From: an uncultured Clostridia bacterium | GTDB lineage: Bacteria > Bacillota > Clostridia > Christensenellales > UBA1242 | Assembly: GCA_944349895.1 (NCBI GenBank) | Contig: CALVNQ010000001.1 | Location: 48,948-112,947 of the forward strand | Direction of reading: 5' to 3' | DNA: 64,000 nt | Notes under the pieces: model-generated | Database searches by the model: none | The model's input: the letters and a program-made list of their open reading frames with translations, nothing else | What the model was told of the DNA's origin: nothing | Position numbers and translations under genes: made by a program | Shown here: in pieces, positions 1-64,000 of the stretch | How positions within the stretch are numbered: the stretch's first letter is position 1 | Layout: every line of letters starts with the position of its first letter

Positions 1-110
1 AACGCTCAAAATATTTGAATCCTGACTTTGAAATCAAAGAAAACAATGATGAACAAGAGAATAACTTGTTATCTTCATCAAATGAGGAGGTCTCTAATGA
101 AAAAATTTAA
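1..110 (+). CDS. 3' end of upstream ORF (possibly secD), partial
   Basis: The frame-3 ORF is open from the window edge to TAA at 108-110 and overlaps the secF start by 14 nt. Only about 35 low-complexity residues are visible. The secD assignment rests on position alone. Confidence 0.3.
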   Translation, partial: RSKYLNPDFEIKENNDEQENNLLSSSNEEVSNEKI

Positions 111-1191
111 AAAAACAGATCGCCTTTCTTTTGATGAAAAAATTGCTTCGTCTAATTTTGATTATTGTAAAAATTTAAAATGGTTTTTAATAGCTCCCGC
201 CGTCATAATATTAATTGGTATTATTCTTTTCTTTACGGTTGGCTTCAATCTGGGAATGGATTTTACCGGTGGTTCAATTATGACAATTTATGCTAATGAT
301 GAAAGTAAAATTGAGGGGGTTAAATCCTATAATATTTCAAATTCAGAAGATTTCAATTCTATGCAAAAGATTATTAATGAAGTTTTAAATGAAAATAATC
401 TTTATGCAAGCGTTTACCAAACAACAACAATGACTATAAATGAGCTCGACGTTTATGATGGCCAAGGTATTATAGTTAAATACCAAAATATAGACGGAGC
501 ATCTTCAAGTGAAATTGAATCACTAAATCAAAAAGTGAAAGAAGATCTTTTAAAAGCTTTCGGTTATAACGACATTTCTAATGGTAACTATGCAATCACA
601 AATGGGGGAGTTACAACAGCAACTGCTTCCAACGAGCTTCTTATGAATGCTTTTATTGCTATGCTTGTTGCTCTTGCACTTATTTTGATATATGTTGCTT
701 TTAGATTTGAACTCGCAAGTGGTTTGGCAACAATTCTTGCACTTTTCCATGATTTGCTTATTATGGCATCTTTCGTTTTAATTTTCAGAATAACAATTAA
801 TTCATCTTTTATCGCGGCGCTTGTCACTATCTTAGGTTATTCAATAAATAATACTATTGTTATTTTTGATAGAATAAGAGAAAACCAAAAAAGTGGCAAA
901 TATGAAAAGGCTCCTAATTCTTTGATTGCTAACAATTCTGTTAAAGAAACTATGACAAGAAGCATTTTCACCACTTTAACAACTTTTATTACTATAGCTT
1001 TAGTGGCTATAATTGGTGTGACAGATATTAGAGATTTCGCTATACCTATCACTATTGGTGTCCTTGCTGGTTTTTATTCGTCTGTTTTCATTACTCCAGG
1101 GCTTTGGGCTATCGCATATAATCATAAAAATAGGAAAAAAATTAAAAAAAATAACAAACCAACAAATCAAGAAGATAAAATCATTGCTTAA
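97..1191 (+). CDS. secF: protein-export membrane protein SecF
   Basis: I trimmed ORF 28..1191 to ATG 97, which lies 6 nt after GAGGAGG (84-90). It has a SecD/F-type multi-TM layout with the DFTGGS and FHDLLI regions. Confidence 0.85.
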   Translation: MKKFKKTDRLSFDEKIASSNFDYCKNLKWFLIAPAVIILIGIILFFTVGFNLGMDFTGGSIMTIYANDESKIEGVKSYNISNSEDFNSMQKIINEVLNENNLYASVYQTTTMTINELDVYDGQGIIVKYQNIDGASSSEIESLNQKVKEDLLKAFGYNDISNGNYAITNGGVTTATASNELLMNAFIAMLVALALILIYVAFRFELASGLATILALFHDLLIMASFVLIFRITINSSFIAALVTILGYSINNTIVIFDRIRENQKSGKYEKAPNSLIANNSVKETMTRSIFTTLTTFITIALVAIIGVTDIRDFAIPITIGVLAGFYSSVFITPGLWAIAYNHKNRKKIKKNNKPTNQEDKIIA

Positions 1192-1207
1192 TTGCAATGA
1201 TTTTTTT
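1181..1207 (+). terminator. intrinsic terminator after secF
   Basis: Stem TCATTGC (1181-1187) pairs with GCAATGA (1194-1200) and is followed by a T7 run. The hairpin overlaps the stop codon. Confidence 0.6.
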
Positions 1208-1236
1208 GTTTTTCTTTATTTTTAATGTCTAAACAC

Positions 1237-1265
1237 TTGCAAAAAGTTGATTTTTGTGTTAATAT
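1237..1265 (+). promoter_or_regulatory. sigma-A-type promoter of rpsB-tsf
   Basis: TTGCAA (1237-1242), a 17-nt spacer, then extended -10 TGtTAATAT (1257-1265). Confidence 0.6.
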
Positions 1266-1411
1266 TTGTTTCGTCATTGAGACAAATAAGCACCCATATC
1301 CCATTTCCTTATTGTTGCCCACGTTATTAATTGGGGTCAAATTAATAGCAGGTTGTTAAGGAGAGAAAGAAACGGAATGGGGAAGACTAAAAACTAAAGG
1401 AGGAAAAAACA
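1266..1411 (+). promoter_or_regulatory. structured 5' leader of rpsB (candidate r-protein autoregulatory leader)
   Basis: There are nested helices. CCCATTTCC (1300-1308) pairs with GGAATGGGG (1374-1382) with one bulge. An inner hairpin pairs 1325-1332 with 1340-1347 around a GGGGTCA loop. The strong SD AAAGGAGGA follows. Confidence 0.3.
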
Positions 1412-2404
1412 ATGTCGGTTATTTCAATGAAACAACTTCTTGAAGCTGGCGTACATTTTGGACATCAAACAAGAAAGTGGAACCCTAAAATGAAACCTTA
1501 CATTTTTATGGCTAGAAATGATATCCATATTCTTAATCTTGAAAAAACAAGTGAGCTAATTGATAAAGCTTACATTTTTGTTCGTGATGTTGTAGCTTCA
1601 GGGAAAAACGTCCTTTTTGTCGGGACAAAAAAACAAGCACAAGATGCTATAAAGGAAGAAGCTGAAAGATGTGGTATGTTTTATGTTAATTCAAGATGGC
1701 TTGGTGGCTGTCTTACTAATTTTAAAACTATTACAAAAAGAATTGATAGATTAAATAAACTTAATCAAATGGAAAAAGTAGGGGAATTTGATCTTTTACC
1801 TAAAAAAGAAGTTTCTATTCTCAAAGCTGAAAGAGATAAGCTTGAAAAAAATCTTGGTGGAATTAAAGATATGCGTGAAATGCCTGGTGTTATTTTTGTT
1901 GTTGACCCTTCAAATGAACACATTTGCGTTAAAGAGGCCGTTTCTCTTAAAATTCCTATGGTCGGGCTTGTTGATACTAATTGTGACCCTTCAGGTATTG
2001 ACTATGTGATCCCAGGTAATGATGATGCTATTCGTTCAGTTAAATTGATTGCCTCTGCTATTGCAGATGCTGTTATCGAGGCTAAAGAGGGAGTTTCTCT
2101 TAAAAAAGAAGAAGACAATGAAGAAGATATAGTTAATCTTGAAGAAGCTTTAAAAGATATCAATATCGAAGACGTTAAGCCTGAAGATAAAGAAAAAAAA
2201 GCTCCTAAGAAGAAAACTTCTACTAAAAAAACTTCTGCTAAACAAGGCGAAACTGAAAAAACAGAAAGTGCTGAAAAAATAGATGATGCCGTTTCTGTTG
2301 CAAAAACCGAAACTGTAGAAAAAGTTTCAAATGATAGCGAAACCGAAGTTAAGAAACCTAAAAAAACAACAAAATCAAAAAAAACTGAAACAAAAGGAGA
2401 ATAA
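1412..2404 (+). CDS. rpsB: 30S ribosomal protein S2 with ~100-aa Lys/Glu-rich C-terminal extension
   Basis: The N-terminus [27 protein letters not shown] is the canonical S2 start. At 330 aa the protein is longer than the usual ~250. Confidence 0.95.
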
Positions 2405-2409
2405 ACTAT

Positions 2410-3057
2410 ATGTTTACAGCTAAAGATGTTGCAGAACTTCGTGCTAGAACAAATGCTGGTATGATGGATTGCAAAAAAGCTTTAACAGAGTGTGATGGAG
2501 ATTTCGAAAAAGCTACTCAATGGCTTAGAGAAAAGGGTATAGCAGCAGCTTCAAAAAAACAAGGCAGAATTGCTTCTGAGGGTGTTGTTGGCTCATATAT
2601 TCACATGGGAGGTAAGATCGGCGTTCTAGTTGAAGTTAATTGTGAAACCGATTTCGTCGCTAGAACAGATGCTTTCCAGGCACTTGTTAAAGACATAGCA
2701 ATGCAAATTGCTGCAGCGAATCCTCAATATGTTTCTAGAGAGGAAGTCCCTGCTGATGTGCTTGAAAAAGAAAAAGAAATTCTTCGTGCTCAAGCTAAAA
2801 ATGAAGGGAAACCAGAAGCAATTATTGAAAAAATGGTGGAAGGAAGAGTTGTTAAATTTTATAAAGATTTCTGTCTTCTAGACCAAGAATTTGTTAAAGA
2901 TTCATCAAAAACAATTCAAACAGTTTTAAATGAAGCAACTTTAACGATTGGTGAAAAAATATCTGTTCGTAGATTTACAAGATATGAAATGGGTGAAGGC
3001 CTAGAAAAACGCCAAGATAATCTTGCAGAAGAAGTCGCAAAAATGTCTGGTAACTAA
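2410..3057 (+). CDS. tsf: elongation factor Ts (short form)
   Basis: It has the UBA-like N-terminus [17 protein letters not shown] and a dimerisation core, and it lies directly after rpsB. Confidence 0.93.
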
Positions 3058-3061
3058 AATG

Positions 3062-3090
3062 AAACCTTGAGTGATTTCAAGGTTTTTTTA
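3062..3090 (+). terminator. intrinsic terminator after tsf
   Basis: Stem AAACCTTGA (3062-3070) pairs with TCAAGGTTT (3077-3085), followed by a T run. Confidence 0.8.
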
Positions 3091-3196
3091 TTTTTGAACA
3101 AATTAATCCTTTAATTAAAAATAATTTATATTAATTATTTTAAACAGATTTTTGTTATAAAAATCTATTAAATATATTAAACTAAAAGATTTTTAT

Positions 3197-3225
3197 TTGG
3201 ATTTATTTAAAAATTTTTGTATACT
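3197..3225 (+). promoter_or_regulatory. sigma-A-type promoter of frr-uppS-cdsA-rseP
   Basis: TTGGAT (3197-3202), a 17-nt spacer, then TATACT (3220-3225). Confidence 0.5.
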
Positions 3226-3245
3226 ATTTCGTATAAGGAGAATAT

Positions 3246-3815
3246 ATGAATAAAGATTTAATTGACGAAAAATTTTTTGATTTTGAAGCTGAATTAGATA
3301 AAGCTTTATCTCATCAAAATAATGAATATCAAGTTATTCGTGCAGGAAGAGCTAATCCACATATTCTTGATAAAATTTCCATAGACTATTATGGAGTCCC
3401 AACACCAATAAAACAATTGGCAAATATTTCAGTCCAAGAAGCAAGGATATTATGCATTTCTGTATGGGATCTTTCTCAAATTAAGAATGTCTCAAAAGCT
3501 ATCGCGGCTTCCGATATCGGCATTACCCCTTCTGATGATGGAAAGGTTATTCGTTTAATTTTCCCTCAACTAAATGAAGAAAGGAGAAAGGAAATAGTAA
3601 AACAAATAAAAAAAATAGCTGAAGATACTAAAATATCTATGCGTTCTGCAAGAAGAGACATTATGGACAGTCTTAAAGATATGAAGAAAAATAGCGAAAT
3701 ATCAGAAGATGAATTTTCTGTTCTTGAAAACGATGTTCAAAAACTTCTAGATAAATATGTAGAAAAAGTTGAATCCCTTTTTGAAACTAAGGAAAAAGAA
3801 ATTTTAGAAATTTAA
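3246..3815 (+). CDS. frr: ribosome recycling factor
   Basis: 189 aa with typical RRF regions (RAGRANPHILD, LNEERRKE). SD AAGGAGAA lies upstream. Confidence 0.93.
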   Translation: MNKDLIDEKFFDFEAELDKALSHQNNEYQVIRAGRANPHILDKISIDYYGVPTPIKQLANISVQEARILCISVWDLSQIKNVSKAIAASDIGITPSDDGKVIRLIFPQLNEERRKEIVKQIKKIAEDTKISMRSARRDIMDSLKDMKKNSEISEDEFSVLENDVQKLLDKYVEKVESLFETKEKEILEI

Positions 3816-3828
3816 AAGGGAGATTTTT

Positions 3829-4509
3829 ATGACTAACCCTAAACATATAGCATTCATTTTAGATGGGAATGGCCGATGGGCCAAAAAAAGAGGGTTGCCT
3901 CGAACCTTAGGACATAGGGAAGGGGTTAAAGCTATTGAAAGAACTTTATTAGCATTAATTGATTTAAAAATTCCATATGCTAGTTTCTATGCTTTTTCGA
4001 CCGATAATTGGAAGAGAAGTCAGGAAGAAATTTTTGGGCTTTTTGATTTAGCAAAACAGTATTTTTCAAAAGGAATAGATTTTTTCAATAGTCATGACAT
4101 TAAAGTAACCTTTTTTGGAGATCTATCTGCTTTTCCTATGGATTTACAAATCGTTTTAAAAGAAGTTTCAAATAAAACAAAAAACAATAAAACTTTAGTT
4201 ACTGGTTTTTGTCTTAATTATGGAGGAAGAGAAGATATAGTTCATGCGATAAATTCTTTATTAAAAGAAAACAAAAAACTTATTACACTTGATGATATAT
4301 CTAAAAATTTATATTCTAAAAATTTTCCAGATCCTGACTTTGTAATCAGAACTAGTGGAGAACAAAGACTTTCTAATTTCCAATTATGGCAAATTTCTTA
4401 TTCTGAACTATATTTCCCAAAAGTTTTATGGCCAGATTTCAACAAAAAATATTTATTAAAATCACTCAAAGTTTTTTCAAAAAGAAAACGTAGATTTGGA
4501 GGTTACTAA
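3829..4509 (+). CDS. uppS: undecaprenyl-diphosphate synthase
   Basis: Contains the DGNGRWA motif, the ERTL region and the C-terminal RRFG. Confidence 0.92.
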   Translation: MTNPKHIAFILDGNGRWAKKRGLPRTLGHREGVKAIERTLLALIDLKIPYASFYAFSTDNWKRSQEEIFGLFDLAKQYFSKGIDFFNSHDIKVTFFGDLSAFPMDLQIVLKEVSNKTKNNKTLVTGFCLNYGGREDIVHAINSLLKENKKLITLDDISKNLYSKNFPDPDFVIRTSGEQRLSNFQLWQISYSELYFPKVLWPDFNKKYLLKSLKVFSKRKRRFGGY

Positions 4510-5450
4510 TGAAAACGAGATTACTTACTTCTCTTGGTATTGCTATAACTCTTGTGTTAATGTTTGTTTTGAAAATTTATGTCAGCTCTTATTTTTTTGA
4601 TGCTTTCTTTTTGATTGTCTCAATTTTTGCTTCTTATGAATTTGCAAATATTTTAACTAGATGTGGTAAATATAATTTCCCCTTATTAATTGTGCTATTT
4701 CCAGCTATTTCAACCATTATAAGTATACTTGGTATATATTTTGAAATTGGATTTGGATATACTATCATTTTAAACATAGCTTGTGCATTAATAATGCTTC
4801 TTGTTTTGTTTTTTATAAGTTTAATATTTAAAAGAAAAACACTTTTTGAAATGAAAATAAGACAAGTACAATCTTCAGTTGCTTTATTTTCTATTAAAAA
4901 AGCTTTTCACACTTTCTTAGGATTTATTTATCCTTCTTTTCTATTTTTGCTTTTGATTTTTATTAATCATTTTGATCAAATCCAAATAGATTCCATTATT
5001 AACTATAACAATACTCTATCGGTTTTTATTATTATATTTGCTTTCTTGATTCCTATTTTAACCGATAGTTTTGCTATGCTTACAGGAATGGCTTTTGGTG
5101 GAAAAAAATTAGCACCTAAAATTAGCCCAAATAAGACAATTTCTGGCTCGATCGGTGGTTTAATTTGGTGTATTTTACTTTCAGTTTGTGTATACTTGAT
5201 ATTAGGTTCTATAGATTACTTTTTCGCTGTTATTTCTAACTTCGCTATTTGGAAATTTATCATAATTATAGCATTAGGATCAGTAATAGCTCAAATTGGT
5301 GATCTTTTTGAATCTGCATTAAAAAGAAAAGCCGGCATAAAAGACAGTGGGAAAATTTTACCAGGACATGGGGGAATGCTTGATAGGATTGATTCATATA
5401 TTTTTGTAGCTCCATATTTACTTTTGGCTTTTTGTTTTGTTTTAATCTAG
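4509..5450 (+). CDS. cdsA: phosphatidate cytidylyltransferase
   Basis: Carries the CdsA signature SALKRKAGIKDSGKILPGHGGMLDRIDS in a multi-TM protein. Confidence 0.92.
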   Translation: MKTRLLTSLGIAITLVLMFVLKIYVSSYFFDAFFLIVSIFASYEFANILTRCGKYNFPLLIVLFPAISTIISILGIYFEIGFGYTIILNIACALIMLLVLFFISLIFKRKTLFEMKIRQVQSSVALFSIKKAFHTFLGFIYPSFLFLLLIFINHFDQIQIDSIINYNNTLSVFIIIFAFLIPILTDSFAMLTGMAFGGKKLAPKISPNKTISGSIGGLIWCILLSVCVYLILGSIDYFFAVISNFAIWKFIIIIALGSVIAQIGDLFESALKRKAGIKDSGKILPGHGGMLDRIDSYIFVAPYLLLAFCFVLI

Positions 5451-5457
5451 GAGTATA

Positions 5458-6570
5458 ATGAATTTTTTAACAGGACTTCTTTATATTGTCATAGCAATTT
5501 TTATTTTGCTTTTTATGGTTCTTCTTCATGAATTGGGCCATTATATTGCTGGGCGATTATTGAAATTTAAAATTGAAGAGTTCTCTGTTGGCTTTGGCAA
5601 AGCTTTATTTTCTCGTACTAACAAACGTGGGGAAAAAATTTCTTTGCGCATTTTTCCTTTGGGAGGCTATTGTGCCTTTAAAGGAGAAGGTGACGATAGC
5701 TCTCAGCCAGAATCCGATTCTTTTAATGCTCAAAAACCTTGGAAAAGAATCATTGTCTTTTTTGCCGGAGTATTGATGAATTTTCTTACCGCTGTAATTT
5801 TTTCTTTGATATTGCTTTGCACAATAGGTTATGACGTTCCTCAAATTAAAACCACAACTTTAACAACTTCTGATGGTCAAACATTTACTCAAACAGTTTT
5901 AAAAGAAAATGATGTCATTTTAGCGGTAGAAGGTGTGAAGGTAGATTTTGCTTTTGGCGATACCTTTCAGAATTTGATTTCTGCACAGCAAGACAAAGCA
6001 GAAAAATGGGTCGAAGACGGCAACGATATAGAATCTTATACTTTTATGGTAACGGTAAAACGTGGGCAAAGCTATATAGATTTAGATTTAAATTTTCAAG
6101 ATGTCACTGTTATGAAAGAAGACGGTATTACTGTTGACTCACAAAATTATTTGTTAGCAATAACTTATCAACCTTATGTTTATACATTTTGGGAAGCTTT
6201 AGGTAGATGTTGGGAGTTTGCGTTTGGGTTAGCATGGATAGTGTTAAAATCATTATGGCTTCTTATCACTTTTCAACTTCCAATAAGTTCTGTAGGTGGA
6301 CCTGTTACTGCAATAACTTCAATTGCTGGGGCAACACAGGCCAACTGGCTAAATTTGTTGATCTTAATTCCTCTTATCTCTGCTAATCTTGCTGTCTTTA
6401 ACATTTTACCTTTCCCAGCTCTTGATGGTTCGCATGTTTTGTTTACTCTTATAGAATGGATAAGGGGCAAACCAATAAAACGAAATGTTGAAAATATGAT
6501 ACATTTTATTGGATTATGCGTATTGTTTGGATTTGTTATAATAGTTGACATTTTACATTTTGTCTTGTAA
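5458..6570 (+). CDS. rseP: RIP zinc metalloprotease RseP/RasP
   Basis: HELGH sits in the first TM helix, followed by a PDZ-like middle region and the C-terminal NILPFPALDG motif. Confidence 0.9.
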   Translation: MNFLTGLLYIVIAIFILLFMVLLHELGHYIAGRLLKFKIEEFSVGFGKALFSRTNKRGEKISLRIFPLGGYCAFKGEGDDSSQPESDSFNAQKPWKRIIVFFAGVLMNFLTAVIFSLILLCTIGYDVPQIKTTTLTTSDGQTFTQTVLKENDVILAVEGVKVDFAFGDTFQNLISAQQDKAEKWVEDGNDIESYTFMVTVKRGQSYIDLDLNFQDVTVMKEDGITVDSQNYLLAITYQPYVYTFWEALGRCWEFAFGLAWIVLKSLWLLITFQLPISSVGGPVTAITSIAGATQANWLNLLILIPLISANLAVFNILPFPALDGSHVLFTLIEWIRGKPIKRNVENMIHFIGLCVLFGFVIIVDILHFVL

Positions 6571-6579
6571 AATTATCTC

Positions 6580-8121
6580 ATGAATGATTTTTTATTAAAA
6601 CTTCAACAATATAAGAATGGGGCCTATGATTTTTTAAAATTATATAATGTTTGTTTTGATAAATCTCAGAATCTTTGTGAGATAGTTTTTTTATACCCAG
6701 AAGAACTTTCAGAGATCGACCAAAACACAAGGGACGATATCTTAAATTTTGCAACAGATTATTTAAAATTACATTGTAATATAAAAGTTAAATTTAAAAA
6801 AAGTTTTTTAGATGAAAGATTACTTAAAACCATTGTTTTGAAATTTTTTGAAAACAATTTCAAATCAATATCTGCTCAATTGAATGAAAAACAAATTATT
6901 ATTAATAAAAATGAAAATTTAATCTTGATTGAATTACATTTATGCAAAGAAATTATTAATATGTTTGATAATGTGTTTATTGAAAAATTATTATTAGAAG
7001 AATTAAATAATAATTTTATTGGCAATTTTCAAATTACGATTATTGAAAGTGATAGCTATAACATTGCTGACAAAATACCACAAGTCGCGATTTCAGTTAA
7101 ACCTAAAAAAGTATCGAGATATAACGTCGAAATTATTAAAAAATTGTTTGGCAAAGACATTTCTCCTTATCCTGAATTTATCAAAGACATTAATAAACCT
7201 AAAATTAACGTTATCTTATCTGGTAAAATTTTTAATCTACAAAAAAAATCTTTTGTTATTAAATCTGGTAAAAGAAAAGGGGAAGAAAAGTTTTATTTTA
7301 CTTTTTCATTAAATGATGGCAATTCCATAGATTGCGTTTATTTCTCAACAAAAACAAATGAAAAAAAATGCTCGGCTTTAGCAGACGGAATGTACTTTTT
7401 ATGTTTAGGTAATATAAAAATTGGATTATCTAATAAATTAACATATTACATATCTTCCATGTCTTTAGCTCAAAAATCTAATAAAGTATATGGAGATGAA
7501 AATAAAAATAGTGATTTTCTTATAGAAAGAACTCCCGTTGTCAATATTGAAGACTTTTATGACCATAAGCAAGAAAACATTTTTATAAAAGAGCCTGTTT
7601 ACAAAGAAATCATTGCGTTAAAAAATATTGTGGTTTATGACTTAGAAACTACTGGATTAGATCCTGAATCTTGTGAAATTATAGAGATTGGGGCAATAAA
7701 AATTGAGAAAGGCAAAATTACAAAAAAATTTTCAACTTTTGTTAAACCAAAGTCACCAATACCTCAAGAGGCGTCAAGAATTAATCATATTACTGATGAA
7801 ATGGTCAAGGATGCTCCGGGAATTGAAGATGTTATTTTAGACTTTTATGATTTTTCAAAAGACTGTGTTTTGTCAGGCTATAATAACACAGATTTTGATA
7901 ACAAATTTTTAAGAAAAGCTGGCCAGCAGTTTGGTGTTAAATTTAACAATGAAAATATTGACGTTCTATTGCTGGCTAGGTCTAGTAATTTAAAATTGTC
8001 TAATTATAAACTTTCTTCTGTCGCTTCGGCATTGAATATAGATCTTTCTAACGCCCATAGGGCTTATAATGACGCATTTGCAACTGCTAAAATACTTTTA
8101 AAACTTAACGAAATTGATTAA
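6580..8121 (+). CDS. PolC-like N-terminal/OB/DEDDh 3'-5' exonuclease protein lacking PHP and polymerase modules
   Basis: The three exonuclease motifs are present (VVYDLETTGLD, SGYNNTDFDNKFL, HRAYNDAFATAKILLKL). An OB-like segment (VILSGKIFNLQ...FYFTFSLNDGNSIDCVYFS) is collinear with the PolC OB domain. The ORF ends right after ExoIII. Confidence 0.7.
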   Translation: MNDFLLKLQQYKNGAYDFLKLYNVCFDKSQNLCEIVFLYPEELSEIDQNTRDDILNFATDYLKLHCNIKVKFKKSFLDERLLKTIVLKFFENNFKSISAQLNEKQIIINKNENLILIELHLCKEIINMFDNVFIEKLLLEELNNNFIGNFQITIIESDSYNIADKIPQVAISVKPKKVSRYNVEIIKKLFGKDISPYPEFIKDINKPKINVILSGKIFNLQKKSFVIKSGKRKGEEKFYFTFSLNDGNSIDCVYFSTKTNEKKCSALADGMYFLCLGNIKIGLSNKLTYYISSMSLAQKSNKVYGDENKNSDFLIERTPVVNIEDFYDHKQENIFIKEPVYKEIIALKNIVVYDLETTGLDPESCEIIEIGAIKIEKGKITKKFSTFVKPKSPIPQEASRINHITDEMVKDAPGIEDVILDFYDFSKDCVLSGYNNTDFDNKFLRKAGQQFGVKFNNENIDVLLLARSSNLKLSNYKLSSVASALNIDLSNAHRAYNDAFATAKILLKLNEID

Positions 8122-8136
8122 AATATTGAAAAATCC

Positions 8137-8165
8137 TTGATATTATCTTTTTTGTGTGGTATAAT
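8137..8165 (+). promoter_or_regulatory. consensus sigma-A promoter of rimP-nusA-infB operon
   Basis: TTGATA (8137-8142), a 17-nt spacer, then extended -10 TGgTATAAT (8157-8165). Confidence 0.7.
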
Positions 8166-8185
8166 CTTGATGACTAGAAATTTTG

Positions 8186-8209
8186 GAAGTGGGCAGAGAT
8201 GCCCACTTC
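8186..8209 (+). promoter_or_regulatory. leader hairpin in rimP 5' UTR (candidate NusA-dependent attenuator)
   Basis: A perfect 9-bp GC-rich stem pairs GAAGTGGGC with GCCCACTTC around the loop AGAGAT. The interrupted U tract ATTTAT follows, and then the SD. Confidence 0.4.
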
Positions 8210-8229
8210 ATTTATAGAAGGAGGAAATT

Positions 8230-8688
8230 TTGTCAAAAATAAAAGAGATTTGTGAAGAAAAAATTAAACCCATAATTGAAAATAGTGGTTATGAACTTGT
8301 GGATATCACTTATCAAAAAGAATCAAATGGTATGAATTTGACTTTTTACATTGATAATGATAAAGGCATTACAATTGATGATTGTGAAAAAATAAATAAA
8401 CTAATTGATCCCGTTTTAGAAAATTTAAATCCTACAAATGATAGACCTTATATCCTTTGTGTTAGTTCTCCAGGTATCGATAGGCCGTTAAAATCTGAAC
8501 GTGATTTTCAAAGAAATTTAAATAAAGAAATAGAGATCTCTTTCTTTAAAAAACAAGATGGTGTTAAATCCTTAAAAGGCAAACTAATTTCTTTTAATGA
8601 AAATGAAATAGAAATTGAAACAGAAAAACAAAATATTATTTTAAATAAAAGCATTATCGCACATATTGTGCCGGTTATTGAATTTTAA
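8230..8688 (+). CDS. rimP: ribosome maturation factor RimP
   Basis: TTG start 4 nt after the purine-rich SD AGAAGGAGGAAA (8216-8227; GGAGG core 8220-8224). It has a RimP-like layout (SSPGIDRPL) and lies upstream of nusA. Confidence 0.88.
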   Translation: MSKIKEICEEKIKPIIENSGYELVDITYQKESNGMNLTFYIDNDKGITIDDCEKINKLIDPVLENLNPTNDRPYILCVSSPGIDRPLKSERDFQRNLNKEIEISFFKKQDGVKSLKGKLISFNENEIEIETEKQNIILNKSIIAHIVPVIEF

Positions 8689-8699
8689 AGGAGTTAAAA

Positions 8700-9854
8700 A
8701 TGATAAATAAAGATTTTTTCCAAGCTTTAAGTGACTTGGAAACAGAAAAAAAGATTGATAAAGAAAAATTTATTGAGGCTTTAGAATTTGCTCTCACTTC
8801 TGCTTATAAAAAAATGTATGGCGAAGCTAAATCAGCTATTGTTAAGCTATTCCCAGAAAAGAATACTATCAAAATATATTCTTATAAAACAGTTGTAAAT
8901 GAAGTCGAAGATAGTGATAAAGAAATTTCTATCGATGAAGCGAGATTAATAAAAAAATCATATAAAATCGGAGATGTTGTTGCCACCGAAGAATCAACAA
9001 AAGATTTTGGAAGAATAGCTGCACAAACAGCTAAACAAGTTGTTATGCAACGTCTTAAAGAATTAGAACGAGATATGGCAGTTTCAGAAATATCAGAAAA
9101 AGAAGATGAGCTTTTGACAACCATTGTTAAAAGAATTGATAATGGAACCGTTTATGTGCAAATCTCTGGATCTCATGTTGAAGGAATTATGCTTCCTTCT
9201 GATCAAATACCTGGTGAAAAATTTGAAACAGGGCAGAGAATAAAAGTTTACGTTAAAAAAATAAAAGATTCTTATAAAGGCCCACAAATTCAAGTTACTC
9301 GAAGCAATATCGGATTTGTTAGAAAAATTTTTGAGTTAGAAATTCCTGAAATTGCTAATGGTGACGTTAAAATAAAAAATATAGCAAGGGATCCAGGCAG
9401 TCGATCAAAAGTTTCAGTTTATACTGATAAACAAAATTTAGATCCTATTGGTAGTTGTGTTGGAAATCACGGAATAAGAATTAATACTATAGTTTCAGAA
9501 TTAAATGGAGAAAAAATCGATCTCGTTTTATATAGTGATGATCCTCTTGAATATATTGCAAGAGCTTTAAGCCCAGCAAAAGTTTTGAGCGTTGAAACAA
9601 ATGATAGTTTAAATGCTTCAAGAGTTATAGTCCCAGATGATAAGTTATCGTTAGCTATTGGTAAAAATGGACAAAATGTTAGGTTGGCAGCACGCTTGAC
9701 AGGTTGGAAAATTGAAGTAAAACCTGAGAGCTCAATAACTGAAACAGTGAAAGAACCTAAAGAAGTTGAATATGAATTAGTTGATCTTGAAGATGAAGAT
9801 TCTTTTACATCATTTGATGATTTAGAAGAGATTTCAGGAGAAGATAATGAATAA
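8700..9854 (+). CDS. nusA: transcription termination/antitermination factor NusA
   Basis: Contains S1 and KH domains (GSCVGNHGIRI, AIGKNGQNVRLAARLTGWKI). Confidence 0.95.
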   Translation: MINKDFFQALSDLETEKKIDKEKFIEALEFALTSAYKKMYGEAKSAIVKLFPEKNTIKIYSYKTVVNEVEDSDKEISIDEARLIKKSYKIGDVVATEESTKDFGRIAAQTAKQVVMQRLKELERDMAVSEISEKEDELLTTIVKRIDNGTVYVQISGSHVEGIMLPSDQIPGEKFETGQRIKVYVKKIKDSYKGPQIQVTRSNIGFVRKIFELEIPEIANGDVKIKNIARDPGSRSKVSVYTDKQNLDPIGSCVGNHGIRINTIVSELNGEKIDLVLYSDDPLEYIARALSPAKVLSVETNDSLNASRVIVPDDKLSLAIGKNGQNVRLAARLTGWKIEVKPESSITETVKEPKEVEYELVDLEDEDSFTSFDDLEEISGEDNE

Positions 9855-10113
9855 TAAACAAACGCTTCGCATGTGTGTGGTTTGCAAACAAATGATAGAT
9901 AAAAAAGATCTTATAAGAATTGTAAAAAATAAATCTGGAGATCTTTCTGTCGATTTAACCGGCAAACTTACAGGAAGGGGAGCATATGTTTGCAAAAATC
10001 CCGAATGTTTAGTAAAATTACAAAAAAATAAAATTTTAAACAAATCCTTTAAATGTGTTGTTCCTGAAAATATTTATGAGGAGCTTCAAATAATATGCGA
10101 AGAGACAAAATAA
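9847..10113 (+). CDS. ylxR: YlxR/RnpM (DUF448) RNA-binding protein
   Basis: Contains RMCVVCKQ...RGAYVC, the typical YlxR signature. It overlaps the end of nusA. Confidence 0.85.
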   Translation: MNNKQTLRMCVVCKQMIDKKDLIRIVKNKSGDLSVDLTGKLTGRGAYVCKNPECLVKLQKNKILNKSFKCVVPENIYEELQIICEETK

Positions 10114-10382
10114 AAGATTATATTAATTTAGCACTTAAAGCAGGATATGCAGTAATAGGCAGTGATAAGCTTGACGGTTATGATAAAAAACTTTATTTAA
10201 TACTCATTGACAAAAATTCAGGGAAATGTTGTAAAAAAATTTATGAAAATTTAAAGAAAAGAAATATTGAGGGATATGAAGTAGAAAGTTTATTTGAACT
10301 ATGTAACATAAACTGTAAAATCATAGCATTCAAAAATAAAGGTCTTAGTGACGAAATAAAAAAATATATAAATAAGGAGTAA
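10095..10382 (+). CDS. ylxQ: L7Ae-family RNA-binding protein (YlxQ-like)
   Basis: It occupies the conserved slot between ylxR and infB and has the ALKAGYAVIGSDK region. Confidence 0.75.
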   Translation: MRRDKIKDYINLALKAGYAVIGSDKLDGYDKKLYLILIDKNSGKCCKKIYENLKKRNIEGYEVESLFELCNINCKIIAFKNKGLSDEIKKYINKE

Positions 10383-10385
10383 AAT

Positions 10386-12842
10386 TTGGCAAATCAAGGA
10401 CTTAATAATCTTAAAACAATTCATAATATGCAAAAAGAAGGAAGCATACTTGAAATTTTAAGGGATATTCGTAATTTAAAGAATCAATTGGATGAGTTTG
10501 GTAATAACATTATTTCATTCAAGAAAAATATTGAATTAAAAGAAACTGTTAATCATGATAGCGTTTCAAAATCTAACCAAGTAGATAAAGTTGTTCCGGT
10601 TGAAGAAAAAAAATCGGAAGTTTTTGTCAACTCAAAATCTCAGTCTTTTAACCAAAACAATTTTAATAAATTTCAAAATAATCAAAATTTTAAACAAAAT
10701 AGAGATTTTAAAACTCAACCAAATCAAAATAATTTTAAAAATCGTCCTTTTAATAATAGACCAAATTTCCAAAACAATAAGAAGCCTGACTTCTCTGCTA
10801 AATCTTCTAATTTTGTATCAACGAAAGTTAATAACTTTAGATCATTCGCTGGAGTCGAATCAGAACCAATTTTAACAATGCCTGAAAGAAATTATGGTAA
10901 TAAAAATAAGTCTCCAAAGAAAAATATTATAGAGGAAAAAACAGCAAAACCTCAAGCTAAAAAATTTGTTGATAATAGAAAAAGCATAATCACAATGAGT
11001 GAAGATGGTTTTGAAGAAACAACAATGGGTTCCAGAAAACTCACAAATAAAATTAAGAAAAAACAAGAAACAGTTATAGCCCCTAAGGTTACTAACATTG
11101 TTTTGTCTCAAAAAGATGTCTCTGTTAAAGAATTAAGCGAAAAAACAGGTAAGCCTGTTGTTGAAATTGTTAAGCAACTTATGATATTAGGTATTATGGC
11201 CACAATCAATTCTTCTATTACGTTTGATGTTGCTGAATTAATATGTAGTGAATTTGGCATCGATGTTGAACTTAAAATTGATAAAACTATGGAAGAAAAA
11301 CTTTTTGATGTAAGTCATAATGATGATGAGAAAGACTTAGTTAAAAGGCCTCCTGTCGTTACCGTAATGGGGCATGTAGATCATGGTAAAACTTCATTGC
11401 TTGATGCTTTTAGAAAAAGTAATTTAGTTGGTAATGAAGCTGGAGGAATTACACAAAAAATTGGAGCATATCAAATTTCTTTTAATAACGAGAAAATCAC
11501 TTTTATCGACACTCCGGGTCATGCCGCTTTCACTGCAATGAGGGCTCGGGGAGCTAAATCCACTGATATAGCTATACTTGTTGTAGCAGCCGACGATGGA
11601 ATTATGCCTCAAACTGTTGAAGCTATAAATCATATCAAAGCCGCAAAAGTACCAATGATAGTTGCCATAAATAAAATTGACAAACCAGAAGCAAATATAG
11701 ATAAAGTTAAACAACAATTAACTGAATATGATATCCTTCCTGAAGAATGGGGAGGGAGCACCATTGTTGTTCCTATTTCTGCAAAAACTGGTCAAGGTAT
11801 GGACGATCTAAAATCCATGATTCTTCTTGTAGCTGATATGGAAGAGCTTAAAGCAAACCCTAACAGAAAAGCAACGGGAGTTATATTAGAAGCAGAATTA
11901 GATAAGAATAGAGGTCCTGTTGCAACCGTATTAGTTCAAAACGGTACATTAAAAATTGGAGATAGCTTTCTTGCAGGTATTACTTATGGTAAAGTTAAAG
12001 CTATGTTTGATGAAAATGGTAAAGCAGTAAAAACGGCGCCTCCTTCAACTCCTGTTTCTGTTTTAGGTTTCTATGAAGTTCCTTCTTCAGGAGACGAATT
12101 TTATGCTGTGCCTGAATCTATTTCAAAACAAATAATTCAAGAAAGAATAGATAAAATTAAAAAGGAAAAATCATTAAAAACTTCAGGCGTAAGTTTAGAC
12201 GACTTTATGAACAGAGTCCATGAAGGCTCATTAAAAAATCTAAATATCATAATTAAAGCTGATACACAAGGCTCTGTAGAAGCTTTAACTTCGACTTTAA
12301 AACCTATTGCTAATGACGAAGCCAAAGTTAACATTATTCATTCCGCTGCCGGAGCTATCACAGAAAGCGATGTCGAACTCGCTGAAACAACTAAGGCTAT
12401 TATTATTGCTTTTAATGTAAAACCTGTTCAAAAAGCAAAACTTTTGGCAGACAAGCAAAAAGTTGAAATAAAAGAATATAAAATTATCTATGAAGTTGTT
12501 GATGATATCACAAATGCTATAAATGGAATGCTTTCAATAAAATATGAAGAACAGCTCATTGGATTCGCTGAAATTAGAATGGTGTTTAAACTTTCTTCTG
12601 CTGGGAAAATCGCAGGTTGTATGGTAAAGGATGGAAAAGCAAGCAGAGGTTGTATTGCAAAAATTAAACGTGGTAATGAAGAAATTGCTAAAACAACAGT
12701 GGAAAGCTTAAAAATAATAAAAGAAGAAAAAGCTGAAGTATTAAAAGGATATGAATGTGGAATTAAGCTTCACGATGATGTTGATTTTAAAGAAAATGAT
12801 ATAATTGAATTCTATGTAAATGTGCCTGTTAAAAGGAGTTAA
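10386..12842 (+). CDS. infB: translation initiation factor IF-2
   Basis: TTG start after AAGGAG. It has the G domain GHVDHGKTSLLD/DTPGH/NKID. The N-terminus is Asn/Gln/Phe-rich low complexity. Confidence 0.95.
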   Translation: MANQGLNNLKTIHNMQKEGSILEILRDIRNLKNQLDEFGNNIISFKKNIELKETVNHDSVSKSNQVDKVVPVEEKKSEVFVNSKSQSFNQNNFNKFQNNQNFKQNRDFKTQPNQNNFKNRPFNNRPNFQNNKKPDFSAKSSNFVSTKVNNFRSFAGVESEPILTMPERNYGNKNKSPKKNIIEEKTAKPQAKKFVDNRKSIITMSEDGFEETTMGSRKLTNKIKKKQETVIAPKVTNIVLSQKDVSVKELSEKTGKPVVEIVKQLMILGIMATINSSITFDVAELICSEFGIDVELKIDKTMEEKLFDVSHNDDEKDLVKRPPVVTVMGHVDHGKTSLLDAFRKSNLVGNEAGGITQKIGAYQISFNNEKITFIDTPGHAAFTAMRARGAKSTDIAILVVAADDGIMPQTVEAINHIKAAKVPMIVAINKIDKPEANIDKVKQQLTEYDILPEEWGGSTIVVPISAKTGQGMDDLKSMILLVADMEELKANPNRKATGVILEAELDKNRGPVATVLVQNGTLKIGDSFLAGITYGKVKAMFDENGKAVKTAPPSTPVSVLGFYEVPSSGDEFYAVPESISKQIIQERIDKIKKEKSLKTSGVSLDDFMNRVHEGSLKNLNIIIKADTQGSVEALTSTLKPIANDEAKVNIIHSAAGAITESDVELAETTKAIIIAFNVKPVQKAKLLADKQKVEIKEYKIIYEVVDDITNAINGMLSIKYEEQLIGFAEIRMVFKLSSAGKIAGCMVKDGKASRGCIAKIKRGNEEIAKTTVESLKIIKEEKAEVLKGYECGIKLHDDVDFKENDIIEFYVNVPVKRS

Positions 12843-12844
12843 AT

Positions 12845-13231
12845 ATGTCTAATAGAATTGACAGAGCAAATGCTTTAATACAGAAAACCATTCAAGATAT
12901 TATTCAATTTCACATGAATGACCCAAGAATAACATCTTTTGTAGGTGTCAGTGATGCAAAAGTTACTCCAGATTTTAGATATTGCAAAGTGAAGATATCT
13001 TTGACCGATGGTGATTATTCCAAAGCTGACGAAATAATCAGTGTTTTAAAAAAATCTGAAGGTTATATAAAAAATAAGTTGTCAGAAATGATAAAACTTC
13101 CTTATACTCCTAAGTTAGATTTTGTTTTCGATAAAAATATGCAAAATGCAATTAGAGTTGAACAACTATTAAAAAATTTAAATATCCCTATGGAGGAAAA
13201 CTATGGCAACTCAGATGAAACAACGGAATGA
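12845..13231 (+). CDS. rbfA: ribosome-binding factor A
   Basis: 128 aa, starts RIDRANALIQKTI, and follows infB. Confidence 0.9.
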   Translation: MSNRIDRANALIQKTIQDIIQFHMNDPRITSFVGVSDAKVTPDFRYCKVKISLTDGDYSKADEIISVLKKSEGYIKNKLSEMIKLPYTPKLDFVFDKNMQNAIRVEQLLKNLNIPMEENYGNSDETTE

Positions 13232-14168
13232 GTTTAAAAAGGTTATAGAAAAAATTAATCAAGCCAAAACTATATCGATTTTTACTCACACAAGTTATGA
13301 TCTTGATGGCCTAGGCTCTCTGTACGGTTTGTATAGTTTTTTAAAAAAATTAAAAAAGAAAGTTTTTATGTTTGTTGATTCAGTTATAAATATAACCGAC
13401 CAACAAATTTTTGACGTTAGGAAATTATCAACTGAAGAAAAAGATTCAGATCTATACATTATGGTTGATTGTACTGATGCAAAAAGGTTAGGCAAATATT
13501 GTAAAATTTTTCAACAACACCATAACACAATTAGGTTAGATCATCACAAAGGCTTTTTCAAGGATGCAAATATAGAAATTACACTACCATATTGCTCTAC
13601 TGCGGAAGTTATTTTAAATCTTATTGAACTAATGGGGTATAAACCAGACAAAATAATTTCCACATATTTATTCGCTGGACTTGTTACCGATTCCGATTCT
13701 TTTAGAATTGAAACAGTAAACAAACTGACTTATGAAAATGCTTTGAAGTTAATTTCTTTTGGAGCTGATAACATTAAAGTAAATGATATATGCTTTAAAC
13801 AACAGTCATTAAGCAGTTTTAAACTTATTCAAATTATGTCAGAAAAAATGGAAATTTTTGATGGAGATATTGCAATATCTTCTTTAAATTCAAAAGACTT
13901 TAAAAGAGCAAAAGGAAAACCTAATGAATGTACAAACTTTTCAAAAAAACTTCTTTACCTACAAAATATAAATATCTCTTGTCTTATAAAACAAGAACAA
14001 AACAATGTCTTCTCTTGCTCTTTTAGATCAAAAGGTAAATTTGATGTTTCAGTTATTGCTGAATATTTAGGGGGTGGGGGACACTTTCATGCTTCAGCTT
14101 GTAAAATACATGACAACGAAAAAAATGTCAAACAAGCCGTTATTAATGCTATAAGGAAGTTACGATGA
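13203..14168 (+). CDS. nrnA: DHH/DHHA1 phosphoesterase (NrnA-like oligoribonuclease/pAp phosphatase)
   Basis: Carries the DHH motifs (DLDGLGS, DCTD, LDHHKG, TDSDSF) and the GGGGH motif of DHHA1. Confidence 0.85.
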   Translation: MATQMKQRNEFKKVIEKINQAKTISIFTHTSYDLDGLGSLYGLYSFLKKLKKKVFMFVDSVINITDQQIFDVRKLSTEEKDSDLYIMVDCTDAKRLGKYCKIFQQHHNTIRLDHHKGFFKDANIEITLPYCSTAEVILNLIELMGYKPDKIISTYLFAGLVTDSDSFRIETVNKLTYENALKLISFGADNIKVNDICFKQQSLSSFKLIQIMSEKMEIFDGDIAISSLNSKDFKRAKGKPNECTNFSKKLLYLQNINISCLIKQEQNNVFSCSFRSKGKFDVSVIAEYLGGGGHFHASACKIHDNEKNVKQAVINAIRKLR

Positions 14169-15004
14169 CAGGCATAATTTTAATAAACAAACCTAGACAT
14201 ATGTCTTCAAACACTGTGGTAAATGTTGTAAAGCATCAATTAAACCTAAAAAAAGCAGGGCACCTTGGTACTTTAGATGTGGAAGCTCAAGGCCTGTTGC
14301 CTGTTACATTAAATTCATCAACAAAATTATTTGATTATTTTTTAAATAAAAATAAAGAATATATAACAACTTTTAAGTTTGGAGAAGAAACCAGCACTTT
14401 AGATTTGGAAAGTGAAATCATAAAAAAAGATAATAAGATGATTTCAGCAAAACAAGTTCTGGATATTTTACCTTCATTTATAGGTAAACAAATGCAATTA
14501 CCACCAGTTTATTCTTCAAAAAAAATAAATGGTAAAAGGGCATATGAATTAGCTAGAGCAGGAGAAAATTTTAATTTAGATTCCAAAATGATTAATATCT
14601 TCGACATCAAGCTTTTAGAACAAACCGGCATAAATAAATTCAAATTTTTAATTTCTTGTTCTTCTGGCACTTATATACGCTCTATTTGTAGAGATATGGC
14701 ACACAGATTATCAACATTTGGTACTTGTTACGACATAACCAGAACTAAATGTGGTGATTTTGATATTAAAGATTCATATACATTAGAACAAATTAAAAAT
14801 AATCAATACCATATTATTAAACCACAGTTTTTGTTTGATTATAAAGAAATACAGATTGATCACAATAACGAAACAAAATTATTAAACGGTCAAATTATAG
14901 ACCATTCGGGTGATGATGGGAAATATAAGATTTTTTCTTCAATTTTTTTAGGCATTGGAGAAATTAAAAATAATAAATTAAAACTAATTATGAGACTATT
15001 TTAA
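14165..15004 (+). CDS. truB: tRNA pseudouridine-55 synthase
   Basis: Contains the GHLGTLDVEAQGLLPV catalytic motif. Confidence 0.92.
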   Translation: MTGIILINKPRHMSSNTVVNVVKHQLNLKKAGHLGTLDVEAQGLLPVTLNSSTKLFDYFLNKNKEYITTFKFGEETSTLDLESEIIKKDNKMISAKQVLDILPSFIGKQMQLPPVYSSKKINGKRAYELARAGENFNLDSKMINIFDIKLLEQTGINKFKFLISCSSGTYIRSICRDMAHRLSTFGTCYDITRTKCGDFDIKDSYTLEQIKNNQYHIIKPQFLFDYKEIQIDHNNETKLLNGQIIDHSGDDGKYKIFSSIFLGIGEIKNNKLKLIMRLF

Positions 15005-15022
15005 TTAAGGAGATTAGATATA

Positions 15023-15889
15023 ATGAAGCCATTATTTGGTCCCGCTGGAAATAGCGAATCCTTCTATTTAGATGGAAATAAATCTACAATTCAAGCTCCT
15101 AAATGGGTTAAAAACAAAGGTCTTGATGCTTTTGAATATTCATTTGGCAAAGGTTATATTATGTCTTCTGCTACCGCTCAACAGCTTGGAGAAGAATTTA
15201 AAAAATATGATATAAAATTATCTTTACACGCACCTTATTACATAAATTTTGCCACTCCTGATGAAGTGCTTTTACAAAAAACTTATGGCTATATCTATAC
15301 AGGAATTAAATTTCTAAATAATTTCCAAGCTGATAGATTAATTTTTCACCCAGCCTCTTCAGGAAAATTAGATAGAAAAGAAGCTTTTCAAATTGCAAAA
15401 GATAGAATTTCTAAACTTATTGATAATTTAGAAGAAGAGAATTTATTAAACAATATTTTCCTATGTCCTGAAACAATGGGAAAGCAACAGCAAATTGGCA
15501 CTTATCAAGAAATTTTAGAAATTTGTAGTTTAAATCCACATCTCATACCAACATTTGATTTTGGGCATATCAATGCTTTAACACAAGGTGGTCTAAAATC
15601 ATGCGACGATTATCTTAAAATTTTTAGTCAATCTATTGAAATGATTGGCTTTGATAAAACTTCTAACTGTCATATACATTTTTCTAAAATTCAATATGGC
15701 GAAAAAGGAGAAATACGCCATCTAAACTTTGATGATAATATTTATGGGCCTGATTTTGAACATTTGGCTGAAGCTTTAATTAAATTAAACCTTCATCCTA
15801 GGATTCTGTCAGAATCAGCTGGGCATATGGCTGAAGATGCTTTAGAAATGAAAACTATTTATGAGAAAACACTTGCACAACAGTTATAA
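15023..15889 (+). CDS. endonuclease IV (Nfo)-like TIM-barrel protein
   Basis: Blocks LHAPYYINFA, FHPAS, PETMG, DFGH and HIHFS are collinear with the Nfo metal-ligand blocks. Confidence 0.6.
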   Translation: MKPLFGPAGNSESFYLDGNKSTIQAPKWVKNKGLDAFEYSFGKGYIMSSATAQQLGEEFKKYDIKLSLHAPYYINFATPDEVLLQKTYGYIYTGIKFLNNFQADRLIFHPASSGKLDRKEAFQIAKDRISKLIDNLEEENLLNNIFLCPETMGKQQQIGTYQEILEICSLNPHLIPTFDFGHINALTQGGLKSCDDYLKIFSQSIEMIGFDKTSNCHIHFSKIQYGEKGEIRHLNFDDNIYGPDFEHLAEALIKLNLHPRILSESAGHMAEDALEMKTIYEKTLAQQL

Positions 15890-15932
15890 ATATGTTAGAA
15901 TGATATATAGATAAATTTTAAGGAGAAAAGTT

Positions 15933-16493
15933 ATGGTTACAGCAGGAGATTTTAGAAAAGGTACTACTTTTGAAATGGATGGGGCAGTTTATACAGTTAT
16001 AGATTTCCTACATGTAAAGCCCGGGAAAGGTTCGCCGTTCGTTAGAGCTAAGATTAAGAATGTTATGACTGGTCAAGTTAAAGAGCTTACTTTCAATCCT
16101 TCAGATAAATTTCAAGTAGCTGTTATTGAGAAAAAAGAAATGACTTACCTTTACAACGATGGCGACTTATATTATTTTATGGATACAGAAACTTATGAAC
16201 AAATTCCTTTAAATAAAGATTCTGTTGAAGACGCTTTAAATTTTATTATTGAAAATATGAACGCAACCATGTATTTTTATAAAGGAAATCCATTTGCAGT
16301 TTATCCTCCTACTTTTGTTGAACTTGAAGTCGTTGATTGTGAACCTGCAATACAAGGGGATACATCTAAGGCAGCTTTTAAACCTGCTAAATTAGAAACA
16401 GGTTACGTTATAAATGTGCCTCTTTTCGTGAGCCAAGGAGATAAAATTCGTGTTGATACAAGAGACGGAAGCTACATGGAAAGAGCAAAATAA
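15933..16493 (+). CDS. efp: elongation factor P
   Basis: Contains the [15 protein letters not shown] loop. 186 aa. Confidence 0.95.
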
Positions 16494-16508
16494 ATTGAAT
16501 TATTAATT

Positions 16509-16534
16509 AGAGCCTTTTGAGGCTCTTTTTTTTT
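16509..16534 (+). terminator. intrinsic terminator after efp
   Basis: Stem AGAGCCT pairs with AGGCTCT around the loop TTTG, followed by a T9 run. Confidence 0.85.
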
Positions 16535-16624
16535 GTTGGCATCTTTTCCATTTCGATAATTTTCGTTTTTTTTCTCCACATTAGTCTTGGTATTCTCTTC
16601 ATATATTTCATTAGGGAGGAGAAT

Positions 16625-17527
16625 ATGCTTAACGGGATTTTACCAGATCAAATTTTTTTACCCATTAAAAATAAAGTTGGGTTTTCTTCTATTAATGAAA
16701 TTCGATTAAGAGCGAACAAACCCATAATCCTTTCTATCATGGGCCAAAAATTTTTTTTAAGCGAAAATGGTAGAACAAGAAGTTTAAATGAAGCTATAAT
16801 TGCTTCTTTTTCAATGATTGAAGAGATTATTTTTAGAGCTAGTGAATGTTCAATTTACTCAGTAAATGAACAAATAAAAAAAGGCTTCATTGTTACTCCT
16901 AATGGTGTCAGACTTGGACTAGCTGGCAATGTTATTGAAGAAAATGGTTTTGTTAAAACAATGAATACTTTTTCTTCAATTAATATTAGGATACCTCATG
17001 AAGTTAAAAATTGTTCACTTAAAGCTTATTCCTCCATTATTTCAGATTTTGGAATAAATAACACCTTGGTTATTTCACCTCCCGGAGCAGGCAAGACCAC
17101 TTTTTTACGGGATTTTATTTGTCAACTTTCCGAAAGAAACCTGCCGTATGATGTTTTAGTACTCGACGAAAGAGGCGAGCTAAACATAGGCAACGGACTT
17201 GGCAATTTCGCTGATATTATATCTTTTGCTTCAAAAAAAGTTGGTTTCGAAAATGGTATTAGGTCACTTGCTCCCAATTTAATTGTTACTGATGAGTTAA
17301 GTGAATGGGATGATATGGAAGCTATTAAATATGCCTCTAACTCAGGAGTAAAAATTCTTGCTTCCACTCACAGTGACAACATGGAATCCTTCCTAAAAAA
17401 ATTTGCATTTAAGGAAATTATTGATGAAAAAATTTTCAAAAGATTTATTGTTTTATCTATGAAAGAAGGGCCGGGAACTTTAGAGGGTATATACGATGAA
17501 AATTTCAATAGGATTATGAGGTGGTGA
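16625..17527 (+). CDS. spoIIIAA: stage III sporulation protein AA (ATPase)
   Basis: I trimmed ORF 16517 to ATG 16625, which follows AGGGAGGAG. The upstream extension would run through the efp terminator. Walker A is PPGAGKTT. Confidence 0.88.
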   Translation: MLNGILPDQIFLPIKNKVGFSSINEIRLRANKPIILSIMGQKFFLSENGRTRSLNEAIIASFSMIEEIIFRASECSIYSVNEQIKKGFIVTPNGVRLGLAGNVIEENGFVKTMNTFSSINIRIPHEVKNCSLKAYSSIISDFGINNTLVISPPGAGKTTFLRDFICQLSERNLPYDVLVLDERGELNIGNGLGNFADIISFASKKVGFENGIRSLAPNLIVTDELSEWDDMEAIKYASNSGVKILASTHSDNMESFLKKFAFKEIIDEKIFKRFIVLSMKEGPGTLEGIYDENFNRIMRW

Positions 17528-17528
17528 A

Positions 17529-18023
17529 ATGAAATGGTTATTTTTAGCATTGATGTTTGGTTTATGTGTTTTTGTCGGTTATTTCTTTTCTATGAAATAT
17601 AAAAAGCGTTTAAATTTTTACTCTGCATTAATTTTATTCGCCCAAAAATTAGACGTTGAAATTAATTTTTCAAGAGAAAGATTAAAAAAACTTATTGAGA
17701 ATATTGATGAAAAAACTAAAAAAAATTTGCTTGGTATTGATAATAACTTTTTAGCTTACCTTAATGATAATCAAGAATTAACATATGAATTACTTTTTAA
17801 AAATTGTAATATTTTGAAACAAGATGAAAAGGAAATGATTTTTCTATTTTTTAAAAGTTTAGGTAGAACAGATGTTATTGGGCAGACCAAAGAAATCCAA
17901 AACTTTTTAAAACGTTTCGATGATAAACTTAATAAATGCCTTTCTGACAATAAAAAATATGGTTCATTATGTTTTAAGCTTGGAATAATTGCTGGATTAT
18001 TTATTGTCGTAATTTTAATTTAA
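17529..18023 (+). CDS. spoIIIAB: stage III sporulation protein AB
   Basis: Assigned from operon position and size, with TM helices at both the N- and C-termini. Confidence 0.8.
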   Translation: MKWLFLALMFGLCVFVGYFFSMKYKKRLNFYSALILFAQKLDVEINFSRERLKKLIENIDEKTKKNLLGIDNNFLAYLNDNQELTYELLFKNCNILKQDEKEMIFLFFKSLGRTDVIGQTKEIQNFLKRFDDKLNKCLSDNKKYGSLCFKLGIIAGLFIVVILI

Positions 18024-18039
18024 TGGAGGATTTGTGTTT

Positions 18040-18237
18040 ATGGGCGTTGAAATAATTTTTAAAATTGCTGCTATCGGCCTACTTACTGCGGTTGTTACTC
18101 AAATCTTAAAACAGACTGGGAAAGAAGAAATTGGCACATTCGCTACTCTCGCTGGTCTAATTATTGTTATAGTTATGGTGCTTTCTCTTATCGGAGACCT
18201 TTTTGGAACTATTAAAAATATGTTCGAATTTAGTTAG
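18040..18237 (+). CDS. spoIIIAC: stage III sporulation protein AC
   Basis: A small 2-TM protein. I prefer ATG 18040 (9 nt after GGAGGA) over GTG 18034. Confidence 0.85.
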   Translation: MGVEIIFKIAAIGLLTAVVTQILKQTGKEEIGTFATLAGLIIVIVMVLSLIGDLFGTIKNMFEFS

Positions 18238-18257
18238 TTAATTCATGGAGGTAGTTA

Positions 18258-18650
18258 ATGGATATAATTTTCAAAATCATTGGTATTGGGCTTATCACTT
18301 GTATCGCTTCTTTAATTGTTAAACCCGTTCGCAATGATTTTGCTATGCTTATATCTATGGTCGGGGGTATCATTATCCTCGTTATGATTTTATCCAGTCT
18401 CTCTTCTGCAATTTCATTAATAAATTCAATTGCTCAAAAGACCGGAGTAAACGGCAACTTACTTTCAATTGTTTTTAAAATAATTGGAATTGGTTATTTA
18501 ACTGAATTCAGCGCTAGCATGTGTGCAGATGCTGGAAGTGCTGGATTAGGGGACAAAGTACTTCTTGGTGGAAAAATTGTCATATTGGTTATGTCTCTTC
18601 CAATTATCACTAGCATTTTAGATATCGTTATGGAGCTTTTGCCATCATGA
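18258..18650 (+). CDS. spoIIIAD: stage III sporulation protein AD
   Basis: 130-aa membrane protein that resembles AC at its N-terminus. Operon order supports the call. Confidence 0.85.
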   Translation: MDIIFKIIGIGLITCIASLIVKPVRNDFAMLISMVGGIIILVMILSSLSSAISLINSIAQKTGVNGNLLSIVFKIIGIGYLTEFSASMCADAGSAGLGDKVLLGGKIVILVMSLPIITSILDIVMELLPS

Positions 18651-19864
18651 AAAAAAGTTTGTATTATTTATTTTTAATTTGTATTTTTATTTCTCCATTT
18701 ATTTTTATAAATTCTTATTTGATAAGTCCTTCTCAATATAACATTGAAATTTTAAAAGCTTCTACTGAAAATTCTCTTGAAAATGAAATAGAAAACTCGG
18801 TCAACGACCAACTTGACGACCTCGATGTTAGTGAACTGGAAGACCTTTTAAATAGTTCTGAAAACGTTGAAGATTTGTTTCAAGGTAAAACCTTTTTAGA
18901 AAAAATTGCATCAATTATTAATGGAGAATTTGCAGAAGACTCAAACTCTGTATGGGAAGCTTTATTAAATTTAGTTTTCGATAACCTGCTTTCTTTTTTA
19001 CCAATTATTGCCACAGTTATTGCTGTTTCAATTCTGGGCGGAATGATACAAAATTTAAAACCTAACCTTGGTGGAAAATCCATAGGCTCTGTTGTCCATT
19101 TTGTCACTTATGGAGTTGTAGTTATCCTTGTTTTTACTGTCATCATGAAAATGATTTCTGTAACTTCTAGCACTCTAGGCTCAATAAAATCCCAAATGGA
19201 TGCTGTGTTCCCAATTTTATTAACAATGCTTACGGCAGTTGGAGGCACGGTTTCTGTTTCAGTGTATCAGCCCGCTATGGCTCTTTTAACCACTATAATT
19301 ATAAATATTTTTACCATATTTTTGATGCCCTTGTTTTTAATTTCTACCGTGCTCTCTTTAGTAAGCAATCTTTCCAATAACATCAAACTTGATAAATTTA
19401 TTTCTTTCATTAACTCTCTTTTTAAATGGGTAATTGGTTTGGTATTTACCATATTTATAGGATTTGCTTCTATTCAGGGAATTACTGCTGGTTCAATTGA
19501 TGGCCTTTCAATTAAAACTGCAAAATTTGCAATCAAAAGTTATGTTCCCATCGTCGGTTCTTATATTTCCGATGGTCTTTATATTGTCCTTGCTTCATCG
19601 TCTCTTATTAAAAACGCTGTCGGCGCATGTGGACTTTTAATGCTGGTTGGGACAATATTAGCTCCAGTCATTGAACTTATAATTTTTATGCTGGCATTAA
19701 AATTAATCGCAGGAATTATCGAACCTCTTGGAGATGGCAAAGTCGCATCTTTCGTAAGTACTATATCTAAAAATATGGCTTTGCTTATTTCAATGATTGT
19801 GGCAGTTTCTTTTATGTATGTAATTCTAACCGGTCTTGTTATGTGCAGCGCTAATATTATCTAA
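18647..19864 (+). CDS. spoIIIAE: stage III sporulation protein AE
   Basis: 405-aa polytopic membrane protein with a signal-like N-terminus. Operon order supports the call. Confidence 0.88.
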   Translation: MKKSLYYLFLICIFISPFIFINSYLISPSQYNIEILKASTENSLENEIENSVNDQLDDLDVSELEDLLNSSENVEDLFQGKTFLEKIASIINGEFAEDSNSVWEALLNLVFDNLLSFLPIIATVIAVSILGGMIQNLKPNLGGKSIGSVVHFVTYGVVVILVFTVIMKMISVTSSTLGSIKSQMDAVFPILLTMLTAVGGTVSVSVYQPAMALLTTIIINIFTIFLMPLFLISTVLSLVSNLSNNIKLDKFISFINSLFKWVIGLVFTIFIGFASIQGITAGSIDGLSIKTAKFAIKSYVPIVGSYISDGLYIVLASSSLIKNAVGACGLLMLVGTILAPVIELIIFMLALKLIAGIIEPLGDGKVASFVSTISKNMALLISMIVAVSFMYVILTGLVMCSANII

Positions 19865-19876
19865 ATAGGAGGGTTT

Positions 19877-20377
19877 ATGTTTAGCTCTGTTTCCTCTTGG
19901 ATACTTTCAATTGCAGGTGTTATTAGTTTATCAGTTATTGTTGAACTGATGCTCCCAGAAGGTCAAATCAATAAATATATTCGTAGTATATTCTCCTTTA
20001 TTATTGTTTTAGTTATTATTTCGCCTTTGCCTAGCTTAATTGGAAAAAATTTCAATTTTAATGATTTGTCTATCTCACAAGAATATGAACTTCAAGAAGA
20101 CTATATTTATCAATTAAATGTTTATAAAACTGAAGCTATTCAAAATGAAATTTCATCAGATATAGAAAATAGTGGATACAAGAATGTTATCGTTTCTGTT
20201 TCAAGTGAAAATTTTTCAACTAATTTTAAAATTAAGTCAGTTTATGTCGAACTTTCAAATTTAGTCATATCAGAAAATGCTAAACATAAAAATATTATAG
20301 ACATTGAGAATGAAATTTTAAATATTGTTCTTTCTCATGCAAAAGTCGATAGGGCGGAGGTGTATTTTGAAAAATAA
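19877..20377 (+). CDS. spoIIIAF: stage III sporulation protein AF
   Basis: Two N-terminal TM helices plus a soluble domain. Operon order supports the call. Confidence 0.8.
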   Translation: MFSSVSSWILSIAGVISLSVIVELMLPEGQINKYIRSIFSFIIVLVIISPLPSLIGKNFNFNDLSISQEYELQEDYIYQLNVYKTEAIQNEISSDIENSGYKNVIVSVSSENFSTNFKIKSVYVELSNLVISENAKHKNIIDIENEILNIVLSHAKVDRAEVYFEK

Positions 20378-20906
20378 ATTTTTAGATTTATTTAAAAATT
20401 TCGCTGAAAATATAAAAACAAATCGTAAACTTCAAATTGGACTGGCCATCTTATTTGGAATTTTATTAATTTGTTGCTACTTTCTTTTCATACATTCTCC
20501 GTCTGATTCTAACAATAGTAATAGTAATAATGATAACACCAATATATCTCTATCAGCTGCCGAAGCTTATGCCAATAGTTTAGAAAATAAATTAGCTAAA
20601 ATATTGTCACAAGTAAAAGGAGCAGGTGAGGTCAGTGTTCTTGTTACTCTCGGAAGTGGATTTGAATATGTCTATGCCACAGAAGAAACTATCAAAGAAA
20701 CTTCTTCCGGCTCGACTACCACAAATACTATTGTTTTAGTTTCTGGAGAACCTGTTCTTGTTAAGGAAGTTTATCCGGAAATTTCAGGTGTGCTTGTTTC
20801 AGCAACCGGCGCTGACAATATATCCGTCAAGCTCAACCTCGTTACAGCTATTCAAACTGTAATCGACGTCGCAAATGAAGACATCACAATTTTAACAAGA
20901 GTTTAA
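20367..20906 (+). CDS. spoIIIAG: stage III sporulation protein AG
   Basis: The likely start is the in-frame TTG at 20367, 7 nt after GGCGGAGG. The ORF-track start at 20325 lacks an SD. The protein has a TM helix and a ring-forming-like C-terminal domain. Confidence 0.75.
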   Translation: MKNKFLDLFKNFAENIKTNRKLQIGLAILFGILLICCYFLFIHSPSDSNNSNSNNDNTNISLSAAEAYANSLENKLAKILSQVKGAGEVSVLVTLGSGFEYVYATEETIKETSSGSTTTNTIVLVSGEPVLVKEVYPEISGVLVSATGADNISVKLNLVTAIQTVIDVANEDITILTRV

Positions 20907-20918
20907 AAGGAGATAATT

Positions 20919-21386
20919 ATGAAAAAAAGAACTAAAATTATTATTCTTGCAGTTATGGTTGTTTTATTAGGTGTAACGGGTTATTTAAATGTTGTGTTAA
21001 ATAATTCTGTAGATGAAGTCCCAACTCAAACAACAACCACAAGCTACTTCGCTTCTTATAGACAAGATAGAGAATCAAGAAGGGATCAAGAACTTCTTTA
21101 TTATCAAGCTATAGCTGAAAGTCCTTCTTCTACTGCTGAAGCAATTGCGGCTGCCGATCAAGCAAGAATAGATTTAATTGCTCAAATGGACAAAGAACTT
21201 GTTGTCGAAGGTTTAATAAAAGGTATCGGTTTTAATGATTGTGTTATAACTATGTCTTCTACTAACGTTAATGTTTTAGTTGATGCAGATGTTCTTAATG
21301 AAACAGAAGTCAAACAAATCGTTGCCATTGTTCAAGAACAACTAGGTACAGAATTAGAAAATATTAAAATAATTCCTGTTGAATGA
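20919..21386 (+). CDS. spoIIIAH: stage III sporulation protein AH
   Basis: N-terminal TM helix plus a YscJ/FliF-like domain. It is the last gene of the operon. Confidence 0.8.
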   Translation: MKKRTKIIILAVMVVLLGVTGYLNVVLNNSVDEVPTQTTTTSYFASYRQDRESRRDQELLYYQAIAESPSSTAEAIAAADQARIDLIAQMDKELVVEGLIKGIGFNDCVITMSSTNVNVLVDADVLNETEVKQIVAIVQEQLGTELENIKIIPVE

Positions 21387-21435
21387 TTGGACAATATTGT
21401 TAGTAATGTGATATAATATCTTCATAGGAGATATT

Positions 21436-21801
21436 ATGACTGATAATAAACGTTATAATGAAGATGGAAAAATAACATGTGATAAAAATATTCTTTATTC
21501 AATTGTAAACCTTGCCACAAAAGAGATAAAAGGTGTGGCAAGGCTTTCTAATTCTGATTTACCTTGGTATAAAAAATTGTTTTCTAAACAAGACTATGAA
21601 GGTGTAAAAATTCGCTTTGAATCTAATGGATCATTAAGAATTGATGTCTACGTTGATGTTTATATAGGCGAAAGCATGCCTGACCTGTCTTATAGAATTC
21701 AAGAAAATATAAAAAATAACCTTTCTAGCATGGTCGAAATGAAAGCTTCAAGTATAAATGTTCATGTTATGAATGTTATATGTGATCGCATTGATGCTTA
21801 A
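21436..21801 (+). CDS. Asp23/Gls24 (alkaline shock) family protein
   Basis: 121 aa with regions typical of the family (ILYSIVNLATKEIKGV, VDVYV). The conserved slot lies before nusB. Confidence 0.8.
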   Translation: MTDNKRYNEDGKITCDKNILYSIVNLATKEIKGVARLSNSDLPWYKKLFSKQDYEGVKIRFESNGSLRIDVYVDVYIGESMPDLSYRIQENIKNNLSSMVEMKASSINVHVMNVICDRIDA

Positions 21802-21816
21802 CAAAAGAGGAATAAA

Positions 21817-22209
21817 ATGAGAAGAGATTCGCGTGTCTTTGCATTCAAGTTAGTTTTTGAAAGATTATTTAATACTCAACCTTTTGACGACGAATTATGG
21901 GAAGAATTAAACGATAAAGATAAAAATTTAGCAGAAGAAATTTTTGAGCATTATATCAACCACAAGAAGGAAATCGAAAATAAAATAGAAAATTTACTTA
22001 TCGGTTATAGCCTTTCTCGTATCCATAAAATCGATTTAGCTTTATTGTCCATAGCAGTTGCAGAAATTGATTATGTTAAAACACCAGCGCCTGTTGTAAT
22101 AAACGAAATAATAGAAATTGCAAAAGTTTATTCTTCAGAAGAAGCTCCTAAATTTTTAAATGGTATTCTTGCTTCAATAGTGAAAGGAAATGCTGAAAAG
22201 GATAATTAG
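21817..22209 (+). CDS. nusB: transcription antitermination factor NusB
   Basis: Starts RRDSRVFAFKLVF; 130 aa. Confidence 0.9.
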   Translation: MRRDSRVFAFKLVFERLFNTQPFDDELWEELNDKDKNLAEEIFEHYINHKKEIENKIENLLIGYSLSRIHKIDLALLSIAVAEIDYVKTPAPVVINEIIEIAKVYSSEEAPKFLNGILASIVKGNAEKDN

Positions 22210-22211
22210 AA

Positions 22212-23333
22212 ATGTTAGGTACTTTAACTGTTTCTCAATACAATAATTATATTAAACAAATTTTTGATGCAGAAGAACTTCTCCACAATATTAAAATTGT
22301 AGGGGAAGTTTTTGGATTATCTTTTTCGAAAACAGCAATTTATTTTTCACTAAAAGACGATGGGGGAATGATAAGTTGTGTTTGTTTTTATCCTGATCTT
22401 TTAAAAGATATTCAAGAGGGAGATAAAATCATCATAACTGGTTCACCAAACTATTATGTAAAAGGTGGCAGGCTTTCTTTTAATGTTTTAAATATAGAAA
22501 AAGAAGGGCAAGGAGATCTTTATCAACAGTTTATATTAATGAAAAATAAACTAGAAAAAGAAGGATTGTTTAATATAGAAAATAAAAAACCTATGCCAAA
22601 AATTATAAAATCAATCGCAGTTATAACTTCTAAAGATGGTGCAGTAATTCATGATATTTGCAATATTGCAAAAAGACGAGATCCTTCTATAAACATTGTT
22701 TTATATCCAGTAAAGGTCCAAGGGAATGGCGCTGATGACGAAATAGTTACCGCAATAAAAGATCTTTCCGAATTTAATGAAGTAGATGTCATAGTTGTAG
22801 CTAGAGGAGGGGGTTCCTTGGAAGATCTGTCGGCTTATAATACAGAAAAAGTTGCTCGAGCAACTTTCGATTGTAAAAAATTCATAATGAGCGCAGTTGG
22901 ACATGAGACTGACTTTACAATTATTGACTTCGTAGCCGACTTACGTGCCCCAACACCATCAGCCGCTGCTGAATTATTAACAAAAGAAAAAAGTGAACAA
23001 AAAAATAAATTTATTCAAACATTTAATACTTATAAAATCACACTTAATAATTTTATAAAGAACAAATTTTCATTATTAAAAAACAATGATGAAAATTTTC
23101 AAAATTTAACAGAAAAATATTTTTTAAATAAAAATTATGAACTTGGTCTGCTTGAAACTTCTTTAAATAAATTAGATCCAACAGCAATTTTAAAAAGAGG
23201 TTTTGCTAAAATTGAGCAATCAGGAAAAGTTGTTGACAAGGCCAAAAACATTATGTTAGAATCAGACTTAGAAATAAAATTTTTAGATGGAACTGTAATT
23301 GCAAAACCAAAAGAGGTGAAAAATGACGTATGA
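22212..23333 (+). CDS. xseA: exodeoxyribonuclease VII large subunit
   Basis: N-terminal OB fold (VSQYNNYIKQ), an ARGGGSLEDL block, and the xseA-xseB pairing. Confidence 0.92.
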   Translation: MLGTLTVSQYNNYIKQIFDAEELLHNIKIVGEVFGLSFSKTAIYFSLKDDGGMISCVCFYPDLLKDIQEGDKIIITGSPNYYVKGGRLSFNVLNIEKEGQGDLYQQFILMKNKLEKEGLFNIENKKPMPKIIKSIAVITSKDGAVIHDICNIAKRRDPSINIVLYPVKVQGNGADDEIVTAIKDLSEFNEVDVIVVARGGGSLEDLSAYNTEKVARATFDCKKFIMSAVGHETDFTIIDFVADLRAPTPSAAAELLTKEKSEQKNKFIQTFNTYKITLNNFIKNKFSLLKNNDENFQNLTEKYFLNKNYELGLLETSLNKLDPTAILKRGFAKIEQSGKVVDKAKNIMLESDLEIKFLDGTVIAKPKEVKNDV

Positions 23334-23529
23334 AATTGCTATCGAAAAATTAAATCAAATTATAGAAAAATTATCAACAGAAAGTATTCCTTTAGCAGAT
23401 GCAACTTCTATTTTTGAAGAAGGAATGAAACTAATTAAATTTTGCTACGAACAACTAAAATCAACAAAAGGTAAAATTTTCGAAATTAAAAAAGAAATGG
23501 ATTCTTTAAAATTGGAGGAATTAGAATGA
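23323..23529 (+). CDS. xseB: exodeoxyribonuclease VII small subunit
   Basis: 68-aa helical protein that overlaps the end of xseA. Confidence 0.88.
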   Translation: MTYEIAIEKLNQIIEKLSTESIPLADATSIFEEGMKLIKFCYEQLKSTKGKIFEIKKEMDSLKLEELE

Positions 23530-25226
23530 GAATATCTAAACTTGTTGGTGAAAGACTTAAAGATGCACCAGCCAATGCTACTTCAAGAAGCCACATTTAT
23601 CTTTCTCGTGCTGGGTACATAAAACAAGTCGCTAATGGAATTTACACTTTTCTTCCTCCAGCTGAAAAAGTTAGCAAAAAAATTCAAGATATTATTAGAG
23701 AAGAAATGGATGCAATTGATGGGCAAGAAGTTTTGTTTCCAGTGGTTATGCCTAGAGAACTTTGGGATTTAAGTGGAAGATACCAATCTATAGGTGCCGA
23801 ATTAGTCAGATTCAAAGATAGATCTCAGCATGACTTAGTTCTTGGTATGACTCATGAAGAAGCCGCAGTGCACGCTGCCTTGGGGACAGTAAAAAGCTAT
23901 GAACAGCTTCCTTTTATGATCTACCAAATACAAACCAAATTCAGAGATGAAGCTAGAGCAAGGGCAGGGTTGATAAGAGTTAGAGAATTTTTAATGAAGG
24001 ATGCATATTCTTTCCACACTACCCAAGAAGACCTTGAAAATTATTATAAAAAAGTTTACGATTCGTATATTCGAATATTCTCAAGAATAGGATTAAAAAA
24101 AGTCATATCAGTGCATTCAGACAGTGGTATGATGGGGGGAAAAGTTGCTGATGAATTTCAACTATTAACAGATATAGGTGAAGATACGATTATTATTTGT
24201 CCAAATTGCGATACAGCTTCAAACATCGATGTCGCTTGCTCAGTTATTGATGACAACGATCACATATTTGGTGTAAAACAAGAAGTTTTCACTGGTGAAG
24301 CAAAAACCATTGATGAAGTATGTTCTAACTTAAATAAAAATCCAAAACAAGTTGTTAAAGCTGTGTGTTATGCTATAATTGGAAATGATAAAAATGTTGT
24401 TATCGCTTTTTTAAGAGGCGATAAAGAGGTAAACGAAGCAAAGCTTAAATCTTTGGTAGGTTCTGATATAGCAATAAAAGATTTAGAAGATTCTGGACTA
24501 ATAAAAGGTAATATTGGTTGCGTTAATTTAAATTTAGAAAATGCACTAATTTATTATGACAAATCTCTTGAAGGCCTTGAAAGTTTCGTTACCGGAGCAA
24601 ACAAAGAAGGCTATCATTTTATTGGTGTTTCAATGACAAGAGATGTAAAACCTGACAAATATGTCGATATTTCAAAAGTTTCGGAAGGAGAAAAATGTCC
24701 AGTTTGTGGCGCTAATCTTTTAGTTAAAAATGGTATTGAAATTGGTAACATATTCCAACTTGGAACACGTTATACTTCAAAAATGGGATTAACAATTCAT
24801 ATGCCTGATGGATCTCAAGCAAATCCAGTTATGGGTTGTTATGGAATTGGTATAGGACGTTGCTTGGCCAGCATCGCAGAAGAAAATTGTGACGAAAAAG
24901 GTTTAGTTTGGCCAATGAGTGTCGCCCCTTGGCATATATACCTTTGCGCAATTCGAAATGATGATCAAAATGTAAAAGAACAAGCTGAAAGACTATATGA
25001 CAAATTGACGGCAGAAAATTTTGAAGTACTATATGACGATAGAATCACGTCTGCAGGGGTTAAACTTACTGATAGTGAATTGATGGGAATCCCTGTTAGA
25101 ATTGTGATCAGTCCTAAAACAATTGAAAATGGTGAATTAGAAATAACAATAAGAAAAACCGGTGAAAAAATATTTGTGAAGGAAGAGAATCTTTCAAAAA
25201 AATTAGACGAAATTATTGTATATTAA
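23526..25226 (+). CDS. proS: prolyl-tRNA synthetase (bacterial type with editing insertion)
   Basis: Carries class II motifs (FRDEARARAGLIRVREF, GCYGIGIGR). 566 aa. No T-box leader is present, because it overlaps xseB. Confidence 0.95.
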   Translation: MRISKLVGERLKDAPANATSRSHIYLSRAGYIKQVANGIYTFLPPAEKVSKKIQDIIREEMDAIDGQEVLFPVVMPRELWDLSGRYQSIGAELVRFKDRSQHDLVLGMTHEEAAVHAALGTVKSYEQLPFMIYQIQTKFRDEARARAGLIRVREFLMKDAYSFHTTQEDLENYYKKVYDSYIRIFSRIGLKKVISVHSDSGMMGGKVADEFQLLTDIGEDTIIICPNCDTASNIDVACSVIDDNDHIFGVKQEVFTGEAKTIDEVCSNLNKNPKQVVKAVCYAIIGNDKNVVIAFLRGDKEVNEAKLKSLVGSDIAIKDLEDSGLIKGNIGCVNLNLENALIYYDKSLEGLESFVTGANKEGYHFIGVSMTRDVKPDKYVDISKVSEGEKCPVCGANLLVKNGIEIGNIFQLGTRYTSKMGLTIHMPDGSQANPVMGCYGIGIGRCLASIAEENCDEKGLVWPMSVAPWHIYLCAIRNDDQNVKEQAERLYDKLTAENFEVLYDDRITSAGVKLTDSELMGIPVRIVISPKTIENGELEITIRKTGEKIFVKEENLSKKLDEIIVY

Positions 25227-25267
25227 TAATTAACATATATAACAATTTTATAAAATATAATTATTAT

Positions 25268-25867
25268 ATGAAAGAAAAAAAGGTTAAAACAACTTCGGTA
25301 GAAATCAAGCGATATCGTTGGGCATTTAAGATGTTCGTGATATCGCTTTGTTTATCTTCATTGTTTTCTTTACTGAGCCAAAGTGTTCTGTCATCCTTGG
25401 GAGCAATTATGGCTGCAATCATGATTGCTCTTTTCATCTTCATAAGTGTTATTTTTGATATGATAGGGATTGCAGTAACAAGCGCTGATGAAGAATATTT
25501 CTTACTACAAAAAGAAAAAAATAATCAGGGTAGTGAAATAGCTTTAAAGCTTAAAAAAAATTCTGAAAAAGTCTGTTCTTTCTGTGCAGATGTGGTCGGA
25601 GATATTTGTGGAATACTATCAGGCGCAGGTGGGGCATGTATAATTCTTTCTATATCTAAAAATATTTCACAGAATAATTTGGTTATTCTTATTTCAACAC
25701 TAGTAAGCTCAATAATAGCTGGTTTAACAATTTTATTTAAAGCGCTTATGAAAGAACATGCTATAAAAAACTCAAACAAAATAATAATGCGTTTAAGTAA
25801 ATTAATAGAAAAATTATTTTTTTATAAAAAAAATAAAAATCATAGAAAATCTCTTGACAATAAATAA
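25268..25867 (+). CDS. hypothetical multi-TM membrane protein (possibly CNNM/DUF21-like TM module)
   Basis: 199 aa with hydrophobic helices and a basic C-terminal tail. The family assignment is only a loose pattern resemblance. Confidence 0.6.
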   Translation: MKEKKVKTTSVEIKRYRWAFKMFVISLCLSSLFSLLSQSVLSSLGAIMAAIMIALFIFISVIFDMIGIAVTSADEEYFLLQKEKNNQGSEIALKLKKNSEKVCSFCADVVGDICGILSGAGGACIILSISKNISQNNLVILISTLVSSIIAGLTILFKALMKEHAIKNSNKIIMRLSKLIEKLFFYKKNKNHRKSLDNK

Positions 25868-25883
25868 GTTTTTATGTTATCAT
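25854..25883 (+). promoter_or_regulatory. sigma-A-type promoter of infC-rpmI-rplT
   Basis: TTGACA (25854-25859), an 18-nt spacer, then TGtTATCAT (25875-25883). It lies inside the 3' end of the upstream CDS. Confidence 0.55.
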
Positions 25884-26010
25884 CATTGAGTCGAAAGCAG
25901 AAGTTTCCACTTCTCACCAGTCAAACTTTTTGATTTAGACTGCGTTAAAAACTTTTTATTAATGAGTTTTTTTTGGTGGAAATGTTTTGCATTCCACCAT
26001 TTTTTTTATA
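25884..26010 (+). promoter_or_regulatory. L20 (rplT) autoregulatory leader with terminator/attenuator
   Basis: It lies upstream of infC, where the Firmicute L20 leader sits. The terminator hairpin pairs GGTGGAA with TTCCACC (25975-25998) and is followed by a T8 run. Confidence 0.6.
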
Positions 26011-26026
26011 AAAGGAGACAACGAAA

Positions 26027-26539
26027 ATTTTTAAGGAACTTTTAATTAACGAACAAATTTCTGCCGATGAAATAAGATTAATTGGTGAAGAAGGTGAACA
26101 ACTTGGAGTTGTAACATTTTCACAAGCAATGCATCTCGCAGAAGAAAAAAATCTTGATCTTGTTCTTATGAACGGAGCCTCTAGCCCTGCTGTTTGTAAA
26201 CTTATGGACTACGGTAAATATAAATATGATTCTATCAAAAAAGATAAAGAAATGAAAAAGAATCAAAAAATTGTTGAGATAAAAGAAATTCAATTATCCA
26301 TGACAATTAGCGACCATGATATTGCTTATCGTGTTACAAATGCAAAAAAATTCTTGGCCGACGGAAACAAAGTTAAAGTTACTTTAAGAATGAGAGGGAG
26401 ACAACAAGCTTACACTAAAGCTTGCATAGATGTCGTAAAAAACTTTACTTCTAAACTTGAAGACTGTGGTTCTTGTGAAAAAGAGCCAGAAGTTAACGGG
26501 CGTAACATAATTGTCGTTGTAAGTCCTAAAAAAGCATAA
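26027..26539 (+). CDS. infC: translation initiation factor IF-3 (ATT start)
   Basis: The in-frame extension IFKELLINEQISADEIRLIGEEGEQLGVV restores the conserved IF-3 N-terminus. ATT at 26027 lies 9 nt after GGAGA. The ORF-track ATG at 26129 would truncate the N-terminal domain. Confidence 0.88.
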   Translation: MFKELLINEQISADEIRLIGEEGEQLGVVTFSQAMHLAEEKNLDLVLMNGASSPAVCKLMDYGKYKYDSIKKDKEMKKNQKIVEIKEIQLSMTISDHDIAYRVTNAKKFLADGNKVKVTLRMRGRQQAYTKACIDVVKNFTSKLEDCGSCEKEPEVNGRNIIVVVSPKKA

Positions 26540-26557
26540 ATTAAAAGGAGATATAAA

Positions 26558-26755
26558 ATGCCAAAACAAAAAACACATAGTGGTACAAAAAAACGTTTTA
26601 AATTAACCGCAACAGGTAAAGTTAAGTACGCACGTCCAACAAAGGGACATTTCTTAACAAATAAATCAAAATCAAGAAAAAGAAAACTAAGAAAAGGTTC
26701 ATATATTGCTGGTAAAAATTCTAACAATATTAAATCTTTACTTGGTGCAAAGTAA
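26558..26755 (+). CDS. rpmI: 50S ribosomal protein L35
   Basis: Starts MPKQKTHSGTKKRFK; 65 aa. Confidence 0.95.
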   Translation: MPKQKTHSGTKKRFKLTATGKVKYARPTKGHFLTNKSKSRKRKLRKGSYIAGKNSNNIKSLLGAK

Positions 26756-26770
26756 TAGGAGGGCAGTGGT

Positions 26771-27115
26771 ATGAGAATTAAAAGAGCTGTAAACGCTGTA
26801 AAAAAACGTAGAAAAATTTTAAAACAAGCAAAAGGTTATCGTGGAGCTAAATCAAAACTTTATAGAACTGCTCGTGAACAAGTAATGAAAAGCGGGATGT
26901 ATGCATACATCGGACGTAAACAAAAGAAAAGAGATTTCCGTGCTCTTTGGATAACAAGAATTAATGCTGCATGCAGACAAAATGATATTTCATATAGTAG
27001 ATTTATTGCAGGTCTTAAATCTAAAAATATAGATTTAAACAGAAAAGTGCTTGCAGATATAGCTGTCAAAGACCCAGAAGCATTTAAATCTCTCGTTGCT
27101 GAGGTAAAAGCATAG
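26771..27115 (+). CDS. rplT: 50S ribosomal protein L20
   Basis: Starts [25 protein letters not shown]; 114 aa. Confidence 0.95.
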
Positions 27116-27837
27116 TGTTGAAAGCAAGTGGCGAACTTGTAAAAAAACTAAAAAAGCAAAAAAGAGAAAATAATTTTTTGCTTTTTTTGGATAACCCAAA
27201 AATTATTTTTGATGCTATTAAACAAGGGGCAAAACCAATATTAGCACTAACAACAAAGGATAAAATCAATAATTTAAATTGTGAAACCTATTTAACTTCT
27301 CAAACTGTTATTGATTCGTTATCTGATGTCAAAACCCCACAGGGTGTGGTTGTTATGTTAGAATATACACAACCTGTTGTTACGGCTCCCAAAAATAATT
27401 TTTTAGTTTTAGATAATCTTCAAGATCCAGGAAATGTTGGTACTTTAATCAGAAGCGCTTTAGCTTTTGGAATGGAATGTGTTTTTGTTGTTGATGGAGT
27501 TAAACCAACGAACAGTAAAGTTATAAGAAGTTCAGCTGGTGCTGTTTTCAACATTCCTGTTTATTATCTAACAAAATCTGAATTTATTAACTTATCAGAA
27601 ACTAATCATTTTACCTTACTTAAAACAGATATGGAGGGAGAAAATATACATAAATTTATTTTCTCAAATCCTGTTGGTGTTGTGATAGGTAATGAAGGTA
27701 AAGGGGTAAGCAAAGAAATTTCAAAAATATGTTCAAAAACTCTTACTATTCCAATGGAAGAAGGAATAGAAAGTTTAAACGCAGGTGTATGTGGATCCAT
27801 TATTATGTATCACATACATTCTCAAAAAAATAAATAA
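27115..27837 (+). CDS. TrmH/SpoU-family RNA 2'-O-methyltransferase (YsgA-like)
   Basis: Carries SpoU motifs ([28 protein letters not shown]). The GTG start overlaps the rplT stop. Confidence 0.85.
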
Positions 27838-27848
27838 GGAGGAAAATT

Positions 27849-28598
27849 ATGTCTGGACATTCAAAATGGCACAATATTCAAGCCACAAAAGGAAAAGCAG
27901 ATGCTGCTAGAAGTAAAATCTTTACAAAAATTGGCAGAGAACTTGCTGTCGCTGTTAAACTTGGAGGCCCAGATCCTTCCAGCAATGCGACATTAAGGGC
28001 TGTGATAACCAAAGCTAAACAAAATAACATGCCTAACGATAATATTGACCGAAGTATAAAAAAAGCTGCAGGCGAACTAGGAAATGTTAATTATGAATCT
28101 ATAATCTACGAAGGGTACGGAGTAGGAGGATCTGCAGTGATAGTAGACTGTTTAACAGATAATAAAAATAGAACTGCTGGAGATGTGCGTCATGCTTTTG
28201 ATAAACATGGAGGTTCTTTAGGATCTACAGGTTGCGTTAGTTATCTTTTCCAAAGAAAAGGGGTTATAATAATTCCTAGGGCAGAAGGTTTAGACATAGA
28301 TGAATTAATGATGGATGCTTTAGATGCTGGCGCCAAAGATGTAATTGAATTAGACGATGAAATTGAAGTAATAGCAGAACCTAACGATTTAGAAAAAGTT
28401 AAAAACAATTTGGAGAACAAAAGCTACAAAATTGCATTGAGCGAATCAACATTAATTCCTGACATGTATGTAGATTTAGATGAGCAAAAACTCGCAACAT
28501 TTAAAAAGATGATAACAGTTTTAGAAGATCTTGATGATGTTCAAACAGTATATCATAATGTAAATATCCCAGATGAATTTGTTGAAGAAGAAGAATAA
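27849..28598 (+). CDS. yebC: YebC/PmpR-family transcriptional regulator
   Basis: Starts [11 protein letters not shown]; 249 aa; lies upstream of ruvC. Confidence 0.9.
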
Positions 28599-28617
28599 AC
28601 AAATTTCTGTTTAATCA

Positions 28618-28648
28618 AAAGAAATACACCTTCTGTATTTCTTTTTTT
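28618..28648 (+). terminator. intrinsic terminator after yebC
   Basis: Stem AGAAATACA pairs with TGTATTTCT around a 5-nt loop, followed by a T7 run. Confidence 0.8.
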
Positions 28649-28660
28649 ATTGTCTTTTAT

Positions 28661-28689
28661 TTGACAAAATATGACTAATAATATAAAAT
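28661..28689 (+). promoter_or_regulatory. sigma-A-type promoter of ruvCAB-queA-tgt, positioned for a leaderless transcript
   Basis: TTGACA (28661-28666), a 17-nt spacer, then TAAAAT (28684-28689). The ATG follows 6 nt later and has no SD. Confidence 0.55.
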
Positions 28690-28695
28690 CTAATT

Positions 28696-29184
28696 ATGAA
28701 AATCTTAGGTATTGATCCAGGTTATGCAATAATTGGCTATGGTGTTATTGATACAAAAAAGTCATCATTAGCTGTTGATTTTGGCGTTATCACAACACCA
28801 AAAGATGACTCGATTTCTCTTAGGCTACATAACATTGAAAAGGCCCTGACAACCCTGTTTGAGTTATACAAACCAGATGCCGTAGCAATAGAAGAGTTGT
28901 TTTACTTTAAAAATCAAAAAACCATAATACCTGTCGCAGAAGCCAGGGGCGTAATTTTATTAACAGCTCAAAAATTCTGTCCTAATATTTATGAATATAC
29001 ACCTATGCAAATTAAACAGGCTCTTACGGGGCAAGGAAGAGCGGAAAAAGCTCAAATTCAATTTATGGTAAAAAATATACTGGGATTAAAAGAAATACCA
29101 AAACCTGATGATGCCGCCGATGCTTTAGCTGTTGCATTAACACATGCTCAGATAAGTCCTGCACTGAATAACAATAAAATTTAA
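28696..29184 (+). CDS. ruvC: Holliday junction resolvase RuvC
   Basis: ILGIDPGYAIIGYGVI is the catalytic N-terminus, and DAADALAV lies at the C-terminus. Confidence 0.92.
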   Translation: MKILGIDPGYAIIGYGVIDTKKSSLAVDFGVITTPKDDSISLRLHNIEKALTTLFELYKPDAVAIEELFYFKNQKTIIPVAEARGVILLTAQKFCPNIYEYTPMQIKQALTGQGRAEKAQIQFMVKNILGLKEIPKPDDAADALAVALTHAQISPALNNNKI

Positions 29185-29193
29185 GGAGTTATT

Positions 29194-29787
29194 ATGATTT
29201 CATTTTTAATAGGAATAATTGAAGATAAATATGATAATTTTTTAATATTAGATGTGAATGGTGTGGGGTATGAGCTAAATATTTCACAAAACACTTTGTA
29301 TTCTTTACCAAATAAAGGCGAGACTGTTAAAATTTTAACTTACATGTCTGTGAGAGAAGATGGAATTTCTTTATTTGGATTTTCGGATAAAGAGGAAAAA
29401 GATCTTTTTTTAAAGTTAACTCAAATCTCAGGAATTGGTCCAAAAGTTGCAATCAGCATATTGTCTGGTCTGCCACTTTCGGAGCTTGTAACTGCAATCA
29501 TAAGAGAAGATTTAAGGGCGCTTGCTTCAATTAAAGGGCTTGGTAAAAAAACAGCTGAGAGATTATGTCTTGAATTAAAAGATAAAATTTCGCCAATAGG
29601 AATAAATTTTGAAAATAATTCAACAAATAATGAGTTTGATGAAAATGCTGTTAATCTAGCAACAGAGACATTAATTTCTCTTGGCATAAATAAAAATGAA
29701 GCTTACAATCTTGCGAAAAGTAATGCTGGACCGAATTCAACAGCAGAAGAAATAATTTCAAAATCATTAAGGGGGTATAGAGCTTGA
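29194..29787 (+). CDS. ruvA: Holliday junction DNA helicase RuvA
   Basis: OB N-terminus plus HhH motifs ([21 protein letters not shown]). Confidence 0.92.
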
Positions 29788-30785
29788 TGGAAGATAGATT
29801 TATAACAAGCACAAAAAATCTAACAGACTCAGAAATTGAAAACTCTCTTAGGCCAACTAACTTTGAAGAATATGTCGGGCAATGTAAAATAAAGGATAGT
29901 TTATCTGTTTATATTAAAGCTGCTAAATCTAGGAAAGAAAGTCTTGATCATGTCTTATTGTATGGCCCTCCAGGTCTTGGTAAAACAACTCTTTCTCATA
30001 TTATCGCAAATGAACTTGGGGCTCAACTCAAAATTACTTCAGGGCCCGCAATAGAACACGCCGCAGATTTAGCAGCTATTTTAACAAATTTAAATGAAAA
30101 CGATGTTTTATTTATAGATGAAATTCACAGATTAAATAAATCAGTCGAAGAAATTTTATATCCTGCTATGGAAGATTTCGCTTTGGATTTTATTGTCGGC
30201 AAGGGACCATCAGCAAAGAATATGCGCCTAAAAATACAACCTTTCACTTTAATCGGAGCCACAACAAGAGCTGGAATGCTTACAAATCCTTTAAGAGATA
30301 GGTTTGGAATAATTTGCAGACTAGAATTATATTCTACCGAAGAACTCCAAATTATAATTAATAGATCAGCGAAAATTTTAAATATAGAAATTGATGAACA
30401 AGCAAGCATAGAAATAGCTAAAAGGTCCCGAGGGACACCAAGAATTGCTAATAGACTATTAAAAAGAATCCGAGATTATGCACAAGTCCATGGTGAAGGG
30501 AAAATAACCAAAGATATCGCTGATAAAACTTTAGACATTATGGAAATAGACGATTTAGGATTAGATTTTATCGATAGAAAGATTTTGGGATCTATAATAA
30601 ATAAGTTTAACGGTGGTCCAGTAGGGCTAGAAACACTCTCAGCAACAATAAGCGAAGATTCATCAACGATTGAAGATGTTTATGAACCTTACTTATTACA
30701 ACTTGGTTTTATAGCAAGGACACCAAGAGGAAGGGTTGCACTCGAACCAGCATATGTGCATTTAAAATTACCGAATAATAACTAA
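29784..30785 (+). CDS. ruvB: Holliday junction DNA helicase RuvB
   Basis: Contains [12 protein letters not shown], Walker [10 protein letters not shown], and DEIHRL. Confidence 0.95.
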
Positions 30786-30799
30786 TTTAGGAAGAAAAA

Positions 30800-32981
<2,182 letters not shown>

Positions 32982-33020
32982 CACTGTTAGGCTTTTTTAT
33001 TTTTGTACTTATAAAATTGT

Positions 33021-33049
33021 TTGACTTGTTAATAAAAATAAAGTATACT
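33021..33049 (+). promoter_or_regulatory. sigma-A-type promoter of rny
   Basis: TTGACT (33021-33026), a 17-nt spacer, then TATACT (33044-33049). Confidence 0.6.
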
Positions 33050-33097
33050 TTTAATGTGAGTTGTAAAAATTCATAATTAAAAAAAAGGGGTAAAAGT

Positions 33098-34684
33098 ATG
33101 AGCATTTACATGTTAAATGTCATTGCTCCTGCTGTTGCCGTTGTGATTGCTCTTGCATGCTTCGCCGTTGGTATCGGTGGGGGCATAGGATTGTATAAAA
33201 TAATTGCAACAAAAAAACTCGGTAAATCAAAATCGAACGCTGTTCGTATTATCGAAGAGGCATATGCAGAGGCAAAGACTATAAAAAAAGAAGCCTCATT
33301 GGAAGCTAAAGAAGCCAGTCATAAATATAGAGATGATGTTGAGGCCGAACTTAAAGAAAGAAGAATTGAAATCCAAAAATCTGAAGAAAGGTTAACTGAA
33401 AGAGAAAAATTTGTAGAAAATAAAGAACTTTCTTTGGACAGAAAAAGTGAACAAATTGAGCAAGATAAGAAAAATATAGAAGAAACAAAAAATAAACTGA
33501 CTAAAGAAATAGAACAACAAGAACAAATTAAATTGGACATGCTTGCTAAATTAGAAAAAATTAGTGGTTTATCAAAACAAGAAGCAAAAGATATGCTAAT
33601 TGGTAGTATGACCGAAGAAGCTAAAAAAGATGCCGGACTGATTATTAAAAAAATAGAAGACGAAGCAAAAGAAGAAGGGGACAAAAGAGCTCGAAACATA
33701 GTGGCTTCTGCTATTCAAAAATGTGCAACAGATTTATCAACAGAAATGACTGTTTCTGTGGTTTCTTTACCTACAGACGAAATGAAAGGTAGAATTATCG
33801 GTAGAGAGGGCAGAAATATTAGAGCAATAGAGAGCGCAACAGGTGTCGAACTTATTGTTGATGATACTCCTGAAAGCATAACCGTTTCATCTTTTGATCC
33901 TATTAGGAGAGAAATTGCACGTCTTAGCCTTGAAAAATTAATTATAGATGGAAGAATCCACCCAACACGAATTGAAGAAATTGTTGAGAAAATGACAAAA
34001 GAAGTTGACAAAACAATTAAAGAAGCTGGCGAAAGAGCCTGTGAAGAAGTTGGAATTTATAATTTACATCCTGAATTAATTAAAGTTTTAGGACGATTAA
34101 AGTTTAGAACAAGTTATGGACAAAACGCATTAAAACATAGTATCGAAACGGCAATACTTGCAGGGCAACTTGCAACTGAACTGGGAGCCGACCCATCTAT
34201 AGCAAAACGCGGGGGACTGTTACATGATATAGGAAAAGCTTTGGATCATGAAATTGAGGGCACTCACGTACAAATCGGAGTAGATTTAGCAACAAAATAT
34301 AAAGAGAACCCTGAGGTTATTCATTGTATTGAAGCTCATCATTTTAATGTTGAATTTAAAAGCTTAGAAGCAATTTTAGTTCAAATCGCAGATGCTATTT
34401 CAAGCAGTAGACCTGGAGCTAGAAGAGAAAGTTTCGAAGCCTACATTAAACGTTTACAACAACTTGAAGAAATTTCTAACAGTTTTAATGGAGTAGACAA
34501 AGCATATGCTGTTCAAGCTGGCAGAGAAGTAAGGATTATTGTCAAACCTGAAGAGATGTCTGATAATGACGCAATGTTTCTTGCAAAAGAAATTGCAAAA
34601 CGAATTGAAGATGAAATGCAATATCCTGGTCAAATCAAAGTAAACGTTATAAGGGAAAGTAGATATTCAGAAACTGCAAAATAA
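33098..34684 (+). CDS. rny: ribonuclease Y
   Basis: N-terminal TM helix, coiled coil, a KH domain ([12 protein letters not shown]) and an HD domain (LLHDIGKA). Confidence 0.95.
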
Positions 34685-34697
34685 AAATTTTATATTT

Positions 34698-34728
34698 AAA
34701 AGCTTGTAAAATATTACAAGCTTTTTTT
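34698..34728 (+). terminator. intrinsic terminator after rny
   Basis: A 12-bp stem pairs AAAAGCTTGTAA with TTACAAGCTTTT, followed by a T run. Confidence 0.85.
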
Positions 34729-34774
34729 GAATATCTTTAATTTAATTTGAATAGATTGTAAAAAGAGGTGAATC

Positions 34775-35365
34775 ATTCTAGAATTTTTTGCATCTTTTTT
34801 TGGTGAGTATGTTTTTTTAGCCGTTATTTTAATCGCTATGATTCCAGGTTTTGAAGGACGTATAGCTATTCCTTTTGCCATGAGCGCTCAGATATTAGGA
34901 GATTGCATTTTATCTCCGGCTTGGGCTTTTTTTTGTTCATTAATAGGAAGTATAATACCATCTATACCACTTATTTTATTAACAAAAAAATTAAAAAATA
35001 AATTTTTTACAGGTTTTATAGTTGAAAAATATAGTTCAAAAATAAAAGCTTTATCAACTAAAAATTCTAACATAAAAAAATTAATTTTGTTATCCCTTTT
35101 TGTCGCCATCCCTTTGCCTATGACTGGGGTTTGGTCGGGCAGTATCATAGCTGGCTTAACCGATTTAAAACCTTATCAATCATTTATAGCCATATTTATT
35201 GGGAGTTTAATTGCTTGTTCGATAATTTTATTAGTTTGCATAATTTTCAATAATTCAACTTTAATCATATTGCTTATAGCATTATTTATGATTCTTACTG
35301 TTATAATTTTTGAAATAATAAGAATAATTTTTAACAATATAAGAAAAAGAAAAAGGTTGAAATAA
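34775..35365 (+). CDS. small multidrug-export-like membrane protein (COG2426/PF06695-like), probable ATT start
   Basis: The ORF-track ATG at 34838 has no SD and cuts off the first TM helix. The frame is open back to 34772, and AAGAGGTGA (34763-34771) precedes ATT 34775. The family call rests on the IPGFEGRIAIPFA motif and the 4-5 TM layout. Confidence 0.6.
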   Translation: MLEFFASFFGEYVFLAVILIAMIPGFEGRIAIPFAMSAQILGDCILSPAWAFFCSLIGSIIPSIPLILLTKKLKNKFFTGFIVEKYSSKIKALSTKNSNIKKLILLSLFVAIPLPMTGVWSGSIIAGLTDLKPYQSFIAIFIGSLIACSIILLVCIIFNNSTLIILLIALFMILTVIIFEIIRIIFNNIRKRKRLK

Positions 35366-35382
35366 ATAATATTCAACCTTTT
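35351..35382. terminator. bidirectional terminator between convergent genes
   Basis: Stem AAAAGGTTGAA pairs with TTCAACCTTTT, with A/T runs on both sides. A second hairpin pairs GGTCG with CGACC at 35391-35409. Confidence 0.65.
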
Positions 35383-35446
35383 CCTTCATTGGTCGCATGT
35401 GCTACGACCTATTAATATAATGCGATATTTTTAAATTATTATTCAA

Positions 35447-37195
35447 TTATTTCCAAAATTTTTTATAAGTATATATTTGAGTATAATACAATCCAACTGT
35501 TTCACAAACCACAGCAAAGATTGGAACTAATATAGTTGAAAAATATGAATTTAGCTCATTAAATGGCACTCCACAAGCATAATTAATAAGAAAAATAATC
35601 ATAATTAATAAAGCTAAAATAGTCCAAACAACTGCAGGATGCCACATTTTCTCGGGAATTTTACTTGTCGATGTTTTATAATTATAAAAGCTATAAACAA
35701 CGTAAACAAATGAAATAATAGGGAAGAGATAATACACAAAATTGGTTTCAACTGAGGTCAAACCACATAAACTAAAAATTAAATACATAACCCCACTTCC
35801 AATACCAATAAGTCCGAAAATAAATAAGCTTACATAAAATTTTAATAAATTTGTGTTATGCTTTATTTTTTTGTCCTGTTTTTCATATATTTTGAATTCT
35901 ACATCTTGTGTCGCATAGTAATTCTTTAATTCTTCATAACTTTCAAAATCTTCTTTTATAACTTCGTTATCCTTTTTTAATTCTGCTTTGGCATATAATT
36001 TTTCTAATTTTGCCTTAACATCATTACATGTAGGATCAACTGACACATTTCTTCTTGGAGCTGGGAGTTTTTTATCGTTGTTATTTAAAACTATATTTAA
36101 CCTGGCAGGCTCTATCTTTTTAGGTTTTGGTATGTTTTCCTCTGCGATTCGTTCTGTAATGAAAACACCATCATCTTTAATTTCTTGTTTTTCTTCTGAC
36201 TCATTCTCATTATAACTCTGAATATCTTTATTCTTAATTAAATTGTTATCGAATGTAGAATTATTAAAATCTTCATAGTGCCCCTGTCTAGTTTGCAATA
36301 AAGCAGTTTTTAGTTCAGTCAAATTCTGTTGCTGAGACTCTTGGGAACGTGATGGGGAAGTAGAAAGAGCGAGTTCAATTTGATTTTCTGCATAAGATCT
36401 TTTATACTTATTCCTTGAAAAATCTTTGGCAGCTTCATAAACTTTTTGATTGTAATCTTCAACTGACTTTTTTTCTGTCTCTTTTTCTTCTAAATTTGAT
36501 TTTTCTTGTTCTTTCAAATGGTTTTTAATTTCATTTTGTTCTTCATTCAGTCTAAAACTGTTTTCTTCTGATTTTATTTCAGGCTCTTCAATATAATTTT
36601 CACTATAAATATCATCATCTAACTTCTCTTCATTTTGCTCATTATTACCATTGAATTGCGCCAAAATATTTTCCTGTTCTTTTGCCTTTTTAGGTTCATT
36701 TTCTTCTATAGACAAATCAAAATATTCATCATAATCGTCTTCTTGATCTGTTTTTTCATTAATATCAATTTGGTGATTCTCTTCAATTTCAATATTTTCA
36801 CCAAAAAGGGGAGTATGTTGGTTATAATTGACACCTTCATTCTGATCTAAACTAAAATTTGTATCATTTAAATCATTTAAGTGTTCTTCTTTTTTTTCAA
36901 CTGGTTTAACCACATTTAACCCACGAAAATCTTCTTTTAGCCCATCAAGAGCCCTTCTTCCAGCTTCTGTTATGCTTGAATATGAACATTTTGGACCTTT
37001 CGAGCTTTCTTTCAAGTATGAAGATATGTATTTAAGTTCTTTCATTCTATTTAAATTAGAGTAAAGGCTAGGTAGCTTAACCTCTCTACCATATTTATTT
37101 TTTATCTCATCAATAAGCTCTAAACCGTACATATCTCTCTCACTCAAACAGGAGAGTATCATGTAAGAAAGCTGTCCTTTTGCTAAAACTTCCAT
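35447..37195 (-). CDS. membrane-anchored PadR-family transcriptional regulator (wHTH + long acidic/Asn-rich linker + ~4 C-terminal TM helices)
   Basis: The N-terminus LSYMILSCLSERDMYGLELIDEIK...LPSLYSNLNRMKELKYI is PadR-like. Roughly residues 100-440 are E/N/K-rich low complexity. The C-terminal ~140 aa are hydrophobic helices. Confidence 0.75.
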   Translation of the reverse strand: MEVLAKGQLSYMILSCLSERDMYGLELIDEIKNKYGREVKLPSLYSNLNRMKELKYISSYLKESSKGPKCSYSSITEAGRRALDGLKEDFRGLNVVKPVEKKEEHLNDLNDTNFSLDQNEGVNYNQHTPLFGENIEIEENHQIDINEKTDQEDDYDEYFDLSIEENEPKKAKEQENILAQFNGNNEQNEEKLDDDIYSENYIEEPEIKSEENSFRLNEEQNEIKNHLKEQEKSNLEEKETEKKSVEDYNQKVYEAAKDFSRNKYKRSYAENQIELALSTSPSRSQESQQQNLTELKTALLQTRQGHYEDFNNSTFDNNLIKNKDIQSYNENESEEKQEIKDDGVFITERIAEENIPKPKKIEPARLNIVLNNNDKKLPAPRRNVSVDPTCNDVKAKLEKLYAKAELKKDNEVIKEDFESYEELKNYYATQDVEFKIYEKQDKKIKHNTNLLKFYVSLFIFGLIGIGSGVMYLIFSLCGLTSVETNFVYYLFPIISFVYVVYSFYNYKTSTSKIPEKMWHPAVVWTILALLIMIIFLINYACGVPFNELNSYFSTILVPIFAVVCETVGLYYTQIYTYKKFWK

Positions 37196-37218
37196 ATTTT
37201 CACCTTATTTCTGCTTTT

Positions 37219-37247
37219 ATTATACTCACATTTTATTATTGTGTCAA
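37219..37247 (-). promoter_or_regulatory. consensus sigma-A promoter of the PadR-TM gene
   Basis: On the minus strand: TTGACA (37247-37242), a 17-nt spacer, then TATAAT (37224-37219). The SD AAGGTGA lies before the ATG. Confidence 0.65.
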
Positions 37248-37257
37248 CAAAAATAGG

Positions 37258-37281
37258 GGGTATTATGAAGACATAATACCC
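37258..37281. repeat. perfect 10-bp inverted repeat GGGTATTATG-aaga-CATAATACCC (operator or terminator candidate)
   Basis: Read directly from the sequence. It lies 10 nt upstream of the -35 element. A third CATAATACC copy sits at 37336-37344. Confidence 0.5.
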
Positions 37282-37298
37282 AATTAAAATTTTTATAT

Positions 37299-37328
37299 CT
37301 ATTCGCAAAACACAAGTTTTGCGAATAG
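37299..37328 (-). terminator. 13-bp perfect hairpin downstream of the 319-aa orphan gene
   Basis: CTATTCGCAAAAC pairs with GTTTTGCGAATAG around a 4-nt loop. The trailing U tract is weak and interrupted. Confidence 0.5.
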
Positions 37329-37417
37329 AAAGTTACATAATACCATTTATTTTTAATTTATTATGTTATTTAATCATAACAATTAAAATTTAATAATTAT
37401 TTCGTTGTCAATATTTA

Positions 37418-38377
37418 TTAATTCATATCTCTTAAAGTTCTTAAAAATCTTAAAAATATCATCTGGTTGTTTTTTGTAGTTTTGTCTTGTGAAATAGTTA
37501 AATTTGGATCTAAAATGCTTTTAAAATCATTTATATCAGTCATATTTAAAAAGTTAACAATTTTTATAAATGTATCGTATATATTTTCTCCATCAAATAA
37601 TTCGTCTGGTGTATTATAAAGCAGACTTTCTATAAAAATTTGATTTGGCATGATGTATGTCCTAGCCGAATTCCTAAATAAAGTATTAAATATTTTAATC
37701 ATTTTCACAAAAACATCGCCTACTCTTGAAGTCTTATCTATAAAAAGTTCTGTTCTTTTTTCAAAATTTATACTATAAAAACCTTTTTTTCTATTTATAA
37801 AAAATTTAAAATTATTTCCCTCTATTAAACAAGGATAGATAATTATTTGTGTTCTTATACCAAATTCATCTCTCCCAATAATTCTTATAAAATTATCATA
37901 ATTATAAACAATACTTGTCATAGTTAAATTTTTTACAAAGGCTTTTTGCAAATCTGCTTTTAACATTTCCAAATTATATCTGGTGTCATTAAATTCATAT
38001 ACAGTTTCTTTAGGTGCTTCTTCAATTTTTTTCCTTGACTTTTTCTTTTTTGACTTTTTAGATTCATTCCAGGCATATAATAGTCTATCTTTTAATTTTT
38101 TCCAAAAATCGTTATATTGCAAACAATTCATTTCAATTTGTGGGCTGGAAAATCCCAAAAAGTAAACAAATTCACTTTCTGGTGTAATTGCACCATTAAA
38201 AATTTCATTTACAGGTTGTAAGACACACTTATCTACATCAACATATGGAATACTTTTAGACATATCATCGACAGCTAAATAAACCAAACTATTTATTTTC
38301 TCTTCGACATCGTTTACAAATTCCGAATTATCCATTTCAGCAATTGATTCAATGAGTTGTTTGCTTATAGTTTTCAT
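37418..38377 (-). CDS. hypothetical protein, degenerate nucleotidyltransferase-like (CD-NTase/OAS-like) layout
   Basis: I prefer ATG 38377 after GGGAGA. The ORF-track GTG at 38389 overlaps the SD. The gene starts 22 nt after the serS stop. The NTase resemblance is pattern-level only (see findings). Confidence 0.7.
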   Translation of the reverse strand: MKTISKQLIESIAEMDNSEFVNDVEEKINSLVYLAVDDMSKSIPYVDVDKCVLQPVNEIFNGAITPESEFVYFLGFSSPQIEMNCLQYNDFWKKLKDRLLYAWNESKKSKKKKSRKKIEEAPKETVYEFNDTRYNLEMLKADLQKAFVKNLTMTSIVYNYDNFIRIIGRDEFGIRTQIIIYPCLIEGNNFKFFINRKKGFYSINFEKRTELFIDKTSRVGDVFVKMIKIFNTLFRNSARTYIMPNQIFIESLLYNTPDELFDGENIYDTFIKIVNFLNMTDINDFKSILDPNLTISQDKTTKNNQMIFLRFLRTLRDMN

Positions 38378-38399
38378 ATAATCTCCCACATAAATTATA

Positions 38400-39686
38400 T
38401 CAATTTTTTGGTTCTATTTTTTCCTTCCCACCCATATACGGTCTCAAAACCGGAGGAATATAAACACTTCCATCTTTATTTAAATGATTTTCTACAAATG
38501 CTATCAACATTCTTGGTGGAGCAACCACAGTGTTATTTAAAGTATGAGCATAAATGTTTCCTTCTGTGGTTTTATATCGTATGCCAAGCCTTCTTGCTTG
38601 AGCATCTGTTAAATTTGAGCACGAACCAACTTCAAAATATTTTTTTTGTCTTGGGCTCCAAGCCTCCACATCTAAACTTTTATATTTCAAATCAGCTAAA
38701 TCCCCAGTACAACACGCTAACGTTCTGACTGGTATTTCCATTGAAACAAATAAATCAACAGTGTTTTTCCATAGTTGTTCATACCAATATTCACTATCTT
38801 CAGGCTTACAAATAACAATCATTTCTTGTTTTTCAAATTGATGTATTCTGTATATACCTCTTTCTTCTAGACCATGCGCACCTTTTTCTTTTCTAAAACA
38901 AGGAGAATAGCTTGTCAATGTTAAAGGAAGATTTTTTTCGTCTATAATTGTGTTCATATACCTTCCAATCATGGAATGTTCACTCGTTCCAATTAAATAT
39001 AAATCTTCTCCCTCAATTTTATACATCATATTATCCATTTCATCAAAAGACATAACTCCACTAACAACTTCACTTCTTATCATAAAAGGCGGGATAACAT
39101 AAGTAAAACCTCTATTAATCATAAAATCTCGTGCATAAGTTAAAATTGCAGAATGCAATCTAGCTATATCTCCAGTAAGATAATAAAAACCTTGGCCACT
39201 CGTTCGTCTTGCACTATCCAAATCAATTCCATTAAGCTTTTCCAAAATTTCTGTATGGTAAGGTACATCGAAATCTTTAATTTTAGGCTCTAAAAAAGTT
39301 TCCAATTGAACATTTTGGCTGTCATCTTTTCCCACAGGGACATCTTCTGCGACAAAGTTAGGAATGGTCATCATGATTTTTTTTATTTTCACAGAAATTT
39401 CTTCTTCTTGCTTTTCAATATTTTCAATACATTTATTTATAGAATTAACTTGTTGTTTAATTATCTCTGCTTCATCTTTTTTGCCAGATTTCATTAATAT
39501 TCCAATTTGAGAACTTAATAAATTTCTTTTACTTCTATTTTCATCGCCCTCTTTTTTAAGCAATCTATTTTTTTTATCTAATTCTAAAACTTCATCAACT
39601 AAAGGAAGTTTTTTGTCCTGAAACTTACGTTTAATATTGTCTTTAACTCTCTCTGGATCACTTCTTAAAATTGCAATATCTATCAT
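38400..39686 (-). CDS. serS: seryl-tRNA synthetase
   Basis: N-terminal coiled coil plus class II motifs (FRKEKGAHG, GSCSN). TGA stop. The 187-bp upstream region has no T-box. Confidence 0.95.
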   Translation of the reverse strand: MIDIAILRSDPERVKDNIKRKFQDKKLPLVDEVLELDKKNRLLKKEGDENRSKRNLLSSQIGILMKSGKKDEAEIIKQQVNSINKCIENIEKQEEEISVKIKKIMMTIPNFVAEDVPVGKDDSQNVQLETFLEPKIKDFDVPYHTEILEKLNGIDLDSARRTSGQGFYYLTGDIARLHSAILTYARDFMINRGFTYVIPPFMIRSEVVSGVMSFDEMDNMMYKIEGEDLYLIGTSEHSMIGRYMNTIIDEKNLPLTLTSYSPCFRKEKGAHGLEERGIYRIHQFEKQEMIVICKPEDSEYWYEQLWKNTVDLFVSMEIPVRTLACCTGDLADLKYKSLDVEAWSPRQKKYFEVGSCSNLTDAQARRLGIRYKTTEGNIYAHTLNNTVVAPPRMLIAFVENHLNKDGSVYIPPVLRPYMGGKEKIEPKN

Positions 39687-39840
39687 GCTATATTTTCCTC
39701 CAAATTACATAATTATTTTAGAATAAAATATAAAATAAGTCAAATATCTTTACTTTGTTTATGAACATATACTTAATATTTTTTATTATCTAGTATCTTT
39801 TATGTTATACATAATACTGCATATAGTATTAAAAAATATT

Positions 39841-39868
39841 TTGTAAATTTAATTAATAATGTTATAAT
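39841..39868 (+). promoter_or_regulatory. sigma-A-type promoter positioned for leaderless xer-like transcript
   Basis: TTGTAA (39841-39846), a 16-nt spacer, then extended -10 TGtTATAAT (39860-39868). The ATG follows 5 nt later and has no SD. Confidence 0.55.
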
Positions 39869-39873
39869 TAAAT

Positions 39874-40911
39874 ATGAATAATCTTAATTATTACGAAAAG
39901 AGAGATTTGGACAATCAAAAAAAAATTAGGAAAATTATAGCAACTCTGCCAGACTTTTGCTATGATTATTTTATAGGTATAGAAAACAATTCTTCTTCCC
40001 TTACAAGATTAAATTATGCTATGGATTTAAACATTTTTTTTGATTATTTAAGTGTTATTTTAAACAAGGAAAAACAATTTATAAATTTAGACGACCTAAA
40101 TAATATAAAGCCAAATCAAATAGAACAATTTTTATCACATTTAAGCTATTATGATATCGACGGTAAAATTATAAAAAACGGAGAAAAAGGAAAAGCAAGA
40201 AAGTTAGCCTCAATAAGGAGCTTATTTAAGTATTTATTCAATCATGATTTAATTTCTTCAAATGTTGCCAGCAAGGTCCAAACTCCTAAGCTCCATAATA
40301 AAGAAATAATAAGGCTGGAATCCGATGAAGTTTCAAGGCTTTTCGATGCTGTCGCTTCAAATAATACTTTTTCTAACAGGCAAAAAGCATATGACTTAAA
40401 TACAAAAGACAGAGACAATGCCATCGTCACTTTATTTTTGGGCACAGGCATTCGTATTTCTGAATGCGTTGGTTTAAATATCGAAGATTTCGATTTTTCG
40501 CAAAATGCGTTTAAAGTCACAAGAAAAGGTGGAAACCAAACCGTTCTATATTTTTCTGAAGAAGTCGCACAAGCTTTAAAAACTTGGATTAAAAAACGAA
40601 GCACTTTAAATCTTGATGAAAATGAACATGCGATGTTTGTTAGTTTACAAAAAAAGAGAATATCTGTGAGAGCAGTTGAAAACTTAGTTAAAAAGTTTGC
40701 AAAAGAAGCAGCTCCATTAAAAAAAATTTCACCTCATAAATTAAGAAGCACTTTCGGTACAAATTTATATAGAGAAACCAAAGATATTTATATTGTGGCA
40801 GATGTTTTGGGCCATAAAGATGTCAATACAACAAAAAAGCACTATGCAGCTATTAGTGAAGACATGCGTAAACAAGTGGCAAATAAAATTAAATTAAATT
40901 GTAATGATTAA
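39874..40911 (+). CDS. tyrosine recombinase (XerC/XerD-like integrase family)
   Basis: The C-terminal catalytic region has GTGIRISE, HKLRSTFGT and GHKDVNTTKKHY. Confidence 0.85.
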   Translation: MNNLNYYEKRDLDNQKKIRKIIATLPDFCYDYFIGIENNSSSLTRLNYAMDLNIFFDYLSVILNKEKQFINLDDLNNIKPNQIEQFLSHLSYYDIDGKIIKNGEKGKARKLASIRSLFKYLFNHDLISSNVASKVQTPKLHNKEIIRLESDEVSRLFDAVASNNTFSNRQKAYDLNTKDRDNAIVTLFLGTGIRISECVGLNIEDFDFSQNAFKVTRKGGNQTVLYFSEEVAQALKTWIKKRSTLNLDENEHAMFVSLQKKRISVRAVENLVKKFAKEAAPLKKISPHKLRSTFGTNLYRETKDIYIVADVLGHKDVNTTKKHYAAISEDMRKQVANKIKLNCND

Positions 40912-40975
40912 ATGTATAATTTTATGATAATTACACATTTTATAGCTGTGAAGGAGAATTGCTTCACATTTAAAT

Positions 40976-41016
40976 AGGAGTTTATAACTATTATCTTGTT
41001 ATAAACTCCTTTTTTT
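40976..41016 (+). terminator. intrinsic terminator after xer-like gene (abuts spoIVB stop)
   Basis: A 13-bp stem pairs AGGAGTTTATAAC with GTTATAAACTCCT, followed by a T6 run. Confidence 0.8.
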
Positions 41017-42217
41017 AAACCATCCAATCACTATATACGCCATATCCTTTTGTTGGGTCTACCATAAAAACATGGGTAACAGCCCCAACAAGTTTACCAT
41101 TTTGAATTATTGGAGAGCCACTCATTCCTTGCACTATACCTCCTGTAAGCTCTAATAATCGTTTATCTTTCACCCTAAAAACCAAGCTTTTATCATTTGC
41201 TTTAGACTGATAATTAGCTTTTATAATTTCTATTTCGTATTCTTCTCTTATACCACTAACACTTGACACAATATATGCTTTGCCTGGATTTACCGAAAGC
41301 CTGCCACCAAGTTTAATAGATAGGTTTGTGTCAATCAAACTTTCGCTATTTGTAATAGAGCCAAAAACACCAAAACGAGTGTTTTTCTCAATTATGCCTT
41401 TGGCATCATCATTTTGTAAAAACATACATCTTAATTGTCCCGGATTATTTTTTTCGCCCTTTTCAATACTCAACAATTTACAATCAAAAATTTCTCCTTT
41501 TGAAACAACTATATCATTATCACTATTTGTTATAGGATGACCTAATGCCGCAAATTTCCCATCATTTTTACCAACGAAAGTTAAAGTACCTATGCCACTT
41601 ACATCATCTTTAACCCATAATCCTAATTTAAATTTACCTGTATTCTTGTCTTTTTCTGCTTTAATAATAGAGGTTAATTCTTTATTATTTCTCTTAAATT
41701 TAACCTTAAAGGTGGAATCTTCACTACTTTCTACAATACTACTTAATTCTTCTAGTGAACTAAAATTTTGTCCATTCACACTTGTAAGTAAATCACCTTC
41801 TTTAAAATCTTCGCTCTTTTCTGTACTCTTAAATCCAGACTCAGTTTCAACGACTTTTTCATTTATCACTATAGCTCCGTTAGTTGAAATAGCAATACCT
41901 ATAGGCACCCCTCCTACATACACTTCTTCTTCATTTGAACATATCACATTCACTTTTCTTATTGGAATAATACCAAATAATTTAAAAATTACCGTCCCTT
42001 CTCGATCATTTAGAGTCCCTACACTTTCGCTATTTTTCTCCATACTAACAGAAACTAAAGAACCAAACATATTCTTATCGTTCGCATTTTGTATTTCATC
42101 ATAAGTAGCCATAAAGCCTTCTGGGAGAGAATAAATTTCTTTAAAACCAATGTTAAAAATAAAAAGCAACAATATTGAAACTGACAAACATATAAGCCAA
42201 TAAACCTTGCCTTTCAT
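41015..42217 (-). CDS. spoIVB: SpoIVB signalling serine peptidase (S55, PDZ)
   Basis: N-terminal TM helix, a PDZ domain (GDLLTSVNG), and the S55 catalytic region (GIGTLTF, GMSGSPI). Confidence 0.92.
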   Translation of the reverse strand: MKGKVYWLICLSVSILLLFIFNIGFKEIYSLPEGFMATYDEIQNANDKNMFGSLVSVSMEKNSESVGTLNDREGTVIFKLFGIIPIRKVNVICSNEEEVYVGGVPIGIAISTNGAIVINEKVVETESGFKSTEKSEDFKEGDLLTSVNGQNFSSLEELSSIVESSEDSTFKVKFKRNNKELTSIIKAEKDKNTGKFKLGLWVKDDVSGIGTLTFVGKNDGKFAALGHPITNSDNDIVVSKGEIFDCKLLSIEKGEKNNPGQLRCMFLQNDDAKGIIEKNTRFGVFGSITNSESLIDTNLSIKLGGRLSVNPGKAYIVSSVSGIREEYEIEIIKANYQSKANDKSLVFRVKDKRLLELTGGIVQGMSGSPIIQNGKLVGAVTHVFMVDPTKGYGVYSDWMV

Positions 42218-42310
42218 TTTTCCTCCATAAAAAAACTATTTTGAAGATTTCAAAATCCAATCTAGAAATTTACTTTCTGTCAAAAATAGTTTCTATCATT
42301 ATCTTAAATT

Positions 42311-43975
42311 TTATACTAACTTTCTTCTTCCTCGTTCAAAAAGTTCTTTTGAATTTTTCAACATAGCATCGGTGATGTTATGCCCCCCTATAATATGCGC
42401 AATTTCTTCTATAACACTTTCATCATTTTTTATAATCGAAGCGCAACTATATGTATTTTCGTTTTTAATAATTTTTTCTACTTTAATGAAATAATCTCCT
42501 GTTGCGGCAACTTGAGGCAAATGTGTAATAGCTATCACCTGATCTCTTGTTGCTATGCTAGATAACTTCATAGCCATTTTATTACCTACCTCTCCACTTA
42601 TTCCAGAGTCTATTTCATCAAATAACAAAGTTTTCTCATCTGAATTATTAGCAAAAATATTTTTCATAGCAAGCAATATTCTACTCGATTCTCCACCAGA
42701 TGCTGTTTTAGACAATTCTTTTAGTTCTTGGCCCTTGTTAGCTGAAAACATAAAACACACATCATCATAACCATCTTGAGAATAATCTTTTTCTTTAAAA
42801 GCTATTTCAAAATTTGCGTTTTTCATACCTAAATCTGTCAATTCTTCTTCAAGAGCATGTTTAATTTTTTTAGCTGCTTCAAGTCTTTGTTTATGAATTT
42901 CCAAACAAATTTTGTTTATATCATTTAAAACCATTTGTAATTTTTCTTTATAATCTGCCAAGATATTTTCACTGTTATCAAGATCATTTAATTCAATTTT
43001 ATACTCATTTAAGTTACTAAGAACAATTTCAATTGTCCCACCATATTTTCTTTTTAAAAATTTGATTTTATCTTTCCTTTCGTCAAGTCTTTCCAATTCA
43101 TTCGAGTCACAATTAACAGAATTAACAAAACCTTTGATATCAGAAACTATGTCGTCTAAATCTATTTGAATAGAATTTAATCTATCTGCAAAATTACTTA
43201 CTTGTGGGATATCGGTCATTTTTGACATAATTTTTTCGCTTATGTTTATCGAATGTAGAGCATTAGATGAACCAGCATCAAGCAAAGCGATAACCTCATT
43301 TAAATTTTCATAAATATTTTCATAACTACTTAAAAGTTTTATTCTTGAATCCAATTCATCATCTTCACCAATTTTTAAATTTGCTTTTTCTATTTCTTCA
43401 ATTTGGTAATTTAAAAGATCCTTTTTTCTTTCTCTTTCAGCCTCATCTCCTCCCAATTCTTCAATCTTCTTCTCTATTTCTTTCTTTTCTGAGATTAACA
43501 TTCCAAGTTGATTTTTTAAATCCCCAAAATTACAAAATCTATCTAAATATAAGAGATGATTTTTATTTTTTAACAAATCAACATTTTCATTTTGCATAAG
43601 AGAATCTATAAGCTGACCTGATATTTTTTTTAACATAGACTGTGGGCAAAGGGCCCCATTAACTTTTATTGAAGTACGTCCATCGACATACATTATTCTT
43701 GAAATTATTAAATTCTCATCGTCGGCATCCATTTCAGCTAAAACTTGATGAACATTTTTTGAAATAGGATAAAACTCTGCATCAACTCTCATTTGTTCTG
43801 CCCCAGTTCTTAATAAAGACCTATCTGTTTTAAATGATAAAACAAAAAACAGTGCATCAAAAATTAAACTTTTCCCGGCACCAGTTTCACCCAAAATTAT
43901 ATTCAATCCTTTATTAAATTCTATTTCTTGATTTTCAAATAAAGCAAAATTTTTAATAGATAAAGATTTAAGCAT
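42311..43975 (-). CDS. recN: DNA repair protein RecN
   Basis: Walker A GETGAGKS, coiled coils, and the C-terminal SGGE...LFDEIDSG. Confidence 0.95.
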   Translation of the reverse strand: MLKSLSIKNFALFENQEIEFNKGLNIILGETGAGKSLIFDALFFVLSFKTDRSLLRTGAEQMRVDAEFYPISKNVHQVLAEMDADDENLIISRIMYVDGRTSIKVNGALCPQSMLKKISGQLIDSLMQNENVDLLKNKNHLLYLDRFCNFGDLKNQLGMLISEKKEIEKKIEELGGDEAERERKKDLLNYQIEEIEKANLKIGEDDELDSRIKLLSSYENIYENLNEVIALLDAGSSNALHSINISEKIMSKMTDIPQVSNFADRLNSIQIDLDDIVSDIKGFVNSVNCDSNELERLDERKDKIKFLKRKYGGTIEIVLSNLNEYKIELNDLDNSENILADYKEKLQMVLNDINKICLEIHKQRLEAAKKIKHALEEELTDLGMKNANFEIAFKEKDYSQDGYDDVCFMFSANKGQELKELSKTASGGESSRILLAMKNIFANNSDEKTLLFDEIDSGISGEVGNKMAMKLSSIATRDQVIAITHLPQVAATGDYFIKVEKIIKNENTYSCASIIKNDESVIEEIAHIIGGHNITDAMLKNSKELFERGRRKLV

Positions 43976-43987
43976 ATTGTCAATCCT

Positions 43988-44440
43988 TTAACTAATCATG
44001 TTATTTAATGAAACAACTGCATCAGAAGAATATGAGGCAGAAGGAAAAATTAACATTACAGTATCATCACCAGCAACGGCTCCAACAAGTTCCGAAAGAT
44101 TTAATTTATCAATAAAACTACAAACGCCGGAGGCCATACCTTTCAAAGTTTTTACCACAACAATATTTAAAACCGATTTAACTGAAATAACTGCTTCACG
44201 GAAAATGGTAATAAATTTATTGGAAATCTGTTGTTCATCTGACCCAATTATAGCGTACTTATATTTACCCGAGCTGGTCAAAATTTTAGTTAACCCAAGC
44301 TCTTTGATATCTCTTGAAATAGTTGCTTGTGTGATATCAAAATTTGCATTTTTAAGTTCTCTTGCAAGTTCATCTTGAGTTTCAATTTCTTTTGTAGAAA
44401 TGAGTTCTAAAATTTTTGACTGTCTAGCACTTCTTGCCAT
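43988..44440 (-). CDS. argR: arginine repressor ArgR/AhrC
   Basis: I trimmed to ATG 44440 after GGAGGAG. Contains RQSKILELI...QATISRDIKELGL and the C-terminal GAVAGDDT. Confidence 0.92.
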   Translation of the reverse strand: MARSARQSKILELISTKEIETQDELARELKNANFDITQATISRDIKELGLTKILTSSGKYKYAIIGSDEQQISNKFITIFREAVISVKSVLNIVVVKTLKGMASGVCSFIDKLNLSELVGAVAGDDTVMLIFPSASYSSDAVVSLNNMIS

Positions 44441-44488
44441 TTTGCTCCTCCAATCCATATTTACCTTTAAAATAAAGGCATACAGAGA

Positions 44489-44660
44489 CCATGAATATTT
44501 ATAAATTCATATTTATAAATGAATTTTTCATTATTATACAGCATTATTAATAATTATGCAAGTGTTTTTTGTATATTTATTCAATGAATTTTTATAACAA
44601 TTTATAATAATGAAAAATTATAAATATAAAATTTATAAATATAATCAAGCATTCATTTTA
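44489..44660. promoter_or_regulatory. cluster of ARG-box-like operators upstream of argR
   Basis: TGAAT/ATTCA pentamers occur at 44492, 44505, 44520, 44585 and 44651. They include the palindrome ATGAA-TTT-TTCAT (44519-44531). They resemble the TGAATwwwwATTCA ARG box but deviate in spacing. Confidence 0.4.
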
Positions 44661-44661
44661 T

Positions 44662-44695
44662 TAAAAAAATAAAAGCAGTCGTTTTGCGACTGCTT
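44662..44695 (-). terminator. intrinsic terminator after thiI
   Basis: Stem AAGCAGTCG pairs with CGACTGCTT, followed by a T-rich run on the minus strand. Confidence 0.8.
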
Positions 44696-44699
44696 AAAA

Positions 44700-45857
44700 T
44701 TAATTTTCATTAACAATCGAAATAATCTCCTCTCCTTCCAAAGCCTCATTAACTAAACTTTCTATATCTAACATTTTTTCTTGATTTAAGACTTTTGAAA
44801 TTTTAGGTTTAATTATTGGATTTTTAGGTAAAAAGACAGTGCAACAATCTTCATACGGCAAAATAGAAGTTTCAAAAGTGTCAATGTCTTTTGCTATTTT
44901 AATTATATCTTCTTTATCTAGTCCTACACATGGTCTAAAAATTGGCAGATCCATAACAACCTGTTCTGTAACAGTCATGCTCTGCATGGTTTGACTTGCA
45001 ACTTGCCCTAAGCTCTCTCCCGTTATTATGGCGCCAAGATTATTTTTTTTAGCCACCCTCTCGGAAATTCTCATCATAATTCTACGCATTAAAGTAATCA
45101 TGAATTCTGGGGCACATTTTGAATGAATCTCTTCTTGAATTTTTGTAAAAGAAATGCAATGAACTTTAATCTCATCAATATATTCTGATAGCTTTTTTGC
45201 CAATGTTAAAACTTTTTGTTTAGCTTCAGGAGAAGTGTATGGATAACTATGAAAATGTATTGCTTCCAGCCTTAACCCTCTTTTTGCCATCATATATCCT
45301 GCAACCGGGCTATCAATGCCACCTGATAGAAGAAGCAATGCCTTCCCAGACGTAGAAAGTGGCAAACCTCCTTGGCATTTTATTACTTCATGGTATACAT
45401 AGGCCTTCCCATTTGACCTTATATCCACACAAAATAATAGGTCAGGTTTATAAAGCTCTACTCTAGCTTTCGCATTTTGTTTTAGAACCACTTCTCCGAT
45501 TCTCGCTGCCATTTCCATAGAATTAATTGGAAAAGTTTTATCAGCTCTGTTAACATCAATTTTAAATGTTTTATTATATACATCAATTTTTTTAAAATAA
45601 TTTAAAATTTCATCAACTTCTGCAAGAAGTTCGTCCGCTATGCTTAATGAATATAATCCAAAAACTTTTTTTAACCTGCAAACAAGTTCATCGCAGTCAT
45701 CAAATTCGGTAATTAATAAACGACCTCTGGTTTTTTCAAGTTTATATTTTAAACCACTGAGCTTCAATTTTATATTGTTTACCAATGTATTTTCAAAAAA
45801 GCTTCTGTTTTCACCTTTTAAAAACAATTCTCCCATTCTCAATAAAATAGTTTTCAT
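44700..45857 (-). CDS. thiI: tRNA 4-thiouridine synthase ThiI
   Basis: THUMP N-terminus plus the PP-loop SGGIDSPVA. 385 aa. Confidence 0.93.
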   Translation of the reverse strand: MKTILLRMGELFLKGENRSFFENTLVNNIKLKLSGLKYKLEKTRGRLLITEFDDCDELVCRLKKVFGLYSLSIADELLAEVDEILNYFKKIDVYNKTFKIDVNRADKTFPINSMEMAARIGEVVLKQNAKARVELYKPDLLFCVDIRSNGKAYVYHEVIKCQGGLPLSTSGKALLLLSGGIDSPVAGYMMAKRGLRLEAIHFHSYPYTSPEAKQKVLTLAKKLSEYIDEIKVHCISFTKIQEEIHSKCAPEFMITLMRRIMMRISERVAKKNNLGAIITGESLGQVASQTMQSMTVTEQVVMDLPIFRPCVGLDKEDIIKIAKDIDTFETSILPYEDCCTVFLPKNPIIKPKISKVLNQEKMLDIESLVNEALEGEEIISIVNEN

Positions 45858-46972
45858 TTCAATTTCTCCAATAAAGCATTATACCCTTTAATTATGATTT
45901 CTGCTGCCTGTTTCACTTCTGATTCAGACAAATTAGGATTAAAGCTGATCCTAATGGCACCCTTTAACTGGTTTATAGGAATTCCCATATTTTCTAAAAC
46001 ATAATTGCCAGCTTTTTTAGACGAACAAGCACTTCCTCTACCTACAACCACATCTTTCTCAATAACTCTCACGAGCGTTTCTCCATTCACCCCAGGGAAA
46101 ATTATTAATAATATGTAAGGACTTGTAATTCCCCCAACTATTTTAACATCAGGCAAAACTTTCATCTTTTGAAGAAAGCAATCTTTCAATTTAAAAACTT
46201 TTTCATAGTTTTTCTTTATATCCACCTGTTCTGCTACTTTTACCATAGACATTATCCCGGGAACATTTTCAGTTCCAGATCTTAATCCGTATTCTTGTCC
46301 CCCACCGAACACTATATTTTTAAGCCCCGATTTGTTTTTTACATACAATGCTCCAACACCCTTTGGCCCATTGAATTTATGTGCACTTAGCGAGAACAAA
46401 TCAACGTCTGTTTGTTGCAAATTAAAAGGAATTTTACAAAAAGCCTGGACGCCATCAACATGCAATAGAGCAGAAGGAGATTTTTCTCTCACAATTTTTG
46501 AAATTTTGTTCACATCATTTATAACACCGGTGACATTATTAACGTACATGCAACTAACCAACCTGGTTTTATCGTTTAAAACTTTTGAAAGTGAAAAATA
46601 GTCTACTTCCCCAGATTTCAAAAGTGGTACAAATTTAACTATTTTACCTTCTCTCATCATTTCTTTAGCAATATTATATACCGAAGGATGCTCGCCTGCA
46701 GAGAAAACATACTCCCATTTGCCCTCTCTTACACTTCCCCTAATTGCCAAATTATTTGATTCTGTCGCACCACTTGTAAAAATAATATCTCCCTTTTTTA
46801 CCCCCAAAATCTTTTTTAGTTTTTCTCTTCCCTCATTTAAAATATTTGAAATTTCAACCGATTGAATATAAGTGGCAGAAGGATTAAAGAAAAAATCTTG
46901 AGCATATTTTTTATACTCTTCAATTGCGATTTCACTCATTGCAGTTGTTGCTGCATTATCAAGATAAATCAT
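45854..46972 (-). CDS. cysteine desulfurase (NifS/NifZ/IscS family) paired with thiI
   Basis: Class V aminotransferase with PLP lysine SAHKFNGPKG and active-site GSACSS. Confidence 0.9.
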   Translation of the reverse strand: MIYLDNAATTAMSEIAIEEYKKYAQDFFFNPSATYIQSVEISNILNEGREKLKKILGVKKGDIIFTSGATESNNLAIRGSVREGKWEYVFSAGEHPSVYNIAKEMMREGKIVKFVPLLKSGEVDYFSLSKVLNDKTRLVSCMYVNNVTGVINDVNKISKIVREKSPSALLHVDGVQAFCKIPFNLQQTDVDLFSLSAHKFNGPKGVGALYVKNKSGLKNIVFGGGQEYGLRSGTENVPGIMSMVKVAEQVDIKKNYEKVFKLKDCFLQKMKVLPDVKIVGGITSPYILLIIFPGVNGETLVRVIEKDVVVGRGSACSSKKAGNYVLENMGIPINQLKGAIRISFNPNLSESEVKQAAEIIIKGYNALLEKLK

Positions 46973-49356
46973 CTTAAACTTGCTCCATACCTAAATTTTA
47001 AAGATTTTAAAACTTTTTCCATAACAGCAGTAACTTCCTCATCTGTTAGAGTTTTAGAATCAGAAGATAATCTAATATTATAAGCCATGCTTTTAACACC
47101 ATCACCTAAAGATTTATTCCTATAAACATCAAATAAATTTACTTCATAGAATAATTTTCCACAGGCAGAAATTATAGCAGAAATCAGATCTGCATTAGAA
47201 ATTTCTTCCTTGACAATAACAGCAAGATCACGATCAACTATTGGATATTTTGAAACAGATTTAACATGGAACTCTTTATCTTTAAAAGGCAAAAGATTGG
47301 TTAAATTGATTTCTCCATACAAAGTATTTTTTGGCAAATCATAGTTTTTTGCCACCAAAGGATGTAGTTGGCCAAAAGTAGCGTAAATTACTCCATTTTC
47401 ATCAACTAAATCTGCCGAAATACCAGGATGGAGATATGGTTGTTTAGACCTAACAATTGAAAACTTCAAATTAGTTTCACTCACAGCAGATAAAATACAA
47501 GCTTTAAATTCAAAAAATGACATACCAATTGACCCTAAAGAAATATAATTAATTTCTTCAGGGAGTTTAACCACCGGCAAACTTTCAGGCAAATACACTC
47601 TACCGGATTCAAATAAATTAACTTGTTTGTTACCAACGCTGAAATTGTATGCCAAATTAGACAACATAGAGTGAGCCATGGTAGTTCTCAAACAAGAAAT
47701 CTCGTCACTAATTGGGTTTGCAATTTTGACCATGAATTTTCTGTTATCATTTATATTAAGTTTTTCACATATATCAGACGGACAGATTGAAAATGAAACA
47801 GATTCAAAGAACCCATTGAAAACCAAAGCTTTTTTCAGTTTTCTTTCCAATAAAGTTTTGTCATCAAGCCCTCCCTCGGTTACCTTTGACTTATCAAACA
47901 AGGCATTATCACATTTATCATATACATCATAACCATAAATCCTTATGATTTCTTCAGCTAAATCATAACAGTTTTCGAGATCTTCTCTATAAGAAGGAAT
48001 CCACGCCTTGATAATTGATTTTTCAATATTGCACTTAATACCAAGCCCAGATAAAATATTTGAAATATTTTTTTCCGGTACTTTTACACCCAATATATTG
48101 TTAATTTCTTCACAAGAACATTCTATATATTTAGATTCAGGCTTGTGATCAAACTTATCGATTATACCATTAAGAATGTCCCCTAATTGAAGTCTGTAAA
48201 CCAAATTTAATAATCTTTTGATCCCTTGCTCTGCGCTTGAAAAATATACCCCTTTTTCGTATCTAGCAGAAGAATCTGTTCTTACACCAATTTTCTTACT
48301 TGTCAATCTGATAGATTTTAAATCAAAAACAGCTGATTCAATAACGACATCATGAGTTTCATCAGTTATACAAGAGTCAACACCACCAATGACTCCGGCA
48401 ATGACCAAAGCTTTATTAACATCCGAAATTACTAAATCTTGTGAAGAAAGTTTATAAGAATTGTGATTAAGCACTGAAATTGGCTCATTTTCTTTCGCAT
48501 CTCTAACAATGATGCTATCTCCCTCAATTTTAGACTTATCAAAAGCATGTAAAGGTTGCCCCATTTCTACCAAAACATAATTGGTTAAATCAACAATGGT
48601 GTTAATGGACTTTATTCCAACTGCAAATAATCTTTGTCTAACCCATAATGGTGATTTTTCTATCTTCACATTTTTAATAACCGCAGCCATATATCTTGGG
48701 CAAGAATTGCTCTCTCTTAAAACCGAAAGATTATCTTCACTCCTTTCTTGCACACATTCATAAGTCAAATCAGGATCTTTAAATTTTTTCCCCAAAATAG
48801 CACAAATTTCTCTAGCGATTCCAATCACACTCATACAATCAGGTCTATTTGGAGTAATATTTACATCTAAAATAACATCATCTAAGCCTAAAGCCGTATC
48901 AATATTTTGCCCTATCTCAAAGTTATTTGGTAAAATTAATATGCCATTTATGGATGCTCCTTCAAAATAGCTGTCATCAATCCCCAGTTCTTCTCCAGAA
49001 CAGAACATTCCTTCACTTTCGACACCTCTTAATTTAGACTTTTGAATTTTAACACCATTCACCAAATCTGCCCCAGGCAAAGAAACTGGAACAACAGCTC
49101 CTTCAAAGATATTTGTTGCAGCAGTAATGATTTGTACATTTTTATCACCTATGTCGACTTGACAAACTTGAAGTTTGTTAGCATCAGGGTGCTTTTCAAT
49201 TTTAATTATCTTACCCACTTTAACATCATGCAAATGCGCATTTTGATAAATAATTTCTTCAACTTCAAAGCCTGAATTCGTTAATTTATCTGCTAAAACA
49301 TCTGCAGAAACATCAATATCCACGAAATCTTTAAGCCAGTTATAAGTTATTTTCAT
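46969..49356 (-). CDS. pheT: phenylalanyl-tRNA synthetase beta subunit
   Basis: 795 aa, N-terminus MKITYNWLKDFVD, with tRNA-binding, B3/4, B5 and FDX-ACB domains. Confidence 0.95.
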   Translation of the reverse strand: MKITYNWLKDFVDIDVSADVLADKLTNSGFEVEEIIYQNAHLHDVKVGKIIKIEKHPDANKLQVCQVDIGDKNVQIITAATNIFEGAVVPVSLPGADLVNGVKIQKSKLRGVESEGMFCSGEELGIDDSYFEGASINGILILPNNFEIGQNIDTALGLDDVILDVNITPNRPDCMSVIGIAREICAILGKKFKDPDLTYECVQERSEDNLSVLRESNSCPRYMAAVIKNVKIEKSPLWVRQRLFAVGIKSINTIVDLTNYVLVEMGQPLHAFDKSKIEGDSIIVRDAKENEPISVLNHNSYKLSSQDLVISDVNKALVIAGVIGGVDSCITDETHDVVIESAVFDLKSIRLTSKKIGVRTDSSARYEKGVYFSSAEQGIKRLLNLVYRLQLGDILNGIIDKFDHKPESKYIECSCEEINNILGVKVPEKNISNILSGLGIKCNIEKSIIKAWIPSYREDLENCYDLAEEIIRIYGYDVYDKCDNALFDKSKVTEGGLDDKTLLERKLKKALVFNGFFESVSFSICPSDICEKLNINDNRKFMVKIANPISDEISCLRTTMAHSMLSNLAYNFSVGNKQVNLFESGRVYLPESLPVVKLPEEINYISLGSIGMSFFEFKACILSAVSETNLKFSIVRSKQPYLHPGISADLVDENGVIYATFGQLHPLVAKNYDLPKNTLYGEINLTNLLPFKDKEFHVKSVSKYPIVDRDLAVIVKEEISNADLISAIISACGKLFYEVNLFDVYRNKSLGDGVKSMAYNIRLSSDSKTLTDEEVTAVMEKVLKSLKFRYGASLR

Positions 49357-49465
49357 GATAATCTCCTTATTTTGCCTTTTATGTTATAATTTAATAACTA
49401 TTTAAAATATATTAAATTTATCCTAAACATGAGTATTATGTTATGTTTCTATAACATAATAGTAT

Positions 49466-50485
49466 TTATTTCATTTGTTTTAAGAATCTGATGTCATTCC
49501 TAAACATTGATCTTATATCTCCTATTTCATTTTTAACCATTGCAACCCTATCAACTCCGAATCCAAAAGCAAATCCACGATATTTCTTACTATCTATTCC
49601 ATTAATTTCAAGCACTTTTGGATTGACTATCCCAGCGCCCAATAGCTCCATAAATCCCGTTCCTTTACAAATGCGACAACCTTCACCTTTACAGTTTGGG
49701 CATGTAACATCAACCTCCACACTTGGTTCAGTAAAAGGGAAAAAGGAAGGTCTAAATCTTATTTGCGTTGCCTCACCAAAAGTCTTCCTCATTAAAATGG
49801 TTAACATGGATTTTAAATCGGCCATAGAAATATTTTCATCTATAACAAGTCCTTCCATTTGATGAAAAACAGGAGAATGAGTGGCATCACTATCATTCCT
49901 ATAAACTCTGCCCGGCGATATAATTTTAAAAGGGGGCTTCATTGTTTGCATACTACGAGCTTGCACCGAAGATGTTTGAGATCTTAATAATATGTTTTCT
50001 GAAACAAAAAAAGTGTCTTGCATATCTCTAGAAGGATGATTTTTAGGTATATTCAAAGCTTCAAAATTGTAATAATCGAGCTCCACTTCTGGTCCATCAA
50101 CAACTTTAAAACCCATATTTACACATGAATCTATTAACAAATCATAAACTTGAGACAGTGGATGTAACCCACCTTTTTCGTGAGCTTTACCCGGCTCAGT
50201 GATATCAATGGCAGTATTTTCAAGCTCTTTTAACAACTCCACATTGTCAAATTCTTTCTCTTTTAAATTAATTTTAGATTCTATTTCGTCTCTTATTTCA
50301 TTAACTAACATACCTATTTTTGGTCTATCTTCAGGAGAAATATCTCGCATGCCCCTCAAAACGCTTGTCAGCAAACCTTGTTTTCCTAAATATTTAACCT
50401 TGAAAGAAGCCAATCCTTCCTTTTCTTTTATTCCACACAATTCCTCTCTTGCGTTGTCTCTTATTTCAATTAATTTTTGCTCCAT
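49466..50485 (-). CDS. pheS: phenylalanyl-tRNA synthetase alpha subunit
   Basis: Carries class II motifs (HPSRDMQDTFF, FRPSFFPFTEPS, GFAFGFGVDR). Confidence 0.95.
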   Translation of the reverse strand: MEQKLIEIRDNAREELCGIKEKEGLASFKVKYLGKQGLLTSVLRGMRDISPEDRPKIGMLVNEIRDEIESKINLKEKEFDNVELLKELENTAIDITEPGKAHEKGGLHPLSQVYDLLIDSCVNMGFKVVDGPEVELDYYNFEALNIPKNHPSRDMQDTFFVSENILLRSQTSSVQARSMQTMKPPFKIISPGRVYRNDSDATHSPVFHQMEGLVIDENISMADLKSMLTILMRKTFGEATQIRFRPSFFPFTEPSVEVDVTCPNCKGEGCRICKGTGFMELLGAGIVNPKVLEINGIDSKKYRGFAFGFGVDRVAMVKNEIGDIRSMFRNDIRFLKQMK

Positions 50486-50496
50486 TTTTTCTCCTT

Positions 50497-50745
50497 TAAA
50501 AAACTCCTTCGCCTATATTAGGGCGAAAGAGCGTCTTCCACGTTACCACCTAATTTCAGCATTTCATTACAAAAAATGCCCTTCTTCTGCAATATTACGG
50601 TTGCCACCGATTTGGCCTACTACTAACTTTCAACCAAACAGCTCCAAAGGCGAATTCGTTGATTAGACATGATTTTTCGCACCAACCAAAATCTCTCTGA
50701 GATGTCTTAAAACAACCATGTTCCTTCATCATAGCTTTTAAATTC
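50497..50745 (-). promoter_or_regulatory. T-box riboswitch leader, Phe specifier (UUC)
   Basis: All elements are on the minus strand. Stem I carries AGAGA and GGTGCGAAA. The specifier loop AACGAATTCGCC places UUC at 50654-50652. The T-box sequence is AATTAGGTGGTAACGTGG (50556-50539). The terminator pairs CTCTTTCGCC with GGCGAAGGAG and is followed by U6. Confidence 0.85.
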
Positions 50746-50751
50746 AAAAAA

Positions 50752-50780
50752 ATATTATCATAAATGGTTTGTTTTGTCAA
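50752..50780 (-). promoter_or_regulatory. consensus sigma-A promoter of the pheST T-box leader
   Basis: On the minus strand: TTGACA (50780-50775), a 17-nt spacer, then TAATAT (50757-50752). Confidence 0.7.
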
Positions 50781-50803
50781 ATAATATGATATACTTTTTT
50801 CAA

Positions 50804-51673
50804 ATGAAAACCATACAATTTAAATCTAACAAAAACTATAAAAATTTATATTTTTTTTTAAAAGATAAAGGTTTATCCGAATCTTTAATTTCTTTTTTGC
50901 GCAATAACCCAAAAACAATTTTTATAAATGGGCAAGCTTCCACAATCAAAACAAAAATATATAAAAAGGATAAAATTACCTTAAATTTTTATGACAACAC
51001 CAGCACTAAAGTTCCATATAACAATATGCCACTTAATATAATATTTGAAAACGACGACTTACTGATTATAGATAAACCTGCAGGAATCCCAACAATACCC
51101 TCTAAAAGACACTATGATTATAACTTAGCAGGAGCAGTTTGTAAATATATGTGCAAAAAACAACAAAATTTTGTATTTAGAGTGGAAGGGAGACTTGATA
51201 AAGACACTTCAGGACTAGTTTTAATTACAAAAAATCAATTGGCAAGTTCGATGATAAAATACAAAAAAGAATATGTAGCCATTTGTCATGGCACATTTAA
51301 AACTAGAAAATTCACTATTGATTCCCCTATTTTAACCATCACAAAGAATAATATCAATCAACAACAACGAGTAATTAACGAAAACGGCAAAAAGGCAATC
51401 ACCCATGTAAAAGTTCTAAAAAGTTTCGACAACTTTTCTCTAATACAACTATCTTTAGAACAAGGCAGAACACATCAGATAAGATTACATATGTCAAAAA
51501 TTAGACATCCTCTTTTAGGAGATAAGTTATATGGTATAATAGATAACGTCGACAGATCTTTATTACACTGTCATAAAATGGAAATTAGATTACCATTTTA
51601 TAAAAGACCAATTAAAGTAAAAACAGATTTACCAAAAGATTTCACAGAGATATTAAAAAACCGAATCACCTGA
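50804..51673 (+). CDS. RluA-family pseudouridine synthase with S4-like N-terminus
   Basis: Contains the GRLDKDTSGLVL catalytic motif and GRTHQIRLH. The start is uncertain among 50774, 50786 and 50804. ATG 50804 lies 8 nt after TGaTATACT. Confidence 0.8.
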   Translation: MKTIQFKSNKNYKNLYFFLKDKGLSESLISFLRNNPKTIFINGQASTIKTKIYKKDKITLNFYDNTSTKVPYNNMPLNIIFENDDLLIIDKPAGIPTIPSKRHYDYNLAGAVCKYMCKKQQNFVFRVEGRLDKDTSGLVLITKNQLASSMIKYKKEYVAICHGTFKTRKFTIDSPILTITKNNINQQQRVINENGKKAITHVKVLKSFDNFSLIQLSLEQGRTHQIRLHMSKIRHPLLGDKLYGIIDNVDRSLLHCHKMEIRLPFYKRPIKVKTDLPKDFTEILKNRIT

Positions 51674-52306
51674 AGTAAAATAAAATTGTGGTACTTCCCC
51701 AACTATAATATTTTCACACACTAAAATTTGTGTTATAAAATCCACTTTTTTTGTTGTCAAAGGCAATATAACACTTATAGTAACATTAGCATTAATATAT
51801 AACGAATGTTTAGTTTGATTTATACCTGCCGAGATAAAATCCGAACTAAAAGAAGTAATTACCGAACCAATAGGTAATATTTTTATATTTATTTTAGGTC
51901 CAATTCCCGAAAGAGCATTTAAACCCGAAAAAGTTCCTAATGGAACACTAATGCCATGTTCACTAACTTTATCCAACAAAATTTGAGCTTCAGTTGAAAG
52001 TTCTCTAGCAAAATTATTAAGGGTAATTGAATCAGCAGTTATTGATGAAACTTTATTTTCAGAAGAATATGTTACATCTATAAAATCATCATAAGCATAC
52101 CCTTTTTCCTGTATAACATCATATATAGCATCGCTAATAGCAGTGGTGGCAACAGAATCTACTTGTGCCCTAGACACTTCGACAACAAGTGGGCCAACGA
52201 TGTAATTAAAATATAAAAAAACAGACAAAATCAAAAAAAGAATTATACCTAGACCTATATAGGCTTTGGTTTTCCAATTATATTTTTTGCGTTTTATTTT
52301 TTGCAT
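51653..52306 (-). CDS. yunB: sporulation protein YunB
   Basis: N-terminal TM helix plus the GPKINIKILPIGSV...AGINQTKH...IVGEVP blocks typical of YunB. Confidence 0.8.
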   Translation of the reverse strand: MQKIKRKKYNWKTKAYIGLGIILFLILSVFLYFNYIVGPLVVEVSRAQVDSVATTAISDAIYDVIQEKGYAYDDFIDVTYSSENKVSSITADSITLNNFARELSTEAQILLDKVSEHGISVPLGTFSGLNALSGIGPKINIKILPIGSVITSFSSDFISAGINQTKHSLYINANVTISVILPLTTKKVDFITQILVCENIIVGEVPQFYFTSGDSVF

Positions 52307-52348
52307 ACATATATATATGTTTTTTTATTTGCAAAATTGATACTATAT

Positions 52349-52377
52349 ATTGTATTATTTATGACATAATACTATGC
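52349..52377 (-). promoter_or_regulatory. sigma-E-like promoter candidate for yunB
   Basis: On the minus strand: GCATAGT, a 14-nt spacer, then AATACAAT. The recalled consensus is kmATAtt-14-CATACAnT. Confidence 0.3.
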
Positions 52378-52731
52378 TTATTTTGTTTTGGACCTTGAAA
52401 TTAAGGAAAATATAAAGGCAAATATTACTGCTGCAGCAATTCCACCTGCTGTTGCTTCCAAACCACCTACGAAGGCCCCCAACAGTCCAGAAGATTCAAC
52501 TGCGTTCATCGCCCCTTTTGCTAAAGACGCCCCGAAACCTATAATTGGCACATTTATTCCAGCTTTAGCAAATTCAGAAATTGGCTGAAACAAATTAAAA
52601 GCTTGCAAAATAACGCCTATCAAAACGAAGGTTACCAATATCCTTGCAGAAGTTATTTTGGTTGTTATAATTAAAATTTCCCCTAGCATACACACAAGGC
52701 CACCAATTAAAAATACCCATAAATATTCCAT
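52378..52731 (-). CDS. spoVAE: stage V sporulation protein AE (SpoVAEb-type)
   Basis: 117-aa 4-TM protein that follows spoVAD. Confidence 0.88.
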   Translation of the reverse strand: MEYLWVFLIGGLVCMLGEILIITTKITSARILVTFVLIGVILQAFNLFQPISEFAKAGINVPIIGFGASLAKGAMNAVESSGLLGAFVGGLEATAGGIAAAVIFAFIFSLISRSKTK

Positions 52732-53727
52732 TTAATCTCCTCCTGCCTCCAAAACAATCGCATGACTTATACCGGGAATTGATTCACCTTGTTGTGTTGC
52801 AGTTGTTGACATCAATGCCCCGGTAGGAACAAACAAAATTCTTTTAAACTTTTTGGCTTTCAACTTTTTTATAATATACGAATTAAGAACAGAAGCACTT
52901 ACTCCACACCCACTCGCACCACACATGGTATCCTGTTTTCTAGAATAATAACAATGCCCACAATCCGAATAATTTGGGCCCAACTTAACTCCTCGTCCCT
53001 CCAATAAATCTATCAATATTTCTGCTCCTAGTTTTCCTAAATCTCCTGTAAGAATTAAGTCATAATCGCTCGGCTTCCTTCCGGTTTCATTTAAATGGGT
53101 ATAAATCGTATCAGCCGCTGATGGAGCCATGGCTGCCCCCATATTGTTAACGTCAGTTATCCCATAATCAATAACTTTTCCAAAAGTCGCCATAGACACA
53201 ACGGGTCCTTCCCCCTCTAAAGACAAAACACAAGCTCCTGCTGCCGTTGCCGTCCATTGTGAAGTTGGCACTCTTTGATTGCCAAGCTCTAAAGGAAATC
53301 TAAATTGTCTTTCCGCAGTTGAAAAATGTGAACCTGTTGCACATGCAACATTATGAAAATGTCCAGCATTTATCAATATGGCTCCGGTTGCTAATGATTC
53401 TGCCATGGTTGAGCAGGCACTAAAAACACCTAAATAAGGAAATTCATATGCTCTCGCTGTAAAAGAAGAAGAGATAATCTGATTTAACAAATCTCCGGCT
53501 AGCAATAAATCTATATCACCAGAATGCAATCCTGCATTCTGTATAGCCCCCGTAACAGCCTGTTCGAACATTTTTCTTTCTGCCATTTCATATGTTTTTT
53601 CGCCAAAGCCATCACTTTTCATAACATAATCAAAAAATGAACCGAAAGGCCCCTTTCCTTCTTTTGGTCCAACAATCGAATAGCTTCCTATTATTTTTGG
53701 TTTGCTTTTAAATTCTATTGTCTGCAT
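52732..53727 (-). CDS. spoVAD: stage V sporulation protein AD
   Basis: Thiolase-like fold, 331 aa, with GVFSACST and the GALMS region. Confidence 0.92.
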   Translation of the reverse strand: MQTIEFKSKPKIIGSYSIVGPKEGKGPFGSFFDYVMKSDGFGEKTYEMAERKMFEQAVTGAIQNAGLHSGDIDLLLAGDLLNQIISSSFTARAYEFPYLGVFSACSTMAESLATGAILINAGHFHNVACATGSHFSTAERQFRFPLELGNQRVPTSQWTATAAGACVLSLEGEGPVVSMATFGKVIDYGITDVNNMGAAMAPSAADTIYTHLNETGRKPSDYDLILTGDLGKLGAEILIDLLEGRGVKLGPNYSDCGHCYYSRKQDTMCGASGCGVSASVLNSYIIKKLKAKKFKRILFVPTGALMSTTATQQGESIPGISHAIVLEAGGD

Positions 53728-53937
53728 ATTTGAAATCCTTTGATTATAAATTACAGTTTCAACTATTGTAGGCTCTTTAACAAAACCTTGTTTTTTTTAA
53801 TTAACTATAAGTTTATATTTTACAAAACAAAAGATTTTAAACATAAATTTGATCACAAAACTTTGATTTTCTGACAAAAATTTCTTTTAAAGCAACCTAA
53901 ATTTATTAACAATATTGCACTTTTATATCTACTTTAT

Positions 53938-54393
53938 TTAAAATAATCCTATTATAAAATAAATTATACCAACAACTATACTTGCAACTATTCCTGTGAC
54001 TATAACAGGACCTGCTATGCTAAACATTTTCACACAAGTTCCATAAATAATTCCTTCGTGCTTATATTCAATAGCTGGAGATGCTATAGAATTAGAAAAT
54101 CCTGTAATAGGGACTATGCTGCCACCACCTGCAAATTTACCAATTTTGTCATAAACACCTAACCCCGTTAATAAAGATGCTAGAAAAATTAAAATAATTA
54201 AAGTCCAAGCCCAAGCTGATTGTTGGGACATAGATGGAAATATATAAATGATCAAATCATTTATTCCTTGCCCGATTAAACAAATTAATCCACCCACCCA
54301 AAAAGAATTAAATAAAGACGGCCAAGCTTTTGTTTTAGGTATTCTTGCCTCAACATACGAATTATATGCTTCATTAATTTTTTCGTTTTTCAT
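53938..54393 (-). CDS. spoVAC: stage V sporulation protein AC
   Basis: I prefer ATG 54393 after GGAGAG, which gives ~151 aa, as for the B. subtilis protein. The ORF-track TTG at 54426 is the alternative. Contains the FWVGGLICLIGQ region. Confidence 0.88.
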   Translation of the reverse strand: MKNEKINEAYNSYVEARIPKTKAWPSLFNSFWVGGLICLIGQGINDLIIYIFPSMSQQSAWAWTLIILIFLASLLTGLGVYDKIGKFAGGGSIVPITGFSNSIASPAIEYKHEGIIYGTCVKMFSIAGPVIVTGIVASIVVGIIYFIIGLF

Positions 54394-54621
54394 AAACTCT
54401 CCAAAGTCTTTATTTATTTTCTCCAAAATATTATAGAATAAACATCATTTATTTCTTAAAATAAAAACTGCAACATAATAAATAACAGTTGCTGAAAATA
54501 ATTCATCAACTGCCAATTTTAAATATCAAATTTGATAAAGCTTTTATAAAAAAGAAAATTTAAAATTTTTTTATATAAATTTAAAACGCAAATTGAATTT
54601 TCAAGGCAAGACAGAAACTGC

Positions 54622-56034
54622 TTAATTCGAAAAATCTTCAACCGTATAAGCTGTATCGGACACAAAAGAAATATACTTAGACATATCGTCTTGACATATA
54701 GGTGTGCAATTATGATAATTCGCAGCCACGTTAACCCCCAACCTTTTTACAGGTTTTAGAGAATGCACATGCCCAAAAAAGTTTACAATGTCGGGTTTTG
54801 TTTTGGAAGGGAAATGATTCATAAAAACATCTCTACCGAACACTTTTTTATCTAACATTACCCCTTCCTTAAAGACATTATAAAATCCCATTTTCCTAAG
54901 CTTTGCTTTAAATTGTTCAAAGCTCAATCCCATTTTTTCCATATCAGCAATTTCATGATTGCCACAAATAAGATTCACCTTGCCATTAAGTCTTTTAATC
55001 ATTTTATAATTACCAAAATCACCTAAATGATAAACTATATCTTTTTTTGAAACAACACTATTCCAATTTTTTATGATTGTTTCGGTCATTTCTTCTTTTG
55101 TTTTAAAACCAAATTGTTTTATCTTATATTTTCGGCTATCATCTAAGTGTGTATCAGAAATAAAGAAATGATTTATTGGGGAAAAGTTATTGCTTAGTTT
55201 TGTCAAATTATTGGCAAAATTTTTCCATATCTCTTCTGTTGATTTAAGATCATACACATAATTAACTAACTTTGTCATAGAAGTTTTTTGAAAATCCTTT
55301 AGCAATAGATTTAAAGGCAATTTTTTTACATAACAAAAGTCGTGGTTAATAAGATATGCTATCGGTGTTATGCTATACATTCTACAAAATTCTTGAGAGA
55401 AATTAAAGAGCCCAGTAATCCTTCTGTATAAATAATTCCCTAAATGATTTACACATATATCTTTTTGAATTTTATTTAATGAAACATTAAACAGCTTACC
55501 TATGTAACTTGGGAAAATAGTCAAATCAGCATCTGATTTAGCAACAATTTCAAAAGCTTTTTTATCGGTTTGACTATTCAAATCTGTAAATTCTTGATGG
55601 AATATATGCCTGAGGCCTATCCATAATATTTTTAAATTTTTAGCAATATTTGGCTTTATTTTTATAGCAATCGCCAGATTTGTCAATCCACCAAGACAGA
55701 CAACCGTTATTTCTTTTTTACTTGCCAAAGAGATGATTTTTTTAACCGCAGGTGAAGATTCATAATATGAATCGTCGCAAAATCCTTGGCTCCCCTCAAA
55801 ACATATCTTATAGTCTTTTAAGCCTATGTATCTGAGCAGTCTATGTAATTCTAATTGATTCTCTACTTGAGAATTTTTTACATTAATAGATCCAAATTTG
55901 AACGGAGATAATGTAATAGCCTCAATTTTAAAACATTTTTCAGAAAACGCATAACAAAGTGCCAAATCATCTTCTATAGTTCTGCCTAGATCTGAATCTA
56001 TAATTAAATTGATAGCACGCTTATTCTTATTCAT
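54622..56034 (-). CDS. fusion protein: nucleoside-hydrolase-like N-terminal domain + calcineurin-like metallophosphoesterase C-terminal domain
   Basis: The N-terminus NLIIDSDLGRTIEDDLAL resembles the IU-nucleoside-hydrolase DxDxxxDD motif but has an insertion. The C-terminus has the MPE motifs SDTHL, LGDFG, GNHE, NHFP and GHVH. Confidence 0.7.
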   Translation of the reverse strand: MNKNKRAINLIIDSDLGRTIEDDLALCYAFSEKCFKIEAITLSPFKFGSINVKNSQVENQLELHRLLRYIGLKDYKICFEGSQGFCDDSYYESSPAVKKIISLASKKEITVVCLGGLTNLAIAIKIKPNIAKNLKILWIGLRHIFHQEFTDLNSQTDKKAFEIVAKSDADLTIFPSYIGKLFNVSLNKIQKDICVNHLGNYLYRRITGLFNFSQEFCRMYSITPIAYLINHDFCYVKKLPLNLLLKDFQKTSMTKLVNYVYDLKSTEEIWKNFANNLTKLSNNFSPINHFFISDTHLDDSRKYKIKQFGFKTKEEMTETIIKNWNSVVSKKDIVYHLGDFGNYKMIKRLNGKVNLICGNHEIADMEKMGLSFEQFKAKLRKMGFYNVFKEGVMLDKKVFGRDVFMNHFPSKTKPDIVNFFGHVHSLKPVKRLGVNVAANYHNCTPICQDDMSKYISFVSDTAYTVEDFSN

Positions 56035-56040
56035 AGATAA

Positions 56041-56049
56041 ATTATATCA
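56041..56049 (-). promoter_or_regulatory. extended -10 (TGaTATAAT) positioned for leaderless transcript of the fusion gene
   Basis: On the minus strand: TGATATAAT, 6 nt (TTATCT), then ATG at 56034. No SD is present, and the -35 (TTTTTA) is weak. Confidence 0.45.
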
Positions 56050-56218
56050 TAAAAAAACAATTATAAAAACAAATAAACATTAAATATTTTATTAAAAACA
56101 AGAACTTTCATATTCAATCAGGCTTTTTATCAAGATAAATTGCAAAATAATTTTTATTTTGCTACTCAAAGAATAAACATAAATTTATTACTCAAACTAA
56201 AAAAAATTAGGAGGAATT

Positions 56219-57649
56219 ATGAAAAAAACATTATTTATCGCTGGTTTAAGTTTGGCAACAATTTTAACCATGACAGGTTGCAATAACACATCTAACGAAG
56301 AGGCAATAATCGACAATTTATCACATCAATTAGACAAAACCACAAACACCGTTTCAAGTGTAACATTAGAACCAACAGACAATCTTAACGTCGAAGGCGT
56401 TTCAAAAATTTTGTCAAATTCTTCATCAAATTCATTCGCTAAATTATCTAATATTTATCAAAATGCTAAAAGCACCTCTTCAGATATAGAAAAAAATAAA
56501 ACCGAAATTCTTAGCAAAGCGAAAATGTTAAAAAAAGAAATAGCTGGAGGCGTAAATCTTGGCAATAAAAATGCTAGCGCAATTTCTGAGCTTACATCAA
56601 GCATGCAAAAATATACTACAAATCTAGGGAAAACCAAAAGTGACTATAAAAATACCATAAAAAGCATCGCAAAACAAATAAATACGATAGATGAAAATGA
56701 ATTAGATGCAAAAGCAACAAGACTTAACTGCTGTTTAGAGGCAAGGAACTGTTATTTAAAAAACATATTATTAACTTTAAATAATATTGAAAACATTTTA
56801 ACAAATCTTGACAATCAAGAAGATTATAATTTAAATTACGATGATGCAAATCAATCATTAGACATGAATAATATTATTACTTCTGAGCAAACATCTGAAT
56901 CTGCAAATCTACAACAAGAAAATGCAATGATTAATAATTACCCTTACTATAATCAATACGAAAATTTTAACAATTATAGAAATAATACATTTAATCCTAA
57001 TAGAAATACTGATACTTATGGCCCTGGAATAACAAATATAGACACATATAGAAATTATGGTTACAACAATTATAACAACGGATATTATAATGGTTATAAT
57101 AATTTTCAAGGAGACAGGCATTTTGGAGGATCGAATGGTGTTAATAATATTACCGTAAAAGAAAATGATTTAGAAAAGAAAACTAACAATGACACAGAAA
57201 CATCAGATGAAAACTTATATTCAAATAATTCTAATGAAGAGAATAATGTTGTTGTAGAAACAGATAAAGATAAAGTAGAAGCAAAAGAAACATCTTCTCA
57301 AAACAACCAAAAAATGTCTGTCGACAACAACTCAAACATAAAAAAATATCCAAATGAAAAAGGCTTTAAGAAAGAAATATCTGACACAAGAGGAAAAGAA
57401 GATACTAAAAAAGTATTACCGGCTAAAACAAAAGAAAACAACATTAATAATACTGAAGAATTTAATGATAATAAACAAGAAGATTTGAAAATTAAGTCTG
57501 TTATGATGAAGGATGACTCCTCTGATCAAGAAATAAAAAATAATGAGTCTTTAGGTGTTGAAGACAAAGATTTGGCCAAAGGACACACACAAACCCTTTC
57601 TTTCTTAAATGACATAAATAAAAAAATAGAACGTTTAATTAAAAACTAA
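56219..57649 (+). CDS. hypothetical lipoprotein with Asn/Tyr/Gly-rich low-complexity core
   Basis: The signal peptide has the lipobox LTMTGC, and the SD is strong (AGGAGGAA). The central region reads NNYPYYNQYENFNNYRNN...YGYNNYNNGYYNGYNNF. Confidence 0.8.
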   Translation: MKKTLFIAGLSLATILTMTGCNNTSNEEAIIDNLSHQLDKTTNTVSSVTLEPTDNLNVEGVSKILSNSSSNSFAKLSNIYQNAKSTSSDIEKNKTEILSKAKMLKKEIAGGVNLGNKNASAISELTSSMQKYTTNLGKTKSDYKNTIKSIAKQINTIDENELDAKATRLNCCLEARNCYLKNILLTLNNIENILTNLDNQEDYNLNYDDANQSLDMNNIITSEQTSESANLQQENAMINNYPYYNQYENFNNYRNNTFNPNRNTDTYGPGITNIDTYRNYGYNNYNNGYYNGYNNFQGDRHFGGSNGVNNITVKENDLEKKTNNDTETSDENLYSNNSNEENNVVVETDKDKVEAKETSSQNNQKMSVDNNSNIKKYPNEKGFKKEISDTRGKEDTKKVLPAKTKENNINNTEEFNDNKQEDLKIKSVMMKDDSSDQEIKNNESLGVEDKDLAKGHTQTLSFLNDINKKIERLIKN

Positions 57650-57675
57650 AAAATTGTCTCTTAGGACAATTTTTT
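57650..57675. terminator. bidirectional terminator between lipoprotein gene and sigF
   Basis: Stem AAAATTGTC pairs with GACAATTTT around a 6-nt loop, with A/T runs on both sides. It overlaps the sigF stop. Confidence 0.7.
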
Positions 57676-58383
57676 CTTTAAATTTTCCAAAATTTTATTT
57701 TCCAATCTTGAAACTTGAACTTGCGATATATGGAGTAATGTGGCAATTTCGCTCTGTGTTTTGTCATAAAAATATCTCATTAAAATTATTGTTTTGTCTC
57801 TATTGGATAATTCTGAAACCAACTCTCTTATAGCAATTTTGTCTACTAAACTATTAGCATTATTCTCATTGTCAACCCTATCTATAACAAGTAAGCTGTC
57901 GGAATCAGCTTCATCAAAAGGCGCATATAACGACACAGGCATTCTTGATGAATCCATGGCCATCACAACGTCCCCTTCTTCCACTTGAAAATGATTTGCT
58001 ATTTCTTCAACTGTAGGTTTAACCTTTTTATCTGCATAATAAGACTCTATAAATTTTTTTATTTTTATATTTAAAGATTTTATTGCTCTTGAAACTTTTA
58101 TTGCGCCATCATCTCTCATATATCTCTTTATTTCACCTATAACCATAGGAACCACATATGTTGAAAATTTTACATTAAATTCAGGGTTAAAATTTTTTAT
58201 TGCTTTAACAAAACCTAAACAACCAAGCTGATAAAGATCGTCGTATTCTAATCCCTTGCTGACAAATCGTTTAATTATACTTTTTATTAAAGGAGAATTT
58301 TCCGCAATCAGCGCACTCTTTGCTTCCTCATCTCCTTCTTGCGCCAATTTTACCAGCCTTTTTACTTCTTCACTATCTAACAT
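57661..58383 (-). CDS. sigF: sporulation sigma factor SigF
   Basis: A sigma-70-family protein with regions 2-4 (DLYQLGCLGFVKAIKNF, SQSEIATLLHISQVQVSRLE). It is the third gene of the spoIIA operon. Confidence 0.9.
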   Translation of the reverse strand: MLDSEEVKRLVKLAQEGDEEAKSALIAENSPLIKSIIKRFVSKGLEYDDLYQLGCLGFVKAIKNFNPEFNVKFSTYVVPMVIGEIKRYMRDDGAIKVSRAIKSLNIKIKKFIESYYADKKVKPTVEEIANHFQVEEGDVVMAMDSSRMPVSLYAPFDEADSDSLLVIDRVDNENNANSLVDKIAIRELVSELSNRDKTIILMRYFYDKTQSEIATLLHISQVQVSRLENKILENLKKKLS

Positions 58384-58826
58384 GACTGTTTATTAAGTGC
58401 GCTTCTTTTTAATGTTTTTCTCAAAATAACTTTAAGCCCTCTTTCACCATTTTTTTCTAAATCCACACTATCCATAAAGCTCTCCATCACAGCAAAGCCC
58501 ATACCACTTCTTTCTTCATCAGGACGTGTGGTATAAAAAGGTTCACGGGCTTTATCAAAATCTTTAATACCAACTCCTTGGTCCATAATTGAAATAATGA
58601 CATCGTTATTTTCAAATTCCACTCTCATAACAATATCTCCATCGCTTTTAGGATAAGCATGAACAACAGAATTGGTAACAGCTTCAGAAACAGCAGTTTT
58701 AATATCGTTTATCTCATCTATTGAAGGGTTTAAAGGAAGACAAAAACTTGCCACACAAACCCTTGCAAAGCTTTCGTTGACTGATTCAGCCTTAAATTTA
58801 ACTTCCATAAAATTATTTCTTTTCAT
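58377..58826 (-). CDS. spoIIAB: anti-sigma F factor / serine kinase SpoIIAB
   Basis: Contains NESFARVCVASF...EAVTNSVVHAY and GMGF. I chose ATG 58826 by alignment logic with the Bacillus N-terminus and by SD spacing. Confidence 0.9.
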   Translation of the reverse strand: MKRNNFMEVKFKAESVNESFARVCVASFCLPLNPSIDEINDIKTAVSEAVTNSVVHAYPKSDGDIVMRVEFENNDVIISIMDQGVGIKDFDKAREPFYTTRPDEERSGMGFAVMESFMDSVDLEKNGERGLKVILRKTLKRSALNKQSC

Positions 58827-58847
58827 AAATTTTTTCACATCCCCTTT

Positions 58848-59156
58848 TTAAACTATTTTTGGCATCAAATCATAAAGTCCAGTCATTTTAAAAATTTTTT
58901 CTGCATGTGAAGAAGGATTGCAAATATAAATAGGAATTTGCCTATCTTTCATTTTTTTATATCTTCCTATAAGCACACCTATACCAGTGGAATCCATAAA
59001 TTCTAGCTCTGACAAATCAATTATAATTTGTTTAAAAATTCCACTTCCAAAAGCTTTATCCATTTCTTCTCTTACATAAGTAGCTGAATGTTCATCAAGT
59101 TCTCCACATAAAAGAACATACAAAGTTCCGTTATAAATTCTCGATTTTAATTTCAT
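58848..59156 (-). CDS. spoIIAA: anti-sigma F factor antagonist SpoIIAA (STAS)
   Basis: 102-aa STAS domain with the phosphorylatable DSTGIG motif. Confidence 0.9.
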   Translation of the reverse strand: MKLKSRIYNGTLYVLLCGELDEHSATYVREEMDKAFGSGIFKQIIIDLSELEFMDSTGIGVLIGRYKKMKDRQIPIYICNPSSHAEKIFKMTGLYDLMPKIV

Positions 59157-59249
59157 CTTTCCTCCTTCGCAATTTCATTTTAAAACTTATTTTGCTAAAA
59201 AAAACAACCACTTTTGTAGAAAAAATGGTTGTTTTGTCAAAGATAAAAA

Positions 59250-59283
59250 TTAAAAAAAAGTAAAAGTTATATTAACTTTTACT
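59250..59283 (-). terminator. intrinsic terminator after SDR gene
   Basis: Stem AGTAAAAGTT pairs with AACTTTTACT, followed by a T7 run on the minus strand. Confidence 0.75.
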
Positions 59284-59291
59284 TAACTTTA

Positions 59292-59999
59292 TTATACCGA
59301 TAATCCTCCACTAACTATGATATTTTCCCCAGTAATAAAGTCATTTTCCACTAAAAATAAAACTGACTTTACCACATCATCAGGTTTCCCAAGTCTGTTT
59401 ATTAAACTTTTTTTGGTCAATTCAATTTTCTCATCTAAGGAAAATTCACTATTCATTTTGGTTTCAATAAATCCTGGGCTTATAGAATTAACCCTTATTC
59501 CAAAAGAAGAATACTCCTTAGCCAAAGATTTTGTTAAACCTATGATCCCAGCTTTACTAGCAGAATAAACTGCCTCACAACTACAACCTTGGACACCAAG
59601 GAAAGAAGCGATATTGATTATACTCGCACCTTTGTTTAAAACCGAAAGACAATATTTATTTACATAAATTGTACCACATAGATTAACTTTAATTAAGTCA
59701 TCAATTTGTTGATCAGTTTGATCAGTTAAAAGCATTTCATCATAACTTTTCCCAGCACAACACACAACAAGATCTATTTTTTTATATTTAGATTTAATTA
59801 TATCAAAAAATTTTTTCACTTCAAGATTGTTACTAACATCAAATTTGTATTCTTCATAGTCGGTTTTAAATTTTTTGTTTGGAAAATTATTTTTATTCCC
59901 ACATAAAATAAGATTATAGCCCTTATTCGACAAAGAATAAGCTATAGCACTACCAATTTCTCCAGTTGCTCCGGTTATTAATGCAACTTTTCTTAACAT
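59292..59999 (-). CDS. short-chain dehydrogenase/reductase (FabG-like)
   Basis: Contains TGATGEIGSAIA and YSASKAG. ATG 59999 lies 10 nt after AGGAGG and overlaps the degV stop (ATGTTAA). Confidence 0.85.
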   Translation of the reverse strand: MLRKVALITGATGEIGSAIAYSLSNKGYNLILCGNKNNFPNKKFKTDYEEYKFDVSNNLEVKKFFDIIKSKYKKIDLVVCCAGKSYDEMLLTDQTDQQIDDLIKVNLCGTIYVNKYCLSVLNKGASIINIASFLGVQGCSCEAVYSASKAGIIGLTKSLAKEYSSFGIRVNSISPGFIETKMNSEFSLDEKIELTKKSLINRLGKPDDVVKSVLFLVENDFITGENIIVSGGLSV

Positions 60000-60814
60000 A
60001 TATAACAAACTCCTATCGCTGGTCCAATGTGAGAAGCTACAACTGGGCCTAACTCCCCTTCATAAATTTTTATGTCTGGGAAAGCCTCTTTCATTTTTTC
60101 GAATAATGCATCAAAATGTTTAGTATTTGCTATATGAATAGCAAACAATCTTTTAACTTTTTTAGGAACCATTGCAATAAGGTCAGTTATTGCTTTTGCA
60201 GACCCAAAAATCCTTTTTGCACATAAAAGGGTACCCTGCCTAAAAGTTAAAATAGGCTTGATTTGTAAAAGAGAACCAATTGTAGCACTAACTTTACCAA
60301 TTCTTCCACCTTTTTTAAGATATTCTAATGAATCAGGTACAAAACATATTTGACTGTTAACTTGCAAAGATTGAATATATTTTATAATTTCTTCTCTGTT
60401 CCAACCCTCTTTAACTTTGTCAATTACTTCCATACAATATCCCCAAATATTTTGGCCGGTAGACATTGAATCAATAACTGAAATTTTATCTGGATCCTTG
60501 CAATCATTTTTAGATAAATTTGCTACAGAATAAGTCCCAGAAAGAGAAGAAGAAATAGTAAACACAATCGCTTCATTTCCTGCGTCTATTATTTCGTTAT
60601 AAACTTTAATAAACTCTTCAGGCGATGGTTGCGAAGTTTTAGGAAAAATTTTAGTTTGAGTAAAACTTGCAAAAAAATCATCAAAAGTTCCCGGCAACCC
60701 TTCTTCAAACTCCTTATCTAGGTATAAAACTCGAAGTGGAACGACTTTAATGTCATTTTCTTCAACAAATTCTTTTGGTATATATGCAGTAGAATCAACA
60801 ATAAGTTTAATCAT
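59993..60814 (-). CDS. degV: DegV-family fatty-acid-binding protein
   Basis: I trimmed to ATG 60814 after GGAGG. Starts IKLIVDSTAYIP and has a DegV-like layout. Confidence 0.85.
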   Translation of the reverse strand: MIKLIVDSTAYIPKEFVEENDIKVVPLRVLYLDKEFEEGLPGTFDDFFASFTQTKIFPKTSQPSPEEFIKVYNEIIDAGNEAIVFTISSSLSGTYSVANLSKNDCKDPDKISVIDSMSTGQNIWGYCMEVIDKVKEGWNREEIIKYIQSLQVNSQICFVPDSLEYLKKGGRIGKVSATIGSLLQIKPILTFRQGTLLCAKRIFGSAKAITDLIAMVPKKVKRLFAIHIANTKHFDALFEKMKEAFPDIKIYEGELGPVVASHIGPAIGVCYIC

Positions 60815-60880
60815 AAGACCTCCACTATATTTACACTTTAACATATTTACTTTTTTTTTCAAAAGCTTTTAACGTTTAAT

Positions 60881-60909
60881 TTGACTTTTGTAATATTTTA
60901 TAATAAAAT
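60881..60909 (+). promoter_or_regulatory. sigma-A-type promoter of tRNA-Pro
   Basis: TTGACT (60881-60886), a 17-nt spacer, then TAAAAT (60904-60909). Confidence 0.55.
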
Positions 60910-60955
60910 TTCGATACAAAATATATTATGAATAAATATCGGCATTGAATCATTT

Positions 60956-61032
60956 CGGGGTGTAGCGCAGTTGGTAGCGCGCATGGTTCGGGACCATGAG
61001 GTCGCGAGTTCAAATCTCGCCACTCCGACCAA
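60956..61032 (+). tRNA. tRNA-Pro (anticodon CGG), CCA encoded
   Basis: I folded the cloverleaf by hand. The acceptor stem pairs CGGGGTG with CACTCCG. The anticodon loop TTCGGGA gives CGG. The T-arm is GAGTTCAAATCTC, and the 3' end is ACCA. Confidence 0.9.
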
Positions 61033-61056
61033 TATAGTTTTAAAAATCATTTAAAA

Positions 61057-61971
61057 TTATGCATAAAACAAACTAACTAGAACACCACTAACCACTCCCA
61101 TTATGTATAAAAGAAACATAATTGCTAAATTTTGCCAAATTTTATTTTTCCCCTTATTTTTCGAAAATAAAATAATTATGCCAACACCTGCGCCGACACA
61201 AAGGCCTGAAAACATTGCCGAAAAATTAATTCCACCATTTATAAACAATTCCACTAAAAATACTGAAGAAGCACAATTCGGTATTAACCCTATAAGACCT
61301 GCTAATAAAATTTGGACATATAAATTCCCGCCAAACCAATTCGTCATAGCTTCCATACCAACGGACTCAACAATTATATTAATCAAAAAAGTTGCAACAA
61401 AAATGTAAATTGCAATATTTAAAGAATGATAAAGAGCATCTAAAAAGATATTTTTTTCGTTGCAATGATTTTTAGAATCAAAATGACCATGACAAGAACA
61501 ATGGTCATGAATATGTTCTAAATCTTCTGCCAAAACTCGGCAAGCAAGCTCTTTCTTTTTTCTGTTAGCAAATATTTTTAAAACTAAATCGACAATATAC
61601 CCAAAAATTATAGCAAAAACAACTTTTAATCCTATAAGAATTAATAAATCAATAATAAAATTAGGGTTAGCAATTAAAATGGGTATAGCTTCGTCTGATG
61701 TAGCTATAAACACAGCAAATAATGTTCCCAATGTTATAGCTCTTCGAGAATACAAATCAGCCATGACAGAGGAAAAGCCACATTGTGGCACGCAACCCAA
61801 AAAAGCGCCCACACACGGTCCTGCGCTTTTTGTTTTATTCAAAAACTTAGTAAGATTTTTACTTTTGGAATGCGAAAAATATGCGACTAAAAGGTAAGCT
61901 AAATATAATATAGGAAAAACTTTCAGAGTATCAAGAGCGGCATCTGAAAGTGCAGTTAATAAAATTTGCAT
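61057..61971 (-). CDS. putative 10-TM heavy-metal exporter (ArsP_2/PF11449-like) with His/Cys-rich loop
   Basis: The PQCGFS and TSDEAIPIL blocks are typical of the family as I recall it. The central loop reads HIHDHCSCHGHFDSKNHC. Confidence 0.6.
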   Translation of the reverse strand: MQILLTALSDAALDTLKVFPILYLAYLLVAYFSHSKSKNLTKFLNKTKSAGPCVGAFLGCVPQCGFSSVMADLYSRRAITLGTLFAVFIATSDEAIPILIANPNFIIDLLILIGLKVVFAIIFGYIVDLVLKIFANRKKKELACRVLAEDLEHIHDHCSCHGHFDSKNHCNEKNIFLDALYHSLNIAIYIFVATFLINIIVESVGMEAMTNWFGGNLYVQILLAGLIGLIPNCASSVFLVELFINGGINFSAMFSGLCVGAGVGIIILFSKNKGKNKIWQNLAIMFLLYIMGVVSGVLVSLFYA

Positions 61972-61982
61972 AGTGCCTCAAA

Positions 61983-62921
61983 TTAATCTTCTTTTTTGGT
62001 TTTAGTTACGCTTTTCTTTTGTTTTTTTACTTGTAAAACCTCTTTTGAGTTATTGTTGGCGTTCTCCGACTCACTTGTGGCCATGCCTTCTGATTCTTCA
62101 TCCAAATTCAATTTCATCTGTTTTGTTTCGATTTTCTCTTGAGTGACAACAGTTTTCATCAATTCTTCTTTATTTTTTCTAAATTCTTCTTTCTTTTTTT
62201 CGCTTTGATCAGGGCTATATAAAATAAGCGCATTTGAACACATATGCTTAACGGCGCCTTCCATATTTGCAGAAATTAAGCTAGAACCTAACATTTCGTT
62301 AATTTCGCCTTTATTCATTGTTGAAACTTCTGCATCATCAGCTATTAATGAAATTTGGCCATTATTAATAGTTCCTATTCTTGAATTATTAAGAGAATAA
62401 GTTATTTTACCATTCATCATACTAACAAGTTCAGCAGTATCCTCTAAAGCAGTTATGTCCCCGTCTATTAAAGTAACTATTCTGGACTTTCCTCTTACAA
62501 ACATAATCTTTCCTTTTGTTACCGTTGCGAGCTCTGCCTTATCATCTAAAAAACGAATAAAGCCATTATTCATTGTCCCAATTTTAACTTTATCGGACAC
62601 ATAATCTATAACACAGTCATTTATAGTCGTAATTTTACATTTACCCGAAACAGATCCTATAAACCCACTTTTCATTAAACCTATTGTAGCTTTACCGTAC
62701 ATACTTTCAATAGAGCTTGAATCAAACATTTGAATAAAAGTTTTGCCACTAACCTCTTTAAAATGAGTGTTAATAGCTTCAAGAATTACAGCTTTACCCG
62801 AAACACTTACATTTTTGCATCCACTTAAAATATGAACACCCATTGAAAGATTAATGTTTTCTTCTTCATCGTGTATTGTTGGATCAACAATTTTTTCACT
62901 TCTAAATAATTTTAAAGACAT
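61983..62921 (-). CDS. hypothetical repeat protein (~11 x 17-18-residue beta-helix-like repeats, Lys/Glu-rich tail)
   Basis: The repeat units were read from the translation (e.g. KVKIGTMNNGFIRFLDD, KAELATVTKGKIMFVRG, KSRIVTLIDGDITALED). An 11-nt gap separates it from the downstream exporter gene. Confidence 0.75.
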   Translation of the reverse strand: MSLKLFRSEKIVDPTIHDEEENINLSMGVHILSGCKNVSVSGKAVILEAINTHFKEVSGKTFIQMFDSSSIESMYGKATIGLMKSGFIGSVSGKCKITTINDCVIDYVSDKVKIGTMNNGFIRFLDDKAELATVTKGKIMFVRGKSRIVTLIDGDITALEDTAELVSMMNGKITYSLNNSRIGTINNGQISLIADDAEVSTMNKGEINEMLGSSLISANMEGAVKHMCSNALILYSPDQSEKKKEEFRKNKEELMKTVVTQEKIETKQMKLNLDEESEGMATSESENANNNSKEVLQVKKQKKSVTKTKKED

Positions 62922-62988
62922 AATTCACCTCTTTATGAGAATTATATCATAACATTTAAAAAAAATAAAAACGTTTTGCTAATTTTGT

Positions 62989-63017
62989 TTGACTAATTTT
63001 AAAGCAAAGCATATACT
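62989..63017 (+). promoter_or_regulatory. sigma-A-type promoter positioned for leaderless ABC-exporter transcript
   Basis: TTGACT (62989-62994), a 17-nt spacer, then TATACT (63012-63017). The ATG follows 6 nt later and has no SD. Confidence 0.55.
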
Positions 63018-63023
63018 TATCAC

Positions 63024-64000
63024 ATGTCAAAAATTTTTAAATGTTTTTCGGTAAAAGAGTGGATAATTTTTGTGGTAATTTTAGGCTTTTTGGGGCTTAA
63101 TGCCTATTGCAATTTAACATTGCCTGAATTTATGGGAGCCATAATCGGAGATCTCCAAAAAGGTGCAATGATCGGAAATTTAAATTTATTTTGGAATGAT
63201 ATTTTAAAAAATGGTGGGTTAATGCTTCTTTTAGTCACTGGCGCTTTTTTGTCGACATTTATAGTAAGTTATCTAAGTGCATACATTTTCACATCAGTAA
63301 TGGCAAAAGTTAGGCGACTTGTTTTTGAAAAAGTCAACGATTTTTCAATGAATGAGATAAACAAATTTTCAATAGCATCATTAATTACAAGATCAACTAA
63401 TGATATAACCCAATTACAAATGGTTATGATAATGGTAACAAACATGGGGCTTACTGCTCCAATAATGGCAATAGTTGCGATAATAAAAATTGTCAATCTT
63501 TCTTACGATCTATCTATAGTAACAGCGCTATCGATTGTGGCATTACTTTTGCTTATATTAATTATGTTTATATTTGTTGTTCCGAAATTTAAAAAAGTGC
63601 AAACATTAACTGATAAGGTAAATTTAGTTACACGAGAGAATTTAACAGGCATAAAAGTGGTTAGAGCTAACAGCGCAGAAAAAATTCAAGAAGAAAAATT
63701 TAAAGAAGTGAACACAAAACTTACAAAGACAAATATCTTTATAAATAGAGTCGCAGGTATAATGAATCCTGGGATAACTTTAATTATGTCTGGCACTTCT
63801 CTTGCTTTGGTTTGGCTGGGTGCTTATTTAATTTCAAACGGCTCAGTAGGTTTTGAAACATTAACCGAATTTACTCAATATGCTATGCAAATAATTTTAG
63901 CTTTTATGATGGTATCCTTATTATTAATACTTGTGCCAAGAGGTATGGTTTCTGCACAAAGAATAAAGGAAGTAATAAAATCAGAATCCTCTATAAAAGA
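63024..64000 (+). CDS. ABC exporter, fused permease/ATPase type (N-terminal TMD only; partial, runs off window)
   Basis: I translated it by hand; it is not in the ORF track because no stop is reached. It shows the type I exporter six-helix TMD pattern (ITRSTNDITQLQ, NLTGIKVVRA). Confidence 0.8.
   Translation, partial: MSKIFKCFSVKEWIIFVVILGFLGLNAYCNLTLPEFMGAIIGDLQKGAMIGNLNLFWNDILKNGGLMLLLVTGAFLSTFIVSYLSAYIFTSVMAKVRRLVFEKVNDFSMNEINKFSIASLITRSTNDITQLQMVMIMVTNMGLTAPIMAIVAIIKIVNLSYDLSIVTALSIVALLLLILIMFIFVVPKFKKVQTLTDKVNLVTRENLTGIKVVRANSAEKIQEEKFKEVNTKLTKTNIFINRVAGIMNPGITLIMSGTSLALVWLGAYLISNGSVGFETLTEFTQYAMQIILAFMMVSLLLILVPRGMVSAQRIKEVIKSESSIK

Follow-up and report, generated by a model that had tools for sequence, protein, structure and literature searches.

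A nucleoside hydrolase-like domain fused to a metallophosphoesterase in a protein family of uncultured gut Clostridia, frequently encoded near the spoIIA operon

The protein analyzed here joins a nucleoside-hydrolase (NH) fold of divergent type and a minimal binuclear metallophosphoesterase (MPE) in one chain, and the fusion is a new domain architecture made from known kinds of enzymes. Its gene lies in a window of 64,000 nucleotides (the whole stretch of DNA that was analyzed) from an uncultured Clostridia bacterium. We give an even chance to the reading that the fusion is a cytoplasmic two-domain enzyme of nucleotide catabolism or salvage, which would remove first the phosphate and then the base. 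In a first step the MPE domain, of the AQ_1665/phrog_547 type, would cleave a phosphate mono- or diester of a ribonucleotide to yield the nucleoside; in a second step the NH-fold domain would bind the ribose and, at least in most members of the family, cut the N-glycosidic bond to release base and ribose. A sigma-A-like extended -10 promoter belonging to the gene would drive its expression as a leaderless mRNA. Should the two-step activity prove real, the fusion would be the first bacterial enzyme described to carry a nucleotide through to the free base within a single chain. It would also establish a new NH subtype, whose fingerprint is two residues longer, whose catalytic His gives way to an aromatic residue and which repeatedly recruits phosphatases; the annotation of the thousands of NT5C-NH and NH proteins that lack a name in gut metagenomes would benefit.

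Table 1. Positions of the fusion gene, its parts and its neighbors in the window.
Feature	Position	Strand	Basis
spoVAC-spoVAD-spoVAE-yunB	51653..54426	-	Pfam and NCBIfam
NH-MPE fusion protein, 470-aa ORF	54622..56034	-	ORF list, Pfam PF01156 + PF12850, AF2, homologs
Minimal binuclear MPE domain, residues ~289-458	54661..55170	-	Pfam, phrog_547, domain model, 1xm7
Divergent NH-fold domain, residues ~8-278	55201..56013	-	Pfam, Foldseek, profile alignment to YeiK/RihB, residue table
Extended -10 element TGATATAAT	56041..56049	-	6 nt before ATG, no Shine-Dalgarno sequence
Divergent lipoprotein-like gene, 476 aa	56219..57649	+	ORF; signal peptide ends ...LTMTGC
spoIIAA-spoIIAB-sigF operon	57661..59156	-	Pfam STAS, HATPase_c_2, Sigma70 r2/r3/r4

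The window had been described before in a sequence-only reading, whose outline of the locus agrees with our results: the ORF list contains the fusion as a single ORF, and together with Pfam and NCBIfam it gives the order spoIIAA, spoIIAB, sigF, lipoprotein-like gene, fusion, spoVAC, spoVAD, spoVAE, yunB. The lipoprotein-like gene has no match in Pfam or NCBIfam; its family (cluster c10) occupies the same position relative to sigF and spoVAC in 14 loci of related genomes. A misassembly is rejected, because the independent assembly L086 shows an identical gene order, and so is a recent horizontal transfer, since the GC content of the fusion gene equals that of its neighbors and the locus is syntenic; the gene is native. 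The N-terminus of the protein has no signal-peptide-like stretch. The AF2 model of the full fusion reaches a pLDDT of 89, with a pTM of 0.66 and a geometry between the domains that the model leaves undefined.

Domain search and structure comparison both assign the N-terminal half to the NH fold, as had been proposed. The Pfam model IU_nuc_hydro (PF01156) matches residues 10-242 with 59.9 bits against a gathering score of 34.2, and the top 50 PDB matches returned by Foldseek are all NHs, with target-normalised TM-scores of 0.58-0.74. The key residues are D13, D15, E21, D22, T118-N119, D151, N153, D157, Y220 and S221. Profile alignment to RihB and YeiK yields the fingerprint D13-x-D15-x5-E21-D22, which contains a two-residue insertion relative to YeiK; the canonical spacing DxDxxxDD is not kept in the fusion, the acidic residues themselves are. 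The sequence-only reading had estimated an insertion of 4-5 residues and had taken D22-D23 for the acidic pair; the alignment corrects these to two residues (DxD-x5-[D/E]D) and to E21-D22.

With the Ca2+-dependent enzymes IU-NH from Crithidia fasciculata and RihA, RihB and RihC from Escherichia coli (PF01156), the domain shares the fold (target TM ~0.7), the first two Asp, the acidic pair equivalent to D14/D15, the Thr-Asn Ca loop, and the ribose binders equivalent to Glu166/Asn168, which are D151 and N153 in the fusion. Across the 71 clusters of the fusion family, D13, D15, D22, N119, D151, N153 and D157 are invariant or almost so, as is T118, which together with N119, D151 and N153 represents the Thr Ca-loop and ribose-binder positions. 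Unlike canonical NHs, the fusion has the lengthened fingerprint and an attached phosphoesterase, and two active-site positions are changed. Tyr220 stands at the position of the catalytic His, the leaving-group activator, where the clusters contain Tyr (59), Phe (9), His (2) or Gln (1). The last Ca-coordinating Asp, Asp242 of IU-NH, is replaced by Ser221; Ser occurs at this position in 16 clusters and Asp in 55. NH groups I-III are defined by His, Trp or Cys before the last Asp (PMC8910321), whereas this residue is Tyr in the fusion and Phe or Trp in relatives. Judged by these residues, the domain is a divergent NH subtype with the fingerprint DxD-x5-[D/E]D and a Tyr for the catalytic His. Because this His and one Ca ligand are missing, N-ribohydrolase activity of the window protein is uncertain, and catalysis by its NH domain may be altered or lost. 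Orthology to RihA, RihB, RihC and UriH is rejected: the NCBIfam equivalog scores of 19-35 bits lie far under the cut-offs of 382-459, and the fusion is therefore not an ortholog of any named NH.

The C-terminal domain matches Metallophos_2 (PF12850) over residues 290-427 with 28.7 bits against a gathering score of 27. All five motifs that had been read there are located in the sequence, i.e. SDTHL at 293, GDFG at 338, GNHE at 358, NHFP at 406 and GHVH at 421, and they supply D294/H296, D339, N359-H360-E361, H407 and H422/H424. The metal ligands are invariant across A5; GNYE replaces GNHE in 43 of the 71 fusion members. For the domain model (pLDDT 92), the closest solved structure is 1xm7, AQ_1665 from Aquifex aeolicus (TM 0.66, E=1.9e-9), and the sequence matches the phage family phrog_547 (E=1.5e-30), with homologs in 527 phage genomes. 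AQ_1665 and phrog_547, the nearest relatives in sequence and structure, are likewise minimal binuclear MPEs of ~180 aa with all motifs; unlike the fusion they are stand-alone proteins, and they have no known substrate. The gene neighborhood of the homolog in Enterococcus phage EFDG1 was uninformative. After 1xm7, the structural neighbors are SapH, LpxH, Mre11 and Rv0805; SapH, LpxH and Rv0805 are pyrophosphatases or diesterases and none of them is a nucleotidase, which counts against the proposed two-step reading. Furthermore, one clade of seven clusters has lost the catalytic residues of the MPE and retained the domain; two-step catalysis is therefore not obligatory throughout the family.

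The fusion family comprises about 71 clusters of the same architecture from 62 species-level genomes. All of these are metagenome-assembled genomes of uncultured Clostridia from gut or rumen. Among 1.84 billion clustered proteins, only two represent the family at full length. The sources give it no name beyond one record labeled 'nucleoside hydrolase', and a literature search covering the architecture, NH-nucleotidase fusions and the 'Swiss Army Knife' RNA-repair phosphoesterases found nothing that describes the fusion protein. The earlier impression that this domain combination is undescribed is thereby upheld; the family is narrow and unnamed rather than widespread and characterized.

Related fusions exist in other proteins. 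The NH subtype (DxD-x5-DD, aromatic-Asp) is joined there to an unrelated HAD-type NT5C 5'-nucleotidase, and this NT5C-NH family is large (2,528 matches at E<1e-10). Its members (~475 aa; e.g. P0141 and P0160) resemble our fusion in combining the divergent NH subtype and a phosphatase in one chain; they differ in that the phosphatase is an N-terminal NT5C instead of a C-terminal MPE, and in that they are very abundant and reside, away from spoIIA, on mobile elements, where the nucleotide-processing genes Nuc_deoxyri_tr2, His_Phos_1 and HD form a cassette with them. The MPE subtype, for its part, is fused to Nuc_deoxyri_tr2, to HAD_SAK_2 and to a cytidylyltransferase-like domain. The two-step route gains indirect support from the fusion of the NH subtype to NT5C and of the MPE to a deoxyribosyltransferase-like domain. 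The idea of a conversion from nucleotide to base, already voiced in the sequence-only reading, is strengthened by these recurrent fusions and weakened by the residues missing from the NH domain of the window protein. The same chemistry as proposed here, from NMP via nucleoside to base and ribose, is known from yeast, where the nucleotidase Phm8 and then the nucleosidase Urh1 act in nucleotide degradation and ribose salvage (PMC4039369). These are separate proteins of different families, and the analogy is functional only.

A different interpretation, which we regard as unlikely and still worth weighing, is that in the window clade the NH domain, instead of being a hydrolase, serves specificity or regulation as a module that binds ribose or a nucleoside; the protein would then be a phosphoesterase only, and its substrate a nucleotide or ribosylated ligand, for example ADP-ribose, an NDP-sugar or a (cyclic) dinucleotide. 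Every one of the 14 clusters in this clade has Ser for the last Ca Asp, accompanied by D21E and a gained D23, in addition to the Tyr for His, and the NH domain diverged faster on the stem of the clade (identity to other clades 0.374 for NH vs 0.491 for MPE). The structural neighbors of the MPE, which cleave nucleotide pyrophosphates and diesters, would suit such ligands. NH folds that bind without hydrolysis have precedents in proteins with altered catalytic sites: XopQ binds ADP-ribose, and the NH-like domain of Sde_0182 is inactive (PMC8910321). XopQ/HopQ1 is a type III effector and Sde_0182 a carbohydrate-binding multidomain protein, and their kinship to the fusion lies only in the fold. 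On the other hand, the remaining ribose and metal residues are all kept and the NH domain is still constrained, the ratio of NH to MPE constraint being 0.88 in the window clade vs 0.82 in other clades. The gained D23 could make up for the missing ligand, active NHs with remodelled metal sites or without a homolog of His241 are known (PMC8910321), and most family clusters retain the Asp.

The proposed two-domain salvage enzyme would be produced from a promoter of its own. On the minus strand, TGATATAAT (56049-56041) is followed by TTATCT (56040-56035) and the ATG, and no Shine-Dalgarno sequence was found upstream of this start; 49 of the 61 ORFs of the window possess one. At 24 of 61 homologous loci a -10 element ends 6-9 nt before the ATG; the extended -10 motif is enriched upstream of the homologs (45 of 60, with 20.6 expected). 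The leaderless-type layout noticed earlier is thus visible in the sequence and recurs across divergent relatives. Most likely the gene is transcribed as a leaderless mRNA from its own promoter, which looks sigma-A-like and of the '-16 region' type. Upstream of the fusion, neither the window nor nine diverse loci contain Rfam elements or riboswitches. Rfam matches are located elsewhere and comprise a T-box, tRNAs and an L10 leader.

The association with spoIIA recurs across the family: in about 45 of the 62 genomes no more than ~6 kb separates the fusion from spoIIAA-spoIIAB-sigF, and four arrangements occur. The exact insertion site in the window is confined to one species, and in the closest relatives sigF, the lipoprotein gene and spoVAC are uninterrupted and the fusion stands upstream of spoIIA. 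In ~20 genomes sigF is followed on its own strand, after 42-101 nt, by the start of the fusion; since 13 of these loci have no terminator-like hairpin, read-through from sigF is possible. The same ~20 genomes carry a canonical NH on the other flank of spoIIA. Overall, the neighbors in related genomes include nucleotide-metabolism genes, which favors the salvage reading: a canonical stand-alone NH, an HD_3/YfbR-like 5'-deoxynucleotidase and a tandem cytidylate kinase. In the window, the fusion directly precedes spoVAC, with no terminator detected between the two.

These arrangements are what would favor an enzyme specific for sporulation or germination, expressed with or under forespore sigma factors and acting on forespore nucleotide pools or destroying nucleoside germinants, which we judge to be rather improbable. 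A precedent from spore biology is IunH, an NH of the exosporium in Bacillus cereus, B. anthracis and B. thuringiensis, which breaks down inosine and adenosine, both of them germinants (PMC8910321). This canonical NH has a single domain, is specific for purines and lies at the surface; the fusion, by contrast, has an attached MPE and a sigma-A-like promoter, and it lacks the signal peptide expected of a surface enzyme against germinants. In about 12-17 loci the fusion stands among housekeeping genes (MurC, IleRS, PrmC, RF1, UvrC), and no spoIIA lies closer than 8 kb; moreover, a gene order shared within one lineage can simply be inherited and have no functional meaning. A scan of 60 loci with sigma-F/G patterns of B. 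subtilis gave no strict match and loose matches at background level. The scan is weak evidence, because the sigma-G control on spoVAC failed as well; in Clostridium difficile, spoVAC-E (CD0773-0775) is under sigma-G. Spo0A boxes showed no enrichment near fusion loci. The link to forespore physiology suggested by the sequence-only reading has gene proximity in its favor, next to a promoter that looks sigma-A-like.

Doubtful to a similar degree is a broader version, in which a sporulation-coupled nucleotide-to-base enzyme would be expressed in many lineages by read-through from spoIIA. It would reshape forespore nucleotide or nucleoside pools or remove nucleoside germinants; here its gene would stand ahead of spoVA. 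It would belong to an unrecognized, divergent aromatic-Asp NH class obligatorily partnered with phosphatases, whose NT5C-fused members abound on the mobile elements that gut Firmicutes carry. We consider it most likely that the proximity reflects a conserved nucleotide-metabolism neighborhood abutting spoIIA rather than a demonstrated sporulation control. For comparison, and not as evidence, B. subtilis presumably has the nucleoside-catabolism operon drm-pupG just upstream of dacF-spoIIA. The recurrent adjacency to the sigma-F operon makes the fusion a concrete candidate for nucleotide turnover tied to sporulation in uncultured gut spore-formers; if the linkage is only inherited synteny, it would be an ordinary salvage enzyme, unusual only in its architecture.

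A role in conflict or defense, by depleting nucleotides or degrading nucleotide signals during phage infection, is highly improbable: the phage homologs of the MPE and the mobile cassettes of the sibling NT5C-NH proteins would fit it, but no model of PADLOC-DB v2 matches the fusion, P0043, the NT5C-NH proteins or their neighbors, and the fusion gene, free of flanking mobile-element genes, is chromosomal, syntenic and native in composition.

The single 470-aa reading frame put forward by the sequence-only reading stands, and Pfam recognizes in it both a nucleoside-hydrolase (NH) domain (PF01156, IU_nuc_hydro; residues 10-242, 59.9 bits against a gathering score of 34.2) and a metallophosphoesterase (MPE) domain (PF12850, Metallophos_2; residues 290-427, 28.7 bits against 27). 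The five phosphoesterase motifs reported earlier are all found: SDTHL at 293, GDFG at 338, GNHE at 358, NHFP at 406 and GHVH at 421. An AlphaFold2 model built from 71 family sequences has a mean pLDDT of 89, with each domain confident; its pTM of only 0.66 leaves undefined how the two domains lie relative to each other. For the NH domain, the top 50 Foldseek matches in the PDB are all nucleoside hydrolases (target-normalised TM about 0.6-0.74), so that the NH fold claimed for the N-terminal half is borne out by Pfam and structure alike.

Judged from sequence and literature searches, the domain combination is undescribed, as had been suspected, and no paper on the fusion family was found. Each half is nonetheless a member of a well-known enzyme superfamily, with conventional predicted chemistry. 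A word-indexed search yielded about 71 clusters (90% identity) of the same length and architecture, nearly all unnamed (one, from Candidatus Caccovivens, is labelled 'nucleoside hydrolase'), and a search for names among the cluster members returned none. HMMER, run exhaustively against 1.84 billion representatives (50% identity clusters), gave only two full-length matches, the other strong ones being single-domain. When one genome of every GTDB species was scanned, the full-length fusion turned up in 62 of them, all MAGs of uncultured Clostridia from gut, rumen or faeces (labelled Clostridia, Eubacteriales, Christensenella sp., Catabacter sp. or Caccovivens). On these counts the family is narrow and uncharacterised rather than widespread and already characterised.

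The NH residues were compared by aligning the family profile to E. coli RihB/YeiK and tabulating residues for 71 clusters. D13, the general base and Ca ligand, is kept, as is D15; [D/E]21-D22 corresponds to the D14/D15 pair, and the Ca-loop Thr-Asn (T118-N119) is retained. The ribose binders D151 and N153 (equivalents of Glu166 and Asn168) are, like D157, invariant or nearly so. The fingerprint reads DxD-x5-[D/E]D, which corrects the insertion of 4-5 residues described before to two. Groups I, II and III of nucleoside hydrolases are defined by His, Trp and Cys, respectively, before the last Ca-binding Asp (PMC8910321), whereas the fusion family mostly has Tyr there (59 of 71 clusters; Phe in nine, His in two, Gln in one). 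By its residues, the domain is thus a non-canonical subtype outside the established groups.

Modelled alone, the MPE domain is well defined (pLDDT 92, pTM 0.89). Its one close solved relative is Aquifex AQ_1665 (1xm7, no function assigned; TM 0.66), and remoter neighbours are SapH (an Ap4A hydrolase), LpxH, Mre11 and Rv0805. It also matches the phage family phrog_547 'phosphoesterase' (E=1.5e-30), with homologues in 527 phage genomes and generic annotation throughout. One clade of seven clusters (P0025-P0028, P0033, P0034, P0036) has lost the catalytic residues (D294N, H296Y, H407Y or H407N, H422Q) and keeps the domain well conserved (76% identity among its members); there the domain may still serve a role other than catalysis.

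The DxD-x5-DD fingerprint and the aromatic-Asp pair are shared with stand-alone proteins of about 289 aa, and the same NH subtype recurs in a very large family of about 475 aa (NT5C-NH; 2,528 matches at E<1e-10, some clusters on hundreds of contigs). In NT5C-NH proteins the partner is an N-terminal HAD-type NT5C 5'-nucleotidase, whereas in the NH-MPE fusion it is the C-terminal MPE. The MPE subtype is joined elsewhere to nucleoside 2-deoxyribosyltransferase-like, HAD_SAK_2 phosphatase and cytidylyltransferase-like domains. Two unrelated phosphatase folds have thus been recruited independently by one NH subtype, and two unrelated N-glycosidase-type folds by the MPE subtype. Such repeated pairing is the strongest evidence so far for a putative route in which nucleotide dephosphorylation is coupled to subsequent N-glycosidic cleavage. 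In the best-supported reading, to which we give about an even chance, the fusion is a cytoplasmic bifunctional enzyme of nucleotide catabolism or salvage. Its MPE domain would act on a nucleotide mono- or diester to yield a nucleoside; binding of the ribose and, in most members, removal of the base would fall to the NH domain. Transcription would start at the gene's own sigma-A-like promoter and give a leaderless mRNA.

The clade of the window protein (14 clusters, at least 64% identity) carries Ser221 in place of the last Ca-binding Asp; correlated with this change are D21E and the gain of an Asp at residue 23. The active site is accordingly intact only in part: most Asp and ribose residues are kept, but the catalytic-His position is Tyr and the last Ca-Asp is gone. 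It is possible, though improbable, that the NH domain of this clade has become a non-catalytic ribose-binding module. Since the domain is constrained inside the clade (NH/MPE identity ratio 0.88 vs 0.82 in other clades) and evolved faster on the stem branch (identity to other clades 0.374 for NH vs 0.491 for MPE), we read the site as remodelled rather than decaying, with hydrolysis putative.

Flanking ORFs were clustered and the window's neighbours searched by tblastn over 62 loci. ORF and family matches agree with the flanking genes named earlier. An independent metagenome assembly with a 99%-identical protein (L086) has the same gene order, and the GC content of the fusion gene (about 28-29%) equals that of its neighbours; the order is thus real and the gene looks native. 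Only in the window species does the fusion lie between the lipoprotein gene, next to the spoIIA operon, and spoVA (arrangement a). About 25 distant genomes (35-40% identity) have spoIIAA-spoIIAB-sigF-fusion on one strand (b); in five genomes the fusion is divergent from degV-SDR-spoIIA (c); and in about 16, among them the closest relatives (64-82% identity), SDR and fusion are divergent, with spoIIA 3-5 kb downstream and the order sigF, lipoprotein gene, spoVAC unbroken (d). About 12-17 loci lack spoIIA within 8 kb, several having the fusion among MurC, IleRS, PrmC, RF1 and UvrC. The fusion thus often lies close to spoIIA, and this closeness has outlasted rearrangements. The insertion between spoIIA and spoVA on which attention had centred is unique to the window species. 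The recurring neighbours are themselves nucleotide-metabolism genes. In arrangement (b), a canonical stand-alone NH is divergent on the far side of spoIIA; a tRNA array follows downstream, as does a cytidylate kinase duplicated in tandem; and in three genomes an HD_3/YfbR-like 5'-deoxynucleotidase separates sigF from the fusion. Caccovivens-type genomes have NH-family genes on both flanks of the spoIIA operon. The tRNA arrays abut the fusion in several arrangements; the window has none at that position. The lipoprotein-like gene (cluster c10) is kept, divergent, between sigF and spoVAC in 14 related loci; its product has a lipobox-like ...LTMTGC and, in the middle, a low-complexity stretch rich in Asn and Tyr, and is a candidate for an unrecognised lipoprotein of sporulation or germination.

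Features of the window and of the compared loci (L-numbers)
Feature	Location	Strand	Remarks
NH-MPE fusion ORF, 470 aa	window 54622-56034	-	ORF list and Pfam
spoIIAA, spoIIAB, sigF-type sigma factor	window 57661-59156	-	
Lipoprotein-like gene, 476 aa	window 56219-57649	+	divergent; no Pfam or NCBIfam match
spoVAC, spoVAD, spoVAE, yunB	window 51653-54426	-	annotated spoVAC TTG start (54426) doubtful, as GGAGAG precedes an ATG located 12 codons further downstream
spoVAC-spoVAD gap	window 53728-53937		about 210 nt
T-box leader	window 50516-50741	-	upstream of pheS; 120.7 bits
tRNA gene	window 60956-61028	+	adjoins degV-SDR-spoIIA block
Leaderless-type start	window 39874	+	TGTTATAAT, 5 nt, ATG; no Shine-Dalgarno
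Leaderless-type start	window 6580	+	TAAAAT, 6 nt, ATG; no Shine-Dalgarno
Canonical stand-alone NH, about 310 aa	L030:5161-6120; L047:5392-6315	-	divergent upstream of spoIIAA; motifs DSDPGVDDAIAL and VHD; 15 other loci, Caccovivens-type genomes
Tandem cytidylate kinase, about 454 aa	L032:11201-12565		two Cmk domains; downstream of fusion, 15 loci
HD_3/YfbR-like 5'-deoxynucleotidase	L032:7337-8014-type		between sigF and fusion, three genomes (L032, L034, L036)
tRNA arrays, 4-7 genes	L012:9584-9962; L013:2962-3762; L015:8897-9663; L030:9534-10245		directly downstream of fusion
NT5C-NH loci on mobile elements	L081:5099-9572; L082-L085:5737-10147		

Ahead of the fusion ATG stand TGATATAAT and then 6 nt; a Shine-Dalgarno sequence is lacking. 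Of 60 upstream regions of homologous loci, 45 contain an extended -10 element (TGnTAnnnT), vs 20.6 expected; the distance from its end to the ATG is exactly 6 nt in 16 loci and 6-9 nt in 24. Other fusion clades have a leader of about 15 nt with GGAG instead. Because this layout recurs over homologous loci and is rare among window ORFs (about three or four, against a Shine-Dalgarno sequence in 49 of 61), the suspected leaderless start is well supported as a prediction. With two further starts of this type in the window (39874 and 6580), leaderless genes may recur in this genome as a minor class. The '-16 region' of Gram-positive sigma-A promoters reads TRTGnTATAAT, which the motif resembles.

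A true role in sporulation or germination is unlikely, somewhat more so than the ribose-binding module, and we rate as similarly low the broader proposal of a sporulation-coupled nucleotide-degrading enzyme representing a wider class of phosphatase-partnered NHs. The sigF-fusion gap in arrangement (b) is 42-101 nt, and because only seven of 20 such gaps hold a terminator-like hairpin, transcription may run on from spoIIA into the fusion there; in the window, the whole of 53800-57800 yielded no terminator-like site. Sigma-F/G patterns of the B. subtilis type gave no strict match in 60 fusion loci and loose matches at background level; they failed as well on the spoVAC upstream control, which makes this negative a weak one. 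A C. difficile study (PMC3789822) states that the sigma-F/G consensus there closely resembles the B. subtilis one and that spoVAC-E depends on sigma-G. Upstream of the fusion, the family as a whole shows no enrichment of Spo0A boxes (five loci vs 2.5 expected), and no riboswitch was found upstream in the window or in nine diverse loci. In clade (c) (L018, L019, L020, L061), a Spo0A-box-like TG[GA]CGAA lies 23 nt ahead of the fusion ATG; it falls within the spacer of a promoter (TTGACA-17-TAATAT) that adjoins the start codon.

A role in conflict or defence is very improbable, PADLOC defence-system models matching neither the fusion nor NT5C-NH proteins or their cassette neighbours; functions outside the catabolic reading and its three rivals take the remaining probability. 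The sibling NT5C-NH genes, unnamed and very abundant, lie on mobile elements with an integrase and Mob_Pre relaxase, or with serine recombinases, TnpV and a NikA-like gene. Their conserved cassette (Nuc_deoxyri_tr2, a 208-aa unknown, NT5C-NH, small ORFs, His_Phos_1, HD) may form a mobile module for nucleotide processing or defence.
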